In this document: one piece after another, positions 1 through 64,000 of the stretch
How the letters are laid out: each line of letters begins with the position of its first letter
Numbering within the stretch: the first letter of the stretch is position 1
DNA from: Eledone cirrhosa
Lineage: Eukaryota
NCBI GenBank assembly: GCA_964016885.1
Contig: OZ024740.1
Location: forward strand, 66,216,001-66,280,000
Direction: 5' to 3'
Length of the DNA stretch: 64,000 nt
Notes under the pieces: generated by a model
Told to the model about the DNA's origin: nothing
What the model saw: the letters and a program-made list of their open reading frames with translations, nothing else
The model's database searches: none
Position numbers and translations under genes: made by a program

Positions 1-74
1 GGTGATGTTAAATCCCCAGTCCCGTATATATTTGTGTAAGAGTGTGTGTATAAATATGTGTGTATGTATGTATA

Positions 75-77
<3 letters not shown>

Positions 78-145
<68 letters not shown>
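78..145. repeat. (TA)n microsatellite, representative of dozens of (TA)n/(CA)n/(GA)n tracts across the window
   Basis: Direct reading. Such tracts generate the [16 protein letters not shown] ORFs in the track. Confidence 0.95.
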
Positions 146-155
<10 letters not shown>

Positions 156-557
156 GTGTGTATATGCACACATATCTATACATGTGAGTATGTGTGTCTG
201 TATATATGTTTATGTATGTGTATATATGTATTTGTGTGTGTGTGTGTGTGCACGCGAGCGTGGGCGCGTATGTTTTGGCGTGTGAACTTGTGACCTCATC
301 CTAACCTACCGTTTCCACAGATGTTCGATCAACCACTTGATATACCTTTTGTTCAAAATTGTTCTGTAAAATAATGAAGTGTTTATTTTGATTGCAACTT
401 ACCACTAAACTTCTTTCTCTAAATAAATTTTGTTTTTTCTAAGAATCTCCATCCTTTAATCTCACCATGGCCTCTACTACCCTTCCCCCCACCCAACCAC
501 TACCCTTCCCTTACCATCACAAAATGTATAAATACCAGAAATTTACATTGAAAGTCG

Positions 558-606
558 GCTTTCTTATGATTTCCTCCGAATGAAACAGTTCTAGTCCTGT
601 AGAAGC
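558..606 (+). ncRNA. Type I hammerhead ribozyme, degenerate core (family C)
   Basis: gcttt-CTTATGA-TTTC ctcc GAAT-GAA ACAG ttctagtc CTGT-A-gaagc. Stems I, II and III pair, GUA triplet, core G5 mutated to U. Homologous to 28409 and 39606. Confidence 0.6.
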
Positions 607-610
607 TATT

Positions 611-644
<34 letters not shown>

Positions 645-646
<2 letters not shown>

Positions 647-828
647 GGAACGAGTAGGACCCCGACGGCTGAGCTCAAGCCGTTTCGATGGCTAATTCTG
701 TGTCCAGAATTAGCCGTCGAAACGCCATGAGCTCTGCCGTCGGGCTCCTACTCGTTCTTATTACCCACTCTACTATTGAGTACTTTGGTGCGTTATGGTC
801 CACCTGGTTCCTTACCACATTTCCTTCG

Positions 829-830
<2 letters not shown>
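645..830 (+). mobile_element. Small foldback element: 116-bp palindrome made of two inverted HHR-like 3' halves plus a tail
   Basis: 645-700 is the reverse complement of 705-760. The minus arm reads GAA ACGGCT tgagctc AGCCGT C gggg. Related copies at 6860-6968 (minus) and 61663-61705. Confidence 0.65.
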
Positions 831-916
<86 letters not shown>

Positions 917-1452
917 GTATAACTGAACAAAAAAGAAAAACGTACAAATCGTAATGGACCAGATTCGCTAAGGTGAAAAGACTACTAACTAGAGACAATA
1001 AGGTTTGCTAGACTCAATTTAAGAATAAATCAAGAAAAATAAATACAAACCGGAATTGAGCTAACTACCGATCACCCGGACAGTTTTGATAATACTGGTC
1101 CATTACGAATCTGGTCCATTATGATTTGAATACATATATGTCTGTGTTCGTTTTTTTTTTCTTTGTTCAGTTATACTATACGGCTCGTAAAAAACCTCTT
1201 TCCCAGAGCTAATCTATTGTAATAAGACTATCTTGAGTTTCTAACTCAATACATGCCTTTGATATATTCGGCTCCGTTATTTCGTAGAGCTAATTCAAAT
1301 GTCGAGTAAACCCGGTTGCTATTTTTAGTGGCATGAATCTGCGAGACACGCTATGTTCTGGAACCATGTTCGTTACATTCGTTACATATACGCACACTAT
1401 CCAGTTTTTTTTAATTATATTTAGAAGTGACCAGGATACTAATAATTCTTCA

Positions 1453-1638
1453 CCCGCTGATGAGCTAGGATTTTGGTATCCTCTTCATAAATAATTTTTT
1501 CTTCTTTTGGCACAAAGCCAGCAATTACCCAGTGTATTACTGGTACTTTATTTTATCAACCCCATAAGGATGAAAGGCAAAGTTAACCTCGGCGGTCACA
1601 AATAATATTGCGAAACAGTATTATCAAAACTGTCCGGG
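1453..1638 (+). ncRNA. Type I hammerhead ribozyme with a SINE inserted in loop II
   Basis: cccg-CTGATGA-gc...gc-GAA ACAGT attatcaaa ACTGT-C-cggg. Intact core, GUC triplet. Confidence 0.75.
1496..1599 (-). mobile_element. 5'-truncated SINE
   Basis: Matches the 3' half of the SINE at 2583-2770. TSD aaataat at 1489-1495 and 1600-1606. Confidence 0.85.
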
Positions 1639-2582
1639 AGATTGGTAGTTACCACAATTCCGGTTTGTATTTATTTTTCTTGATTTATTCTTAAATTGAG
1701 TCTAGAAAACCCTATTGTCTGTAGTTAGTATTCTTTTCACCTTAGCGAATCTGGTCCCTTACTATTTGAACACATATATGGATATGTCTGTGTTCGTTAT
1801 TCTTTTTTGTTCAGTTATACTATACGGCTCGGAAAAACCTCTTTCCTAGTGCTAATTCACTGTAATGAGACTATTTTGAGTTTCTAACTCAATACATGCT
1901 TTTGATATATATAATAGTAATGTATATATATATATATAATAGATTGTTGTAGTTTGCTTCAAGCATTGTGAAATAGGAAATACAAATATAACTAGGAAAT
2001 AAGTTTGGTTATTTGGAAACATGACAATGCCAAGGTAATAAGAATTTGAGATAAAAGAGTGAGAACGATAGAAAGTTACTTAGCAATTTTAATGATCACG
2101 GATATTTTCAGGTTTAATATCCATTATCAACTGGAGTCCGTGGGGCTGAGACTGAAATCTGAGAAATGGTCGATTTAATTTGAACGAATGAAAACACGTT
2201 AAAGTTGTTTTTTTTGCGCATATGTGTAAGGGAAAACGTGCGTATGTGTATGATATATGGAGGTGTGCGCGTGGCTGTAAGTGTGTATTTCTAGTGAGGA
2301 TCAGACTTTAGTGTATCAGAGTAAAAGATGTCTCTGCAACATTTATTTGTTGTTTTTTTTTGTTTGTCTGCTAGGTCACCACACAAAGTCAGTAAGGAAT
2401 CTGACTGCTGCTATTATTAGTTGTGTCAAACTAGATGACCACTCACAGCACAAAAGGGATGTTTATGCTGTTGGCATTAGTCGTGTAAACCTGGAATATG
2501 CATCGAACTGTAGTTACACCGAGCAGCTATAAAATTAGATCAACCGGGCCGTGTATTAGTGCCATTATTCCTGTAATTACTG

Positions 2583-2770
2583 TAAGGGAGGTGGATTGGC
2601 AGTATCGGTAGAAGGTCGGACGCCATGCTTTCCAGCATATTTACGTCCCTTTACGATCTGAGTTCAAATCCCGCCGAGGTTGACTTTGCCATCATCATTA
2701 CGGGGTCGATAAAATAAAGTACCAGTAATGCACTGGGTAATTGCTGGCCTTGTGCCTAAAGTAGAAACAA
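2583..2770 (+). mobile_element. tRNA-derived SINE (octopus-type), near full length
   Basis: A-box-like tggcagtatcgg and B-box gagttcaaatcc. TSD attattcctgtaattactg on both sides. Further copies elsewhere in the window. Confidence 0.85.
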
Positions 2771-3965
2771 TTATTCCTGTAATTACTGGTGATGGTATGA
2801 TTATATATTCCGATCCTAAAGGTTGCTGAAAAGGCACCGACCGTAGAGTATGTTTTTGTCCAAACAGTTATTCCCTAGAGGGCACTCAGTTATCCGGATA
2901 CAGTTGCATTCCATAGTCACCTGAGGTCCAACCAGTCGCTTATAGTCTGAGCCGTATTGTTTAGTAGCTGCCTGATGGGTTGGGGCATCACCATTTGTTT
3001 GCGAGGTATGTTCGTGCGTAATACTATGTTGTTGGGGTGTTGGTGGATGCTTCCGTGTATGATTTGACCATGGTCCTATGTATATAAGTTATATTGTCGG
3101 CTAGTTTGGATGCAGTTGAGAAAGAGAATTTTACAGTTTGTTTTTTGAATAGTCTGTAGTACATATGTGAATAAAGGGTTCCCATGCGAGGCGCAATAAA
3201 TCAGGTCACGGATTTATTACGAAGCCTCGGTTGTCTAATGCAGCTATTGTCATGTATTCTGTATCTAATGATATTAGTCAAGTGCTTTGGATTATTTTTA
3301 TATTTATTATCGTATATGCGGTTCATATTCAGGCTACGACTGTAGTTTACTGCGTTTGTATTTAGAGCGCTAAGTGGTTGCGTCGTTTCATGGTAATGTC
3401 GACTGTAAACACTCGTGTATTGTGACTATCGGTAACTAGATCCATAATTTTAATTGATTTATCCGTCAGGTTGAAATGAGCCTTATGGTGTGGTTTTATG
3501 TATGTGGTTACTTATCCTGTTATTTTCGAGAGGTGTTGAGTTATCATTCATAATATTAATGTTGTTATTGTGGCATCTGTGACTATCTAGTTTCCCATTG
3601 TTGCGTTTGCTACAATTATGTTATCGTTTGGTGTATGGGTTGGTTATATATCCAGGGTAACTAGGCGACAGGTTTTTACTGTATGAATTAATGTGTGGTC
3701 TAGGTTCTTCGCCCATTGTTATGGTATGTGCCCTTGTCTATTATTTTAACTTGATTAGTATTACTAGCTGGTGCTTTGTCAAGAAATACGGTAAAGATGC
3801 CAGGCAACTTGTTGGATTCAGTATTATCAATAATGTCATTACCATCCTGCTTCTTAAGTTACCCACTACGGTATAATACTAAATGTTTGAGGAACCAAGA
3901 GTAAGTAAACGTTACACGCACACAGAAATACACACACACACACATGCACACACACACGCACACGC

Positions 3966-4014
<49 letters not shown>

Positions 4015-4032
4015 ACAATATATTTATATATA

Positions 4033-4478
4033 CAAGAGATAAAAGAAAAGAAGAAATTAATCCTTTATCAGCTATAAACGGAGATCAAGAAGTTACGGCG
4101 CTTAAATACATGACATCTATAAGTGATCAGTGGAGCGCCCAAGGCCTTTTCTTTTCTCAATCAAAAGGCCAGGGGGAAAAGAAGAGAAAAGGGTAATTTA
4201 CTTACATGTTCAATTGGCCTGTATTCCCCCACTGTCGGGTCTGTTCACCTGTTTTTTTCTCTTTCTTCCTCCCTCCTCACTACATTTCTCCCTCTGTTCT
4301 TCCTTTTTTCTTCTTTTTCCTTCCCTTTTCTCCTCTTTTCCTCCTGGCATTTTGATTGAGAAAAGGCCTTAAGCGCACCGCTGATCGCTTATAGATATCC
4401 TATATTTAAGCACCGAAACATCTTGGTCTCAGATTACAGCTGATGAAGGATTCTTTCTTCTTTTCTTTTCTTCTCTTG
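4033..4478. mobile_element. MITE-like or foldback element with about 150-bp imperfect inverted arms
   Basis: About 4033-4193 is the reverse complement of about 4322-4478 (for example cttaaatacatgacatctataagtgatcag / ctgatcgcttatagatatcctatatttaag). Confidence 0.7.
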
Positions 4479-6482
4479 TTTCGTCCATACTACCATCTTA
4501 AAATTTGTTTACAGTAACCACCCAGCTCCTTTTATTTATTAGCATTTTTTTTATATATACATATACATATTATATATGCATGTATATGGGGTTTGGGGGT
4601 AAGACATCTTCGGTCCCGAATGACCATATGTTTTGAACAGTCACAGCTAGTGCAAGGATATATTAAGGTTTACCAGCAGTGTGCCTGGCATGACATATTC
4701 CCTCCTCCAAGTTACCGATATTTTCCAAAGGAAGGGAAAGGCCGAAAACGCCTGTCAGGATATCGAATCACAAACTTATGATCTGGAAACAATCACTTTA
4801 CACACTACACTACGCACCTTCATAGATTTAAATTCACACATGCCCGCAAGCCCACCATGTGTATATGTTTAGCTATCAATATTTCAATATTTTATTCAGT
4901 TAAGTAGAAAATCCAATCCAATAAAAACTATTCCCAAAACACAATAGCAGTATTTTGTGTCTTCCTGTTTGTCTTTCATTTCCAATTTCTTTTTTTAACT
5001 TCTTGTTTGCAATTATTCACGTTACCAAACGTATTATGATTATACTTATGATATACAGCTATTTGACGGATTTATTATTTTTTCATGTTATGAATGTTAT
5101 CAAATATACAACATTGGATTATTGGTGGAAACGTTACTGACGTTTATATTTTTATTATGTTTGTTATAATTTCTTTCATTTTTGTAGTGATTGTGTAGAC
5201 CGAAATATTCTTATACATCCTCATCTTTCAACATCAGAAATTTAAGTTCACAATACTCTCTTACAAATTGCCTCTTTCATAAATAGAGGATTACCCCTGG
5301 TCGCTTGATTAGGATACTGATGAGATTTGTATTATTTGGTGGAATTTGACCTCAGACACATCAAGTTCCAGAGTTGGTGTCACAAGATATCTCATCCGAC
5401 GCAATTAATATTCCGACCACCTACTGCATTTGTGTGGTAATTCATTTCATCCGTCCCGAATGTTTGAATTACGAATTAGATTTCCGCAGGATTTAGCTTC
5501 AACAGCACTTGAACTCTTGTTTAGTAAATCCAGCATACAGACAGGTAAATCCTCAAAGTACTTATGATCAAATTTACCAGAGTTTACACATATACATACC
5601 TCTGCACATTTCTAATGTACAAATAATTAAAAAAAACGTACGCATGCACGTATATTTGTATATTTACTCATTTAAATTTAAATTTACCTTTTTATCATCT
5701 AGAAAATTCGACCACACGTACGTTCTCGTTGTACCTATGTGCATGTTGTATTTACAATTTAAACGTGACATCGTCCACAGAACGTCAGTTGCCTTCGAAC
5801 TTACCTGATGAATACAAATTTGAAATACACTGTGCAAGATAGTAGATTTTGCAATATGTAATAATTCGGTTTCCATAGTTATGTTCAAACACGTGTTAGA
5901 GTCCTTATTGAGCAATAATATTTTCTTCAAATTTCATCAAATCTTGCGAAGATTATGATAGTATCCTGTTCATACAAATTCACTCCGTGGAATGCTCCTC
6001 GTATCTTCGAGATATTTAAGTGAAACAACCCTACCGGGCACACACACACACACAAACATATATATATATGTGTGTGTGTGTGTGTGCGCGTGTGTGTGTG
6101 TGTGTGTGCGTGTGTGTGTGTAGTATGTATGTGTGTGTGTTGGTTATGTGTGTAACTGCAGTTACAGACATTCGAATGACTCAATGCTTATACTGAGTCC
6201 GTCTCTTGTTGTATCCTATTACACAGTTAAGACGACTCTAGTGTGTTGAGTCTAGAGTGTGAATAGAATTAATGTCAGTGTCCCTGCATATGTACAAACT
6301 TCATTGACATATTACAACTATTTCAATATCGAGCACATATAAATTCGCATACCTGAGGATATCTCGAAGAAGTGTCGTGCCCTATCCTTGTTATTGTATC
6401 TTGAGTTAATCGATATCGAAGCAATTGTAATATACCAATAACGTTTGTACATATGCTGTCACACTGATTTCAATTTTAGTTA

Positions 6483-6606
<124 letters not shown>

Positions 6607-6735
6607 ATATATATATAAAGAGTATAAAAGGAGGAGACGGGAGTATGTTTAAAACCAAACCTCACATCTATTGGCGTCTAGTATACTGTATCACAGTTTT
6701 TTCTCTTTCCTCATTTCTCATGATACATATCTCTT

Positions 6736-6834
<99 letters not shown>

Positions 6835-6859
6835 AACATATCTCTTCCTTATATATATA

Positions 6860-6964
6860 TAACGAAGGAATGTGGTAAGGAACCAGGTGGACTATAACGC
6901 ACCAAATTACTCAATACATAGGGTAGTAGAGTGGGTAATAGGAACGGTCGGGGTCCTACTCGTT

Positions 6965-6968
<4 letters not shown>
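6860..6968 (-). mobile_element. Shorter copy of the 645-830 foldback element
   Basis: Reverse complement of 645-666 joined directly to the reverse complement of about 753-830. The palindrome interior is absent. Confidence 0.7.
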
Positions 6969-7018
<50 letters not shown>

Positions 7019-7021
<3 letters not shown>

Positions 7022-7085
7022 TTCTTCTTATTCTTCTTCTTCTTCTTCTTCTTCTTCTTCTTCTTCTTCTTCTTCTTCTTCTTCT
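7019..7085. repeat. (CTT)n microsatellite
   Basis: Direct reading. Confidence 0.95.
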
Positions 7086-7949
7086 ACACACACACACACA
7101 CACACACACCCACACACATACCCACATATATATATATAGAGAGAGAGAGGAAGGCGAGGGTGTTTTTGTTAACAGTTCTACTTGTGTCTCTATCGCATAT
7201 AGATTAACAAACGTAAACTTTTCTAATACTTTCCGACACCTTGAAATAAGCAAAGGAAACAAAAACGGGTAAATGTCAGGGCATTACATTAAGGACCTCC
7301 ATTTCCAAATTAGTAATGTAAATTGAAATGATGTTAACGCCTTTTCCTACATTAAACGTATTAAATTTACAGTATGAACCTTATGAAACATAATTTGTTA
7401 TTTTTTAAATGTCATATTTTGTTTGTCATTTTACTCGATTCAAAATTTGAAATGTTTTATTTGAGTTATTTTTCTAAAACATTTTCTCTTAATATTGATC
7501 AATATGGCGTTAATCTAATTTATGAATTTTAGAATGATGGGTTACTTAATATATATATTGATACTAATATAGTTTTTGAAAATTAATATCATAATTGTTC
7601 TGCATGTAATGTCCATTAGGTTATTTGCAAGTTTATATTTTCTTCTGTACTTTTTTATGCAACTGTCACATAAAATTATTTTCCTATTCCATAGAAATAT
7701 ACTCCAGTCACTGAAATGAAAACAACATTATTCGCTTCGGATTGATTACTTATGTTAGCATTTATCATTACATCATTACATGCCGAATTCTCACCAACTA
7801 AGGGCGAGAATTCCGAAAATTTGTCTTTGTGCTCTAAATTCCTTATTGACTACGCAATTACATTTAATATAATACATATTACGCGAAAATTAAATGATAT
7901 ACAAATAAATCCGCAGTGCGAGTACCGAGGACACATAATGTCTTTATTA

Positions 7950-8740
7950 TAACAGGTAGGAGAAAAAGGCGTAGTCATCAAGCCCTGGTACTTTTCATCT
8001 TCCACTCCTCTGCGATGAGGGCGGTGGTACTCGAGATTGTGGCTGAAGCGACAAGATGAACAGCGAAGAATGAGTAATAAAACGTCTTGTCCTAGAATAG
8101 GGATTTGCAAATCCTGAACCGGAAGAGGGTTATTCAATCGGGGCATTTACCATCCCCACGGTCGAGGACAGTTTGCTACAGTTGCGACAAGAAATCGGCT
8201 GAGTCGAGGCTCCTTCTGATGATGTATTGCAGAGCGGAGTATATGGGGAACCGTGTTTCACCATGGCGGCATGATAACGAGTGCAGACAGACTCACCAAT
8301 GACAGTTCCACAACAGCATGTGTGTTATTCACGTATTTGGAGCCTGTTGAGCAGGACTATTGCAATATGAGTATCCTCCTCACCGAGTACAGTACCGAAT
8401 GATACAAATGATAAAGAATCGAGCTACTCTAGACTGTTTTGCTGAGAAACATTGTTAGTCCAGGAAGATTATATCTGCATTCAGTTAAACCTTTATTTAA
8501 TGTCGTCCTAGTTACGTACATCCTTATACTGGATGATGTCTAAGCCTACGTTGGTCCATTCTACCAAAGCTGTCTTCAGTTCCAGGTAATGTAACGTTTG
8601 GCTGTCTTCCTTAGACCTCACTGATGAGAGTGCGGCTGGATAAGATTGAAGTGAGATACACCAGACTTCACGGGAGGTTTGCTTGTGGCCCGCCGATGCT
8701 CTCAAATTTAACATTGCAGATCATTGCAGCAGAGCGTCGA
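7950..8740 (+). pseudogene. Possible decayed Gypsy LTR-retrotransposon gag/protease remnant
   Basis: GC-richer island. CYSCDKK resembles a zinc-knuckle start, and DTPDFTG near 8656 resembles a Gypsy protease-region motif. Heavily disrupted. Confidence 0.3.
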
Positions 8741-8758
8741 ATGGTGACTATAAGTATA

Positions 8759-9525
8759 TATACAATTGAATATATGAGAGGGATGAACACCGATAGAAGT
8801 AAACATGTCTTCGAATTCTAAATGACAAAGTTAGCTAGGTTAAAAAATACTAATTTAAAAGTATTTTTTCAACCTAGCTAACATGGTCATTTACAATTAG
8901 AACACATGTATACTTCTATCGGTGTTCATCCCTCTCATATATTCAATTGTATTACACGGCTCGGAATGATTCCCTTCCTTGAACTATTTAATTGTAAAAG
9001 ACTATTTTGAGTTTCTAACTCAATCTATGATATTCTTGGCTCCATACGTAGAGTGAACTTTAGTCTCATAAAACCAGCTGCTATTGTTAGAGGCACGAGT
9101 ATGAGACGCGCTAGGCACTGTAACATGTGGTTTTATATCAACACATAGTTCAGTCTTCTTAGATCTTTTGAAATGAAAGGTACGAATTTCCTGGATACCC
9201 GCAGAAGAGCACAGGAATGGTGGCTTTCACTCAATAAGCCTTGCGGAACAGATTTTAGATCTGTCCGGGTATCGAAGGCAGTTGCCCAATATAGGTTTGT
9301 TATTTTTATTGATTTATTACTTTAAATCGAGACAGGCAAACCATATTCTTTTAAATTAGTATTTTTTCAAACTAGCTAACTTGGTCATTTACAATTCGAA
9401 CACATGTATACTTCTATCGGTGTTCAACCCTCTCATATATTCAAAATTGTATTACACGGCTCGGAAAGATTCCCTTCCTTGAGCTATTTAATTGTAAAAG
9501 ACTATTTTGAGTTTCTAACTCAATC

Positions 9526-9527
<2 letters not shown>
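8759..9527 (+). mobile_element. Non-coding HHR-bearing partial-tandem element with terminal hairpin (family A relative)
   Basis: 8861-9027 is repeated at 9359-9527 (period 498). 8760-8853 folds back on 8861-8952. Shares acggctcgg and gactattttgagtttctaactcaat with 915-1908. Confidence 0.8.
9194..9273 (+). ncRNA. Type I hammerhead ribozyme, core mutated
   Basis: gatacccg-CAGAAGA-gca...tgc-GGA ACAGAT tttag ATCTGT-C-cgggtatc. 8-bp stem I, 6-bp stem III, two core substitutions. Confidence 0.65.
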
Positions 9528-9587
<60 letters not shown>

Positions 9588-9639
9588 TTCGTTTCTGAAT
9601 TTGTTTAGCAAGATTCTTTATCTGAAAACGTGTGTTGAA

Positions 9640-10432
9640 ACCGATATTGTTATGCTTTGGGAGTGTGATGTTGCCAATAAGAAACACACGCACCAGTTGC
9701 TTTTACTTCAATTTATTATGAATTAAATTTATAAATTTAGGAATTTATAAATTTCCGGTTGGTTGATTCCACAACCAGACGATTGTTCATATATTGTCAA
9801 CGTTCTTTCGTCACACATTCTGTGACCTATTCAGTGACTGGGATTATTTTCTTTGTTTTTGTGCCTCTCCTTTGTTCTGTCCTACGCCATCTTGTTTTTG
9901 TGTTATGTGCTTAGTTTGCGCATGTGTTACATCCGGGTGTATGTGTGTGTTTATATTTGTTTATTTATTTGTTTATTTACATGTTACTGGATGGTTGTTT
10001 GTTTTATGTGTGTGTGTGTTTTCATTTTGTCTTTAATTGAAGTTGTGATGTTGCTGTTCCATTCATGTTTTCTATTTAATTTTGGTTGGAGTTCATATAT
10101 GTTTATTGCCTCTCTCATTTGTCTAAACATTGCGTCTTTTCTGTGTGTAGATTAGATTTTTATTTCTATGTTCTCTAATTTACCCTTATGTTCTATTTTA
10201 GCATGTTGGTGGAGTACAAATGATTCTTTACTATCTTGAAGCTCTCGCCAGTGTTCATTTATCCGTTCCCCTATACCTCGAACTGTCTCACCTATGTACA
10301 CTATATTCTTATATCTACATTGTCCTTCAGTATATCTTATGCTATATAATACATTTCTAGTTTTACAGTTAATATGGGGACTTAGCTTACAGATTATAGA
10401 TTTCTTATCTATAGAGGGAGGTATTTGAAAAG
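9640..10432 (-). mobile_element. Penelope-like element 3' fragment (GIY-YIG plus terminal repeat)
   Basis: NVLYSIRY...VYIGET..IGERINEH. Same family as 62621-64000. Decayed HHR at 9796-9838 (minus). Confidence 0.85.
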
Positions 10433-10651
10433 ATATATATATAATAGTAAAAGGACGAATTGTTATGTCTTCATTACGTAATGAAGGCATCACAATTCGT
10501 CCATTTACTATTATATTTACACTCTGTTTAGTTCTACACCTCGTTACAGACGGAAAACTACGCACGAGTGCCTATCTCGGTGAACCTACAGTAACAGCAC
10601 GCTACACTCCCTATATATATATATACATACATAATATATATATATATACAC

Positions 10652-10763
<112 letters not shown>

Positions 10764-10766
10764 TTA

Positions 10767-10832
<66 letters not shown>

Positions 10833-10838
10833 TATATA

Positions 10839-13800
10839 CTACCTAAACTACCCGTCCTTTGGACGGTTCCAGTAGCTTTCCACGTAGTTCATTAAACTAA
10901 ACAAAATAAATTTGATACATAGAAGAAAAACGTACTTTATGTAAACATGAAAACCTTCGGCACTATTCCAGCGAAATAATTAATATCTTAGCTCGGTGTC
11001 ATCCGTTATCCCATGTAGCAACAGAAATCCAGTCTAGGTATAAATTGTTTTGACAACAGTAAAAGCGCATCATGAAATAGAGAAGTGAAGTGAATAATAG
11101 ACACTATTGTGTACATAGGTTGGAATAACAATATAGATTGAACATAACAGGGGGGAACTGATGGATGAGCAAATCGTTATAAAAAGAGGTGGATGTTGGG
11201 TGGGAGAACTCATTGTCTTTTGGATTATTGAAGAGCAGATTTATACACAGCATTTTTGGTTTTCCCATCAGGAGCTTAAATAAATAGGTTGTCAGGATTA
11301 CCAATTCGAGAATAGCCGACGAAAACTGTCCACGTGAAAAGAAATGGGTTTGAAGATCCCGACCAACAACTTTAAGAGATTGGCCTTGAGATGTATTTAT
11401 GGTCATTGCAAAACTATGCTTTAGTGGGAATTGTAACCTTTTCATGGGAAATGGACAATCAGAAGGGGTAAAAGGAAGTTGGGAATAAAGACAGATTCAT
11501 TTCGCCCGGGTCCTGTGATTATTTCTGCCATAATTACAAGGTTCATCAGTTGCTTTACCGCCAGTCTTGTTCCATTACAAAGAAAGGGGGGAGGGGTTAA
11601 ATTACGTAACAGGATAACAGGAGCTCCAACTTTTAGATACAACTCGTGAGGAGGTAGTCCTGGAGGATCCTGAGAGTTAAGAAACTCTGATGGTGAGCTG
11701 GTCACTTGATCAAAGTCTGTAACAGTGTCAACTGACTTGTAACAAGGTTGAATAGAGGGCAACTGACCAACTATTTCGTGATTGATCAGCTTAACAGCAG
11801 CATTTGTGGGTGCAAGGATAGCCCTCTCACAAAGCCAATCAGGATTCATGAATTCAGTTGAAAGATTTGGATAAACTGAAGAACATAAGTCATCCGGCGT
11901 TGAGACTGAGCGGCCAATGCTAGAAGTGTCAATTTATCCATTGTCGTCGACTGAAATTGACCATCACCGATTTGGAGGCGTTGAGTGGAAAATGGCGTAG
12001 ACGGACGACCAGTTTGTAATAGCGATCGTATATTAATTATTAGTTTTTGTACCTCAACAAACTGCCAAAAAGCGGACATTTTAAGCAGGCGACCACTTCA
12101 TCAGCAGGTGATCCATTTGGTACCACGGGAAGTGTCTGTCTAAAATCACCTGCGAGAAGAAGAGTGGCTTCTCCAAAGATCTTTCATTGTGGCATCTAGT
12201 GCCTGAAGAGAGCCTTTATGGGACATGGTTGCCTCATCCCACACAATCAGTTTACAGCTTATCAACAGAGCAGTTTCGTCAGAACTCTGTGAGATATTGC
12301 AGATGGGATTCTCTTGATGGACGACGTTCAGTGGCAGCTTGAAGGTCGAGTGTGCTGTGCGCCCACCTTCTAAAAGAGTCGAAGCTATACCGGAAGAGGC
12401 AGCAGCAAGTGCTATGTCGCCATTCTGCCTTACCTTAGTAAGAATAAGATTAAGCAGAAATGTTTTACCGGTCCCTCCAGGTGCATCTATGAAGATAATC
12501 CCGCCAGTATTGCTGTATACCTTGTTTAGAACGGATTTGTATGCAGATTCTTGATCCGGATTAAGGAGAGGCTGGTTGACAGCTTAGTATTGACGAAGGA
12601 TGGTTTTGTCGTAGCTGGTTTCTCTAAGGATGAGTCGATTAAAAGTGTGCTCTTGGTTTCTATCCGGAGAAGGGAGGCAGTATGCCTCCAAACATTGTCC
12701 TCCTATTGCCACAACTAAGTCCTCCAAGATAGTTAGACCAGCTTTATACATAGAGAGGGTAAAAGCAGTGGTGGAATTGTTGGTAGCTTGACAGGTTTGA
12801 AGCCATATATCGTGGCACATGTGGTCCCTGTATTTATTCCACAACAAAGTCGAGTTAACAAAGCTGCAGAAACCAGCATAATGGCGAATAGATGCCGAAG
12901 TTTTGACGGAGATCCACGGAGAGACGCTTCCTCAAGTGTACTCTCATAATGGTTTTCCCTATCAACGAGTCCCCGTTTAAAGCAGGCGTGCTTGAATGTC
13001 TTGCATAATTGAGCGTCTACTGTGCAAAGGGCTGCAAAGGATGTTGGTCCACGTACAACGTGAAGCAGCAGTCAAAGATGGAAGCATTAGAAGTTCAAAG
13101 GATGAACAGTATAGACGCGTCCTATTGTGTCACTTTCTAAAATGGCAGGATCTGAATCGATATGTCGGCCCTGTTTTCTTCTTTGCCATAAGCAAGTTGA
13201 GTGGTTCCAAGAATAATAATGAGGAACATCAACACACAGAAGAGTTTTTGTGTAGGAGTCAACCGTACAGAGTTCGAAAAATGCAGTCAAAGTTGTCCTA
13301 CGTGGGGCAAGAACCTGTTGACGTAAGTTTTCTTCAGTGAAGTAAACTCTCTGCTTGTCCTTTAAGTGAATACTGAGATGTTGAGCAGGGGGGAATCGCT
13401 CGTGTATAGGGAAACCAAACGTGCTCCAAATGGCCTCATTGGTTGAGATATAACGCCCTATTTGAAACAGTTCCACCTCATCTGTTGGTGCAGCTGCTGT
13501 TCCTGTTTGTGCCACCTGAAAGACGGCTCTGTCGGATCCCTTATTGACGTATTTGCAGACGTAACGTATAGATTTAACTGAGATACAATATTCAATATTA
13601 ATATGCGCATTAAATGTCTCGCATAGCATTTTGTTATGTGGAACAACCCATTGATTGTCAATTGTAAATTCTCGGTTAGATCCATGTTTGATTGTTGCTG
13701 TGAAACCGCCATGTCCAGGAGCTCTTCTGCGATATAATGGGTAACCGTCGTTACCTGTGATCGTCTCAGCCAAAAGCTTTCGTGGATATTTCTTAGTGCA

Positions 13801-16491
13801 TTTTCCGTTTGCTATGCACGAAGACGAAGAATTAAAGTGCCAACATGGCCCATGAACCATATTTTTTCGAATGATTTCGTACAACGGGGGTCTTCATTGG
13901 GATTTGGAAATTCTGCACTTATGACTGTGTCCACGTTAGAAGGTCGAATTTTGCTTTGAAACCAGAGTAAGTTGTGGGCGTGAGGTAGACCATGTTTTTG
14001 CCATTCAACAGTATACATAAAACATTTGATCGGCCCGAAAAGTTCACCACATTTAAACAAATCAATCATTTTACGAACTTTAAGAAGAAAAACGCGAGCA
14101 GTGATGTCATGGCGATGTGCTGGTCGTTGGCCCGGAAGTAAGCTTATTTCGATGTCCTCCTATTTGGGGTTGCATGTGAACGTTATGAAAAGGTCAGGGC
14201 GGTTGTAAAGACGAAGGTATGTGAGAGCGTCCTGCATCTTTTCATGCATATACCTCGGGCCGCCTGTATATGATGATGGCAGTATGATTCGAAGACCAAC
14301 CTCAGAAGCAGTTACATTGTCATTGCTATTAACCTCGTCTCGAACCTTGGCATATTCATCTGCACGGAGCTGCTTTTGATTATGGCGAATCCAAAGAAAT
14401 CGTTCCGAGTCAATCTGCAAAGGCAAGGAATGGGATGGTTATGCAAAGATTTTAATAAAAAGTATAGGTAACATGACTGAAAGGGGAGTAAATCATACCT
14501 TAGCATACATATCCACACAATACTGATTCAGAAGAGCCCCTGCTCTTTGAAGACTGTTGAAATTGTTCGTTCTAACCATCAATCTGTAACTGTAGAAGTT
14601 CATCTGGGAAACCATTTTTGGAGGCTGTGCTGTTTGGTGTGTCGTAGGTACAATGGTAGCGATATCAGGACTGTACCCATCCTCTCCATAGGAAAAGAGT
14701 AAGGGGTATTGAAGGGCGTCATAGACTGGATTTAATTCATTGATCCTCTTAACACGGGAGTCCTGCCACTCTAGAAAGATATCTCTTTTGGAAAGAGTTG
14801 CATTGGGATTGCAAAGCAAAATAGCAATCTCCTCTGTTTCGGATCGGTTGTAACAGCGGTTATATTCCCCAACAGGAGTCCTGTCACTTCTAATAACAAC
14901 GTTAAAGTTGGCATTGTCTGCCGCCGTCGTTGAATAGCTGTTTTAAATTGGTTAATATACAGGTTGTGCTCATGAAGCATTTCCTGAAGAGGTCCAAGAA
15001 CAGCCGTGTATGTGCCTGGAGCAACAGCAGCCTTACGTGCAATTTGCTCCCTCTCTTGTCCCATGAAGTATATCTGAAGAAAATTATGATGAGAAACATC
15101 TGTTGGTAGAAGAGAACCGATTAAATGGTACGTCTGTCCCTGAAATGGTAAAAGTGGGATTAAAGTTTCCATAAGATATGGGTTTATGACCAAAACTTGT
15201 CATTTGAAATGCAGAATTGTATGCCCTTATTCGGTTCATGAAATCTTGAGAATATGGATGCTCACCAAGCAGAAGGGACTTTAAAGGATGTGGAGTTTCA
15301 GGGCTGTTGGGCTGACAAACCTTTCCATTTGAGCAGCATAGACCACCAAGCTCTCCCGGCCAAATTAGTGATTTACAGTGTAGACAGATTTTGAACATAC
15401 GACCAATGGCAAAATCTTTGTGGTCAGCATAATTTTCAGAGGGGTCATAATGAAAGGCTTTAAAAAGCAATCTATTCCTTGTAGGCTTGATGTACCAAGC
15501 AGAACAGCTGTACGATGCGCATTTGTTTGTAATCGAGTAGTTCTTTCAAGCAATGCTTCAGAAGCTATCGCAGCAGTGGTTTGTGCAGTTTTTGCCATAC
15601 GGGCCGCAAGATTTTCTACTGAGTATCGATGTGATGAATGCGAAGTGTTGAGTCTTGCGTTGTAGACAGCTAATGTCGATAACCTATTTGTCCTCTGCTC
15701 CTCAGTTTCATTAGCTCGACGGTGCTTTTCCTTAACCACCCAGGTCGACAATCTGCTGAGGCAACTACTTTTTTTCCTCGAGGCATCGAAACGAAATGTG
15801 TAAAGTAGACACGATATAACACAATCGAATAAAAATAAAGATTAATTGTAAAATGTATTTGAAGTACATGTAGCGGTAGAACGTTGGAAATGTACAGGGT
15901 ATGTAAGTTAATAATTAAATTATGTGTCAGAAACGTAGTCTAATCAATGCGAAAAAATAGAATAATTCTAAGTCTTTGATGTATAAACCATCACCCTTTA
16001 GATAAATTTAAGCATAATATTGTAAAACTTATGAGAACAGTTATAAGATCAGTTAATATGAATATCAAGCTTGAAACGAGAAATTATACAATGTCAAATC
16101 TATAACTTAACTTAGTAATCTGTTAGAAATTGCTGGTTGTGAAATATACGAAATTATATTATTATCTTTGTTTCAAGTAGAATAGTAAATTAAAATACGA
16201 ATGAGCCGAATTACGAAAGATAACTCTTGATTACGAGAGATAACTCTTGTCTTAATTAATTTCGAAAATTCACACACATAACCGACATTTTTTAATGTCT
16301 CCAAAGGCCCCCATATCGATGTTTGAAAGCCTTTGTAGATCATGTACAGGTTTTGTGCACAGAGACGCTCTGTAAACAATTTCAAAGAAATCGCATGAAT
16401 GGTTTAGAAGATATGAACCGTCATTAAAATACGTCGACACACATATATACATACATACAGAAATTTACATACAGATTTATATATATACAGA
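10839..16491 (-). mobile_element. Helitron, full length, non-functional
   Basis: 5' A|TC at 16491. 3' hairpin ccgtcc-aaa-ggacgg (10852-10866) followed by GTAG|T (canonical CTAG). Internal RepHel. Confidence 0.85.
11225..15786 (-). pseudogene. Helitron Rep (HUH)-Pif1 helicase, multiple frameshifts and stops
   Basis: PDLFITFTCNP, EWQKHGLPHAH, YVCKYVNKG, Walker A DAPGGTGK (about 12460-12487), LCNGTRL, AMTINTSQGQS. Start MPRGKKS. Confidence 0.93.
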
Positions 16492-16501
16492 TATATATAT
16501 A

Positions 16502-16563
<62 letters not shown>

Positions 16564-16568
16564 GAAAC

Positions 16569-16601
<33 letters not shown>

Positions 16602-17854
16602 CGTGTGCGTGTGTGCGTGTGTGTGTGATTTTTGCTCCCTGAAACATCACACTAATAGTAAAATATTTCAGGTGATGATAAATTAAATGTCAAAATGAAA
16701 AATTAAAAATAGTGATGTCATTTATTTTTTGTTTAAATACTTTGCAGTAACGAGTATATAATTAAGTGTTAGGTCTCTGAGGAGCAAAACCCTTGAATCT
16801 AGCATCTTATGGAATTTTTCAAATCAAATGCATCTTTCTTTTGTAACCTGCGAATACAATGCTTGAGAAACAAAATTATCGTTACTGAATTATCGTTATT
16901 AAATTATAGCCGAAGTTGATTTCTTAATACTATATCAACGAGTGACCTGTCTTATCAGTGAGCAACCAAGTGATGATTATAAGCCCAGATGTTTATTTGC
17001 ACTTTTACCAAAAAAACCCCAGATAATTGATTATCTTCAGTTAAGACCTGTGCAGAATCTGACAAATAAAATAGTGTTTTAACATAAGTTTTTAAATTGC
17101 CAATATAATGAAAAATTAAATTGCCAATATAATTCAATTATTGGCTGGTAATAGCAAATACTTTCTGGTGACGAAATTCTGTTAATAGTCTCTTTTAGCT
17201 TAGACGAACAACTGAAAAAGGTTTTGAAGGGATTACTAGTATTTATGAGGTCTCGTTTCCTAGCATGTCTTGTTATTTTTCATCTTATTTGTCTCACTCC
17301 AACCTCATTCGACACTTTCTGTTTATTTTTTTCTACTTGATACCCTCTATATATAGAAATATGAACTAAATATTCGAGGTATACTCTAAATATATACAAC
17401 GCAGATTTAAGCGAAATAGCTTAAATGTGTATATAAAATATATATATATATATATATTAGAAAGATCGAGTATCGAAAAATCGGCGCACGAGTTCACGAT
17501 AAACAAAATTCGAAATGAGCGGCAGAGGGCTCAATAATTCAGATGAATCAGAGCTATAACTATCGTTAAAATACCGTCACATATAGAACAAGTCTACAAT
17601 CAACCATACGATAAAAAATAGATAATAGAAGATTCGGGACAAACAGATAAAAAATATCAATAAAACAATACATCAATAATTTAAATGAATGTAAAATCAT
17701 ACCCGGACCCGCTAGAAAGGTGTTAAATCTAGCTTCATGGGTTTCTGTAAATCCTTAGACTGTACTCTATCAGCTCACATATAAATATAAAAGCCTATAT
17801 ATATATATATATATATATATTATTATTATGTAATAAACAACATAAGGCAATTAT

Positions 17855-17912
17855 TCCATTTACCAGTGGTTTCTTAAAAGCAAAAGGTTTTGCTTTCAAT
17901 CCTCAGAATGAA
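17855..17912 (-). ncRNA. Type I hammerhead ribozyme, intact (family D)
   Basis: ttcatt-CTGAGGA-ttgaaagcaaaa cc ttttgcttttaa-GAA ACC act GGT-A-aatgga. All three stems pair, GUA triplet. Confidence 0.8.
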
Positions 17913-18114
17913 AAATCCTGGTTTGTTTATTGAATATGGATTCTAAAAACAAAAATGCAATCTATATGAAAGTGAGGCTGGAAAAGGGAGAAGGAAAGGA
18001 AAAATAAAATAAAATAAAACTACACATGCAAACACACACAAAAAAACACAAAAGAATACTTACACACACACACATATATACACATATAATTTGCACGCAT
18101 ACACATATACACAT

Positions 18115-18129
<15 letters not shown>

Positions 18130-18172
<43 letters not shown>

Positions 18173-18231
18173 AGCGTACACCTACACACACATACACATA
18201 TATACACACATATACACATACATATATTCAT

Positions 18232-18280
<49 letters not shown>

Positions 18281-18314
18281 TACACACACACATATATATA
18301 CACAAGTACATATC

Positions 18315-18350
<36 letters not shown>

Positions 18351-19105
18351 CATATACACACATATACACATATACATACACACACACACACACACACACA
18401 TGTGTGTGTACAAGCCTACACATACACACACACATATATATACACACACATATACATACATTCACACAAACATACAACGTACATACATACACATACATGA
18501 ATGCACTCCACTACATATTAACACACGCAAATAAATATAAGAAAAAAATATATAAATAATATTAACAAATATTTGACAGCGATACATGCCCCAGCTAACA
18601 GGACAGACACGCGTGGTAAGTAATACACACATAAGCACATATACATACGTTCGAAATAGTAAACACATACACACACTCTCACACATAAATATACATATAC
18701 AAATACATAAACACGTACATACACATACATACGCAAACACGTACAGGTATACAATATAAACACACACATGTATATGTAATTATATACACACACACACACA
18801 TATACATATATATATGTATATATATATATATACATACAAAAATATAAAAATATAAACGCACACATACATATAAATACGTAAACACACATATACATACATA
18901 GCTAAACAATTATACACATGCAAATACGTATATATCAAAAGAACGCACAACCAAATACAAACACACACACATATATACACACACACACACCCACACACAA
19001 ACACACACATACATAAAAATAAATAAAAACACACGCAACATATACATACATACACATACATATACATATATGCATATATACATATACATATATATATATA
19101 TACAC

Positions 19106-19138
<33 letters not shown>

Positions 19139-19713
19139 TACACGTACACATACACACATGCATACACATACACACACACATATACATGTGTGTATGTGTA
19201 AAGCTCAGTATTAGATAAGACAAATGAACCTTACATAAACGTATATATAGTAGTAAAGTAATAAAGCCATACAAGGCAATTAATCCATTCACCAGAGGTT
19301 TCTTAAAAGCAAAAAAAAACAGAAAAGTATAGGATTTTGCTAAACTTGAGAGACACTTCCGCTTGCCTTAACTCTAAGACTGAGATCTTCAGATGCTGTC
19401 CTCATCTGAAATCGCATCTGATCTGTAACTGGATTGACACTCCTACGATAAATCAACCGCCTTGAACTCCTTCTCTGCTCTTTACTTTTGCTACGGCTTT
19501 TATTTTGCTGCTTCTACCTTCTGTACTCTTGTATTTAAAAACATTTTTTCTCCCCTACCTCCCCTTATATTTTTACCTCCTCTTAGCCCCCCCCATATAT
19601 TCTTTTTGTTTTGCCCTTCACATACCTATGTGTATGTGTATGTATATATATGTGTATGTATGTATGTATATGTATGTATGTGTATATATGTGTATGTATA
19701 TATGTCTGTATAT

Positions 19714-19768
<55 letters not shown>

Positions 19769-20055
19769 CGTGTCTGTATGTGTGTATATATTTGTATATT
19801 TGTGTGTGTATATGTATGTATATGTGGATAAACCAGGGCTTTTTTTCATTCTGAAGATTGAAGGAAACTTTTTTTGCTTTTAAGAAACCTCTGGTGAATG
19901 GATTAATTGCCTTGTATGGCTTTATTACTTTACTACTATATATACGTTTATGTAAGGTTCATTTGTATTATCTAATACTGAGCTTTACACATACACACAT
20001 GTATATGTGTGTGTGTATGTGTATGCATGTGTGTATGTGTACGTGTATGTGTGTG

Positions 20056-20088
<33 letters not shown>

Positions 20089-20357
20089 GTGTATATATAT
20101 ATATGTATATGTATATATGTATATATGTATATGTATGTGTATGTATGTATATGTTGCGTGTGTTTTTATTTATTTTTATGTATGTGTGGGTTTGTGTGTG
20201 GGTGTGTGTGTGTGTATATATGTGTGTGTGTTTGTATTTGGTTGTGCGTTCTTTTGATATATACGTATTTGCATGTGTATAATTGTTTAGCTATGTATGT
20301 ATATGTGTGTTTACGTATTTATATGTGTGTGTGCGTTTATATTTTTATATTTTTGTA

Positions 20358-20390
<33 letters not shown>

Positions 20391-20773
20391 GTATATGTGT
20401 GTGTGTGTGTATATAATTACATATACATGTGTGTGTTTATATTGTATACGTGTACGTGTTTGCGTATGTATGTGTATGTACGTGTTTATGTATTTGTATA
20501 TGTATATTTATGTGTGAGAGTGTGTGTATGTGTTTACTATTTCGAACGTATGTATATGTGCTTATGTGTGTATTACTTACCACGCGTGTCTGTCCTGTTA
20601 GCTGGGGCATGTATCGCTGTCAAATATTTGTTAATATTATTTATATATGTTTTTCTTATATTTATTTGCGTGTGTTAATATGTAGTGGAGTGCATTCATG
20701 TATGTGTATGTATGTACGTTGTATGTTTGTGTGAATGTATGTATATGTGTGTGTATATATATGTGTGTGTGTA

Positions 20774-20819
<46 letters not shown>

Positions 20820-20875
20820 AATATATGTATGTGTATATGTGTGTATATATGTGTATGTGTGTGTAGGTGTACGCT

Positions 20876-20880
<5 letters not shown>
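18130..20880. mobile_element. Large microsatellite-rich foldback element carrying family D HHRs
   Basis: About 18130-19318 is the reverse complement of about 19868-20880, including unique islands such as gatacatgccccagctaacaggacagacacgcgtgg. Confidence 0.75.
19845..19902 (+). ncRNA. Type I hammerhead ribozyme (family D) with GUG triplet, probably inactive
   Basis: ttcatt-CTGAAGA-ttgaag...cttttaa-GAAACC tct GGT-G-aatgga. An inverted half-copy lies at 19285-19318. Confidence 0.65.
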
Positions 20881-20941
<61 letters not shown>

Positions 20942-20944
20942 CTG

Positions 20945-21045
20945 CGATATAAAAGACACAGAAGCGAAAAGCGAAAACCAACCAAACAGTGAGTGTGTTC
21001 TGTTATTAATTCTGGCAATATTACACAAATATGACCCTCCCGAAG
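20945..21045 (-). repeat. Short Penelope terminal-repeat-like fragment, second copy at 27117-27212
   Basis: About 90 bp near-identical between the two copies. Contains gggagggtcat..ttgcca..aacacac, as also seen at 62632 and 9658. Confidence 0.6.
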
Positions 21046-21141
21046 TATAACTATATATATATATATATAAAGGACGTAAAATAAGAAAATATTTTTAAAA
21101 AAAATTTTTTTTTTCTTAATTTTTTACTTACTTAAATTTTC

Positions 21142-21223
21142 ACTCCAACTAATTAGTTTCTGCAATGGGATAAAGACAGTTACGTAATCCAACTGTCGAG
21201 AATTCATTGCGTCATCAGGGAGT
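21142..21223 (-). ncRNA. Minimal type I hammerhead ribozyme (family B)
   Basis: Reverse complement of 22128-22209. Confidence 0.75.
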
Positions 21224-22127
21224 CTATTCTCAGTTAAGTCTCCAGGCAATGCGCGGACACTGGCGGCTCATATAAAAATAATAATAATTCGGTAGATCGA
21301 ACAGCTTGCGAGGACTGGATTCTATGTAACGAAATTCTCACTGCTTCAAGTCAAATGGCCGATTCTAAAGGATCAATCACGTGACACAGAGGCTAGTTAG
21401 AAGGAATGGGATGGTAAGATGACTGACGCCTACTAACACCCCAAAAAAAATTTTTTTAGAAGTGGTTTTGGCAAGTTTGCTCGACAAATCAGTGATTTGG
21501 AGATAAATATAGATAATTTAATATATCAACTAACATAAGCGCACAGATGCACGCCGATGCTAGCAAATACACAGGTTATGTCATAGTACCTATGTGGTTC
21601 AATGCAGGAGAATGCAGAACAATAATATAAAGGACGTAAAATAAGAAAATATTTAAAAAAAAAAAAATTTTTTTTAAATTATTTTACTTACTTAAATTTT
21701 CACTCCAACTAATTAGTTTCTGCAATGGGATAAAGACAGTTACGTAATCCAACTGTCGAGAATTCATTGCGTCATCATGTGTATTTGCTAGCATGGGCGT
21801 GCATCTGTGCGCTTATGTTAGTTGATATATTAAATTATCTATATTTATCTCCAAATCACTGATTTGTCGAGCAAACTTGCCAAAACCACTTCTAAAAAAA
21901 TTTTTTTTGGGGTGTTAGTAGGCGTCAGTCATCTTACCATCCCATTCCTTCTAACTAGCCTCTGTGTCACGTGATTGATTCTTTAGTATCGGCCATTTGA
22001 CTTGAAGCAGTGAGAATTTCGGTACATAGAATCCAGTCCTCGCAAGCTGTTCGATCTACCGAATTATTATTATTTTTATATGAGCCGCCAGTGTCCGCGC
22101 ATTGCCTGGAGACTTAACTGAGAATAG

Positions 22128-22209
22128 ACTCCCTGATGACGCAATGAATTCTCGACAGTTGGATTACGTAACTGTCTTTATCCCATTGCAGAAACTAATT
22201 AGTTGGAGT
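22128..22209 (+). ncRNA. Minimal type I hammerhead ribozyme (family B)
   Basis: actcc-CTGATGA-c gcaatg...cattgc a-GAAAC taatta GT-T-ggagt. Palindromic stem III region AACTAATTAGTT. Extra hairpin gacagtt/aactgtc in loop II. Confidence 0.78.
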
Positions 22210-22409
22210 GAAAATTTAAGTAAGTAAAAAATTTTTTTTAAAAAATTTAAAAAAAAAATTCTTTTAAAAAATATTTTCTTATTTTACGTCCTTTATATTA
22301 TTGTTCTACATTCTCCTGCATTGAACCACCTAGGTACTATGACATAACCTGTGTATTTGCTAGCATGGGCGTGCATCTGTGCGCTTATGTTAGTTGATAT
22401 ATTAAATTA

Positions 22410-22453
<44 letters not shown>

Positions 22454-23935
22454 ATAATATTGTCTCATGACATATGATGGAGCTGTCGGGGCATCGTATT
22501 GACATATAGGCGGCCGAGACCTCCATATGTAAATGAGGATGATCAGCTGATCAAAAACGGTCGACCGTTGACATATTACCCGCCCCGGCGTCTTATCCAT
22601 TTGCGGTAAACCCATTTAATAGATCTAGTCATCAGCTTCCAAGTTCATAGCTAAATGTTTTCAAATGCCTATTTGTAAACATCCCGTATATCCCTAGATT
22701 TACTAGTACTCACAGACACGCATACAAACACACACACACACACACACACACTCACACACACACACACTCACACCCACACTCACACCCACACCCACACACG
22801 CACAGACTAACACACACGCACAATCACACAAAAATATATAATGTGGAAAGTGATATATGTAATAATGATATATTATGAAGAATGGACGGTAATATGAAAG
22901 CAACGAACAGTTAGTTAACTATTTTTTGTTTCTTTCGTCCTAATTTTGCTTTCATCCTACCGTCCTTTTTTTACATTCTTTAGCTTCATTACATGTATAA
23001 CTTTCCACATTATAGATTATATACAATGCTGAAATGAATGAGACTACAACATGTTATTATATATATATATATTTGTGTATATATATATATATATATATGA
23101 TCACATAGTATGAGTTAAACGAACATCATATTCAAAATTCATAAACTCGCATGCCACCAGGGTTTTCTTCTGCACACAATCCTTTCTCGAATCTTTAATT
23201 TCTCAAGAGTTAATTAGACATTCGAACACAATTTCGATTGATTCTTCTGTGTCTAAGTCTAGTTCTTCCTCTTTAAATCTAGATTTATACTCTAGTTGTT
23301 GATGTATTATCGATTAAGATCATGCAATCAAACTCCAGCTATGGCACCTAAGGTAGCATTATAAAATGTTGCGCGTACGAATCACAACAGAGTGCTCCTA
23401 CTGTATTTTCATAAAATGCTTATTTTTGTTCTTGTTGATCATATACTCCTTATGGGATCTAATGAATAACATCTGCATGAACAACAATTTCTGTAGGATG
23501 GATATTATAGATAAGCAAAGTATATTTTTGTTGTCAACCATTTCGTTCTATTTACTTTTCTTAAAACATTGCGAAGAAGATAAGGAAAGCCTTACAAATA
23601 TCATCCATCAATCTCCATATAGCTTTCATTGTAAACTTGGTTTAAATATGTTTAAATATTTGTTACATGGTAGTTATATGTTAAAAATGTGCAAGAAGAA
23701 TAATTAAAATAGGAATTTGATAAAGTACACACAATTCTAGGTCTTTCATATTACTAAATCTCTGTGGCGGCTTGCTTGCTTGTCTGTAATGTATTCTAGC
23801 AAAAATGGCGCATAATGGGGAAATACTTTGAAAGAAAGTTGACCCTCAAATGGGAAAACAAATGGAATAAAACAAGTTTCGCGTAAATCAGAGCACGGGT
23901 TCCCGAGATGTGGAGACTTTTCCGGGTACCTTCAT

Positions 23936-23990
<55 letters not shown>

Positions 23991-24115
23991 TAGAGAGATA
24001 GAGAGATAGAAAGATAGTGGTTGTGAGAGAGTAGCTCTGAAAATGAGACATAGAGAGAGGGAGAGAAGACAGAGAATGAGAATGGAAGAGAGAGAGAGAG
24101 AGCTGGTTGTATTGT

Positions 24116-24145
<30 letters not shown>

Positions 24146-24155
<10 letters not shown>

Positions 24156-24791
24156 AAGGTTTTCACCGTATTTCTTTACTAAAGAAATTTTAGCCAGATA
24201 GTGCCGTTTAGAACCCTCAGAGAAATGGAAAAAGATGAGTATTGACGTACATGGGAGTCGAACCCACATCTTTGGTTACCAGACTACTGTCCTACCATTA
24301 CACCAACACATCACCCATCTCCTTCCATTCAAATTAGAAGCTACATAGTTATCAAGTATGATGACAAGTAAGTATGTTTTGAAACAGCGAGCAAGTTTGA
24401 AATTAGAAAATAGAAGCTTTCACGGTATTTTTTTTACTAAAGAAATGTTAGCCTGATAGTGGGGTTTAGAACCCTCAGAGAAATGGAAAAAGATGAGTAT
24501 TGACGTGCATGGGAGTGGAACCCACATCTTGGGTTATCCAGAGCACTGTGCTACTATTATACCAACACATCGCCCTTCTCTTTCCATTCAAATTAGAAGC
24601 TACATTCTTAGCAAGTTAGTATGTTTTGAAACAGCGAGCAAGTTTGAAATTAGAAAATAGAAGCTTTCACCGTATTTCTTTACTAAAGAAATGTTAGCCT
24701 GATAGTGGGTAACATTTATTTAGTCAGACAATACGGTGAAAGCTCCTATTTTCTAATTTCAAACCTGCTCGCTGTTTCAAAACATACTTAC
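24146..24791 (-). repeat. Tandem array (about 250-bp units, 2.2 copies plus terminal inversion) containing tRNA-derived heads
   Basis: Units start at 24146, 24403 and 24650. 24710-24791 is inverted. tRNA-like segments at about 24243-24313 and 24501-24572 have A box TGGTGTAATGG and B box GGTTCGACTCC, but the anticodon arm does not pair. Confidence 0.75.
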
Positions 24792-25639
24792 TCACTGTTT
24801 CAATACCACTTGTATTGGATTGCGCTTCAGTTAATTATAATTTTATAATATATCTAGATTATTAGGCAGAGATTGATTTCAACGGCAATCGAATATTTTA
24901 GTTCATTACAAATTTATATGGTTAAATTAATTTAATTTAATTTAACTCATTTTATATTATGACATTGTTTTATTATAAGGTAAGATATTCTATTTAGCAT
25001 TATATTGCAACATAAAAACAATTTATCTTTAATGCTTATTAAATAACTATTAAATATGTATTAAGATATATTAAAAATGCATATATCCACATCAATATAA
25101 AATATATTTTGTTCATTTATCATCTAAATTAATTCAAAATTTCACTTTATGTGAAGCTTTATTATTTTTAATTTTCATTTATTTTTTTAAATCTAACTAT
25201 GGTCATGTTTACTCTCCATAAACCTTATTTCACTTAATGAAGGGTTATATTTATATTTACTTCAATACTTACTTATTCTAATATATATAGTTTAAGTTTA
25301 ATGATAGTCTATGTATTATTAACCTATTAATTATTATTTATTAATCTATATTTAATTTGCAAGCTAATAAAATTTACGGACAATGTAAACAAAAGGAAGA
25401 TAACTCTTTTACAATGTAAAAAACATTTTTTAACTTAGAGGGAATAGCTTTACTCTCGTCTAGCGATTTTTAAAGATCCTCAACATATCTAATGTATATA
25501 TCTTAATTGATGTCTAATTAAATAGTGAGCTATCCTAATCAATTCTTAGGATTAAAAAAACTTTCAATGAGGTTATGTTATTTTATATAACTAAATATAG
25601 ATTCAATTAGGCAGAATTGACATATATTCAAGGTATTAT

Positions 25640-26355
25640 TTGTCCTTATTTTTTTGGAACTGGTTATAGCCTGGAAAGTGTTACTAATTTTATGATGACA
25701 ACTACTAAATTATTTTTGTTGATTAAAATGTCATAGTTTGTGCTCATGTGAAGGATTTCCTCATTGCAAAGATGGCAACATTCTGAGATTGCAGAGCCCC
25801 GATAATTTTCTCCAAGAGATGGAGTATTTAATGTCTTTTAAAGACCATACTAATTGTGAAAGTGAATTTGAAAATTTTTTTATCAGGTCTATTAATAGTT
25901 TTCTTGTGATTATACCAACGGCCTTTAAATTTAGATGAAGTGGCACCTATGCAATTATATACATTACCATTTGCCTTAATGGTACATTTATATACACGGT
26001 TTTTATCAACGCAATTATTTTGAAATGGGCATTCGGACCTGTTTCTACAATTACAATTATTCTCATTGTTATTTAAAGGTACTATACCATTCGCATTGCT
26101 ATTTAATGGCATTATACTATTATTCATGTTTAGACTATTATTATTGTTATTTCTATGAATTAATATATTATTAATATTAATATTGCTTAGTAGAGGTTGG
26201 TTTGATTTTAGATTCTTATTATTTATTTTTGCTACATTTTGAGGTATAATCATAGTAGTTGAGTAAGAGTGCTTAACTGTATGTCTATTGAAGATAGGGT
26301 AATATGTATGAGATCTAGGGAAACATTTATCTAATGCTTTAAACAATTCCGTATG
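25640..26355 (-). mobile_element. Penelope-like element fragment (Cys-rich linker plus GIY-YIG)
   Basis: IFNRHTVKHSYS, CNCRNRSECPFQNNC, VYKC..CIGATSSKFKGRWYNH. Frameshifted. Confidence 0.85.
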
Positions 26356-26460
26356 GATGAAAGGCAAAGTTTACCTCTGCGGGATTTGAACTCAGATCGT
26401 AAGGGACGTAACTATGCGCGAAAGCATGTCCGCTCCTCTACCGATACTGCCAATTCACCT
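26356..26460 (-). mobile_element. SINE 5' half
   Basis: ggatgaaaggcaaagtttacctctgcgggatttgaactcag matches the SINE at 2583-2770. Confidence 0.8.
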
Positions 26461-26544
26461 AAAGGATAAGTGTCCTACAAGTGTCTTAATACCTAAGGAT
26501 GCTGGCGGTGCATACCAAAATATGTTTATATATATATATATATA

Positions 26545-26707
<163 letters not shown>

Positions 26708-26715
26708 TATATCTG

Positions 26716-27010
26716 TCACGTGATTGATTCTTTTTGAATTTGCCACAGACGTAGAGGCAGTGATTTTCTCAATGGCTAGGATTTCAGTCCACGCTTCGCT
26801 ATTTCCTCTCCACTGAATTATTTTTTTAATAACTTTGCAGAGTCCTCGCTATGCCTGGAAACTTACATGAAAAAAGACTTTCCTAACGACGGAATGTTCT
26901 TCGGAAAATATATTTACTCCATTCCAGAAAGTAATTAGTTGGAAGTGATATTTTAGTAAGTAAGTCAATTTTATAATTTTTTTATAATTTTATAATTTTC
27001 TTATCTTACG

Positions 27011-27016
<6 letters not shown>
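26716..27016 (+). mobile_element. Diverged family B fragment with decayed HHR (26877-26946)
   Basis: Collinear with 21968-22290. CTAACGA-c ggaatg...cattcc a-GAAAG taatta GTT-ggaag. Confidence 0.7.
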
Positions 27017-27076
<60 letters not shown>

Positions 27077-27216
27077 CGGCGATGAATTAGTTTAGCGAGG
27101 TTTAGTAAGTTAGATTACCGATATAAAAGACAGCGAGAAGCGAAAACCAACCAAACAGTGAGTGTGTTCTGTTATTAATTCTGGCAATATTACACAAATA
27201 TGACCCTCCCCCCAAG

Positions 27217-27284
<68 letters not shown>

Positions 27285-27302
27285 TATATATATATGTATA
27301 TA

Positions 27303-27463
<161 letters not shown>

Positions 27464-27466
27464 TTA

Positions 27467-27503
<37 letters not shown>

Positions 27504-27556
27504 GTGTGTGCGTGTGTGTTTGTATATATATATATATATATTATATATATATATAT

Positions 27557-27625
27557 GAACTGAGGATCCGCTAGGGTGAAACAATTGTTCTTGGTATGGT
27601 GAACTAACTGTTGTGCGTCCACTTC
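27557..27625 (+). ncRNA. HHR-like fragment (family F), decayed inverted copy at 28008-28075
   Basis: CTGAGGA-tcc gctag ggt-GAAAC aatt GTT with palindrome AACAATTGTT. The 5' strand of stem I is lost at the (TA)n junction. Confidence 0.5.
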
Positions 27626-27645
27626 TATATATATATATATTTTTT

Positions 27646-27992
27646 CTTTGGATAAACAAAATATTTATACATATTGTATGAAGCTATGCTTAAAGCGAAA
27701 TACTATATCTTTTTTGTTATAAGTTGAGCCAACTTATGCAGCTTCATATGCAAATGTGATTAATCACCTCATTTACGAGAAAAGTATATATTCTCAGCTG
27801 TCTTCTAGTCCAGCAGTCGCAAGCGGTGGGAGTGACCGTCCTGACGAAGGCCAGTTAAGCCTGAAATGCTTAGACGGTTGTCCCCCTTGCTTCTGCTGGA
27901 CATCACCAGAGGGCGTTAGCCCCCCGGTATTTGCATAGCTACGGCTTCCTAAAACTGTATTTCTTTGGAGATACAAAATATTTATACATTAT
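27646..27992 (+). mobile_element. Retrozyme-like monomer (about 317-bp period, family E)
   Basis: Terminal direct repeat caaaatatttatacat at about 27657 and 27974. Homologous to 34722-35212. Central HHR. Confidence 0.75.
27834..27879 (+). ncRNA. Minimal type I hammerhead ribozyme, intact core (family E)
   Basis: accgtc-CTGACGA-aggc cagttaa gcct-GAAA tgct T-A-gacggt. 6-bp stem I, 4-bp stem II. Confidence 0.82.
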
Positions 27993-28408
27993 TTATATAT
28001 ATATAAGTGGCTACACAACAGTTAGTTCACCATACCGCGAACAATTGTTTCAACTTAACGGAACCTTAGCTCGTAATGGACATGATTAAACGGAATGGAA
28101 AGGACAACCGCACGAACGCGCATGCAGAGAAACGGTCACTTCACTCAGGCAATACTAAATTGCGTGCGAGAGGTGTAAAGAAGATAACTGTGAAAGTCCG
28201 AAAGGTTTTAGTGATAATAAAATTAGGATGTTGTTGTAATTCAACCCGGACTTTTCTAGTTATGTAAGAGATGTTTCCAGACGTGTGGACAACGTGTGAA
28301 GAATTCAATCTTGGTTAAGGCAATCGCTATTGCGTAATCTCCTTAGAATATTTATTCTTTCATCAATACACAGTCGTCATATATATATATATATATATAT
28401 ATCAGGGG

Positions 28409-28453
28409 TTCCTGATGATTTCTCCCGAACGAAACAGTTCTAGTCCCGTAGAA
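28409..28453 (+). ncRNA. Type I hammerhead ribozyme (family C)
   Basis: ttc-CTGATGA-tttc tccc gaac-GAA ACAG ttctagtc CCGT-A-gaa. Intact core, one stem III mismatch. Confidence 0.68.
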
Positions 28454-28624
28454 GAGGTTGTATATTAAATATTTATACTCTGCTTTGTATTGAGTACCTT
28501 ACATACTGCGTTTAATCCCGATAAACCTGAGATAAATTATTTTTAAGCGAAAATGTTCTTTAAAAAACATCTTGAAGCGAACCTGACAGAAAGGGGCACG
28601 GCTGGTATAGTATTATAGAAATAT

Positions 28625-29480
28625 ATGGAGTGCGTCAGAAAGATAACATGATTTAGTGTGTAGTGTGACCTATGGATAGGATAAGCATCAGCAGGTTGCG
28701 TCATCGTGTGACGCAATATACGGGATATATATAAATTAAATATGAGCTCGCACAGCCATTGTGTTGTTTTTCACAAGCATTTGTCATCAGCTATTCAGTT
28801 TTAGGCAATCAAGCAATGGTAAAAATGCAAAGAACCAATCTGACGGGATTTTGAGTGATACGAAAGTCTCAAAGAGGGACGCGGAGACGAGCAAGCCGAT
28901 GCCAGAAGCGGAAGTCCTTCAACGAGCAGCACAGTTGCCAACATTGCGGTGTGAGGAACGTGATGCGTGGCGACTGGCTGACTATTGGACTAATTGAAAG
29001 TGAGCAGGGTATGAACCGGGACAACGTTTGAAAGATTATCATCGAATATTTGGGCATGCGAATGATCTGCGCAAATATGGTGCCAAAGCTGCTAAACGAG
29101 GATTTGGACGAGTGTCGCCAGCAGATGTGTCAGGACTACCTCGAACGTCTTGAAACCAAAGACGTCGAGGCCGTAGACAGCAAGACATTTGAAGTTCAAT
29201 GTCAAACATATGTTGATCGCTTTCTTCGAAGTGAGGAGCATTGCTACATAAAGTTATTTCCACAGGGCTAGACGATCAACCAGCATGTTTACCAACAGAT
29301 ACTAATGCATTTGCTTCATTCAGTGCGTGGAAAGCGGCGAGATTTGAGGCAGGACACCTCGTAGGTTCTTAATCACGAAAACGCACCGGCTCACAATGCC
29401 ATGAGCATCGGGCAGTTTCTGACCAATATGAACAATACCTTGCTTGAGCAAGCTCCCCACACACACGCACTGGGATGCTG
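28625..29480 (+). mobile_element. Decayed mariner (DD34D-type) transposon remnant
   Basis: LGMRMICANMVPKLL (compare LGMRKxxAxWVPxxL) and HENAPAH (compare HDNAPAH). Internally deleted. Confidence 0.75.
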
Positions 29481-31899
29481 TGTGTGTGATAAAACAGAGA
29501 CAATAATGTTCATTCATTTAACGTTTATCATAGTTGTGATTAGCTTTCTATTTAAGACGGAAACCTCAGCTTGAGCCCCACTCTTCCGTTATTTTCTTTT
29601 CTTTGTCTTCTTTCGTAGTTCTATCACTTCTGTTTGTTTTATCATGCATACATCATACCAGAAAGATTTATTTTTCTGGTGCACGATCCGGCTGTTTAAA
29701 ATCATACTCTCTATTAAATTTTGCGAAACCATTTTCCTGGTTTGAGAGCTGATGAGTGCGAAGATGTCTGTGTGAACCTCTCTTGTACCTCATGTATTAT
29801 CTCTATGCCGACCGCTGGCCGCTGATCTCTCTCATCTGAGATATTCTTGTCCATCGCTGTCTTTGACATAATCTGGCCCTTATAAACGTCTCCTCTAGCG
29901 ACGGGCTATCTCATTTCTATGAAATCATATGTGCCCGCTTTTTTTCAATCAGAATACAATGTTTGTTCAATTAAATTTATGATAACTATGATTATCTTTC
30001 TATTTAGAAGAGACACCCCATCTTGATGCCCATTATCTTTGTATTTTCTTGTGTTTCATCCTTCTATATATTTTCAGGTTGTGCTCTCGCTTCGTCTCAG
30101 TCAGAGATAACAATGTTTATTCATTTAAAATTACTATAGCTATAATGTGTAACACATATCTATGGCCTTATTCTGTTGTATTCAAATTGATTTTCATCTC
30201 CATGGTACACATTTTGCTGAGGTCAACGCCTATGTATCTCCCTTCCTCCACATCCATATCATAAACATGGTTCTCTTCCTAACCATCATTATCACGAAAG
30301 AAATTTCTTTTTAAGAATATTTAGAAATTGGTTTTACAAATTTTGAAGTTTGGGGAAATCTGTTAATGTGGATTGAGCATCCATGGCGAGTTAGCTTCAT
30401 ATTAAAATTGTGTATGTGTGTGTGTGTATATATATATATATATGTGTGTGTGTATATGTGTGTATGTGTGTATGTGTGTTTCTGCGTGTGTCTGTATGTG
30501 TGTGTGTGCGTGCCTGTGTATGTGTGTATGTATATACAAACATGCACGTGCATGTTTGGCCGTACTAAATGTCATTACCCCTTTCTACCCTGTTTGACGA
30601 CGATTTTATCAACATATCTATCAACTGTAAAATGTCTGGTTTTTGAGCATTTGTTGATATACGTCACACAATAATTTACAGCTCATATATATTTTATGAA
30701 ATCCCCATGACAATAAAATATCACGAAACTGTGAAATGTCATTAGCATACTTTTAGTATTACTGACATATTGATTCCTTATATACTTTGTCATATTTTAT
30801 GCATATATTTTGGCTAATTCCAATATGTTCCATCACTATTTATTTATTTGTATGATATTAGTCTTGCAGTAATTTTCCGTGTTAGTGGTCATCAACTGTG
30901 ATGATGCTGGGTGCCTTGGCTTCACTGATTTAATTCTCTCATATTAACACAATTATTTATTTCTACTTCGTATGTATTATATTTCCCACTATTCTTCACA
31001 CCGACAACATTACCCTCAGGACGTTTGTTATCAGAGACATTTCCCAGTGTGCTGCCTATCATCGAACTCAGAACCACCTGGTTGAAAAGCGATCACAGTA
31101 ATGATTATAAAGTTGTATGTTTTATTTCCTAATCATAATGCATTACTGGCATGCAATGTCTAGTTTTTGTGTCGATCATATGGAAGATAAGAGAGAGAAA
31201 TTTGATATCTACTTCAGTAATAGAAACAATATAATCATAGAAGGAACGAGAGAGAATGAGAGGGAGAGAGGGATCTAGTGGAAGAGAAGAAGACAGATGG
31301 AGGGAGAGTGTGTATATGTGTATGAGAGAGTGGGAAAGAGTGAGGAGGGGTAATTTTTGATCTCTGAAACATTTAAATCAATTATAGCCTGTGTGGTAAG
31401 CGTGTGGCCTTTGAGTACTTTTACCAAGCATTGTGAAATATTTCTCTGAGCAACTATTCTTCATAACGCTTGCATTGCTACGTAAGACATACAATGCATT
31501 GGCTATAATTCTATGTGATTCATTTATATCCCGCTCTGAATCCTCTGCTGCAATTATGAATATAATTGCCAGTATAAAATATATTTTTCCATACAATAAA
31601 ATGTTCTAATTTATATTGCATGGATTTGTGATCTTATAAAGATCTAATCATAATAATTGTACTTAGACAAACTTTCTTATATATATATGTTCTAGTTTTA
31701 TGAATATAATTAGTAGCACGAACAATTCGATGAAATGTTTGTATACATTAAATGCTGTAGTGGTTCAGAATCTATAATTCATCATTATTTCAATTGAGTC
31801 AATAGTGTAGAAAAGTTTATAACTTTGCCTATTAATCCGTATGTTGAGCAAATCGGTACCACGTACTGGCATCCCCACATCCAAAGCAAACAGGATGAA

Positions 31900-33860
31900 G
31901 ACTGGTAAGGGATATGCGCTGGAAGAGCCATTCCAACTCGTGAGGTTCACACCTGCGTATCGACAGCACAACACCTATGGTGGTGAATAGGGAGATAGCG
32001 CTGGCGCCAAGGACACCAGAAGTCTCCACTGCCAAGGGCACGACCACGAACCTGTCGGAGAGCGACCGGTACTTGGAGGGATTGTCCTCCTCAGCCCGAC
32101 GTGCAACAGTACATGCGTTAGTGGGCAGACTGCACCAGTTGGCGGCTGGAGAAAATGTCACGAAAAGTGGCATGCCAAAGCGGAACGGGATGATCGTCAT
32201 AATGTCTGACCTTTTGCCATCCCCTCGGTCCAGCCCCACCGGCTGAAGCTGGGAGGGGAAGCCTGCAGCATCCAAGCCATGCTTAATGACCTCGTTGAGG
32301 GCAGCATGGTCTGGAAGACGGCCGGCAGTGTGGCGACAGGAAAGCGGGTGGAGACCGAAAGAGTCCACTGTGGATCCGCAGCGACATTTATGTGGCTCGC
32401 AAATCCGGAGTCCAAGCCTCAAGGAAACACCAATGCGCAGGCTATCGTTATTCAGCTGCGTGTCAGTGGAGAAGGAGGGCTAGGAACCAGACCGCCCGAA
32501 AACAGGCAAGGCGCTGCTGGTCGAGCTGGTTGTGAGCCTGTCTGAGGCCAGGCTGCACTGGATGGCATCCCATACGCTTTGGGTGGATTTGACATCAGCA
32601 GGGGGAAAAGGAGGAGGGATGTCTACTGCGCTGAGTACCAGCCTGTCCAAAGTCTCACAGGTGATCTCACGTTCCCTGAACACAGAGGGTCTATTATGTT
32701 TTGGAGAAACCTGCTGAAGAGGACGCGGCATGAGGTTACAAAATCAAAGAAACCCCGGCAAAGCCACCGACATCGGAGACGGAGGCCAAGGCCGTCATAT
32801 CTGACAGGGAGAGAGGCCTGTTGCCATCCAATGACGTCAAACCTGACGTTGCATATCTCCTTAGCTGCCGCTCGGATACAAGTATCGAGGTCAGCGAGGA
32901 GTGATTCGTGACTGTAGCACGGAGCGCTACGAAGGGTGTAGAGGAAGTTCGGCATGGCGAAGCAGTTCATCAACAGGAAGAGAGCTGCGTGGCCGTTGAT
33001 CAAACCCAGTCGGTCCCTGAGGGTCTGGAGTTGTTGGAGCCTAGACCTGAGGGTAGAGCGGAAGGCTAGTTAGTAGATCGGTGACGCGAGGATGAGGACA
33101 TCCTCTTTAGGGGTCACCTTTACCTGGGGGAGAACGGACCGCACGTGCGAGACGGAGGCTGCAAAGCTCTCAGCATCATGTCTGACATTCACCACCTCTG
33201 ACTTGGAGGATTTGACCTGGAGATCGATTTCAGCCAGGGCAGGGACCACTGATTGAAGGTCCTGGCAGCAGACAGTCTCCACGGGCCCGCCCAGCGTAGC
33301 ATCATCCAGGTACCAAATGTTAAGAGGGGCTCTGATATTCCGGGCAATGTTGTCTATACCAAGGGCAAACAGGGGGTGGCCCAAAGGGTCACCTTGTTGA
33401 ACCCCAGTGGCAGAATGTATGGCCGTATCAGCGGCAAGGAGCATGCTCGGGACTCCATATGACAAGTAGGCCATCGGGCAGGCGGAGGGGGCTCGGCTGG
33501 GTCAGGCATCGAGCAGATGGTCCCGGCATATGCAGTTAAATGCATTCCTCATGTCAAGGTTGACAATGAGGTGCCTAGAGTCCCTGGATGCCGGTTCCGG
33601 TGGGCAGCTATTGAAAAACTGCCTGGTTGCATGTGCGGCCCCTTACGAGCCACCGGACACACCAACACCCAGTTGCTCCGGACTGAACTCCTCACCCAGT
33701 TCAGGTGTTATGGACCTGCAGACCACTTTAGCAGCCAGCCACCGGAAGACACTGCCAGCAGCGATGGGGCGTATGCCACCCTCTTTCTTCCTGAGAGCGG
33801 TCAGGCTAACCGAAAAAGCGAGATCTCGGGCGTGAGGATCCAGGGCACGATGGATAAGCC
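31900..33860 (-). mobile_element. CRE-clade non-LTR retrotransposon fragment (RT plus restriction-like endonuclease), frameshifted
   Basis: GVQQGDPLG.PLFAL, WYLDDATLGG, QASLPVRYDGLGLR, CRCG...H.LSC...H..LN, VPLAVETSG. GC-rich island. Confidence 0.85.
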
Positions 33861-34721
33861 TATTAACATTATTAACAAATTACAAATAAAATGCTTATAA
33901 TCAAGTTTAGTTTTATTTGCAAAATCTAGAGTTGTAGAACAAAATTCTTTGTGATACTGGTTCCAACCTCTGACTCTGAGTTTAAATCCATTTGACATCA
34001 GTCTTGCAATTCATCATTGTTGGCTCTTCGAAATAATGTGTCATTACTGTGAGGCGGGCTGCCGAATGATGCACATGGCTGTAATGTCTTAGATTGCTGG
34101 TCTATGTGGCTGGTACGTGGCTTATTCGCTCTGTCTGTCACCGTTTGATAGCATTAAATGTTACATGGGTTCATGTCTTGGAAAACTCTCCCTGGTTTCT
34201 TGATACGTTTTTCAATTGCACAAGTCACCCAAACCCCCCAAATCGTCATGGCTACTGCCATGACCATCTTAAATAAGCAGTTGAAAAACCTATTATGACT
34301 GTTTTTTAACAAATTAATATCAATTTCTCTGGCATTCGATTTATTAAATTGTATATTATTTTAATTTAAATATGTTCATGAGCATTACGTTTTAATCATC
34401 AGTGATTAAAGAGACACACATGTGCAATCACATTCCCACACTCAACCCCTCCACACACATACACACATACACGCACTCACACGCAAACACACACACTTAC
34501 ACATACACTCATACATACAACAGTCGGGCATGTATACCATCCTCCCCTCTCCACGTCACCGATATTATCGAAGGGAAGCCAAAGTTAGATATATATTTGT
34601 ACATGTCATGTCACAACTCACTTTTTCCAGCTTAGTGAATTGGAGCAACGTAAAATAATATTTCGGAATCAAACTCACAATCAGATGATAATGAGCTCCG
34701 GCTTTCTAAGTGGTTATTTAT

Positions 34722-35212
34722 AAGCATACCATATTTCTTTAGAAATGCGAAATTTCAATACATAAACTGTGTAAAGCTAAGCTCGAAGCTAAATTCTAAT
34801 TCTATTATATTATAAGTGGAGCCAACTTATACATCTTCACATGCAAATGGGATTAATCACCTCATTTACACAGACGAGAAAACTATATATTCTCGCTTGT
34901 TTTCAAACTCCAGCAGTTGCAAAAGCGACAGAGATGGTCCTGAAGAGAACCAGTTCAGTTTGAAATACTCATCGACGATTGTTCTCCTTGCTTCTGCTGG
35001 ACACTGACACTTGGCGATAGCCGCTGGTATTTTTACATAGCTACGCCTTTCTAAATATTTATTTATATACATACCGTATTTCTTTAGAAAATGAAATTCC
35101 AATACATATCTGTATACAGCTAGCTGTAAGCTAAATCCCAATTTTATTTTATTATAAATTGAGCCAACTTATAGATCTTCTTATGCAAATGAGATTAATG
35201 ACTTCATTTACA
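34722..35212 (+). mobile_element. Retrozyme-like partial tandem (about 345-bp period, family E)
   Basis: 34725-34870 is repeated at about 35070-35212. Single central HHR. Confidence 0.78.
34934..34979 (+). ncRNA. Minimal type I hammerhead ribozyme, intact core (family E)
   Basis: atggtc-CTGAAGA-gaac cagttca gttt-GAAAT actc AT-C-gacgat. Stem II co-varies with the 27834 copy. Confidence 0.8.
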
Positions 35213-35429
35213 CACCCGCACTTTCAAACATTCGATCGCTAAAGAGAACAACCCTCGGAGGTACACTACTGTTTCACTAAATCCCCCCACCCATGTATAT
35301 GTGAACTTAGATACTTGAGTAGATGAGTGTACATATATGTGTTTAGATGTGTACGTATGTATGCATGTATGTGCCTGTCTGTCTGCCTGTGTGTCTGTGT
35401 ATATATATATGTCAAGTGGCTCTCGAGTG

Positions 35430-36270
35430 CTAGTGGTAACATGTAACCCTGTACAACCTGTCTCATTATCGGGTAACACCACCGATAAGTAAACCTGTAA
35501 CCACACCAAGCTTGCTTGGTTAGAAGTGTGATATTTGGACACGCTGCGGGATGAAATACAAGACCCGGCAAATGGAGGAGGAACTCAGCAGAATCAACAG
35601 CCATCCAAATAGTACTTTTTTCTTCAGTGAAAGGCCCCCAGTTTTTGTCACAATACCTTTTTAAGAAAGCATCCAATGTCGACCAGTTCTCCTTGCGGGT
35701 AATGTTTTCGATGCTCAGAGAGGGGGATTGGCCGGGTGCAAGGCCTTTCCCCACTTAAAAAATCTTTAAAACACAGGCATTGCTTGCTCAGTATCAGTTA
35801 CAGGTTCGTGTGTTCAGCCGTAGTCTAAAAGTACACCATTTTCTGTAATCTGACTAGCTATTATTATACTCTTAGCAGAGTTTGCAGTGTGTGTGTATGT
35901 GTGTATGTGTGTATGTACAACCTGTCCCATGGTCGGGTCGTTGGCGACTAAACTGGCAACCCCACCAAGGTATCTTGGTGAGGAGGGTGACTTTGGACAT
36001 CCTGCAGGATTAAAAACAAAACCTGTCAAAAGGCAAAGGAGCTCTTAAGAGTCAATGGCCATCCAAAATCACCGGGAGAGATGACCCCTTAGCCTTTGTC
36101 AAGGCAGAATTCTAGGAGAAGGAAAACTCTGATATAACACCTGCAACCCTGATGGTTTCCAATGATGTTGACTTGTTCTTCTTTTTGGTAAATATCATCT
36201 TGGTTAAGAGAGTGGGACTGGCTTTGTGCAGTGCCTTTGCTCACTATAAAAGCTTCACGGCACAGGCATT
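35430..36270 (-). repeat. Stacked diverged copies of a repeat, possibly an RTE-type LINE 5' region
   Basis: Recurrent tacaacctgtc, tttggaca..ctgc.ggat.aa.acaa.acc, gccatccaaa and acaggcattgct motifs. The family assignment is tentative. Confidence 0.4.
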
Positions 36271-36339
36271 GCTTTATATCTGGAGAACTCTCTGCACTTG
36301 TCATCACACGGTACCATGGACCCAGCACTATGTGTCAAT

Positions 36340-36482
36340 ACTTGTCACAAGTGTAGTGTTTGTACCAGAGTTTTCAAGTTGCTGGCTGGACTAAAAAGTC
36401 ACACTCGTTCAGCGCATCGGTAGGGGTTCTCCTACATGGATATAAAGTAGTGGCCGTACTCGAAAACGAGTTGGCAGCCACT
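36340..36482 (+). mobile_element. RTE/BovB-like LINE 3' end fragment
   Basis: HKCSVCTRVFKLLAGLKSHTRSAHR-stop (C-terminal C2H2 motif), then a short 3' hairpin and (TA)n. Confidence 0.55.
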
Positions 36483-37297
36483 ATATATATATATGGGCTC
36501 TAAGTATCTTTCCATGTAGGGAAATAGATATGTGAGCTAGCATGATTCCCCACACTTCCCCTCCCAAACCAACATCAACAACATACGTTTCTACCAACAA
36601 AACATTCCAAAACTAACCTTATTTTTCTCTTTGCTGTAATCCAATTTCTATCAAAAGACATGTATCTTACAAATTACCCCCCCCCCACACACACACATCC
36701 AGACACACGCATCAGACACAGACCCAAATTCATCTTTAATATAGAAAATTGTCGAAGTTATTCTTCATAAATTTAAGATAGTTGATTTAGCTAGAGAAAA
36801 GAATTTGAAAAACAACTGGCTATTGTATTCAGCAAAGGTCGTTTATTGAAATGGAACCAGCAAGAGGGCACTGTAACAACCCCTCTCTAAAACACGTATA
36901 AACACTCCAACACCTCCCAACTCCATTCCTAATCAATTATCTTGCTCTTACAATTCACTACTTTCTGTATATATATAATTCCTCTAAATCTTCACCAGCA
37001 CTCCTTCACTAGCACAATCATTAACCTCTACACCCCACCCCCAGACACACCCAAATCTGTTATATATAGAGTCACACATTACAATACAACCTGAGATCAG
37101 TTTGTCATTCACCACCGACGGATGTGAGAAAGTTCTCCAGGAAACTTAACCAGGAATCTTTTAAAAATCTCCCTACCGAAATTAACAAAAAACTTACTAG
37201 ATCTACCAAACCAAAATATAAAATTATAATATCATAATATAAAATTAAATAAAATAATTAAATAGTTCAGAACTACAAGTGAAATTATTCTTTTCTT

Positions 37298-37438
<141 letters not shown>

Positions 37439-37462
37439 TACATTTATATTTCGCTCTATATA

Positions 37463-38659
37463 CAGGATGCGGACAGTATTTGAGGACACATGCATTTTTA
37501 GTCATTATTTTATTTGACTAATTATCATTGAACTACCATTTCAGAAAATAATAAAAATAACTATGCTTACTAATGAAATGAAAAGGCATGCTGTGTTTGT
37601 GACTTTGAAGGCTAAACATGGTGATTTAGAAATTTCACTTTTTTTCCTGTATCAAAAGGTAAAAAACATTTCAAACGCTGATTCTATCAGGACACCTGAA
37701 TTTATTCAGGAAGTTAAGCAAAACATTGATGACAATCCAGGAAAATCAATGAGATCAATTGCAAAAAAATTTGGCGTGTCAGAAAAACAATCAGAAATGG
37801 TGTGATGAAGACATCAGATACAAATCTTACGTGATGAGGAGAGGTCAATTCATGTCAGAAAAAGCATATAAAACCGTTTAATCCAATCCAAAAGACTTTT
37901 GAACAAACTTAAAAATCTATCAGAAGATGGTGTGATTTGGTTTTTCTCAGTTGAGAAAAACTTTGACCAGGACCAGAAAACGAACAGAAGAAATGACAGC
38001 TGGCTATGTGCAGACCCTTCTGAGGTTCCAAGTAATGCACACAAAGTTTCCTGCAAGTGTCATGGTTTTGGGTGTTGTTAGCAATGAAGGACATGTGATG
38101 TCTCCTCACTTTTTCCCACAAGACGTTAATGTGAATGTTGCTGCGTATATTGAGGGTCTGGATAAGGTTGTTAAGCCTTGGATCAACAGTGTATACAATG
38201 GAAGGCTTTATGTCTTTCAACAAGATTCTGTACCATCACACAAGGCTCAAATGACACAAGAATGGATGGCCGACAATTTGCATGATCACATCACCTCCAA
38301 CATTTGGCCTCCTAATTCTCTAGATCTCAATCCACTGGAGTACTATGAATGGAGCATCGTTGAGAAAAATGTCAATGAACACCCCCCCCCCCCCCATAGC
38401 ACTAAATATTCTTCGAAAGCCCCATAGTTCGGGTCAACTCCGATATGAACACGAACAACTTCATCGAAGCTTGTAAAGTATTTCGACCCCGCGTAGACCT
38501 AGTTATTGATGCTTTTGGTGGTTTAATTAAATGAAATTATTAAATTGATAATTTACCTTTATGTTTATGTTATTTTTATAGGAATACAGTTTGTTTCTGT
38601 TATTATATAACCTTTTTTTATAAACCATAAATCTGTCCTCAAATACCGTCCGCACGCTG
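37463..38659 (+). mobile_element. Tc1/mariner maT (DD37D) transposon, full length but mutated
   Basis: 26-bp imperfect TIRs CAGGATGCGGACAGTATTTGAGGACA, TA TSDs. FQQD-37 aa-E within WPPNSLDLNPLEY. First D mutated (FSVEK). Frameshifts. Confidence 0.9.
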
Positions 38660-39605
38660 TATATGAACCGATTCTGCTGCCCGGTTGGTCTGAGAATGAC
38701 CCTTTTGTTCATCAATATTTTTGTTCTTACATATGTATATGGCACCCTCGTATGTCACACTTCATGAGGCTTTAACGAGTGAATATCATTTTCAAAGTGG
38801 ATACACATGATTTCTCAATTTATTTGTGGGAAATTAGAACAAATTTGAATGGGAATTTCATGATCTCAATAAATTTGATACCAGTCTGACCGAACAGAAA
38901 ATGTGTAATGTTATATGCATGAGCACATGTTAGGATTCTTTTAACAGCTTTCTCTATTTCAAACGATGTCTGCTTCAGATACGCCTGTTCAAGTGATGTT
39001 TTACAAGATTATATAAAACATATTTACCGAAGAACTACAGAATATAACGAGTTAATATACCATTATCACTGATAAAAACGTAAAAATCTATACAGATTGA
39101 CAAGTGTTCGTATTACATTTCAAACAACTAAAGAACTTTGATTGCTTCAATGGGTTAAGGATAATACTATTTATTTATTGAGAACATTTATTGAAATTTA
39201 ATCAATTAGTTCGGTGAAATCATACTCTATTGAATAGTCAAATACTTTTGATTTAACATAAATTTATGTAGAAGTTAAACATTAATATTTCTATTAAATA
39301 TTCAGTAAATATTTAAATTATAATACAATAAGGAATATCACTAACATTTATTCACTTTGTAATTAATAACCTTACAACAACAATCATTTTGGTGGAAAAA
39401 AAGCATTACACTATTGCTGAAATTTTAATTCAACATATTCATCCAGAACTTTTTCAATATCACACACATAATAATTAGTTCCGTATATTAAGTATATTTC
39501 TCACAGATTATCGTTGTTTCATATCGGGAATAGTAATGTATTAACTATAAATAATGTTATTTGTAGAGATAGAATTCTATTACTTCAAAGAGCGTAGGTG
39601 TGAAT

Positions 39606-39655
39606 GCGTCCTGATGATTTCTAATGATTGAAACAGTTCTAGTCCTGTAGAATCT
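39606..39655 (+). ncRNA. Hammerhead ribozyme (family C), intact core, weakened stems I and II
   Basis: CTGATGA-tttc taat gatt-GAA ACAG ttctagtc CTGT-A-gaa. Confidence 0.6.
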
Positions 39656-39667
39656 CATCTATATTAA

Positions 39668-39741
<74 letters not shown>

Positions 39742-39759
39742 TTAATACTATTGTTAATA

Positions 39760-39800
<41 letters not shown>

Positions 39801-39806
<6 letters not shown>

Positions 39807-40482
39807 CGTAAAATAAGAAAATTATAAAATTAACTTACTTACTAAAAGTTCACTCCCAACTGATTAGTTTCTGAAAGGGAATAAACATACTTTCCGAAGA
39901 AGTGTACAGAGAAGCCTTTCGTCATCGGGGAAGTCTATTCTCAGCTAAGTTTCCAGGCAATACGTGGACACTGGGAACTTATACAAAAATAATTCAGTGG
40001 ATAGAAAAAAGCAAAGCGTGGACTACATTCCTAGCCATTGATAAAATCTCTGCCTACTGCGTCGGTGGCAAATTCAAAAGAATCAATCACGTGACATCGA
40101 GGTCAATCAGTGGAAATTGGTTTGTTAAGAAGACAGCAGCCTGACTGTTACCATAGCAGCAGTCTTGGCCAATTTTGCTCGACAAATAATTTGGAGATAA
40201 TTATAAAGAATTAGTATATCTAGTAACATGATGACGAAAGGCTTCTCTGTACACTTCTTCGGAAAGTATGTTTATTCCCTTTCTGAAACTAATCAGTTGG
40301 GAGTGAAATTTTAGTAAGTAAGTTAATTGTATAATTTTCTTATTTTACGTCTCTCATATTATTGTTCGGCAACTCCATGCATTGAACCACAAAGTTACTA
40401 AGACAAAACCTATATATTTGCTAGCATAAGTATGCATCTGTGTGTATATATATGTTACTAGATATACTAATTCTTTATATAT
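39801..40482. mobile_element. Family B relative with inversion; HHR at 39852-39934 (minus) and 5'-clipped HHR at 40229-40304 (plus)
   Basis: Collinear with 21069-21530. 40229-40355 is the reverse complement of 39801-39927. Stem II is gaaagg/cctttc. Confidence 0.82.
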
Positions 40483-40485
40483 ATT

Positions 40486-40543
<58 letters not shown>

Positions 40544-40582
40544 AGAGTATTGAAGTTTGCTTGAAGCATTGTGGAATAATAA

Positions 40583-43500
40583 GGTAGATTTCTTTAAGTC
40601 GTTTGGAAGCCTCGACAATGCAGATGGGTAAATCTCCGGGTAACAAGATCCGGTGGTGGAGAGAGAGATGTAAGTGGATGTACGTTGAGATGCGTGGGTG
40701 TATAAGAGTGTAGCGTGTAGAGGAATGAAGGGAAGAGCGTAAAGGATAAAAATAAAATTAAAAATAACACGAGAAAAAGTTCCCTTAGGAGAGATTTAAT
40801 TGTCCATATATATTTCGGATTCACATCCATCAACTGGTGGTTTTTAAGGGAGGAGGGGGGAGGGGGGTCTGTCGGAAAGATGCGAAACGTGTCCTCCGCT
40901 GTTCGTTGTTTTGAATATCTGAGGTATTCAGCAGAGCGTGCGTGCGTGTGAAATTAGGTCGATCAGGCAGAGGTCAGCAGCCGAAGTAGTTCATTCAATT
41001 GTGGGAGTGGCGTGGTGCTAGCTGTCAGTCCATTCTCTGCCTGTTTGGTTAATGTTACTGTGTGTGTGCGTGTGTTGTTGTCTCGCTTGAGTGTGGGTGT
41101 GTGTGCGTGTGTGTGTTGCCTTATTCCTCTGTATTGGCAGTGTAGTATGTTCGTATGGTGGAATGCTACTGAGTGTGTGTGTCCGTGTGTTGCTGTCTCG
41201 CTTGTGTGTGTGTGCGTGTGTTGCTGCATCGTTTGTTAACTTAAACGAACCACCTCATTTCGCTTCTCTCGGATCGGTTGTTTAATTGTGGCCATAGCCG
41301 TTTCATCTAACGTGCTTCCTTGATACGTAACGTGCCGACGTTTCTTTCTGTCGCTAAAATTGTGATAATGGGCCTTCCGTCTTTGTTTCCGCATTTGGCT
41401 ATGTGTTTCCAGAAAGACGAGGCCCTGGTGTTAGTGTGTTCCTTGATCCGGATGTGCAACGGCCGGATTGTGCTACCTATATAGTATTGGTTGCACTTGT
41501 TACATTCTATCTTATACACGGCGTATGTGCGTAGGCAACAGTTCGCATGGCGCATCGGGCAGTATCTGAGGGAGCACGCGTCAGTAGATTTCCCGGGTTT
41601 CCTGGAGAGGCATCTTCGCAGGGAAGGGCCCGAATGGGCCAGGTGGATGTCGAGGCCCTCTCTCCGTATAGCCTTGCGAATAGCGTTGGTGGTATTCTCG
41701 CCCAGGTGTGGCATTTTAAGGAAGCACTTGCCTTGGGTGCCTCTCTGTCTCTGTGTCTGTGAGCGAGGTAGAGTAGCCGTTCGTCTCCAGCACCTCGAGG
41801 AATCACTTGGTATGAGTGGCAGCACTCGCGCCCGATCGCTGCATCTGTTTTTGATTCGCGCGATCTCGTTCGTGATGTATCCTCTTTTGGCACTGTTAGG
41901 GAGGGCGGACTTGTAGTGGACGAAGAGGTCCCTGCAGGCTGCCTTTCGGCAGAAGTTGCAGTGGATTCCTCCCTGTTCCCTGATGTTGATTCGGAAGTCG
42001 AGGAGGGCAAGTGACCCGTCGTCGTTGGGATGTTCAACACTGAAGTCAATGTTCTCGTCCGTGTTGTTGAACGTCTCATAGATTCTGTTCGCCATGTCTT
42101 GGGAAGATGTCCACGTACCTTGAGAAAATGGCGACGGCGTTGGGTTGGCAAGCGTTGAGTGCCTTCGCTCGAGGCTGTCCATGTAAGAGATCGCTAGCAC
42201 ACCCGACAGGCTTGATCCCATGGGCAGTCCCGAGGTTTGTTGGTATGTTTGATCAAGGAATCCGAAGTAGGTGTTGACGACGATGGATAGGAGTCGGTGG
42301 ATGTCAGCGGTGGTTAGCCCAAAGCAGTGTAGGTCGGTGGATTGGACGCGTTCCATCAATATATTGATGGCCGGGAGTGCCGGGAGTGCCTGGACCGAGG
42401 TGTAGAGAGCGACTACATCAAGGCTGAAGGCATATCTGTTATTTTTTCTGGTGTCGGGATTCATTTGATGCAGACGCTTCAACACTTCCTCGGAGCTGTT
42501 AACGTCTCCCGGCAAGGTGTCTAAGATGGGTTTGAATATTCTGGCTAGGAGCCATGACATTTTGTAGAGTTGTCCTTCCACGCTCAATACAATGGGCCTG
42601 ATCTTCAGGTCGTGTCCCTGTTTGTGTGTTTTCACGAGGTGGTAGAAGGCGGGTAGTCTGCTGTCCCTCGTGAGGAGGTTGTATCTCAGCTTCTTCGGGA
42701 GCTTCCGCCGGTCGCAGATGTTGGTCCAGGCGGCGTTGATGTGCTCTTCTATCTGCGCTGGAGTGATTCCCGTGACCTTGGAGTAGAGGTTGTCATCGTC
42801 CAGGTGTTGGAGGGCCAGGGTGTTGTAGGCCTCTCTACTGATGACGCAGAATTTTTTTCCCTTGTAGGAGGGGGGTAGATGAGATTCTTCGATTTTAGGT
42901 TGGAAACAGTGGTGAGTTGAGATTTGGTGAGGTTATGTGTTGTGCGTGTGTGTGTGTGTTTGTGAAGTATATCCGAGATGGAGTGTTTTAGCCTGATGAG
43001 TTTAGTGTCGAGTTCGTAGTTGGTGGGTGGGGGTGGAGTGGGTTGTCGGGGTGGTAAGTGGGGAACTTGGGGTGGGTTGCGTTGGTGCTGTTATTTTCTG
43101 TAGCGGTGTTGATGTCGGTCACCCATTTAAGTTGGTAAGCGGCTCGGCAAAAGTTGGCCTCGATGTTGCGTTTCAGTCTGTCGTCGAGTCGTTGTGAGAC
43201 GATGAACTTGGGTCCGAGGTGTAGGAGTTTCAGCTCGTCGCTCGTGAGAGTGCCGGTTTGGTCGGTGACCTTGTGCGTCGCATCGTTGAGGTGTGGCTCG
43301 GTTTTGGTGGATTCGGCGGTGGCGGTTGTTACGTTGTTGTTTTCCACGTGGTTCTGGTCCGTCAGTTCGTTAGTGTCGATGTTCTCGTTGTGGAATTTAG
43401 ACAAGATCCACTCATATTTCCGCTTGAGCCGTTTTTTCTCGTATTGGACTCTAGGGTTGTAGCACTGGTCGATTGCTTTAGTGATTTTCAGGAGCAAGTC

Positions 43501-44441
43501 GCCGGGTGTTATTGACAGTCGATGTATCCGCTCTGAGAGTGTCCGCTTCAAGGTGTCCGGATTAAGGAACACACTAACACCAGGACCTCGTCTTTCCGGA
43601 AACACATAGCCAAATGCGGAAACAAAGACGGAAGGCCCATTGTCACAATTCTAGCGACAGAAAGAAACGTCGGAATGTTACGTATCAAGGAAGCACTTTG
43701 GATCAAACGCCTAGGGCCACAATTAAACAACCGATCCGAGTGAAGCGAAATTAGGTGGTTGGTTTAAGTTAACAAACGAGGCAGCAACACACGCACACAC
43801 ACACACACAAACAGTAGCACTCCACCATACGAACATACTACACTGCCAATACAGAGGAACAAGGCAACAACACAGGCACACACACACACACTCACTCAAT
43901 CGAGACAACAGCACACGCACACACACATACACACACACACTCAAGCGAGACAACAACACACGCACACACACACACAATAACATTCACCAAACAGGCAGAG
44001 AATGGACTGACAGCAAGCGCCACCCCACTCCCACAATTAAAAGAACTACTTCGGCCGCTGACCTCTGCTTGGCCGACCCCATTTCACGCGTTAACACGCT
44101 CTGCTGAATACCTCAGATATTCAAAACAACGAACAGCGGAGGACACGTTTCACACCTTTCCGACAGACCCCCTCCCCCCGGAAAAAACCCAGTTGATATA
44201 TGAATCCGAAATATATAGGGACAATTAAATCTCTCCCAAGGTAACTTTTTCTCGTGTTATTTTTATTTTTATTTTTATCCTTTACGCTCTTCCCTTCATT
44301 CCTCTACACGCTACACTCTTATACACCCACGAATCTTAACGTACACCCACTTACATCTCTCTCTCCACCACCGGATCTTGTTACCCGGAGATTTACCCAT
44401 CTGCATTGTCGAGGCTTCCAAACGACTTAAAGAAATTTACC
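40583..44441 (-). mobile_element. Penelope-like retroelement with inverted pseudo-LTR
   Basis: 43548-44441 is an inverted copy of about 40583-41460 (end of the GIY-YIG domain plus 3' region). Confidence 0.92.
41307..43547 (-). pseudogene. Penelope RT plus GIY-YIG endonuclease, frameshifted
   Basis: LHLGPKF, KTHK...RPIV, FSLDVVALYT, YQQTSGLPMGSSLSG, VYKIECNKCNQYYIGST.RPL..RIKEH. The YxDD region is deleted. Confidence 0.92.
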
Positions 44442-44531
44442 ATATATATATATATATGAATATATATATTAATATTAATATATTAACAATTGTAATAAAT
44501 GGAAAATATCACTATAGCTATTATATTTACT

Positions 44532-44583
44532 TTATTATACATATTTCAAGGATACTAAATTTTAGCATGCTTTCATCAGATAA
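44532..44583 (-). ncRNA. Minimal type I hammerhead ribozyme downstream of the 45-46 kb Penelope-like fragment
   Basis: ttat-CTGATGA-aagcatgcta aaatt tagtatcctt-GAAAT atgt AT-A-ataa. Confidence 0.72.
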
Positions 44584-45399
44584 CATACGATATTTGATGT
44601 ATAAGATAGTGACATGCCCAAAGTATAAACCTCAGACGTCAACTTACAATGGGTATGTGAAATAGAACCTTAAAATTTCGTAGGATATATTTTAAAAGGG
44701 ATATATTAAACAGATAAAAAGACCGTTATTATAGACACTTGAACATTTTGAAAAATAGCGTAATTATATTGTTCATAAAGGGGCGTTCTATGGTGATTTA
44801 GTAATTAGTGGGTATATATATGCTTAAATATATATAACCGTCGACATTTTCGCGCATATATAGATATATTCGCGTATATAGATTAACATATAATATAAGA
44901 CGCAAGTCTTATATTTTAAAGTTAGGAAAAATATTTATGTTGGTTGTATAAATAAATTGTTGTAGGGTTGTATATTATAACATATACGTATATATGGTTA
45001 AACATATGGATATATAGTCATGTATATAACTAATTTTATGAATAAATGTATGAGAGATTTATCAATCTTTAATTTACATAAGTAAACATCAAGAGGGGAA
45101 AAACTCTTATTATTTATAACTTTTTATAAAGAATTTCATAAAATCATATTCTAAAAGTAATTTTTATAAAGGTATTTTTTATTTTGAATGAATATATATA
45201 TATGTTTATATCTAGTGGAACCTACATTTATATTTGTATATGGTTATATATAAGGTAAATAAGTGAATTATATATATAAGACAGATAGCTAATAATTTAA
45301 CTATAAATCTTGTGAAAATATTTAGAAATTCTGTGTAAACAAGAACTAAAAATACGTTTTTTAAAATTAATTATAGATCCTGCGTTAGTAATAATATGA

Positions 45400-46140
45400 A
45401 GGATTTCTTAATTATAGAAACGACCTATTTTCGAAATAGAGGAATTTTGGTAAGGTGATGCTCATTGATGTTTTGTTCAAGATATTGAATAATCAATATT
45501 TTTCTTGTTTAAAGACCAACTTAATTGTGATAGGTAAGTTCAGAATTGTTTATCTATTCGTTTAAATGTATGTTAATGGTTCTACCAATGTTCTTTAAAT
45601 TTTGATGAAGTCGCCTCTATATAATTATACAGTTTATCATTAGTTTTAGCAGTGTATTTATATACAAAATTTCTGTCGAGGCAGTTATTATATAACGGGC
45701 AAGAGAGAATGTTCTTACAATTACAATTTCTTATGTTGTTATTTGATAATATAGCTATATTATTCCGGTGTAACTTATTATTATTGCTAATGAATATAAT
45801 TTTTATTGTCGGGGGTTATTTCTATTTGGTTTGAGATGCCTATTATTAATTTTTGCTATATTTTGGGCTATGTTCATAGTAAGACAGTTTAATGGTGTGT
45901 CTATAAAAAAAATCTGGTGACATCTATAGGTTTTAGGAAAACATGTATCGAGAGCTCTGAAGAGCTGTTCTGCTAAACATGTTTTAATTCCTATGGATAT
46001 TAGTGGTGAGTACCAAATTATAGAGCGTGTTCTGGTATTTCTATGTGATTTTTTATTTTTGTTTTTATTATGGTTATTTAACATTTTTTATTATTGTAAA
46101 TTTTTAATTTTTCTTGTAGGGTGCTTCCTAACTGTTATGA
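45400..46140 (-). mobile_element. Penelope-like element fragment (linker plus GIY-YIG), decayed
   Basis: RSIIWYSP..IKT....LFRALDTCFPK. Homologous to the 25.6-26.3 kb fragment. Confidence 0.75.
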
Positions 46141-46199
46141 ACATAATTCTGTTGAATACTCATCAACAAAGCATATGACTCATTGTTTATATATATATT

Positions 46200-46247
<48 letters not shown>

Positions 46248-46358
46248 GGTATCGACAGTATGTTGCATGAAGAACTCGATGTAATCCATGTGTTGAAAAT
46301 GTTGTAGGTTAAGGTAAATCTCGTAAAACAATAAAACATTAAAAGGAGAACAGAGTCA

Positions 46359-46431
<73 letters not shown>

Positions 46432-46579
46432 TGAATGTATAGTATATTTAAAGTAGTGGTCTTCTAAATATGTTTAATTAAACATACGGTATATTGCCAA
46501 ATATACTATACATACATTCATGTATACATCGCTATTTTAGAGCACCAATCCTAATGTATATGTATATATATACCTTCCT

Positions 46580-46615
<36 letters not shown>

Positions 46616-46873
46616 AAAGAATAGAGGTGTAACACACAAGTTACTATATATTGGTAAACGGAATAGAAAATGCTGACAAATTGTTCACAGTTGAAAAATG
46701 GTTTAATTAGGAATAAAAGAGTATTAGTGATTGTATGGGTTAGTATTCAGTTGTGGTTTAAGTTTTTAAGTTTTTACCGGTTGCGCATTTCTAAATGCTT
46801 TTCAAAAATAATTTTGAGATATATTGTCCGTGCTGTTTGCTCTGATCTGATTAGTTTTAGGAATTCTACCTGT

Positions 46874-47097
46874 TTTTATGTTAAAAAAGTGGCTCCAGCG
46901 TTATTTTTGTGTTGCAAAAATGCTTGTGGTCACAACAATTTTGATTGATCGGTAGAGGTCATGTGAATGTAAAAAGTTGATTTTGCGCCAAGACTGTTTT
47001 TATGTTAAAAAAGTGGCTCCAGCAAAAATTCTTGGTCAAAACAATTTTGATTGGTCGGTAGAGGTCATGTGGATAAAAAATTGGTTTTGCGCCAAGA
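46874..47097. repeat. Two imperfect tandem units (about 100-125 bp)
   Basis: ttttatgttaaaaaagtggctccagc...tcggtagaggtcatgtg...ttttgcgccaaga occurs twice. Confidence 0.8.
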
Positions 47098-47135
47098 TTG
47101 AGAAATGACTCTTTCACAACAAATATGTGTGTGTA

Positions 47136-47170
<35 letters not shown>

Positions 47171-47210
47171 AGTAGTAGTAGTGGTAAGGTGTTCGATGCT
47201 GCGACAATGC

Positions 47211-47246
47211 CTTCTTCTTCTTCTTCTTCTTCTTCTTCTTCTTCTT

Positions 47247-47277
<31 letters not shown>

Positions 47278-47346
47278 TTCTTCTTCTTCTTCTTCTTCTT
47301 CTTCTTCTTCTTCTTCTTCTTCTTCTTCTTCTTCTTCTTCTTCTTC
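47211..47346. repeat. (CTT)n microsatellite
   Basis: Direct reading. Source of the poly-K, poly-S and poly-L ORFs. Confidence 0.95.
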
Positions 47347-50300
47347 CACGATCTACGCAATCAATTGCATAACGTTACTTCATATATCCTTCGCAACAAA
47401 CCCATGTCGGGCGCTTGTATTCGAGATAGGATTCTTTCTGACATTCCCCCAGATTCATGAACATATGGAAGATTTGGTACGAGTATCGAAATAAAGTCAA
47501 CGAGTTTGCTATTACACCTAATTCATTTTTTTGATGACTGAATCTTAAAGCCTGTTAATTACTGCACCAGCTTCTGCAATTTTTACATATCTCTTGAGTA
47601 TGTTGAATTTGATCTTAGAGTAGAAATAATATAAGTAAATATATCATGTAATATAATCTAAATTATTACGTCTTGTGATTTCCTCCACACTACAAACTGT
47701 TCATATGATATAGAAAAAGAGTTTCAAATTCATAAAAGTTTAAAACAAAAGTATGTCCAAACGCAGTTCCAATATCACCATGCGTTATGCAATATTACAA
47801 TTGTATTGCAAATACATTCAGGAATTCAGTTGACTTGTCCTATAATTAACTGCGATTCAGATTGGTTAAGAGGTAGGATTAGCATGCGATAGCATTTAGA
47901 AATTTAAACTGAACATTTTTCCGATAATTCCAAATGTAATATTGAAATGCTTAAAAAACATTAACATTTATTCCAACCAGAAAACAATTTTCCTATGAAT
48001 TTCTTTTCATTCTCTGTGATTGGTCGTAATACTATTTTTCATCTCCTTAATGTCCTACTCAATACAGTGTCTTTCCATCTTTTCTGATCAATTTTTTTCT
48101 CTTATTCTGTATTTCTTCTATTTCTTGCCTTTTAATCCTTTACTATTATATACTATTATAGCTTTGTTCCTCTTTTCTTCCAATCTATCAACGTTTTTGC
48201 TTAGCTAATATATTTGTCTCTTTTATTTTGCAGATATCAACATCAAAAATAACATTGGTAGGAAAATGCATTTATTTACTCAGTGCTGTTGTTGTTATTA
48301 GCATCATCATTACCATTACTCTTTCATTTTGATTTATTTCATTTTGTTTCGAGATAATACTATTTTGAATACCAAAAATGTCATTAGTTGCCTTTACAAT
48401 GTAATTTGAAGAAAAAATCGATACGAAATTGTTTTTAAAATCGGCTTGATTTCATTTATTCTAAAGGATTTAGCTTATAATCGATACTGATTTTTTATTT
48501 ATTAAAGAAAAACCGTGTATGAATGGATTACAGTAAGAAGAGAAACATTTTCTTTCTGTATAAATCCGTTCCAAACAAATACTTCTTACACAATTCAAAA
48601 CGATTGTGTAAGAATCTATAATGGTTCGTATGTGAGTTCATAGAAAAACGATAAGATTAATTAGAAGGCAAGTGTTCATTTGAGTGACGTTTTCCAAGGA
48701 ACGATGACAGCAGCGCAATAGTTATTATTTGTCTCACGGCACTAAGGGTCCTGACTCGATTTACGTTGCTCTATTTCACTCTGATATAATTAGTACAAGT
48801 GTGGACTGGAGGCTAAATCTTTGCTAACGGTGGCCTTGTATACTCAGTGAATCAACAGTCTTTGAATCCAGATAAGCTTCCTGTACTTCGAATCGATCGA
48901 AGCATGCAAACACGGGCGTAAAATAATAATTATGTAAAACGATTAACGTTATTATAATTGGAAGGCAAATTACACTAATAGAGTTTCTGATGCATTGATT
49001 AAAAGACCCAACTCTCAGAAGTTTAAATTTGGAAGTCAATTCAAGTTGAATGAATGTATTTCATTTCAAGTAGAACTTCATAATTGAGCTACCCTGTAGG
49101 CATCAAAACAGCATTAGATTAAAAGCCTCGAATAAGAAATTTTACTGAATGTCTCGGCATTCTATAAACTTCGTTTGATTAGTGATGTCGAAGGAACGTA
49201 TTCGTTAGTCACCTTTGATTCCAAAATATATTCATTTATCTCATAGAATTCTTTAACATGAATTAATACTTAGTTTATTATTATTATGAGTGGTGTAAGA
49301 AGGCGAAAAGAGTGAGGTGGGAGCTGCGAATTTCTGGATTAATGCCAAATATAGAAATAAATAGTATGTTATGGAAATAATTACTAGTATTAGTAGTGTG
49401 TATTTCTGTGTATGTATTTACACTTTTGGGCATGAAGACGATATCAATAACGGCATTCTGGGTGTGGATTTATGAAAACCAAATTCAATTTTTAATTGAG
49501 TTTTTATTCTATATTCGTCAGGTACTATCACCCCGCTATTGTGCATAGTTCTATGATGTAACACTTTTTGGGTGCTATTCTTTAAATTCTAATAACTTGT
49601 AATTTTGTGTGAAAGACAGTTTGCAAAAGATAATACGTTTATATGTCCACGAGAAAAAAAAAAGAAAACATATTTTAATTTCTAGCCGGGTCTATCGAGA
49701 ATTAAGAAAATGTGTTTCAAGAACTGGTGATAAATGAAAAATCGATACACATTGTAAATGAACTATCAACATATTTATTAACACTAGTATTGGAATGAAA
49801 TATGAATTAAATTCTTATCAACAAATAAAATGTCAGTGAGCTGAAATGTTAGCATGCTCGAGTACAATTTTTGTTGATATTTTATCATACATTTTCGCAA
49901 ATATTTTCTGTGTTTACTGAGATTCAGTTTACCAAATATTGGTCAATTGTAAGTTATTGAAATTATATTTGTTACATCATTGTAATGAAATGATTTTTGT
50001 TCAAAAGTTTTTGACATCAAAAATATATGAGTTGCTTTTTTAATGGAAATTAGGAACAATATGTTGCATACTATAGAAAACAATAATGTTCCGTAATACA
50101 ATATAGCTTCCTTTGTATAAAAGTGTCGGAGGCGTTGCTTAATTTAACAGATGATTCGCTAGCTTACAATGCTGAAATCAAAGCATTGAAAGTTATGGAA
50201 TGAATAAACACTTTGTGTTAAAAATAATGAATGATATATGTTTCTTCATTTCTTATAATTCTCCATCAATCACTTGCTGGCATTGTTAAAGAAAAATGTA

Positions 50301-50979
50301 GAAGATGTATTTATCATTGACAACAATCTAGACAGGTTTGATCTGTCTACATTCATCTCGATTTCTATACTTGCGAATCTTAGGCGTAATAACAAAATAA
50401 ATATAAGTACCAAAAAGTATTTTAATGGAAATAGCTGGCTTCCTTTAAGCCCAAAAGAAATCAACCATATGATCTTTTTAAGCCCAAAAGAAATCAACCA
50501 AATGATCTTTTTCTTATTGCTTTAGCATGGAGAAAAGTATATTCGCATCTGGTTCACTGTTTGTGGCTCTCATTCTCACTCCTTTCCAACAGTCTCTGAG
50601 TACCCTAAACTTAGTCAAGAGGGGTCTTCATTAAAGAATCACATTTCTGTCAATTACGATACCATCACTTACAGCATCGATTGCCGCAGGCGTATTGCGT
50701 TTTACTTTATGCATCAGCCAAACTAGAGCGTTAGGTATTGATGTTAAATATGGCGACGCATTAAGTGTACCACTAATAATTTTCTTAAGATTTTCAGAGG
50801 ATATGAATTTATATAAATCTGCCATTTTCAAGATGTTGTCTTATTTGTCATTATTTTGCTGGCTTCCAAGTAACACTGAAGTTAATAATTTACCATTGAC
50901 TCAACAGACCATATTTTTAATTTAGACTAAATGCTAAATTTAGGGATTTAACCGGACTCATTCCTTATATTTTGTACTT

Positions 50980-51040
50980 ATAAAGTACCAGTAATACGCT
51001 GAGTATTTGCTGGCCTTGTGCCACAAGTAGAAACAATTAC
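50980..51040 (+). mobile_element. SINE 3' fragment
   Basis: aaagtaccagtaat..ctg....ttgctggccttgtgcc..aagtagaaacaatta matches 2716-2773. Confidence 0.7.
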
Positions 51041-51139
51041 TCATATTTTGTCGAACTACCACGTTACATAAAAGTCAATACAATCATACACATAAGCACA
51101 CAAACATACCTGCAGGCATACACTCTCATACATACAAAC

Positions 51140-51173
<34 letters not shown>

Positions 51174-51329
51174 ATAATAATAAATTTGAAGACTAAAATC
51201 CAAAGAGGTCTCGATAAGGATAAATATATATCAAATATATAAGAACCGTAGAGCAAATATAGTAACATTTTTAATATAAATACTATTAAAATTACTTACT
51301 CTACGACTCCTAACCTTGCACATAACATC

Positions 51330-52830
51330 ACAGCTTCAAATTTAGCTAAACTACCTAGCCGTAGGAACACGTGCAACCCTGTAGTTAGTACTAACTGTAA
51401 TTGTAGGAATCGGGTTGATTGCCCCCTATCCGGGAAATGCCTCTCTAGTAACATTATCTACAAATGTAAGGTTGTAACACCCACGTCCCGTAGGGCCTAC
51501 ATAGGGTTAACCGCCAATAGATTCAAGCAGCGTCTTTACATGCATACCCATTCTTTTCGTTACCCTCTAAGAAAGGAATATGACGTCACTTTCAGCTTAT
51601 ATCTGGAGTCTAAAAGACAACCACACCCAATATAAGTTACACTGGGAGATCCTAGCTAGGGCTAGATCGTATAACGGAAATAAAAGACCATGTGACCTCT
51701 GCGCCGCTGAGGCCCTGGAAATACTCTACGCCACAGACAACATCTTAAACAAAAATCTGAGGCAATTTCGGCTTGTAAACATAAATTGCACAAAACTTTC
51801 CTGTATTACAGCCCCACGTTATACCCTAACGGATAGTTCGATCTATACGATTTTACGCCTCGATGTGGGAGCTATGTATATGTTTGTTTATACCTTTACT
51901 TATTTGCATAGGTAAGTATATATTATCCGTATCTTTTGTGAAGGTACGTATACCTTCGCGTACGTATATTTGAATGTTATGGCGTATACACTTTTTTATA
52001 TTTCTGGTACATATGTTTCGGCTATGTGTATACGGGAATTTTGCGCCTGTGTGAGTATGCAGGTTCGTACGTATGTAGGGCGTGTGTATATTTGTACTTC
52101 ATGTTTTGGTTGACTTACGTCTCCGAACATTCGTGTATTTACATGTAGGAACGTGTGTGCGCTTGTTATATACGTATTTATATATATATATACGTTTATA
52201 TAATAATTTATTTATTTGTAGACAGACTTACACACACACACATGTTTATATGTGCGTGGTTTTGTTTACCTATGGTAGTTTTTGCGTATGCTTGTGTATG
52301 TACGTATTTGTTGCGTGTTTGTATTTATTTATTTCTATTACTTCTGTATTGTATTTATTTACTTTGTTCTTAACTCTGTAGCGGAGATTCATTCGGTCTC
52401 ATAGGTAGAATTTAGTCTACGACTTCTGCTATACTATTTACGTGGTTTTGTCTTTGCGTGCTATTGTTCTCCACGCTCCACATATGACGTAGTATCTTCG
52501 TTTTTTTGTTCATTGCCAGAGAACGTCTCTATGCACCACCTAAGAGAACATTAGTCTACGACGTCTTTTATACCATAAACGTGGTTCTGTCTTTGCGCGA
52601 AATTGTTTTTCACCGCTTCTATTAATGACGTCTTATATTCGTTTTTTTCCCGTTCTTTGCCAGCGAACGTTTCCACGAACCAAAGTATCGTCTTCCTGTC
52701 TTCCTCCGGTTGCAACGTTTTTTGAAATATCCAGTTCTGCGTTTACAGATTGACTTTGTTAGTTACAGAAGATCCCGTTAAGGGTGAAAGCAGCGATTCT
52801 TTGCTTAAACTTTAATCTGTTATTTTAATA
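51330..52830 (+). mobile_element. Penelope-like element 3' fragment (GIY-YIG plus 3' region)
   Basis: CNCRNRVDCPLSGKCLSSNIIYKCKV...AYIGLTANRFKQRLYMH, LSAYIWSLK, CDLC. Terminal part repeated at 61900-61997 (minus). Confidence 0.85.
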
Positions 52831-53091
52831 AATATATATATATATATATTATTAAAATAATATATATATATATATGTATATGTAGATAATATATATATAT
52901 GTAGATAAATTTACCAAAATGTACGGTAGTGTCCAATCCGTATGAAGAACTCAATGTAATCCGAACATCATGAAAAGAGAAGATGTATTCAAACATTTTT
53001 TTTCCGATGAAAAATACAGGAAAACAGAGTCAAGATAAATTAATAAAAATAATGAATAAAAACAAAGAAACAGTTCCTTATATTAAAAAAT

Positions 53092-53223
53092 TCATCATTT
53101 TACGATCGTTTCTAGGATGTTTGTGTTGGTATGTTTATCATACAGATCTATGTAAAATGTTTACAAACTATCAGAGGGAATATACATACCTACACATATA
53201 TATGCTGTCTTCAGAAATAATGA
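53092..53223 (-). ncRNA. Type I hammerhead ribozyme with long stem II, downstream of the 54-kb GIY-YIG fragment
   Basis: cattattt-CTGAAGA-cagcat...(about 95 nt hairpin)...atccta-GAAAC gatc GT-A-aaatgatg. 8-bp stem I, palindrome ACGATCGT. Confidence 0.78.
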
Positions 53224-53968
53224 TATTTGTTTATTGAAAAAAACCAACAAAGATTTAATATAATAGGTCTGTTTTGGGAACAGGTTTTGAATTGACCAAT
53301 ATAAAGGTAGTGTGTGGTCAAGATGGTAGAATAGTAGTAATAGAACTTTAATTTAGGGGTAGAGGAAAGCAGATTTCAGTTTTGAATGGAAAGAGTTCGA
53401 TGAATGAAAAGATTATTTTAGGAATGAAAATAGGTCAAGTCGGTAAAAGGTACACGAAGAATTGATGTTATAAAAGAATAATACTAATGTAAATATCTAA
53501 GGAGAATGAAATTTTACGATAAATGTGTTAGTGAAAAATATCAATCTTATTTAAAATATAGGGAGTTTAATTCTATAAAAAGAAAATAAATTAATTAAAT
53601 TGATAGGTATATTTATAATGATACATTTATATTAATTCATATAGATATTATAAATAAGAGTTAGATGTAATTGCAGAGTGCTGTTAAAAACGAAGGGAAA
53701 ATAAAATAATAATAAATATTATTATTATTGGGGGGGGGGGGGGGTTGTAAATTTAATAGTGAGAAATAACAAATTTATATAGATTATAAGGAACATAGAA
53801 TCATAACCTGAAATTAAAATAATTTATATACATACTTATTGGTATAAATTTTAGGAAAACATAGCTGTAAAAGGGAAATAAAATTATGCAGTTCATTAGT
53901 AGTAGAATATTAATTATAGGTTTACTAATTTTAAAAAAGTGTTATTATCATAATTTCTAAAGTGTATA

Positions 53969-54526
53969 TTAATTAGGTTTATAATATTTAAAAGTTCTTC
54001 TCAGTTTATGATTACATGATATAATTAATTCCTGTCGTTTATTTAATAGGATATCCTTAGATTTCATTATTTCAAAAAGTTCCTGGGAACATTCATATCT
54101 ATTATTTTGATAAGGGGTGGCCCTTTTGAGCACACTCCAGGTCAGGTTATAATCTATATTCCGCTTTCTATAATTTTTAATTATTTCAGCTAAAGATGTC
54201 GTATTAGCTAATGCGGCATTTTTAAAACTGTGTTTGTGGATATTAAATCTTACTTTAAATTGGTTAGAAGTAGCTCCTATATATGAATAAGTTGAGTCCT
54301 TAGTGTTAACTTTACATTTATATACTATGTTATTAATAAGGCAATTTCCTTTTAATGGGCAATTTGCTTTGTTTCTACAGTTACAACCTTTCGTGAATGC
54401 TGTATCAGAGGAGATAGTCAAATTAGGTGTGGAATTTTTACAACTTGTTGTATGTGAATGAGATGGTGGTTTGCTGTGGTTTATTTTAGTATTATGGTTA
54501 GTTTGATGTATTGGTGGTATATTCAT
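53969..54526 (-). mobile_element. Penelope-like GIY-YIG endonuclease fragment
   Basis: CNCRNKANCPLKGNCLINNIVYKCKV...YIGATSNQFKVRFNIH...LLNKRQELIISCNH. Confidence 0.87.
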
Positions 54527-54573
54527 GGGTTTTTTACACGTATATGCATTATAGGCACTTATATTTTGTGGTA

Positions 54574-54780
54574 TATTTTTGGTCGCCGTGCCGGTGACAA
54601 ATTGTCATCCGTTTGTTCAACACTGACATTGAGAGTCAATCAACAATCAACATGTTTTTTGGTCATTAGCGTTCAACATATTGATAGTGGTCTGCAATCC
54701 TGATGATGACCCAGAAACATGTTGATTGTTCCTCAATGCCACTTTTGAACAAACGAATGAGTATTTGTCATCGGCACGGC
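54574..54780. mobile_element. 207-bp foldback element carrying a tiny HHR
   Basis: 54574-54631 is the reverse complement of 54731-54780. An inverted decayed HHR half lies at about 54641-54670. Confidence 0.75.
54694..54729 (+). ncRNA. 36-nt minimal hammerhead ribozyme
   Basis: gcaatc-CTGATGA-tg acc ca-GAAAC at GT-T-gattgt. Palindrome AACATGTT. Confidence 0.72.
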
Positions 54781-55299
54781 ACAGCTTTAATCAGGCAGTT
54801 TGTTTACAAACGATTCGAATTCTATTATTAATATTCGATATTTTCACATTAAAAATTGAAGTCTTTACTCTAATACTGCAACTTTTCAAATTGGTCAACC
54901 AATTCGTAAAGATACTATATGCATCTAAATTAACTAGTTTTTAGATACTATTTGCTAAATCATTCTAGGGTGTTAATTTCCAGTTTACTAACGAGTAACA
55001 TTTCTTTTTTTTTATCAAAACAATCTTGGAGCATAAATTATTTTTTTTCATATGGCATCTGGTAAATTTTAGCTAATAATAATTCAATTAAGAGGCTTTA
55101 TACTTTTGATTCCAAACAGCTTGAAACTACCTTTGGTTCTATGATGCCAAGTGCATCAAACATAGTTATGTACATATAGATAAAACCATTTAACCATTTT
55201 TATATCAAACGACTGCTTTTTAATACAGTAGGCAGTTAGACATATTACTAAATCTCTTCAAATTCTTCTTTGCCCACTTATTCCTGGGAGAGTCAAGTG

Positions 55300-55500
55300 G
55301 AAAGAGTCCTCAAAAATACCTTCCAGCTGGTCCTGTCAGAAACAACTATCTCCAATGGATCCAGTTGGATCCCCAAATCAGACCATCCAAGCTCATGAAT
55401 GCTATACAACCATCTTGCTCGGGGTCTACCCCTGGCGTTCCTGCCGATAGGTTTTGCCTGTAAAATCTGTCCTGCAATTCTTTCAGAGATATTCTAACCA
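55300..55500 (-). mobile_element. RTE-type LINE 3' coding fragment
   Basis: RILQAKPIGRNARGRPRARW (GxRxRGRPxxRW motif). Confidence 0.65.
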
Positions 55501-55538
55501 CATGCCCATAATACTGAAGCTGTGATTGCTGTGTGTGT

Positions 55539-55609
<71 letters not shown>

Positions 55610-55636
55610 GTGTGCGTGTGTGTGTTTGTGTGTGTA

Positions 55637-55688
<52 letters not shown>

Positions 55689-55718
55689 TATGCATATCTA
55701 TATATATATCACCCAAAA

Positions 55719-56272
55719 ACATTCGTGTCTGCCGTTCTGTTTATATGACAACACAAGATCAAGAATGACAGAGCCATTTTACTCACATGGCTTAAAGTGT
55801 TTGTTTGCATCATTGCAAACGAATCGAATATTATTAGTAATATCCGAAAAGCTCAGATTTAAATTTCGTGTATTCAGCCATGTAAAGCGATAAAACTATT
55901 TGTTAGTTATTTGACAATGGCAAAGCCGACCCTTAATCGCTCGTATATATGACACTGACTGGCCTGTTTGCTGACATGCAAACCTGGCTGATCACTGCAT
56001 CTGCTAATATGCAGATCTGACTGATCAGGCAGTCTGCTAATATACAAAACAGGCCGATCAGTCACTGTATATTCCAGAAAATATAATGCATGTTCACTAA
56101 CTTTGACAGTTGGCAGGTATGAAGTATACGGTACTGATGAAGGGTAATCACGCAGCAACATTAGTGTTTGCCGTTCCGTTTATATAACGACACATGAGCG
56201 AGAATGACGGAATCATTCTACTAACACGGCTTAAAGAGGTTGTTTGCATAATTGCAAACGAATCGAATATTT
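55719..56272 (+). mobile_element. Partial-tandem non-coding element (about 440-bp period) with a possible decayed HHR at 56131-56170
   Basis: 55719-55832 is repeated at 56158-56272. Internal repeats of about 30 bp. CTGATGA at 56134, but GAAA is replaced by GCAA and the stems are poor. Confidence 0.6.
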
Positions 56273-56283
56273 TTATTAATATC

Positions 56284-56440
56284 AATATCGGTAGAGGGTC
56301 GGACGCCATGCTTTGTAGCAATGAGTTACGGCCCATTATGATCTGAGTTCAAATCCCGCCGAGGTTAACTTTGCCTTTCATCCTTACGGGGTCGATAAAC
56401 ACTGGGATAATTTCTGGCCTTGTACCAAAAGTAGAACAAA
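56284..56440 (+). mobile_element. SINE
   Basis: Matches 2583-2770. TSD ttattaatatc on both sides. Confidence 0.85.
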
Positions 56441-56535
56441 TTATTAATATCTGACAAAGTTAGATTTGCATTTCTTATATATATATATATGTGTGTGTGT
56501 GTGGTTACCTCCGATTCAACCCGGAATATCTTACC

Positions 56536-56603
<68 letters not shown>

Positions 56604-59269
56604 CATGTGCGTGTGTATGTGTGTGATGCTGTGTATGTGTCAGTTTCAGCATACATTTTTGTGAATGTATGGGGTGTACCATCTCACTTTTTCTTATTAG
56701 GTATGAAATCGTTTTCTATATCTTTCATGGCGAAAGCAACCCCCGAATATTCCTTACCCGTTCCTTACTTAAGATAATCAAAAATAATTACACGGTTATG
56801 AAATAAGACCTACGATGAGTTGAAGTTCACCGGAACCTCTGTAATCGAACACGGAATGCTGTTTTCAATCTTTAAGAGGACAGCGCTTGACTAGTTTTAT
56901 ATTCAGTGGAATAGATATATTTAATATGTTTCATACCACGAAACAGCGTGATAAGCTGCATTATACATTACTGAAAAATCATTATGCACGGAAAAAAAGT
57001 AATAAAAATGAAGTATTTCGACATTCTATTTCGATACAATCAATAATGGTAAACGCTGGAAATAGGTAACAGCAATATATAACTTCTAATGTGACATCAA
57101 CATACTATAACCTGCCATAATTTCGTCTGTCTATATATTTGAGATAACGTATTATAATAGGTTGTGTAGTTTTGGAAAGGAGAAAAATATCTATTTAACC
57201 AGATTCATATAATCGTCACTGAGGTAAAATAACTGAAAGTATTTTAAAGAATGTGAATATATTTATTGGAATATGCCTTGCGGTCTGAATAGAGTAACAG
57301 CAGCTCTTTATAGCAGCAATCTAAATTCTCTGCTTCATAACATTCTGCAGCTACATTCAGTCTATTCCCGCAAATTTTACTCTAAAATTATTAAATTTAA
57401 TATGAACTGGAATACGATCATTGTTCTACCATGGACATAACAACAGTGAATGTATCATACTCCACCTTCTCTTTCAATGTACCTTATTCATAACATTCAA
57501 TCTCCAAATAAAGTGTTCTTGAGTTATATTCAACTATATTTATTTAGACATTTTAATTAGTTTAGAGGTTTATAATTTACAGAAAACATAAATTATATTA
57601 AAGTTACATAAAGAAAGGTTATTTTAATAATTACTTTAAAATGTATTATAGTAATCGTCAAGCCAATTAGAACATGATTAATGCTATTATTGATGCCATT
57701 TTTTGTTTACATTTCTAAAGTTATTGGATTTGTATGATCGATTTAATTGAGGAAGCTAAGTAATTGATTGACCATCAGATTAGACTACACACTCTGATAT
57801 CGATTGAATTTGAACAGTTCGGAACTGTTACATAGCTAGTTATTTTTTTTACAAAACATCCCATCATAACTTTCGATTAATAACAAAGCCTGTATGTTTA
57901 TGTACAGACACTGATTATAATCTATTTGTAACATATAACTTCAAAGGCATAAAATGGAAAATATTGTCCAATGGCCAATATTTTATACACGAGTGAATTA
58001 TCTGAAGATAGGTTGCTTCAGATGATAATCAAAATATGTTTTCGGGGAAAGAAATTTAGTGCCTATGAACTGATCATAGCCTGTATTAGAAGGGTAGTAA
58101 ATGAACACGAGATTTCATCATACTTGAGAATAGATTTAAAAGATTGTAACAGGGTGGAATCCGTTAAAATCATCTAATCTTAAAGTGGTTGTGTTAAGTC
58201 AGTCTGGCTATGTGTAATTCATTCACTACTATACACTCAACCTAGAATAAGAAATAGACGATACTTCTATATAATACAAATTAATGTTTGTTCCGATAAA
58301 AACCACATTTATTTTATTTCATATATTCCTCCTTTCATATATCAACATTAAGCTCAGCTTTTAAGAAGCAACAAATAATAAAATGTTTCTTCGTCAATCT
58401 GTTTTAAACATAACAGCAACATATATGCAAACACAAAAGAAAATATAAAGAAATAAACAATACACGTCTGATTAATTTACGTTTTCTAGCACTGAGTGTT
58501 CAACTCAATTTTACTGATTTGATTTATTAGAGTGCTGCACTCACATGATTATTTTGTTAGTCCTCCCATGGGAAGGAAGCCAATATAATTTTAGATTCTT
58601 TGTAAAGGTGCAAAATCATAATTCACATCATATTTATTTCATCTCAATGGCACTTTGCCTCTTAATTTTCAGGAATATTAACTTTCTTTTTCTCACCCAT
58701 CTCTAAAGATTCCTTCTAATAGATTTACCTTTCTTATAGTTTTGTATAACATTTTAAATTGTAACAATACCAACTCAAATATATAAGGCTGCCACTGCGT
58801 TACTACGTATGTTATCATATCCATCTGGCCTCTATAACACATTTAGAACATTAAGATATACGGAGGGTCACATTGGAAAAGGAAATCTTATTTCCATTAG
58901 TCTTAACATTGGTGATACCATCTGATGCTTGCAATTTCTGACAGAAACAGAATATTATTTCCCTTTAAGTGGAGAAGGGCTGAAACAGGAGAGCTGAAAC
59001 AGAGGCCAACAAATAACAACCATTCACTTCGTACTATATTTATAAAACCCTAAAACTTGAAAGGCCAGTTTGATCTTGGCAATATATAAACTCAGAGTGC
59101 AGAGAAATGTCACGAATACCAATGTATGTAAGTGGCGCGTCAACGGATTCGTCGAAGTATACCGCACTAAATTACGGCAGGATCATCAGATAGAATGCAG
59201 ATATATATGTCCTGGTTCTTCCAAATCAAGAGGAAAATGTATAATTGCTGAAATTATGTGAGCTCTAAA

Positions 59270-59442
59270 TAATTGTTTCTTCTTTTGGCACAAGGTCAGC
59301 AATTATCCCAGGTTATTACTGGTACTTTATTTTATCGACCCTGTAAGGATGAAAGGCAAAATTAACACCAGCGGGATTGAAATCAAATCATAATGGGCCG
59401 TAACTCTATGCTGCTAAACATGGCGCCCGACCTTCTATCTGC
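59270..59442 (-). mobile_element. SINE
   Basis: Reverse complement of the same family (actggtactttattttatcgacc...ggatgaaaggcaaa). Confidence 0.85.
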
Positions 59443-60650
59443 CGACGCTATATGTAGGATATTTATAGAACAGTCTGATGCATTAGCAGATACATTTCAA
59501 TGTTTTTCTTTACAAAGAAATTTGATATGAACGGTCAAGTCTACTTAATAGTAAGTTTCTATCATTTGCCAATAGTACAGTGTTCACTATGCCACATATT
59601 AAACGGTACATATACACATGAAAAAAACCAAAACTGCAACTCAGAAATGTTTAGATTGATATACCACAAATAATATGCAAATTTACGTTTGAAACCATAC
59701 AAAAGCACAGACATACATTTATTATTGATTGAAAGTATTATTGAGTTATATTCATTTTTGTTAACAATGTTGTCAAAATATCGAAGGTAGATTTAAATAT
59801 TTCACAGGGCATCCTATATCAATACGGTTGATGTTTCGCTTGTCAATCCGTATATAAGTATTTCCTCGGCAAAAAAGCATATATTAAAGATAAGTATGAA
59901 ATTATGCAGTGAAGTATTAGACGCATTTAGTTAAGAATAATTGAATTGAGATTGGAATATAATATATGGGTTTGTGAAGCAGATATATTTGGAGGATATG
60001 CTATATGGAGATCTGATAAACACGAACCTGAATTTAGCTATAGTTTAGGCAATGCAAATTCAAGACAAAGAGACCATACTCCCATCTATAAATAGTCATT
60101 GATATTCAAAACTGTGAGCAACAGCTTCCAAGAGGACGGCAACATTTATTTTGATAGTGTGATTCACTAGTTTTCTCTTCCTAAATTCAGGCACAAAAAA
60201 GGAGAGCAGTGATTACAAAAGATACGTCTTATGAAACATACAGCAGATTGATATCAAGGGTTAGCACATACTTCCTGACAGTTCAACACTGATCCGAGAA
60301 TGGCTGCTAGTATACGGACACAATATATGTTAAAGAGGTTTCTTGGTATGAGTATCAATGAGAGAAAGGGTCTTATTTACTAGGAATTATTACATCTAAG
60401 CAGCTTTCCGTTATCTCACAAGGATCTACCGCAAAATTAAGTAACCACTATAATGTACACGTCGCTGTATAATCTCTCAGGTATACATATCTATGCAGAG
60501 AAATACGCGCGAACACATTATATACACACCTTTACCCTCACATCTCACTGCTTCTGTTCGTCTGACATTTGCTGAATGAATGGACTAAGCCGCTCAAAGC
60601 CACCTCGCAATAAAATAGTATCAACTCTACAATACACACACGCACACACC

Positions 60651-61601
<951 letters not shown>

Positions 61602-61632
61602 CCCAGGGAACGATATGATATCGACGAGTTAT

Positions 61633-61666
<34 letters not shown>

Positions 61667-61858
61667 CAGAAATAGCCGTCGAAAAAGCTTGAGATCTGCC
61701 GTCGTGGTTACACATTTTCCCATATGTTTTCTTTCATTTTTGTAGTTAATATGTTATACCTTCTACATGCTACGCCCGATGTCTATTTACACCTAAGCGT
61801 GATTGGTTATGTATTTTTCCCTGCTTGCGCTGATAATATGTATGTATATATATTATCA

Positions 61859-61902
<44 letters not shown>

Positions 61903-62080
61903 TAAAATAACAGATTAAAGTTTAAGCAAAGAATCGCTGCTTTCACCCTTAACGGGATCTTCTGAAACTAACAAAGTCAATCTGTAAACGCAGAACAGGA
62001 TATATATATATATGTATGTGTATATATATATATATACATTGTAAATCCAATTCTCTAACCACTCAGCTACACGCCTTCAC

Positions 62081-62597
<517 letters not shown>

Positions 62598-62620
62598 TAT
62601 ATATATATATATATATATAT

Positions 62621-64000
62621 TGTTATACTTTGGGAGGGTCATGTTGCCAATAAGAAACACACGCACCAGTTGCTTTCACTTCAATTTATTATATATTTAT
62701 AAATTTATAAATTTACAAATTTACAAACTTATAAATTTCTGGTTGGTTGGTTGGTTCTACAACCAGATAATTGTTTATATATAGTCATAGTCCCTTCGTC
62801 ACACACTCTGTGACCTCTTCAGTGACTGGGGATTCCTTTCTTCGTTTCTGTGCCTTTCCTTTCTTCTATCCTACGCCATTTTGTTTCTGTGTGTGTGTTG
62901 TGTGCTCAGTTTGCGCATGCGCCACATCCGGGTGTCTGTGTGTGTTTGTGTTCATTTATCTATTTGTTTATTTATTCATTTATTTATTGTTGGTTGGTTG
63001 TTTGTTCTATGTGTGCGTGTGTTTTCATTTTGTCCTTATTTGTAAGTTGTGATGTTGCTGTTCCACTCATATTCTCTATTTAATTTTGGTTTTAATTCTT
63101 TTATGCTTACTGCCTCTGTAATTTGCCTAAACATTGCGTCTTTTCTGTGTGTGGATTCTATTTTTATTTCTATGCTCTCTAATCTACCCCTGTGTTCTAT
63201 CTTAGCATGTTGGTAGAGCACAGATGATTCTTTATTATCTTGGAGGTCTCGCCAGTGTTCATTTATTCGTTCCCCTATACTACGAGCTGTCTCACCTATG
63301 TACACTATATTTTTGTTTCTACATTGTCCTTCAGTACATCTTATGCTATACACTACATTTCTAGTTTTACAGTTAATATGTGGGCTTATTTTACAGGTTA
63401 TACATTTCTTATCTATACATGAGGGTCTTTGGAACGGGTATGTCTTGCTAATAAGTGTTTTTACGGAGGTACCAGGTCTTTCTACTATCTTAATATTGAG
63501 ATTATGTTTATTTAGGGCCCTTCTAAATGTGTAAGCTAGTTCGCCTCTAGGGGTTGTATTGATGAACATTACACTCTGGTATTTATTGCTATCATACCAT
63601 GAGTTTATTCTATTGGCCTTGTTCCTAGTTCTTTCTATTCTATTCCAAAATGTGCTCCTATACAAGAGGCAGGTCCCATTTATGTCATTATTTACCATTT
63701 TTTCCATTTGGTTCTGGCTCCTTTATACACTCTGATTCTATCTCTCTGATTGTAGCCAGAGAACTGCATACGGTGGACGAAGTGTTGTATGTGTCTCTCT
63801 AGTTCTTCGGGGTTGCACATGCGGGACACATTTCTCATCACCCGTACCAAATCCGCAATCAGTATGTTGATTTTGGTATGATCCGAAATGGCCGAGTTTC
63901 GGTGGATCAGATGTTTGGAAGTCATGGGTTTGGCATAATGGGAATGGAGGATTTGTTTTTGGTTGTTAATGGTATCTAACCAGAGCTCTGTGTCTAGTAC
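62621..64000 (-). mobile_element. Penelope-like element (RT C-terminus plus GIY-YIG plus terminal repeat), runs off the window
   Basis: HSHYAKPMTS..IHRNSA, NVVYSIRC...VYIGETARSIGERINEH...QITEAVSI...PKLN. One frameshift at about 63700. Confidence 0.9.
62784..62826 (-). ncRNA. Hammerhead-like motif in a Penelope 3' repeat
   Basis: gtca-CTGAAGA-g gtcac agagtgt gtgac-GAAG g ga c TA-tgac. The sister copy at 9796-9838 has GAAA. Confidence 0.55.

Follow-up and report, generated by a model that had tools for sequence, protein, structure and literature searches.

What kind of element lies at positions 21069-22412 of the window (the whole stretch of 64,000 nt of Eledone cirrhosa DNA analyzed here), and how did it come to be there in two orientations? 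The locus consists of two head-to-head arms of a single repeat unit, which we call family B, flanked by (TA)n runs (Table 1), in a host genome of 3.0 Gb that is rich in microsatellites. By its testable features, as far as these can be read in sequence, family B is a non-LTR retrozyme family mobilized in Penelope fashion. Our preferred reading, to which we assign a probability of about 0.7, is that the locus is a young non-LTR retrozyme insertion made in (TA)n by the reverse transcriptase-endonuclease (RT-EN) of a Penelope-like element (PLE), which probably copied a monomer-length RNA circle. Two other identities were rejected: that of an autonomous PLE, because the unit has no RT/EN ORF, and that of a two-polarity viroid-like RNA, because the motif is present in one polarity of the unit.

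The locus, its family and its hammerhead motif

When the unit is numbered from the predicted hammerhead cut site, the left arm (minus strand) runs from 502 through one full unit to ~94, and the right arm (plus strand) from 146 to ~216. An earlier note on this DNA had described near-identical copies of a ~560-bp monomer in a tandem-plus-inverted array, and this description is borne out. The two arms have periods of 560 nt (21069 to 21629) and 572 nt (21778 to 22350), an A/T tract accounting for the difference, and they differ by four mismatches in 427 aligned nt. The fold-back duplex is shorter than the ~600 bp that had been proposed, its maximum being 517 nt in one register and 279 nt in the other. 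No stop-to-stop frame of at least 150 aa overlaps 21069-22412, no ORF for a telomerase-like RT with GIY-YIG was found among frames of this size in the retrozyme unit, and there is no LTR layout in the window locus or in family B arrays.

Table 1. Positions in the window of the features discussed in the text; hammerhead parts are predicted.
Feature	Position	Strand	Remarks
(TA)n run adjoining end A	21051-21068	none	
Left arm	21069-21777	-	3' end at site A (21069), full unit 21147-21706, 5'-truncated piece 21707-21777
Second intact hammerhead motif	21142-21231	-	core 21218, predicted cut between 21147 and 21146
Third, truncated hammerhead	21707-21777	-	keeps helix II, helix III and cut site
Right arm	21778-22412	+	5' truncation at unit position 146; via ribozyme to 3' end, site B
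Type I hammerhead motif	22120-22209	+	predicted cut after 22204 (GUU)
Pseudoknot strand	22120-22125	+	loop partner 22148-22153
Helix I	22128-22132/22205-22209	+	
Hammerhead core	22133-22139	+	CTGATGA
C.A mismatch, base of helix II	22140/22190	+	
Helix II	22141-22146/22184-22189	+	upper hairpin 22154-22176
Helix III	22193-22204	+	AACTAATTAGTT, perfect palindrome
"Tail" between priming sites A and B	22296-22412	+	116-122 nt, two conserved hairpins
(TA)n run adjoining end B	22413-22450	none	
Older relative	26714-27016	+	single arm ending at site A, core CTAACGA (broken), ~68% identical
Older relative	39801-40484	-	two arms: end A 39801, end B near 40484; 66-79% identical
PLE, RT and GIY-YIG frames	40542-44445	-	inverted terminal repeat ~900 nt, 37-40 nt tail at one end
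PLE end, Zn-finger-like linker and GIY-YIG frame	52900-54604	-	
Member of young PLE family	62621-63722	-	homologue at 9648-10430; minimal hammerhead, ~57-nt tail

Each arm has one intact CTGATGA core, at -21218 and +22133. Hammerhead motifs thus occur on both strands of the locus, as had been claimed, but this is because the arms are inverted: a descriptor scan of the window finds the unit's motifs only at these two positions, which is the unit's own sense. The copy at 21707-21777 lacks C3 and the 5' strand of helix I, which were lost at the inversion junction. With no arm that has two intact cores, the locus lacks the two consecutive complete ribozymes that serve as the criterion for an active retrozyme copy in the accessible text of bioRxiv 10.64898/2026.07.22.740005, and that are present at loci L052, L061 and L050. 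It is therefore probably a daughter insertion rather than a source of circles, and a read-through transcript would bury its hammerhead motif in duplex. In calling the array the window's best candidate for an active retrozyme-like family, the earlier note overstated what a locus with a single intact core in each arm has to offer; what stands is that the family is very young and that its helix II covaries. The note made no mention of three features discussed below, namely the two-end rule of Penelope type, the pseudoknot and the targeting of (TA)n.

Family B arrays span 1-13 units and are dispersed over many contigs, in (TA)n. A 501-nt query gave at least 178 matches in the genome, from 39 scored of 1,407 candidate places. 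Outside A/T tracts, 238 segments compared with the column majority show 413 variants in 78,915 sites (0.52%), and family B is therefore very young. Its median period is 560 nt. Older subfamilies, of which the relatives at 26716 and 39801 are members, have units of ~520-545 nt, and identity among 14 sampled monomers, older subfamilies included, is 70-99%. The stem II pairs that had been quoted as compensatory in these two relatives are real, but both cores are broken, that of the 39801-40484 relative reading CCGATGA. Searching for this helix III together with a helix II of reduced length gave 30 matches, mostly apparent deletion derivatives of the family, and no separate element. At ~325-340 of the unit (window 21966-21980) there is a TGTCACGTGATTG block with a CACGTG palindrome, retained in most subfamilies, which may possibly be an internal promoter element. 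A string in family B resembling a Pol III B box was rejected, as it is not conserved.

As for the hammerhead motif, 9,743 sites in the genome are exact matches to a pattern that starts at the core and extends to helix III, versus none for the reversed control, and the motif is therefore not due to chance. Rfam reports no hammerhead at gathering thresholds over the window, only a tRNA-like match elsewhere. Across 41 diverse sequences, the core varies at N7 only and helix III is invariant, both being partly fixed by the extraction pattern. Helix III is indeed the perfect palindrome described earlier. The ribozyme cannot be called minimal, however, since its helix II is long (6 bp, an internal loop and a hairpin of 6-7 bp). 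The named structure has 95.4% of its cells paired, versus at most 53% in slid controls, and 94 cells with double changes, a number equaled in 0/500 shuffles. In helix II, one position shows four pair types and a second shows two, and all pairs of the upper hairpin covary (6/6). Covariation, to which the earlier note had looked for support, is thus clear at the level of cells, but pair-level counts lie within the shuffles, both for pairs with double changes (9; 71/500) and for pair types (27; 395/500).

Upstream of helix I on its 5' side, GAGAA is predicted to form a pseudoknot with TTCTC in the internal loop of helix II. A change from G-C to A-U in 6/41 rows is probably a single event within the family; some rows of the underlying tree extend across inversion junctions, and only its five clean A-U rows were considered. 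A pattern with both pseudoknot strands and a core without the extra C of family B, run as a prediction test, gave 1,485 matches versus 5 and revealed divergent families. The sixth pair of the pseudoknot, left unconstrained in the pattern, is complementary in 29/30 loci (G-C 13, U-A 9, A-U 7). In the wider set, helix III is palindromic in 22/27 called cases, with mainly three different sequences. The divergent, ORF-less families that share the pseudoknot of family B (L237-L266, e.g., L237, L238, L249 and L258) have helix III palindromes of C/G sequence, and their ends lie ~115-120 nt apart. In a metagenome scan with the pseudoknot pattern, 0/80 loci (of 116 matches) had a full hammerhead.

The pseudoknot recalls those of Perreault et al. 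2011 (PMC3088659), in which a helix of 5-6 bp likewise joins the helix I side to helix II. According to the accessible text of that paper, ~40% of hammerheads are predicted to be pseudoknotted, and the pseudoknot is required for fast cleavage where tested. In family B, an animal repeat whose helix III is of dimer type, the predicted partner is instead an internal loop of an extended helix II. With modeled energies of -10.8 kcal/mol for the helix III self-dimer and +1.5 for the hairpin, the palindrome favors the self-dimer, which makes dimer-type cleavage via helix III plausible. Activity may nevertheless be low or modest, given the C.A where the canonical G10.1-C11.1 is expected and the GUU triplet. 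Among Xenopus retrozyme dimers, 8/9 tested gave no cleavage (bioRxiv 10.64898/2026.07.22.740005).

Two 3' ends, the tail and Penelope-like elements

We assembled a family B set of 38 loci (37 fetched plus the window), from which L031, a duplicated partial array interrupted by another repeat, was excluded as a segmental duplicate of L032. There are 24 two-armed and 14 single-armed loci, and array 3' ends adjoin (TA)n. Wherever both ends of a two-armed locus are visible (21/21), the two 3' ends fall one at site A (~94) and one at site B (~216). For the three unfinished two-armed loci, the missing end was predicted beforehand, and 3/3 matched the A+B rule. Among 98 further loci, mostly of older subfamilies, 23/23 callable two-armed insertions are also A+B, 21 by script and two, scripted as A+A, by reassignment on inspection. 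The rule therefore covers 47/47 callable two-armed insertions. Single arms end at A in six cases and at B in eight. The hairpins of the tail between the two sites show double changes in 5/27 pairs (30 sequences), and the interval is, on our reading, the footprint of a Penelope "tail."

Insertions of PLEs carry partial tandems, an inverted 5'-truncated copy and, often at one end, a tail of 30-40 nt (PMC8557442), and on AT-rich DNA the purified Poseidon PLE protein both nicks and extends the two strands, starting at two internal RNA sites that delimit the tail (PMC11167929). Since family B resides in (TA)n and its arms end at two fixed sites, it was likely pasted by a Penelope-type enzyme, and we infer that a PLE enzyme is responsible for the insertions. 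Its likeness to EN+ PLEs and their pLTR hammerheads (PMC8557442, PMC11167929, PMC4209133) extends from these partial tandems, inverted truncated copies and one-end tails to microsatellite targets, two RT starts downstream of the ribozyme, a palindromic helix III and a helix II of 6-8 bp whose 5' end bears an odd base. Unlike EN+ PLEs, family B has no ORF, has a tail of 116-122 nt rather than 30-40 (PMC8557442) and has no homologous autonomous pLTR among three families. It also uses one site per arm, whereas the start sites of the Poseidon protein in vitro are the same for both strands (PMC11167929); strict A/B pairing is therefore an addition to what has been described.

The window itself holds members of three PLE families (at 41307, 53969 and 63036), one very young and two older, all of which end in (TA)n at two sites. 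We presume their RT and EN labels from motifs and from what is generally known of PLEs; Pfam gives weak GIY-YIG matches in 2/5 window frames and no match of any kind in two longer ORFs. The best 150 matches of the young family are 98-100% identical in aa, with open frames of >1,000 aa. The element at 52900-54604, which we take to be Neptune-like, has a terminal repeat with a hammerhead motif (helix II of ~100 nt) and a 135-nt tail, and its tail motif has 8,159 genomic matches. No hammerhead was found in the 40542-44445 PLE. It is the 53969 family that comes closest to family B in layout, with a C.A under a long helix II, a palindromic helix III and end A 65 nt past the cut; the similarity of its tail to family B is no better than that of shuffles (276/500). 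A 20-nt look-alike shared by this tail and a divergent retrozyme tail is not above shuffles in 5/6 tails (4/500 in one), and was therefore rejected as proof of homology. In a search for an autonomous partner that covered these three families, in a genome that holds many more, we found no DNA similarity to the unit beyond family copies in the flanks. EN matches near family loci are apparently separate insertions, as judged by position and strand.

A relative of the young PLE at 63036 has left short 3' stubs at 20941-21050 (+) and 27119-27216 (+), where they share (TA)n runs with the locus and with the 26716 relative, respectively. PLE stubs nested in the (TA)n runs of the family are common among the fetched loci.

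Template of the insertions and rival explanations

Site B carries a further signature. Where the template has (CT)2 there, 9/9 terminal copies show (CT)5-16 followed by (TA)n, whereas 9/9 internal (CT)2 copies, eight of them at the same loci as the expanded ends, are unexpanded (Fisher p 4e-5). With single-CT templates, 44/44 ends are unexpanded. Site B ends of family B gained one unit in 3/29 cases, and a PLE family ending in ..CTACA has (CA)n at 4/36 ends. We read the terminal CT expansion as the probable product of reiterative copying, or stutter, at priming; the rival explanation is slippage after insertion, beside (TA)n.

The units of an insertion resemble each other more than those of other insertions. 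In 144 segments of the 38 loci, with homopolymer zones masked, the mean distance is 0.0040 within the same arm, 0.0025 between opposite arms and 0.0071 between loci, and the within-locus distance of 0.0036 compares with 0.0070 ± 0.0004 when permuted (minimum 0.0057 in 2,000 permutations). Derived markers are held in common in 318/324 same-arm, 49/58 opposite-arm and 1,551/16,479 between-locus comparisons. Of the shared variants, 40 are fixed in every segment that covers them at a locus and 10 are partial, the latter in six loci that include L052, L032, L036, L062 and L035; singletons number 78 per 69,200 sites. All cut-site junctions of family B are seamless (168/168). One haplotype per insertion, in both arms, suggests that the units within an insertion came from rolling reverse transcription of a monomer-length template, and one-step multimers of this kind have been proposed for retrozymes and PLEs (PMC7229834, PMC4209133). 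Some variants at L035, L062 and L050 repeat with a period of two units, as they might if the template were dimeric or if units were duplicated locally.

Our preferred reading would then run as follows. A multi-unit source array would be transcribed, and its hammerheads would cut, probably as dimers formed by the helix III palindrome, braced by the pseudoknot and perhaps aided by protein. The cut monomer would be ligated into a circle. A PLE protein, probably a dimer, would bind the structured tail and nick both strands of (TA)n; one strand would be primed at site A and the other, with stutter, at site B, the template being copied in rolling fashion. The two cDNAs would finally be joined head-to-head, or one arm would be lost. 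A joint and more detailed version, in which the arrays record PLE integration as it runs in vivo and an asymmetric RT-EN dimer imposes obligate A/B pairing on one RNA circle, with telomerase-like stutter on the first template dinucleotides and rolled multimers, the circles coming from a dimer-gated, pseudoknot-braced hammerhead, is tentative, and we would bet against it in its entirety. On that version, the flanking microsatellite would be partly synthesized by stutter and not merely targeted; if the stutter reading is true, the RTs of PLEs help create their own target microsatellites.

The same PLE enzyme might instead have copied an uncut linear multi-unit transcript, with no circle intermediate, the hammerhead being a slow or protein-gated relic for 5' processing or folding. 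This would fit with PAc insertion in vitro, which used unprocessed RNA and for which ribozyme cleavage was dispensable (PMC11167929), with the C.A at the base of helix II and with the partly shared variants at six loci, and a homogeneous source array would likewise yield homogeneous arrays. Copying alone, however, can only make arrays shorter, whereas derived variants are fixed in arms as long as 12 units, and variants from single sampled loci are fixed in both arms (L061, L063 and L068); moreover, the core is invariant but for N7 while the helices covary. The 62 5' ends of family B, which are scattered round the unit, bear on this question in both directions. A weak excess just 3' of the cut (7/62 at positions 1-15, two of them ambiguous, and noticed post hoc) would suit an uncut template, whereas B-arm 5' ends immediately past site A, to be expected if a single linear RNA were twin-primed, are not in excess (13/62 at positions 95-216 versus 13.2 expected). 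On balance, we consider an uncut template unlikely.

It is much less probable still that retroposition delivered single units, which unequal crossing-over or gene conversion then amplified in place as minisatellites, as has been proposed for Xenopus retrozymes (bioRxiv 10.64898/2026.07.22.740005). Although L032 does have adjacent duplicated units, post-insertion mutations are mostly singletons (78 versus 10 partly shared), arrays diverged by only ~0.1% internally are already 7-13 units long, and both arms are often multimeric with ends that are nonetheless exact. Motifs on both strands and a self-complementary array could also bring to mind an assembly artifact, or an endogenized viroid-like RNA replicon that has a ribozyme in each polarity. 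We give these next to no credence: the motif is in one polarity of the unit only, and thousands of dispersed copies obey a common end rule. A DNA run also shows the repeat at thousands of times the flank depth; this run possibly comes from the source sample, and therefore is not independent support.

Known retrozymes and other features of the window

Like family B, metazoan non-LTR retrozymes (PMC7229834; Li et al. 2026, bioRxiv 10.64898/2026.07.22.740005) consist of tandem units that code for no protein and each contain a type I hammerhead; they share its low GC, thousands of dispersed copies, co-occurrence with PLEs and palindromic helix III, and a mismatch at the base of helix II (U.U) is described there in one axolotl family. 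The unit of 520-570 nt is larger than the 170-450 nt given in PMC7229834, and falls inside the 51-972 nt of bioRxiv 10.64898/2026.07.22.740005. Unlike these retrozymes, family B, which is known from sequence alone, has head-to-head arms with strict A+B ends in (TA)n, a long bulged helix II and a predicted pseudoknot; the word "inverted" has 0 occurrences in the main text of PMC7229834 (Cervera and de la Pena 2020). We found no report of a one-of-each end rule or of terminal stutter in retrozymes in the literature searched, and subscription papers and supplements may hold such data. Relative to that literature, the one-of-each end rule, the per-insertion haplotypes, the terminal stutter and the internal-loop pseudoknot are new, while the retrozyme class was already known.

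Two questions are stated as open in PMC7229834 and PMC8557442: by what mechanism non-LTR retrozymes move, and in what way PLEs come to produce insertions that are tandem, inverted and tailed. A family with ~0.5% divergence and thousands of copies offers countable tests: one-of-each ends, a single haplotype per insertion and stutter at termini only. It would further give in vitro PLE assays a natural substrate of 560 nt, and ribozyme assays a hammerhead that joins a predicted pseudoknot to a dimer-type helix III.

Other parts of the window deserve brief mention. Broken frames at 11442-15841 resemble what we take to be Helitron Rep/helicase. At 17830-20940 there is a large inverted repeat (arms 18435-19317 and 19869-20761, 96%) with many CA/TG runs and hammerhead-like motifs at -17906 and +19851. 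A weak tRNA-like Rfam match at 24243-24312 (-), possibly a SINE head, lies within a ~257-nt tandem repeat, and short hammerhead-like cores of other repeat families are found at 27560, 27841, 28412, 34940 and 39611 (+).
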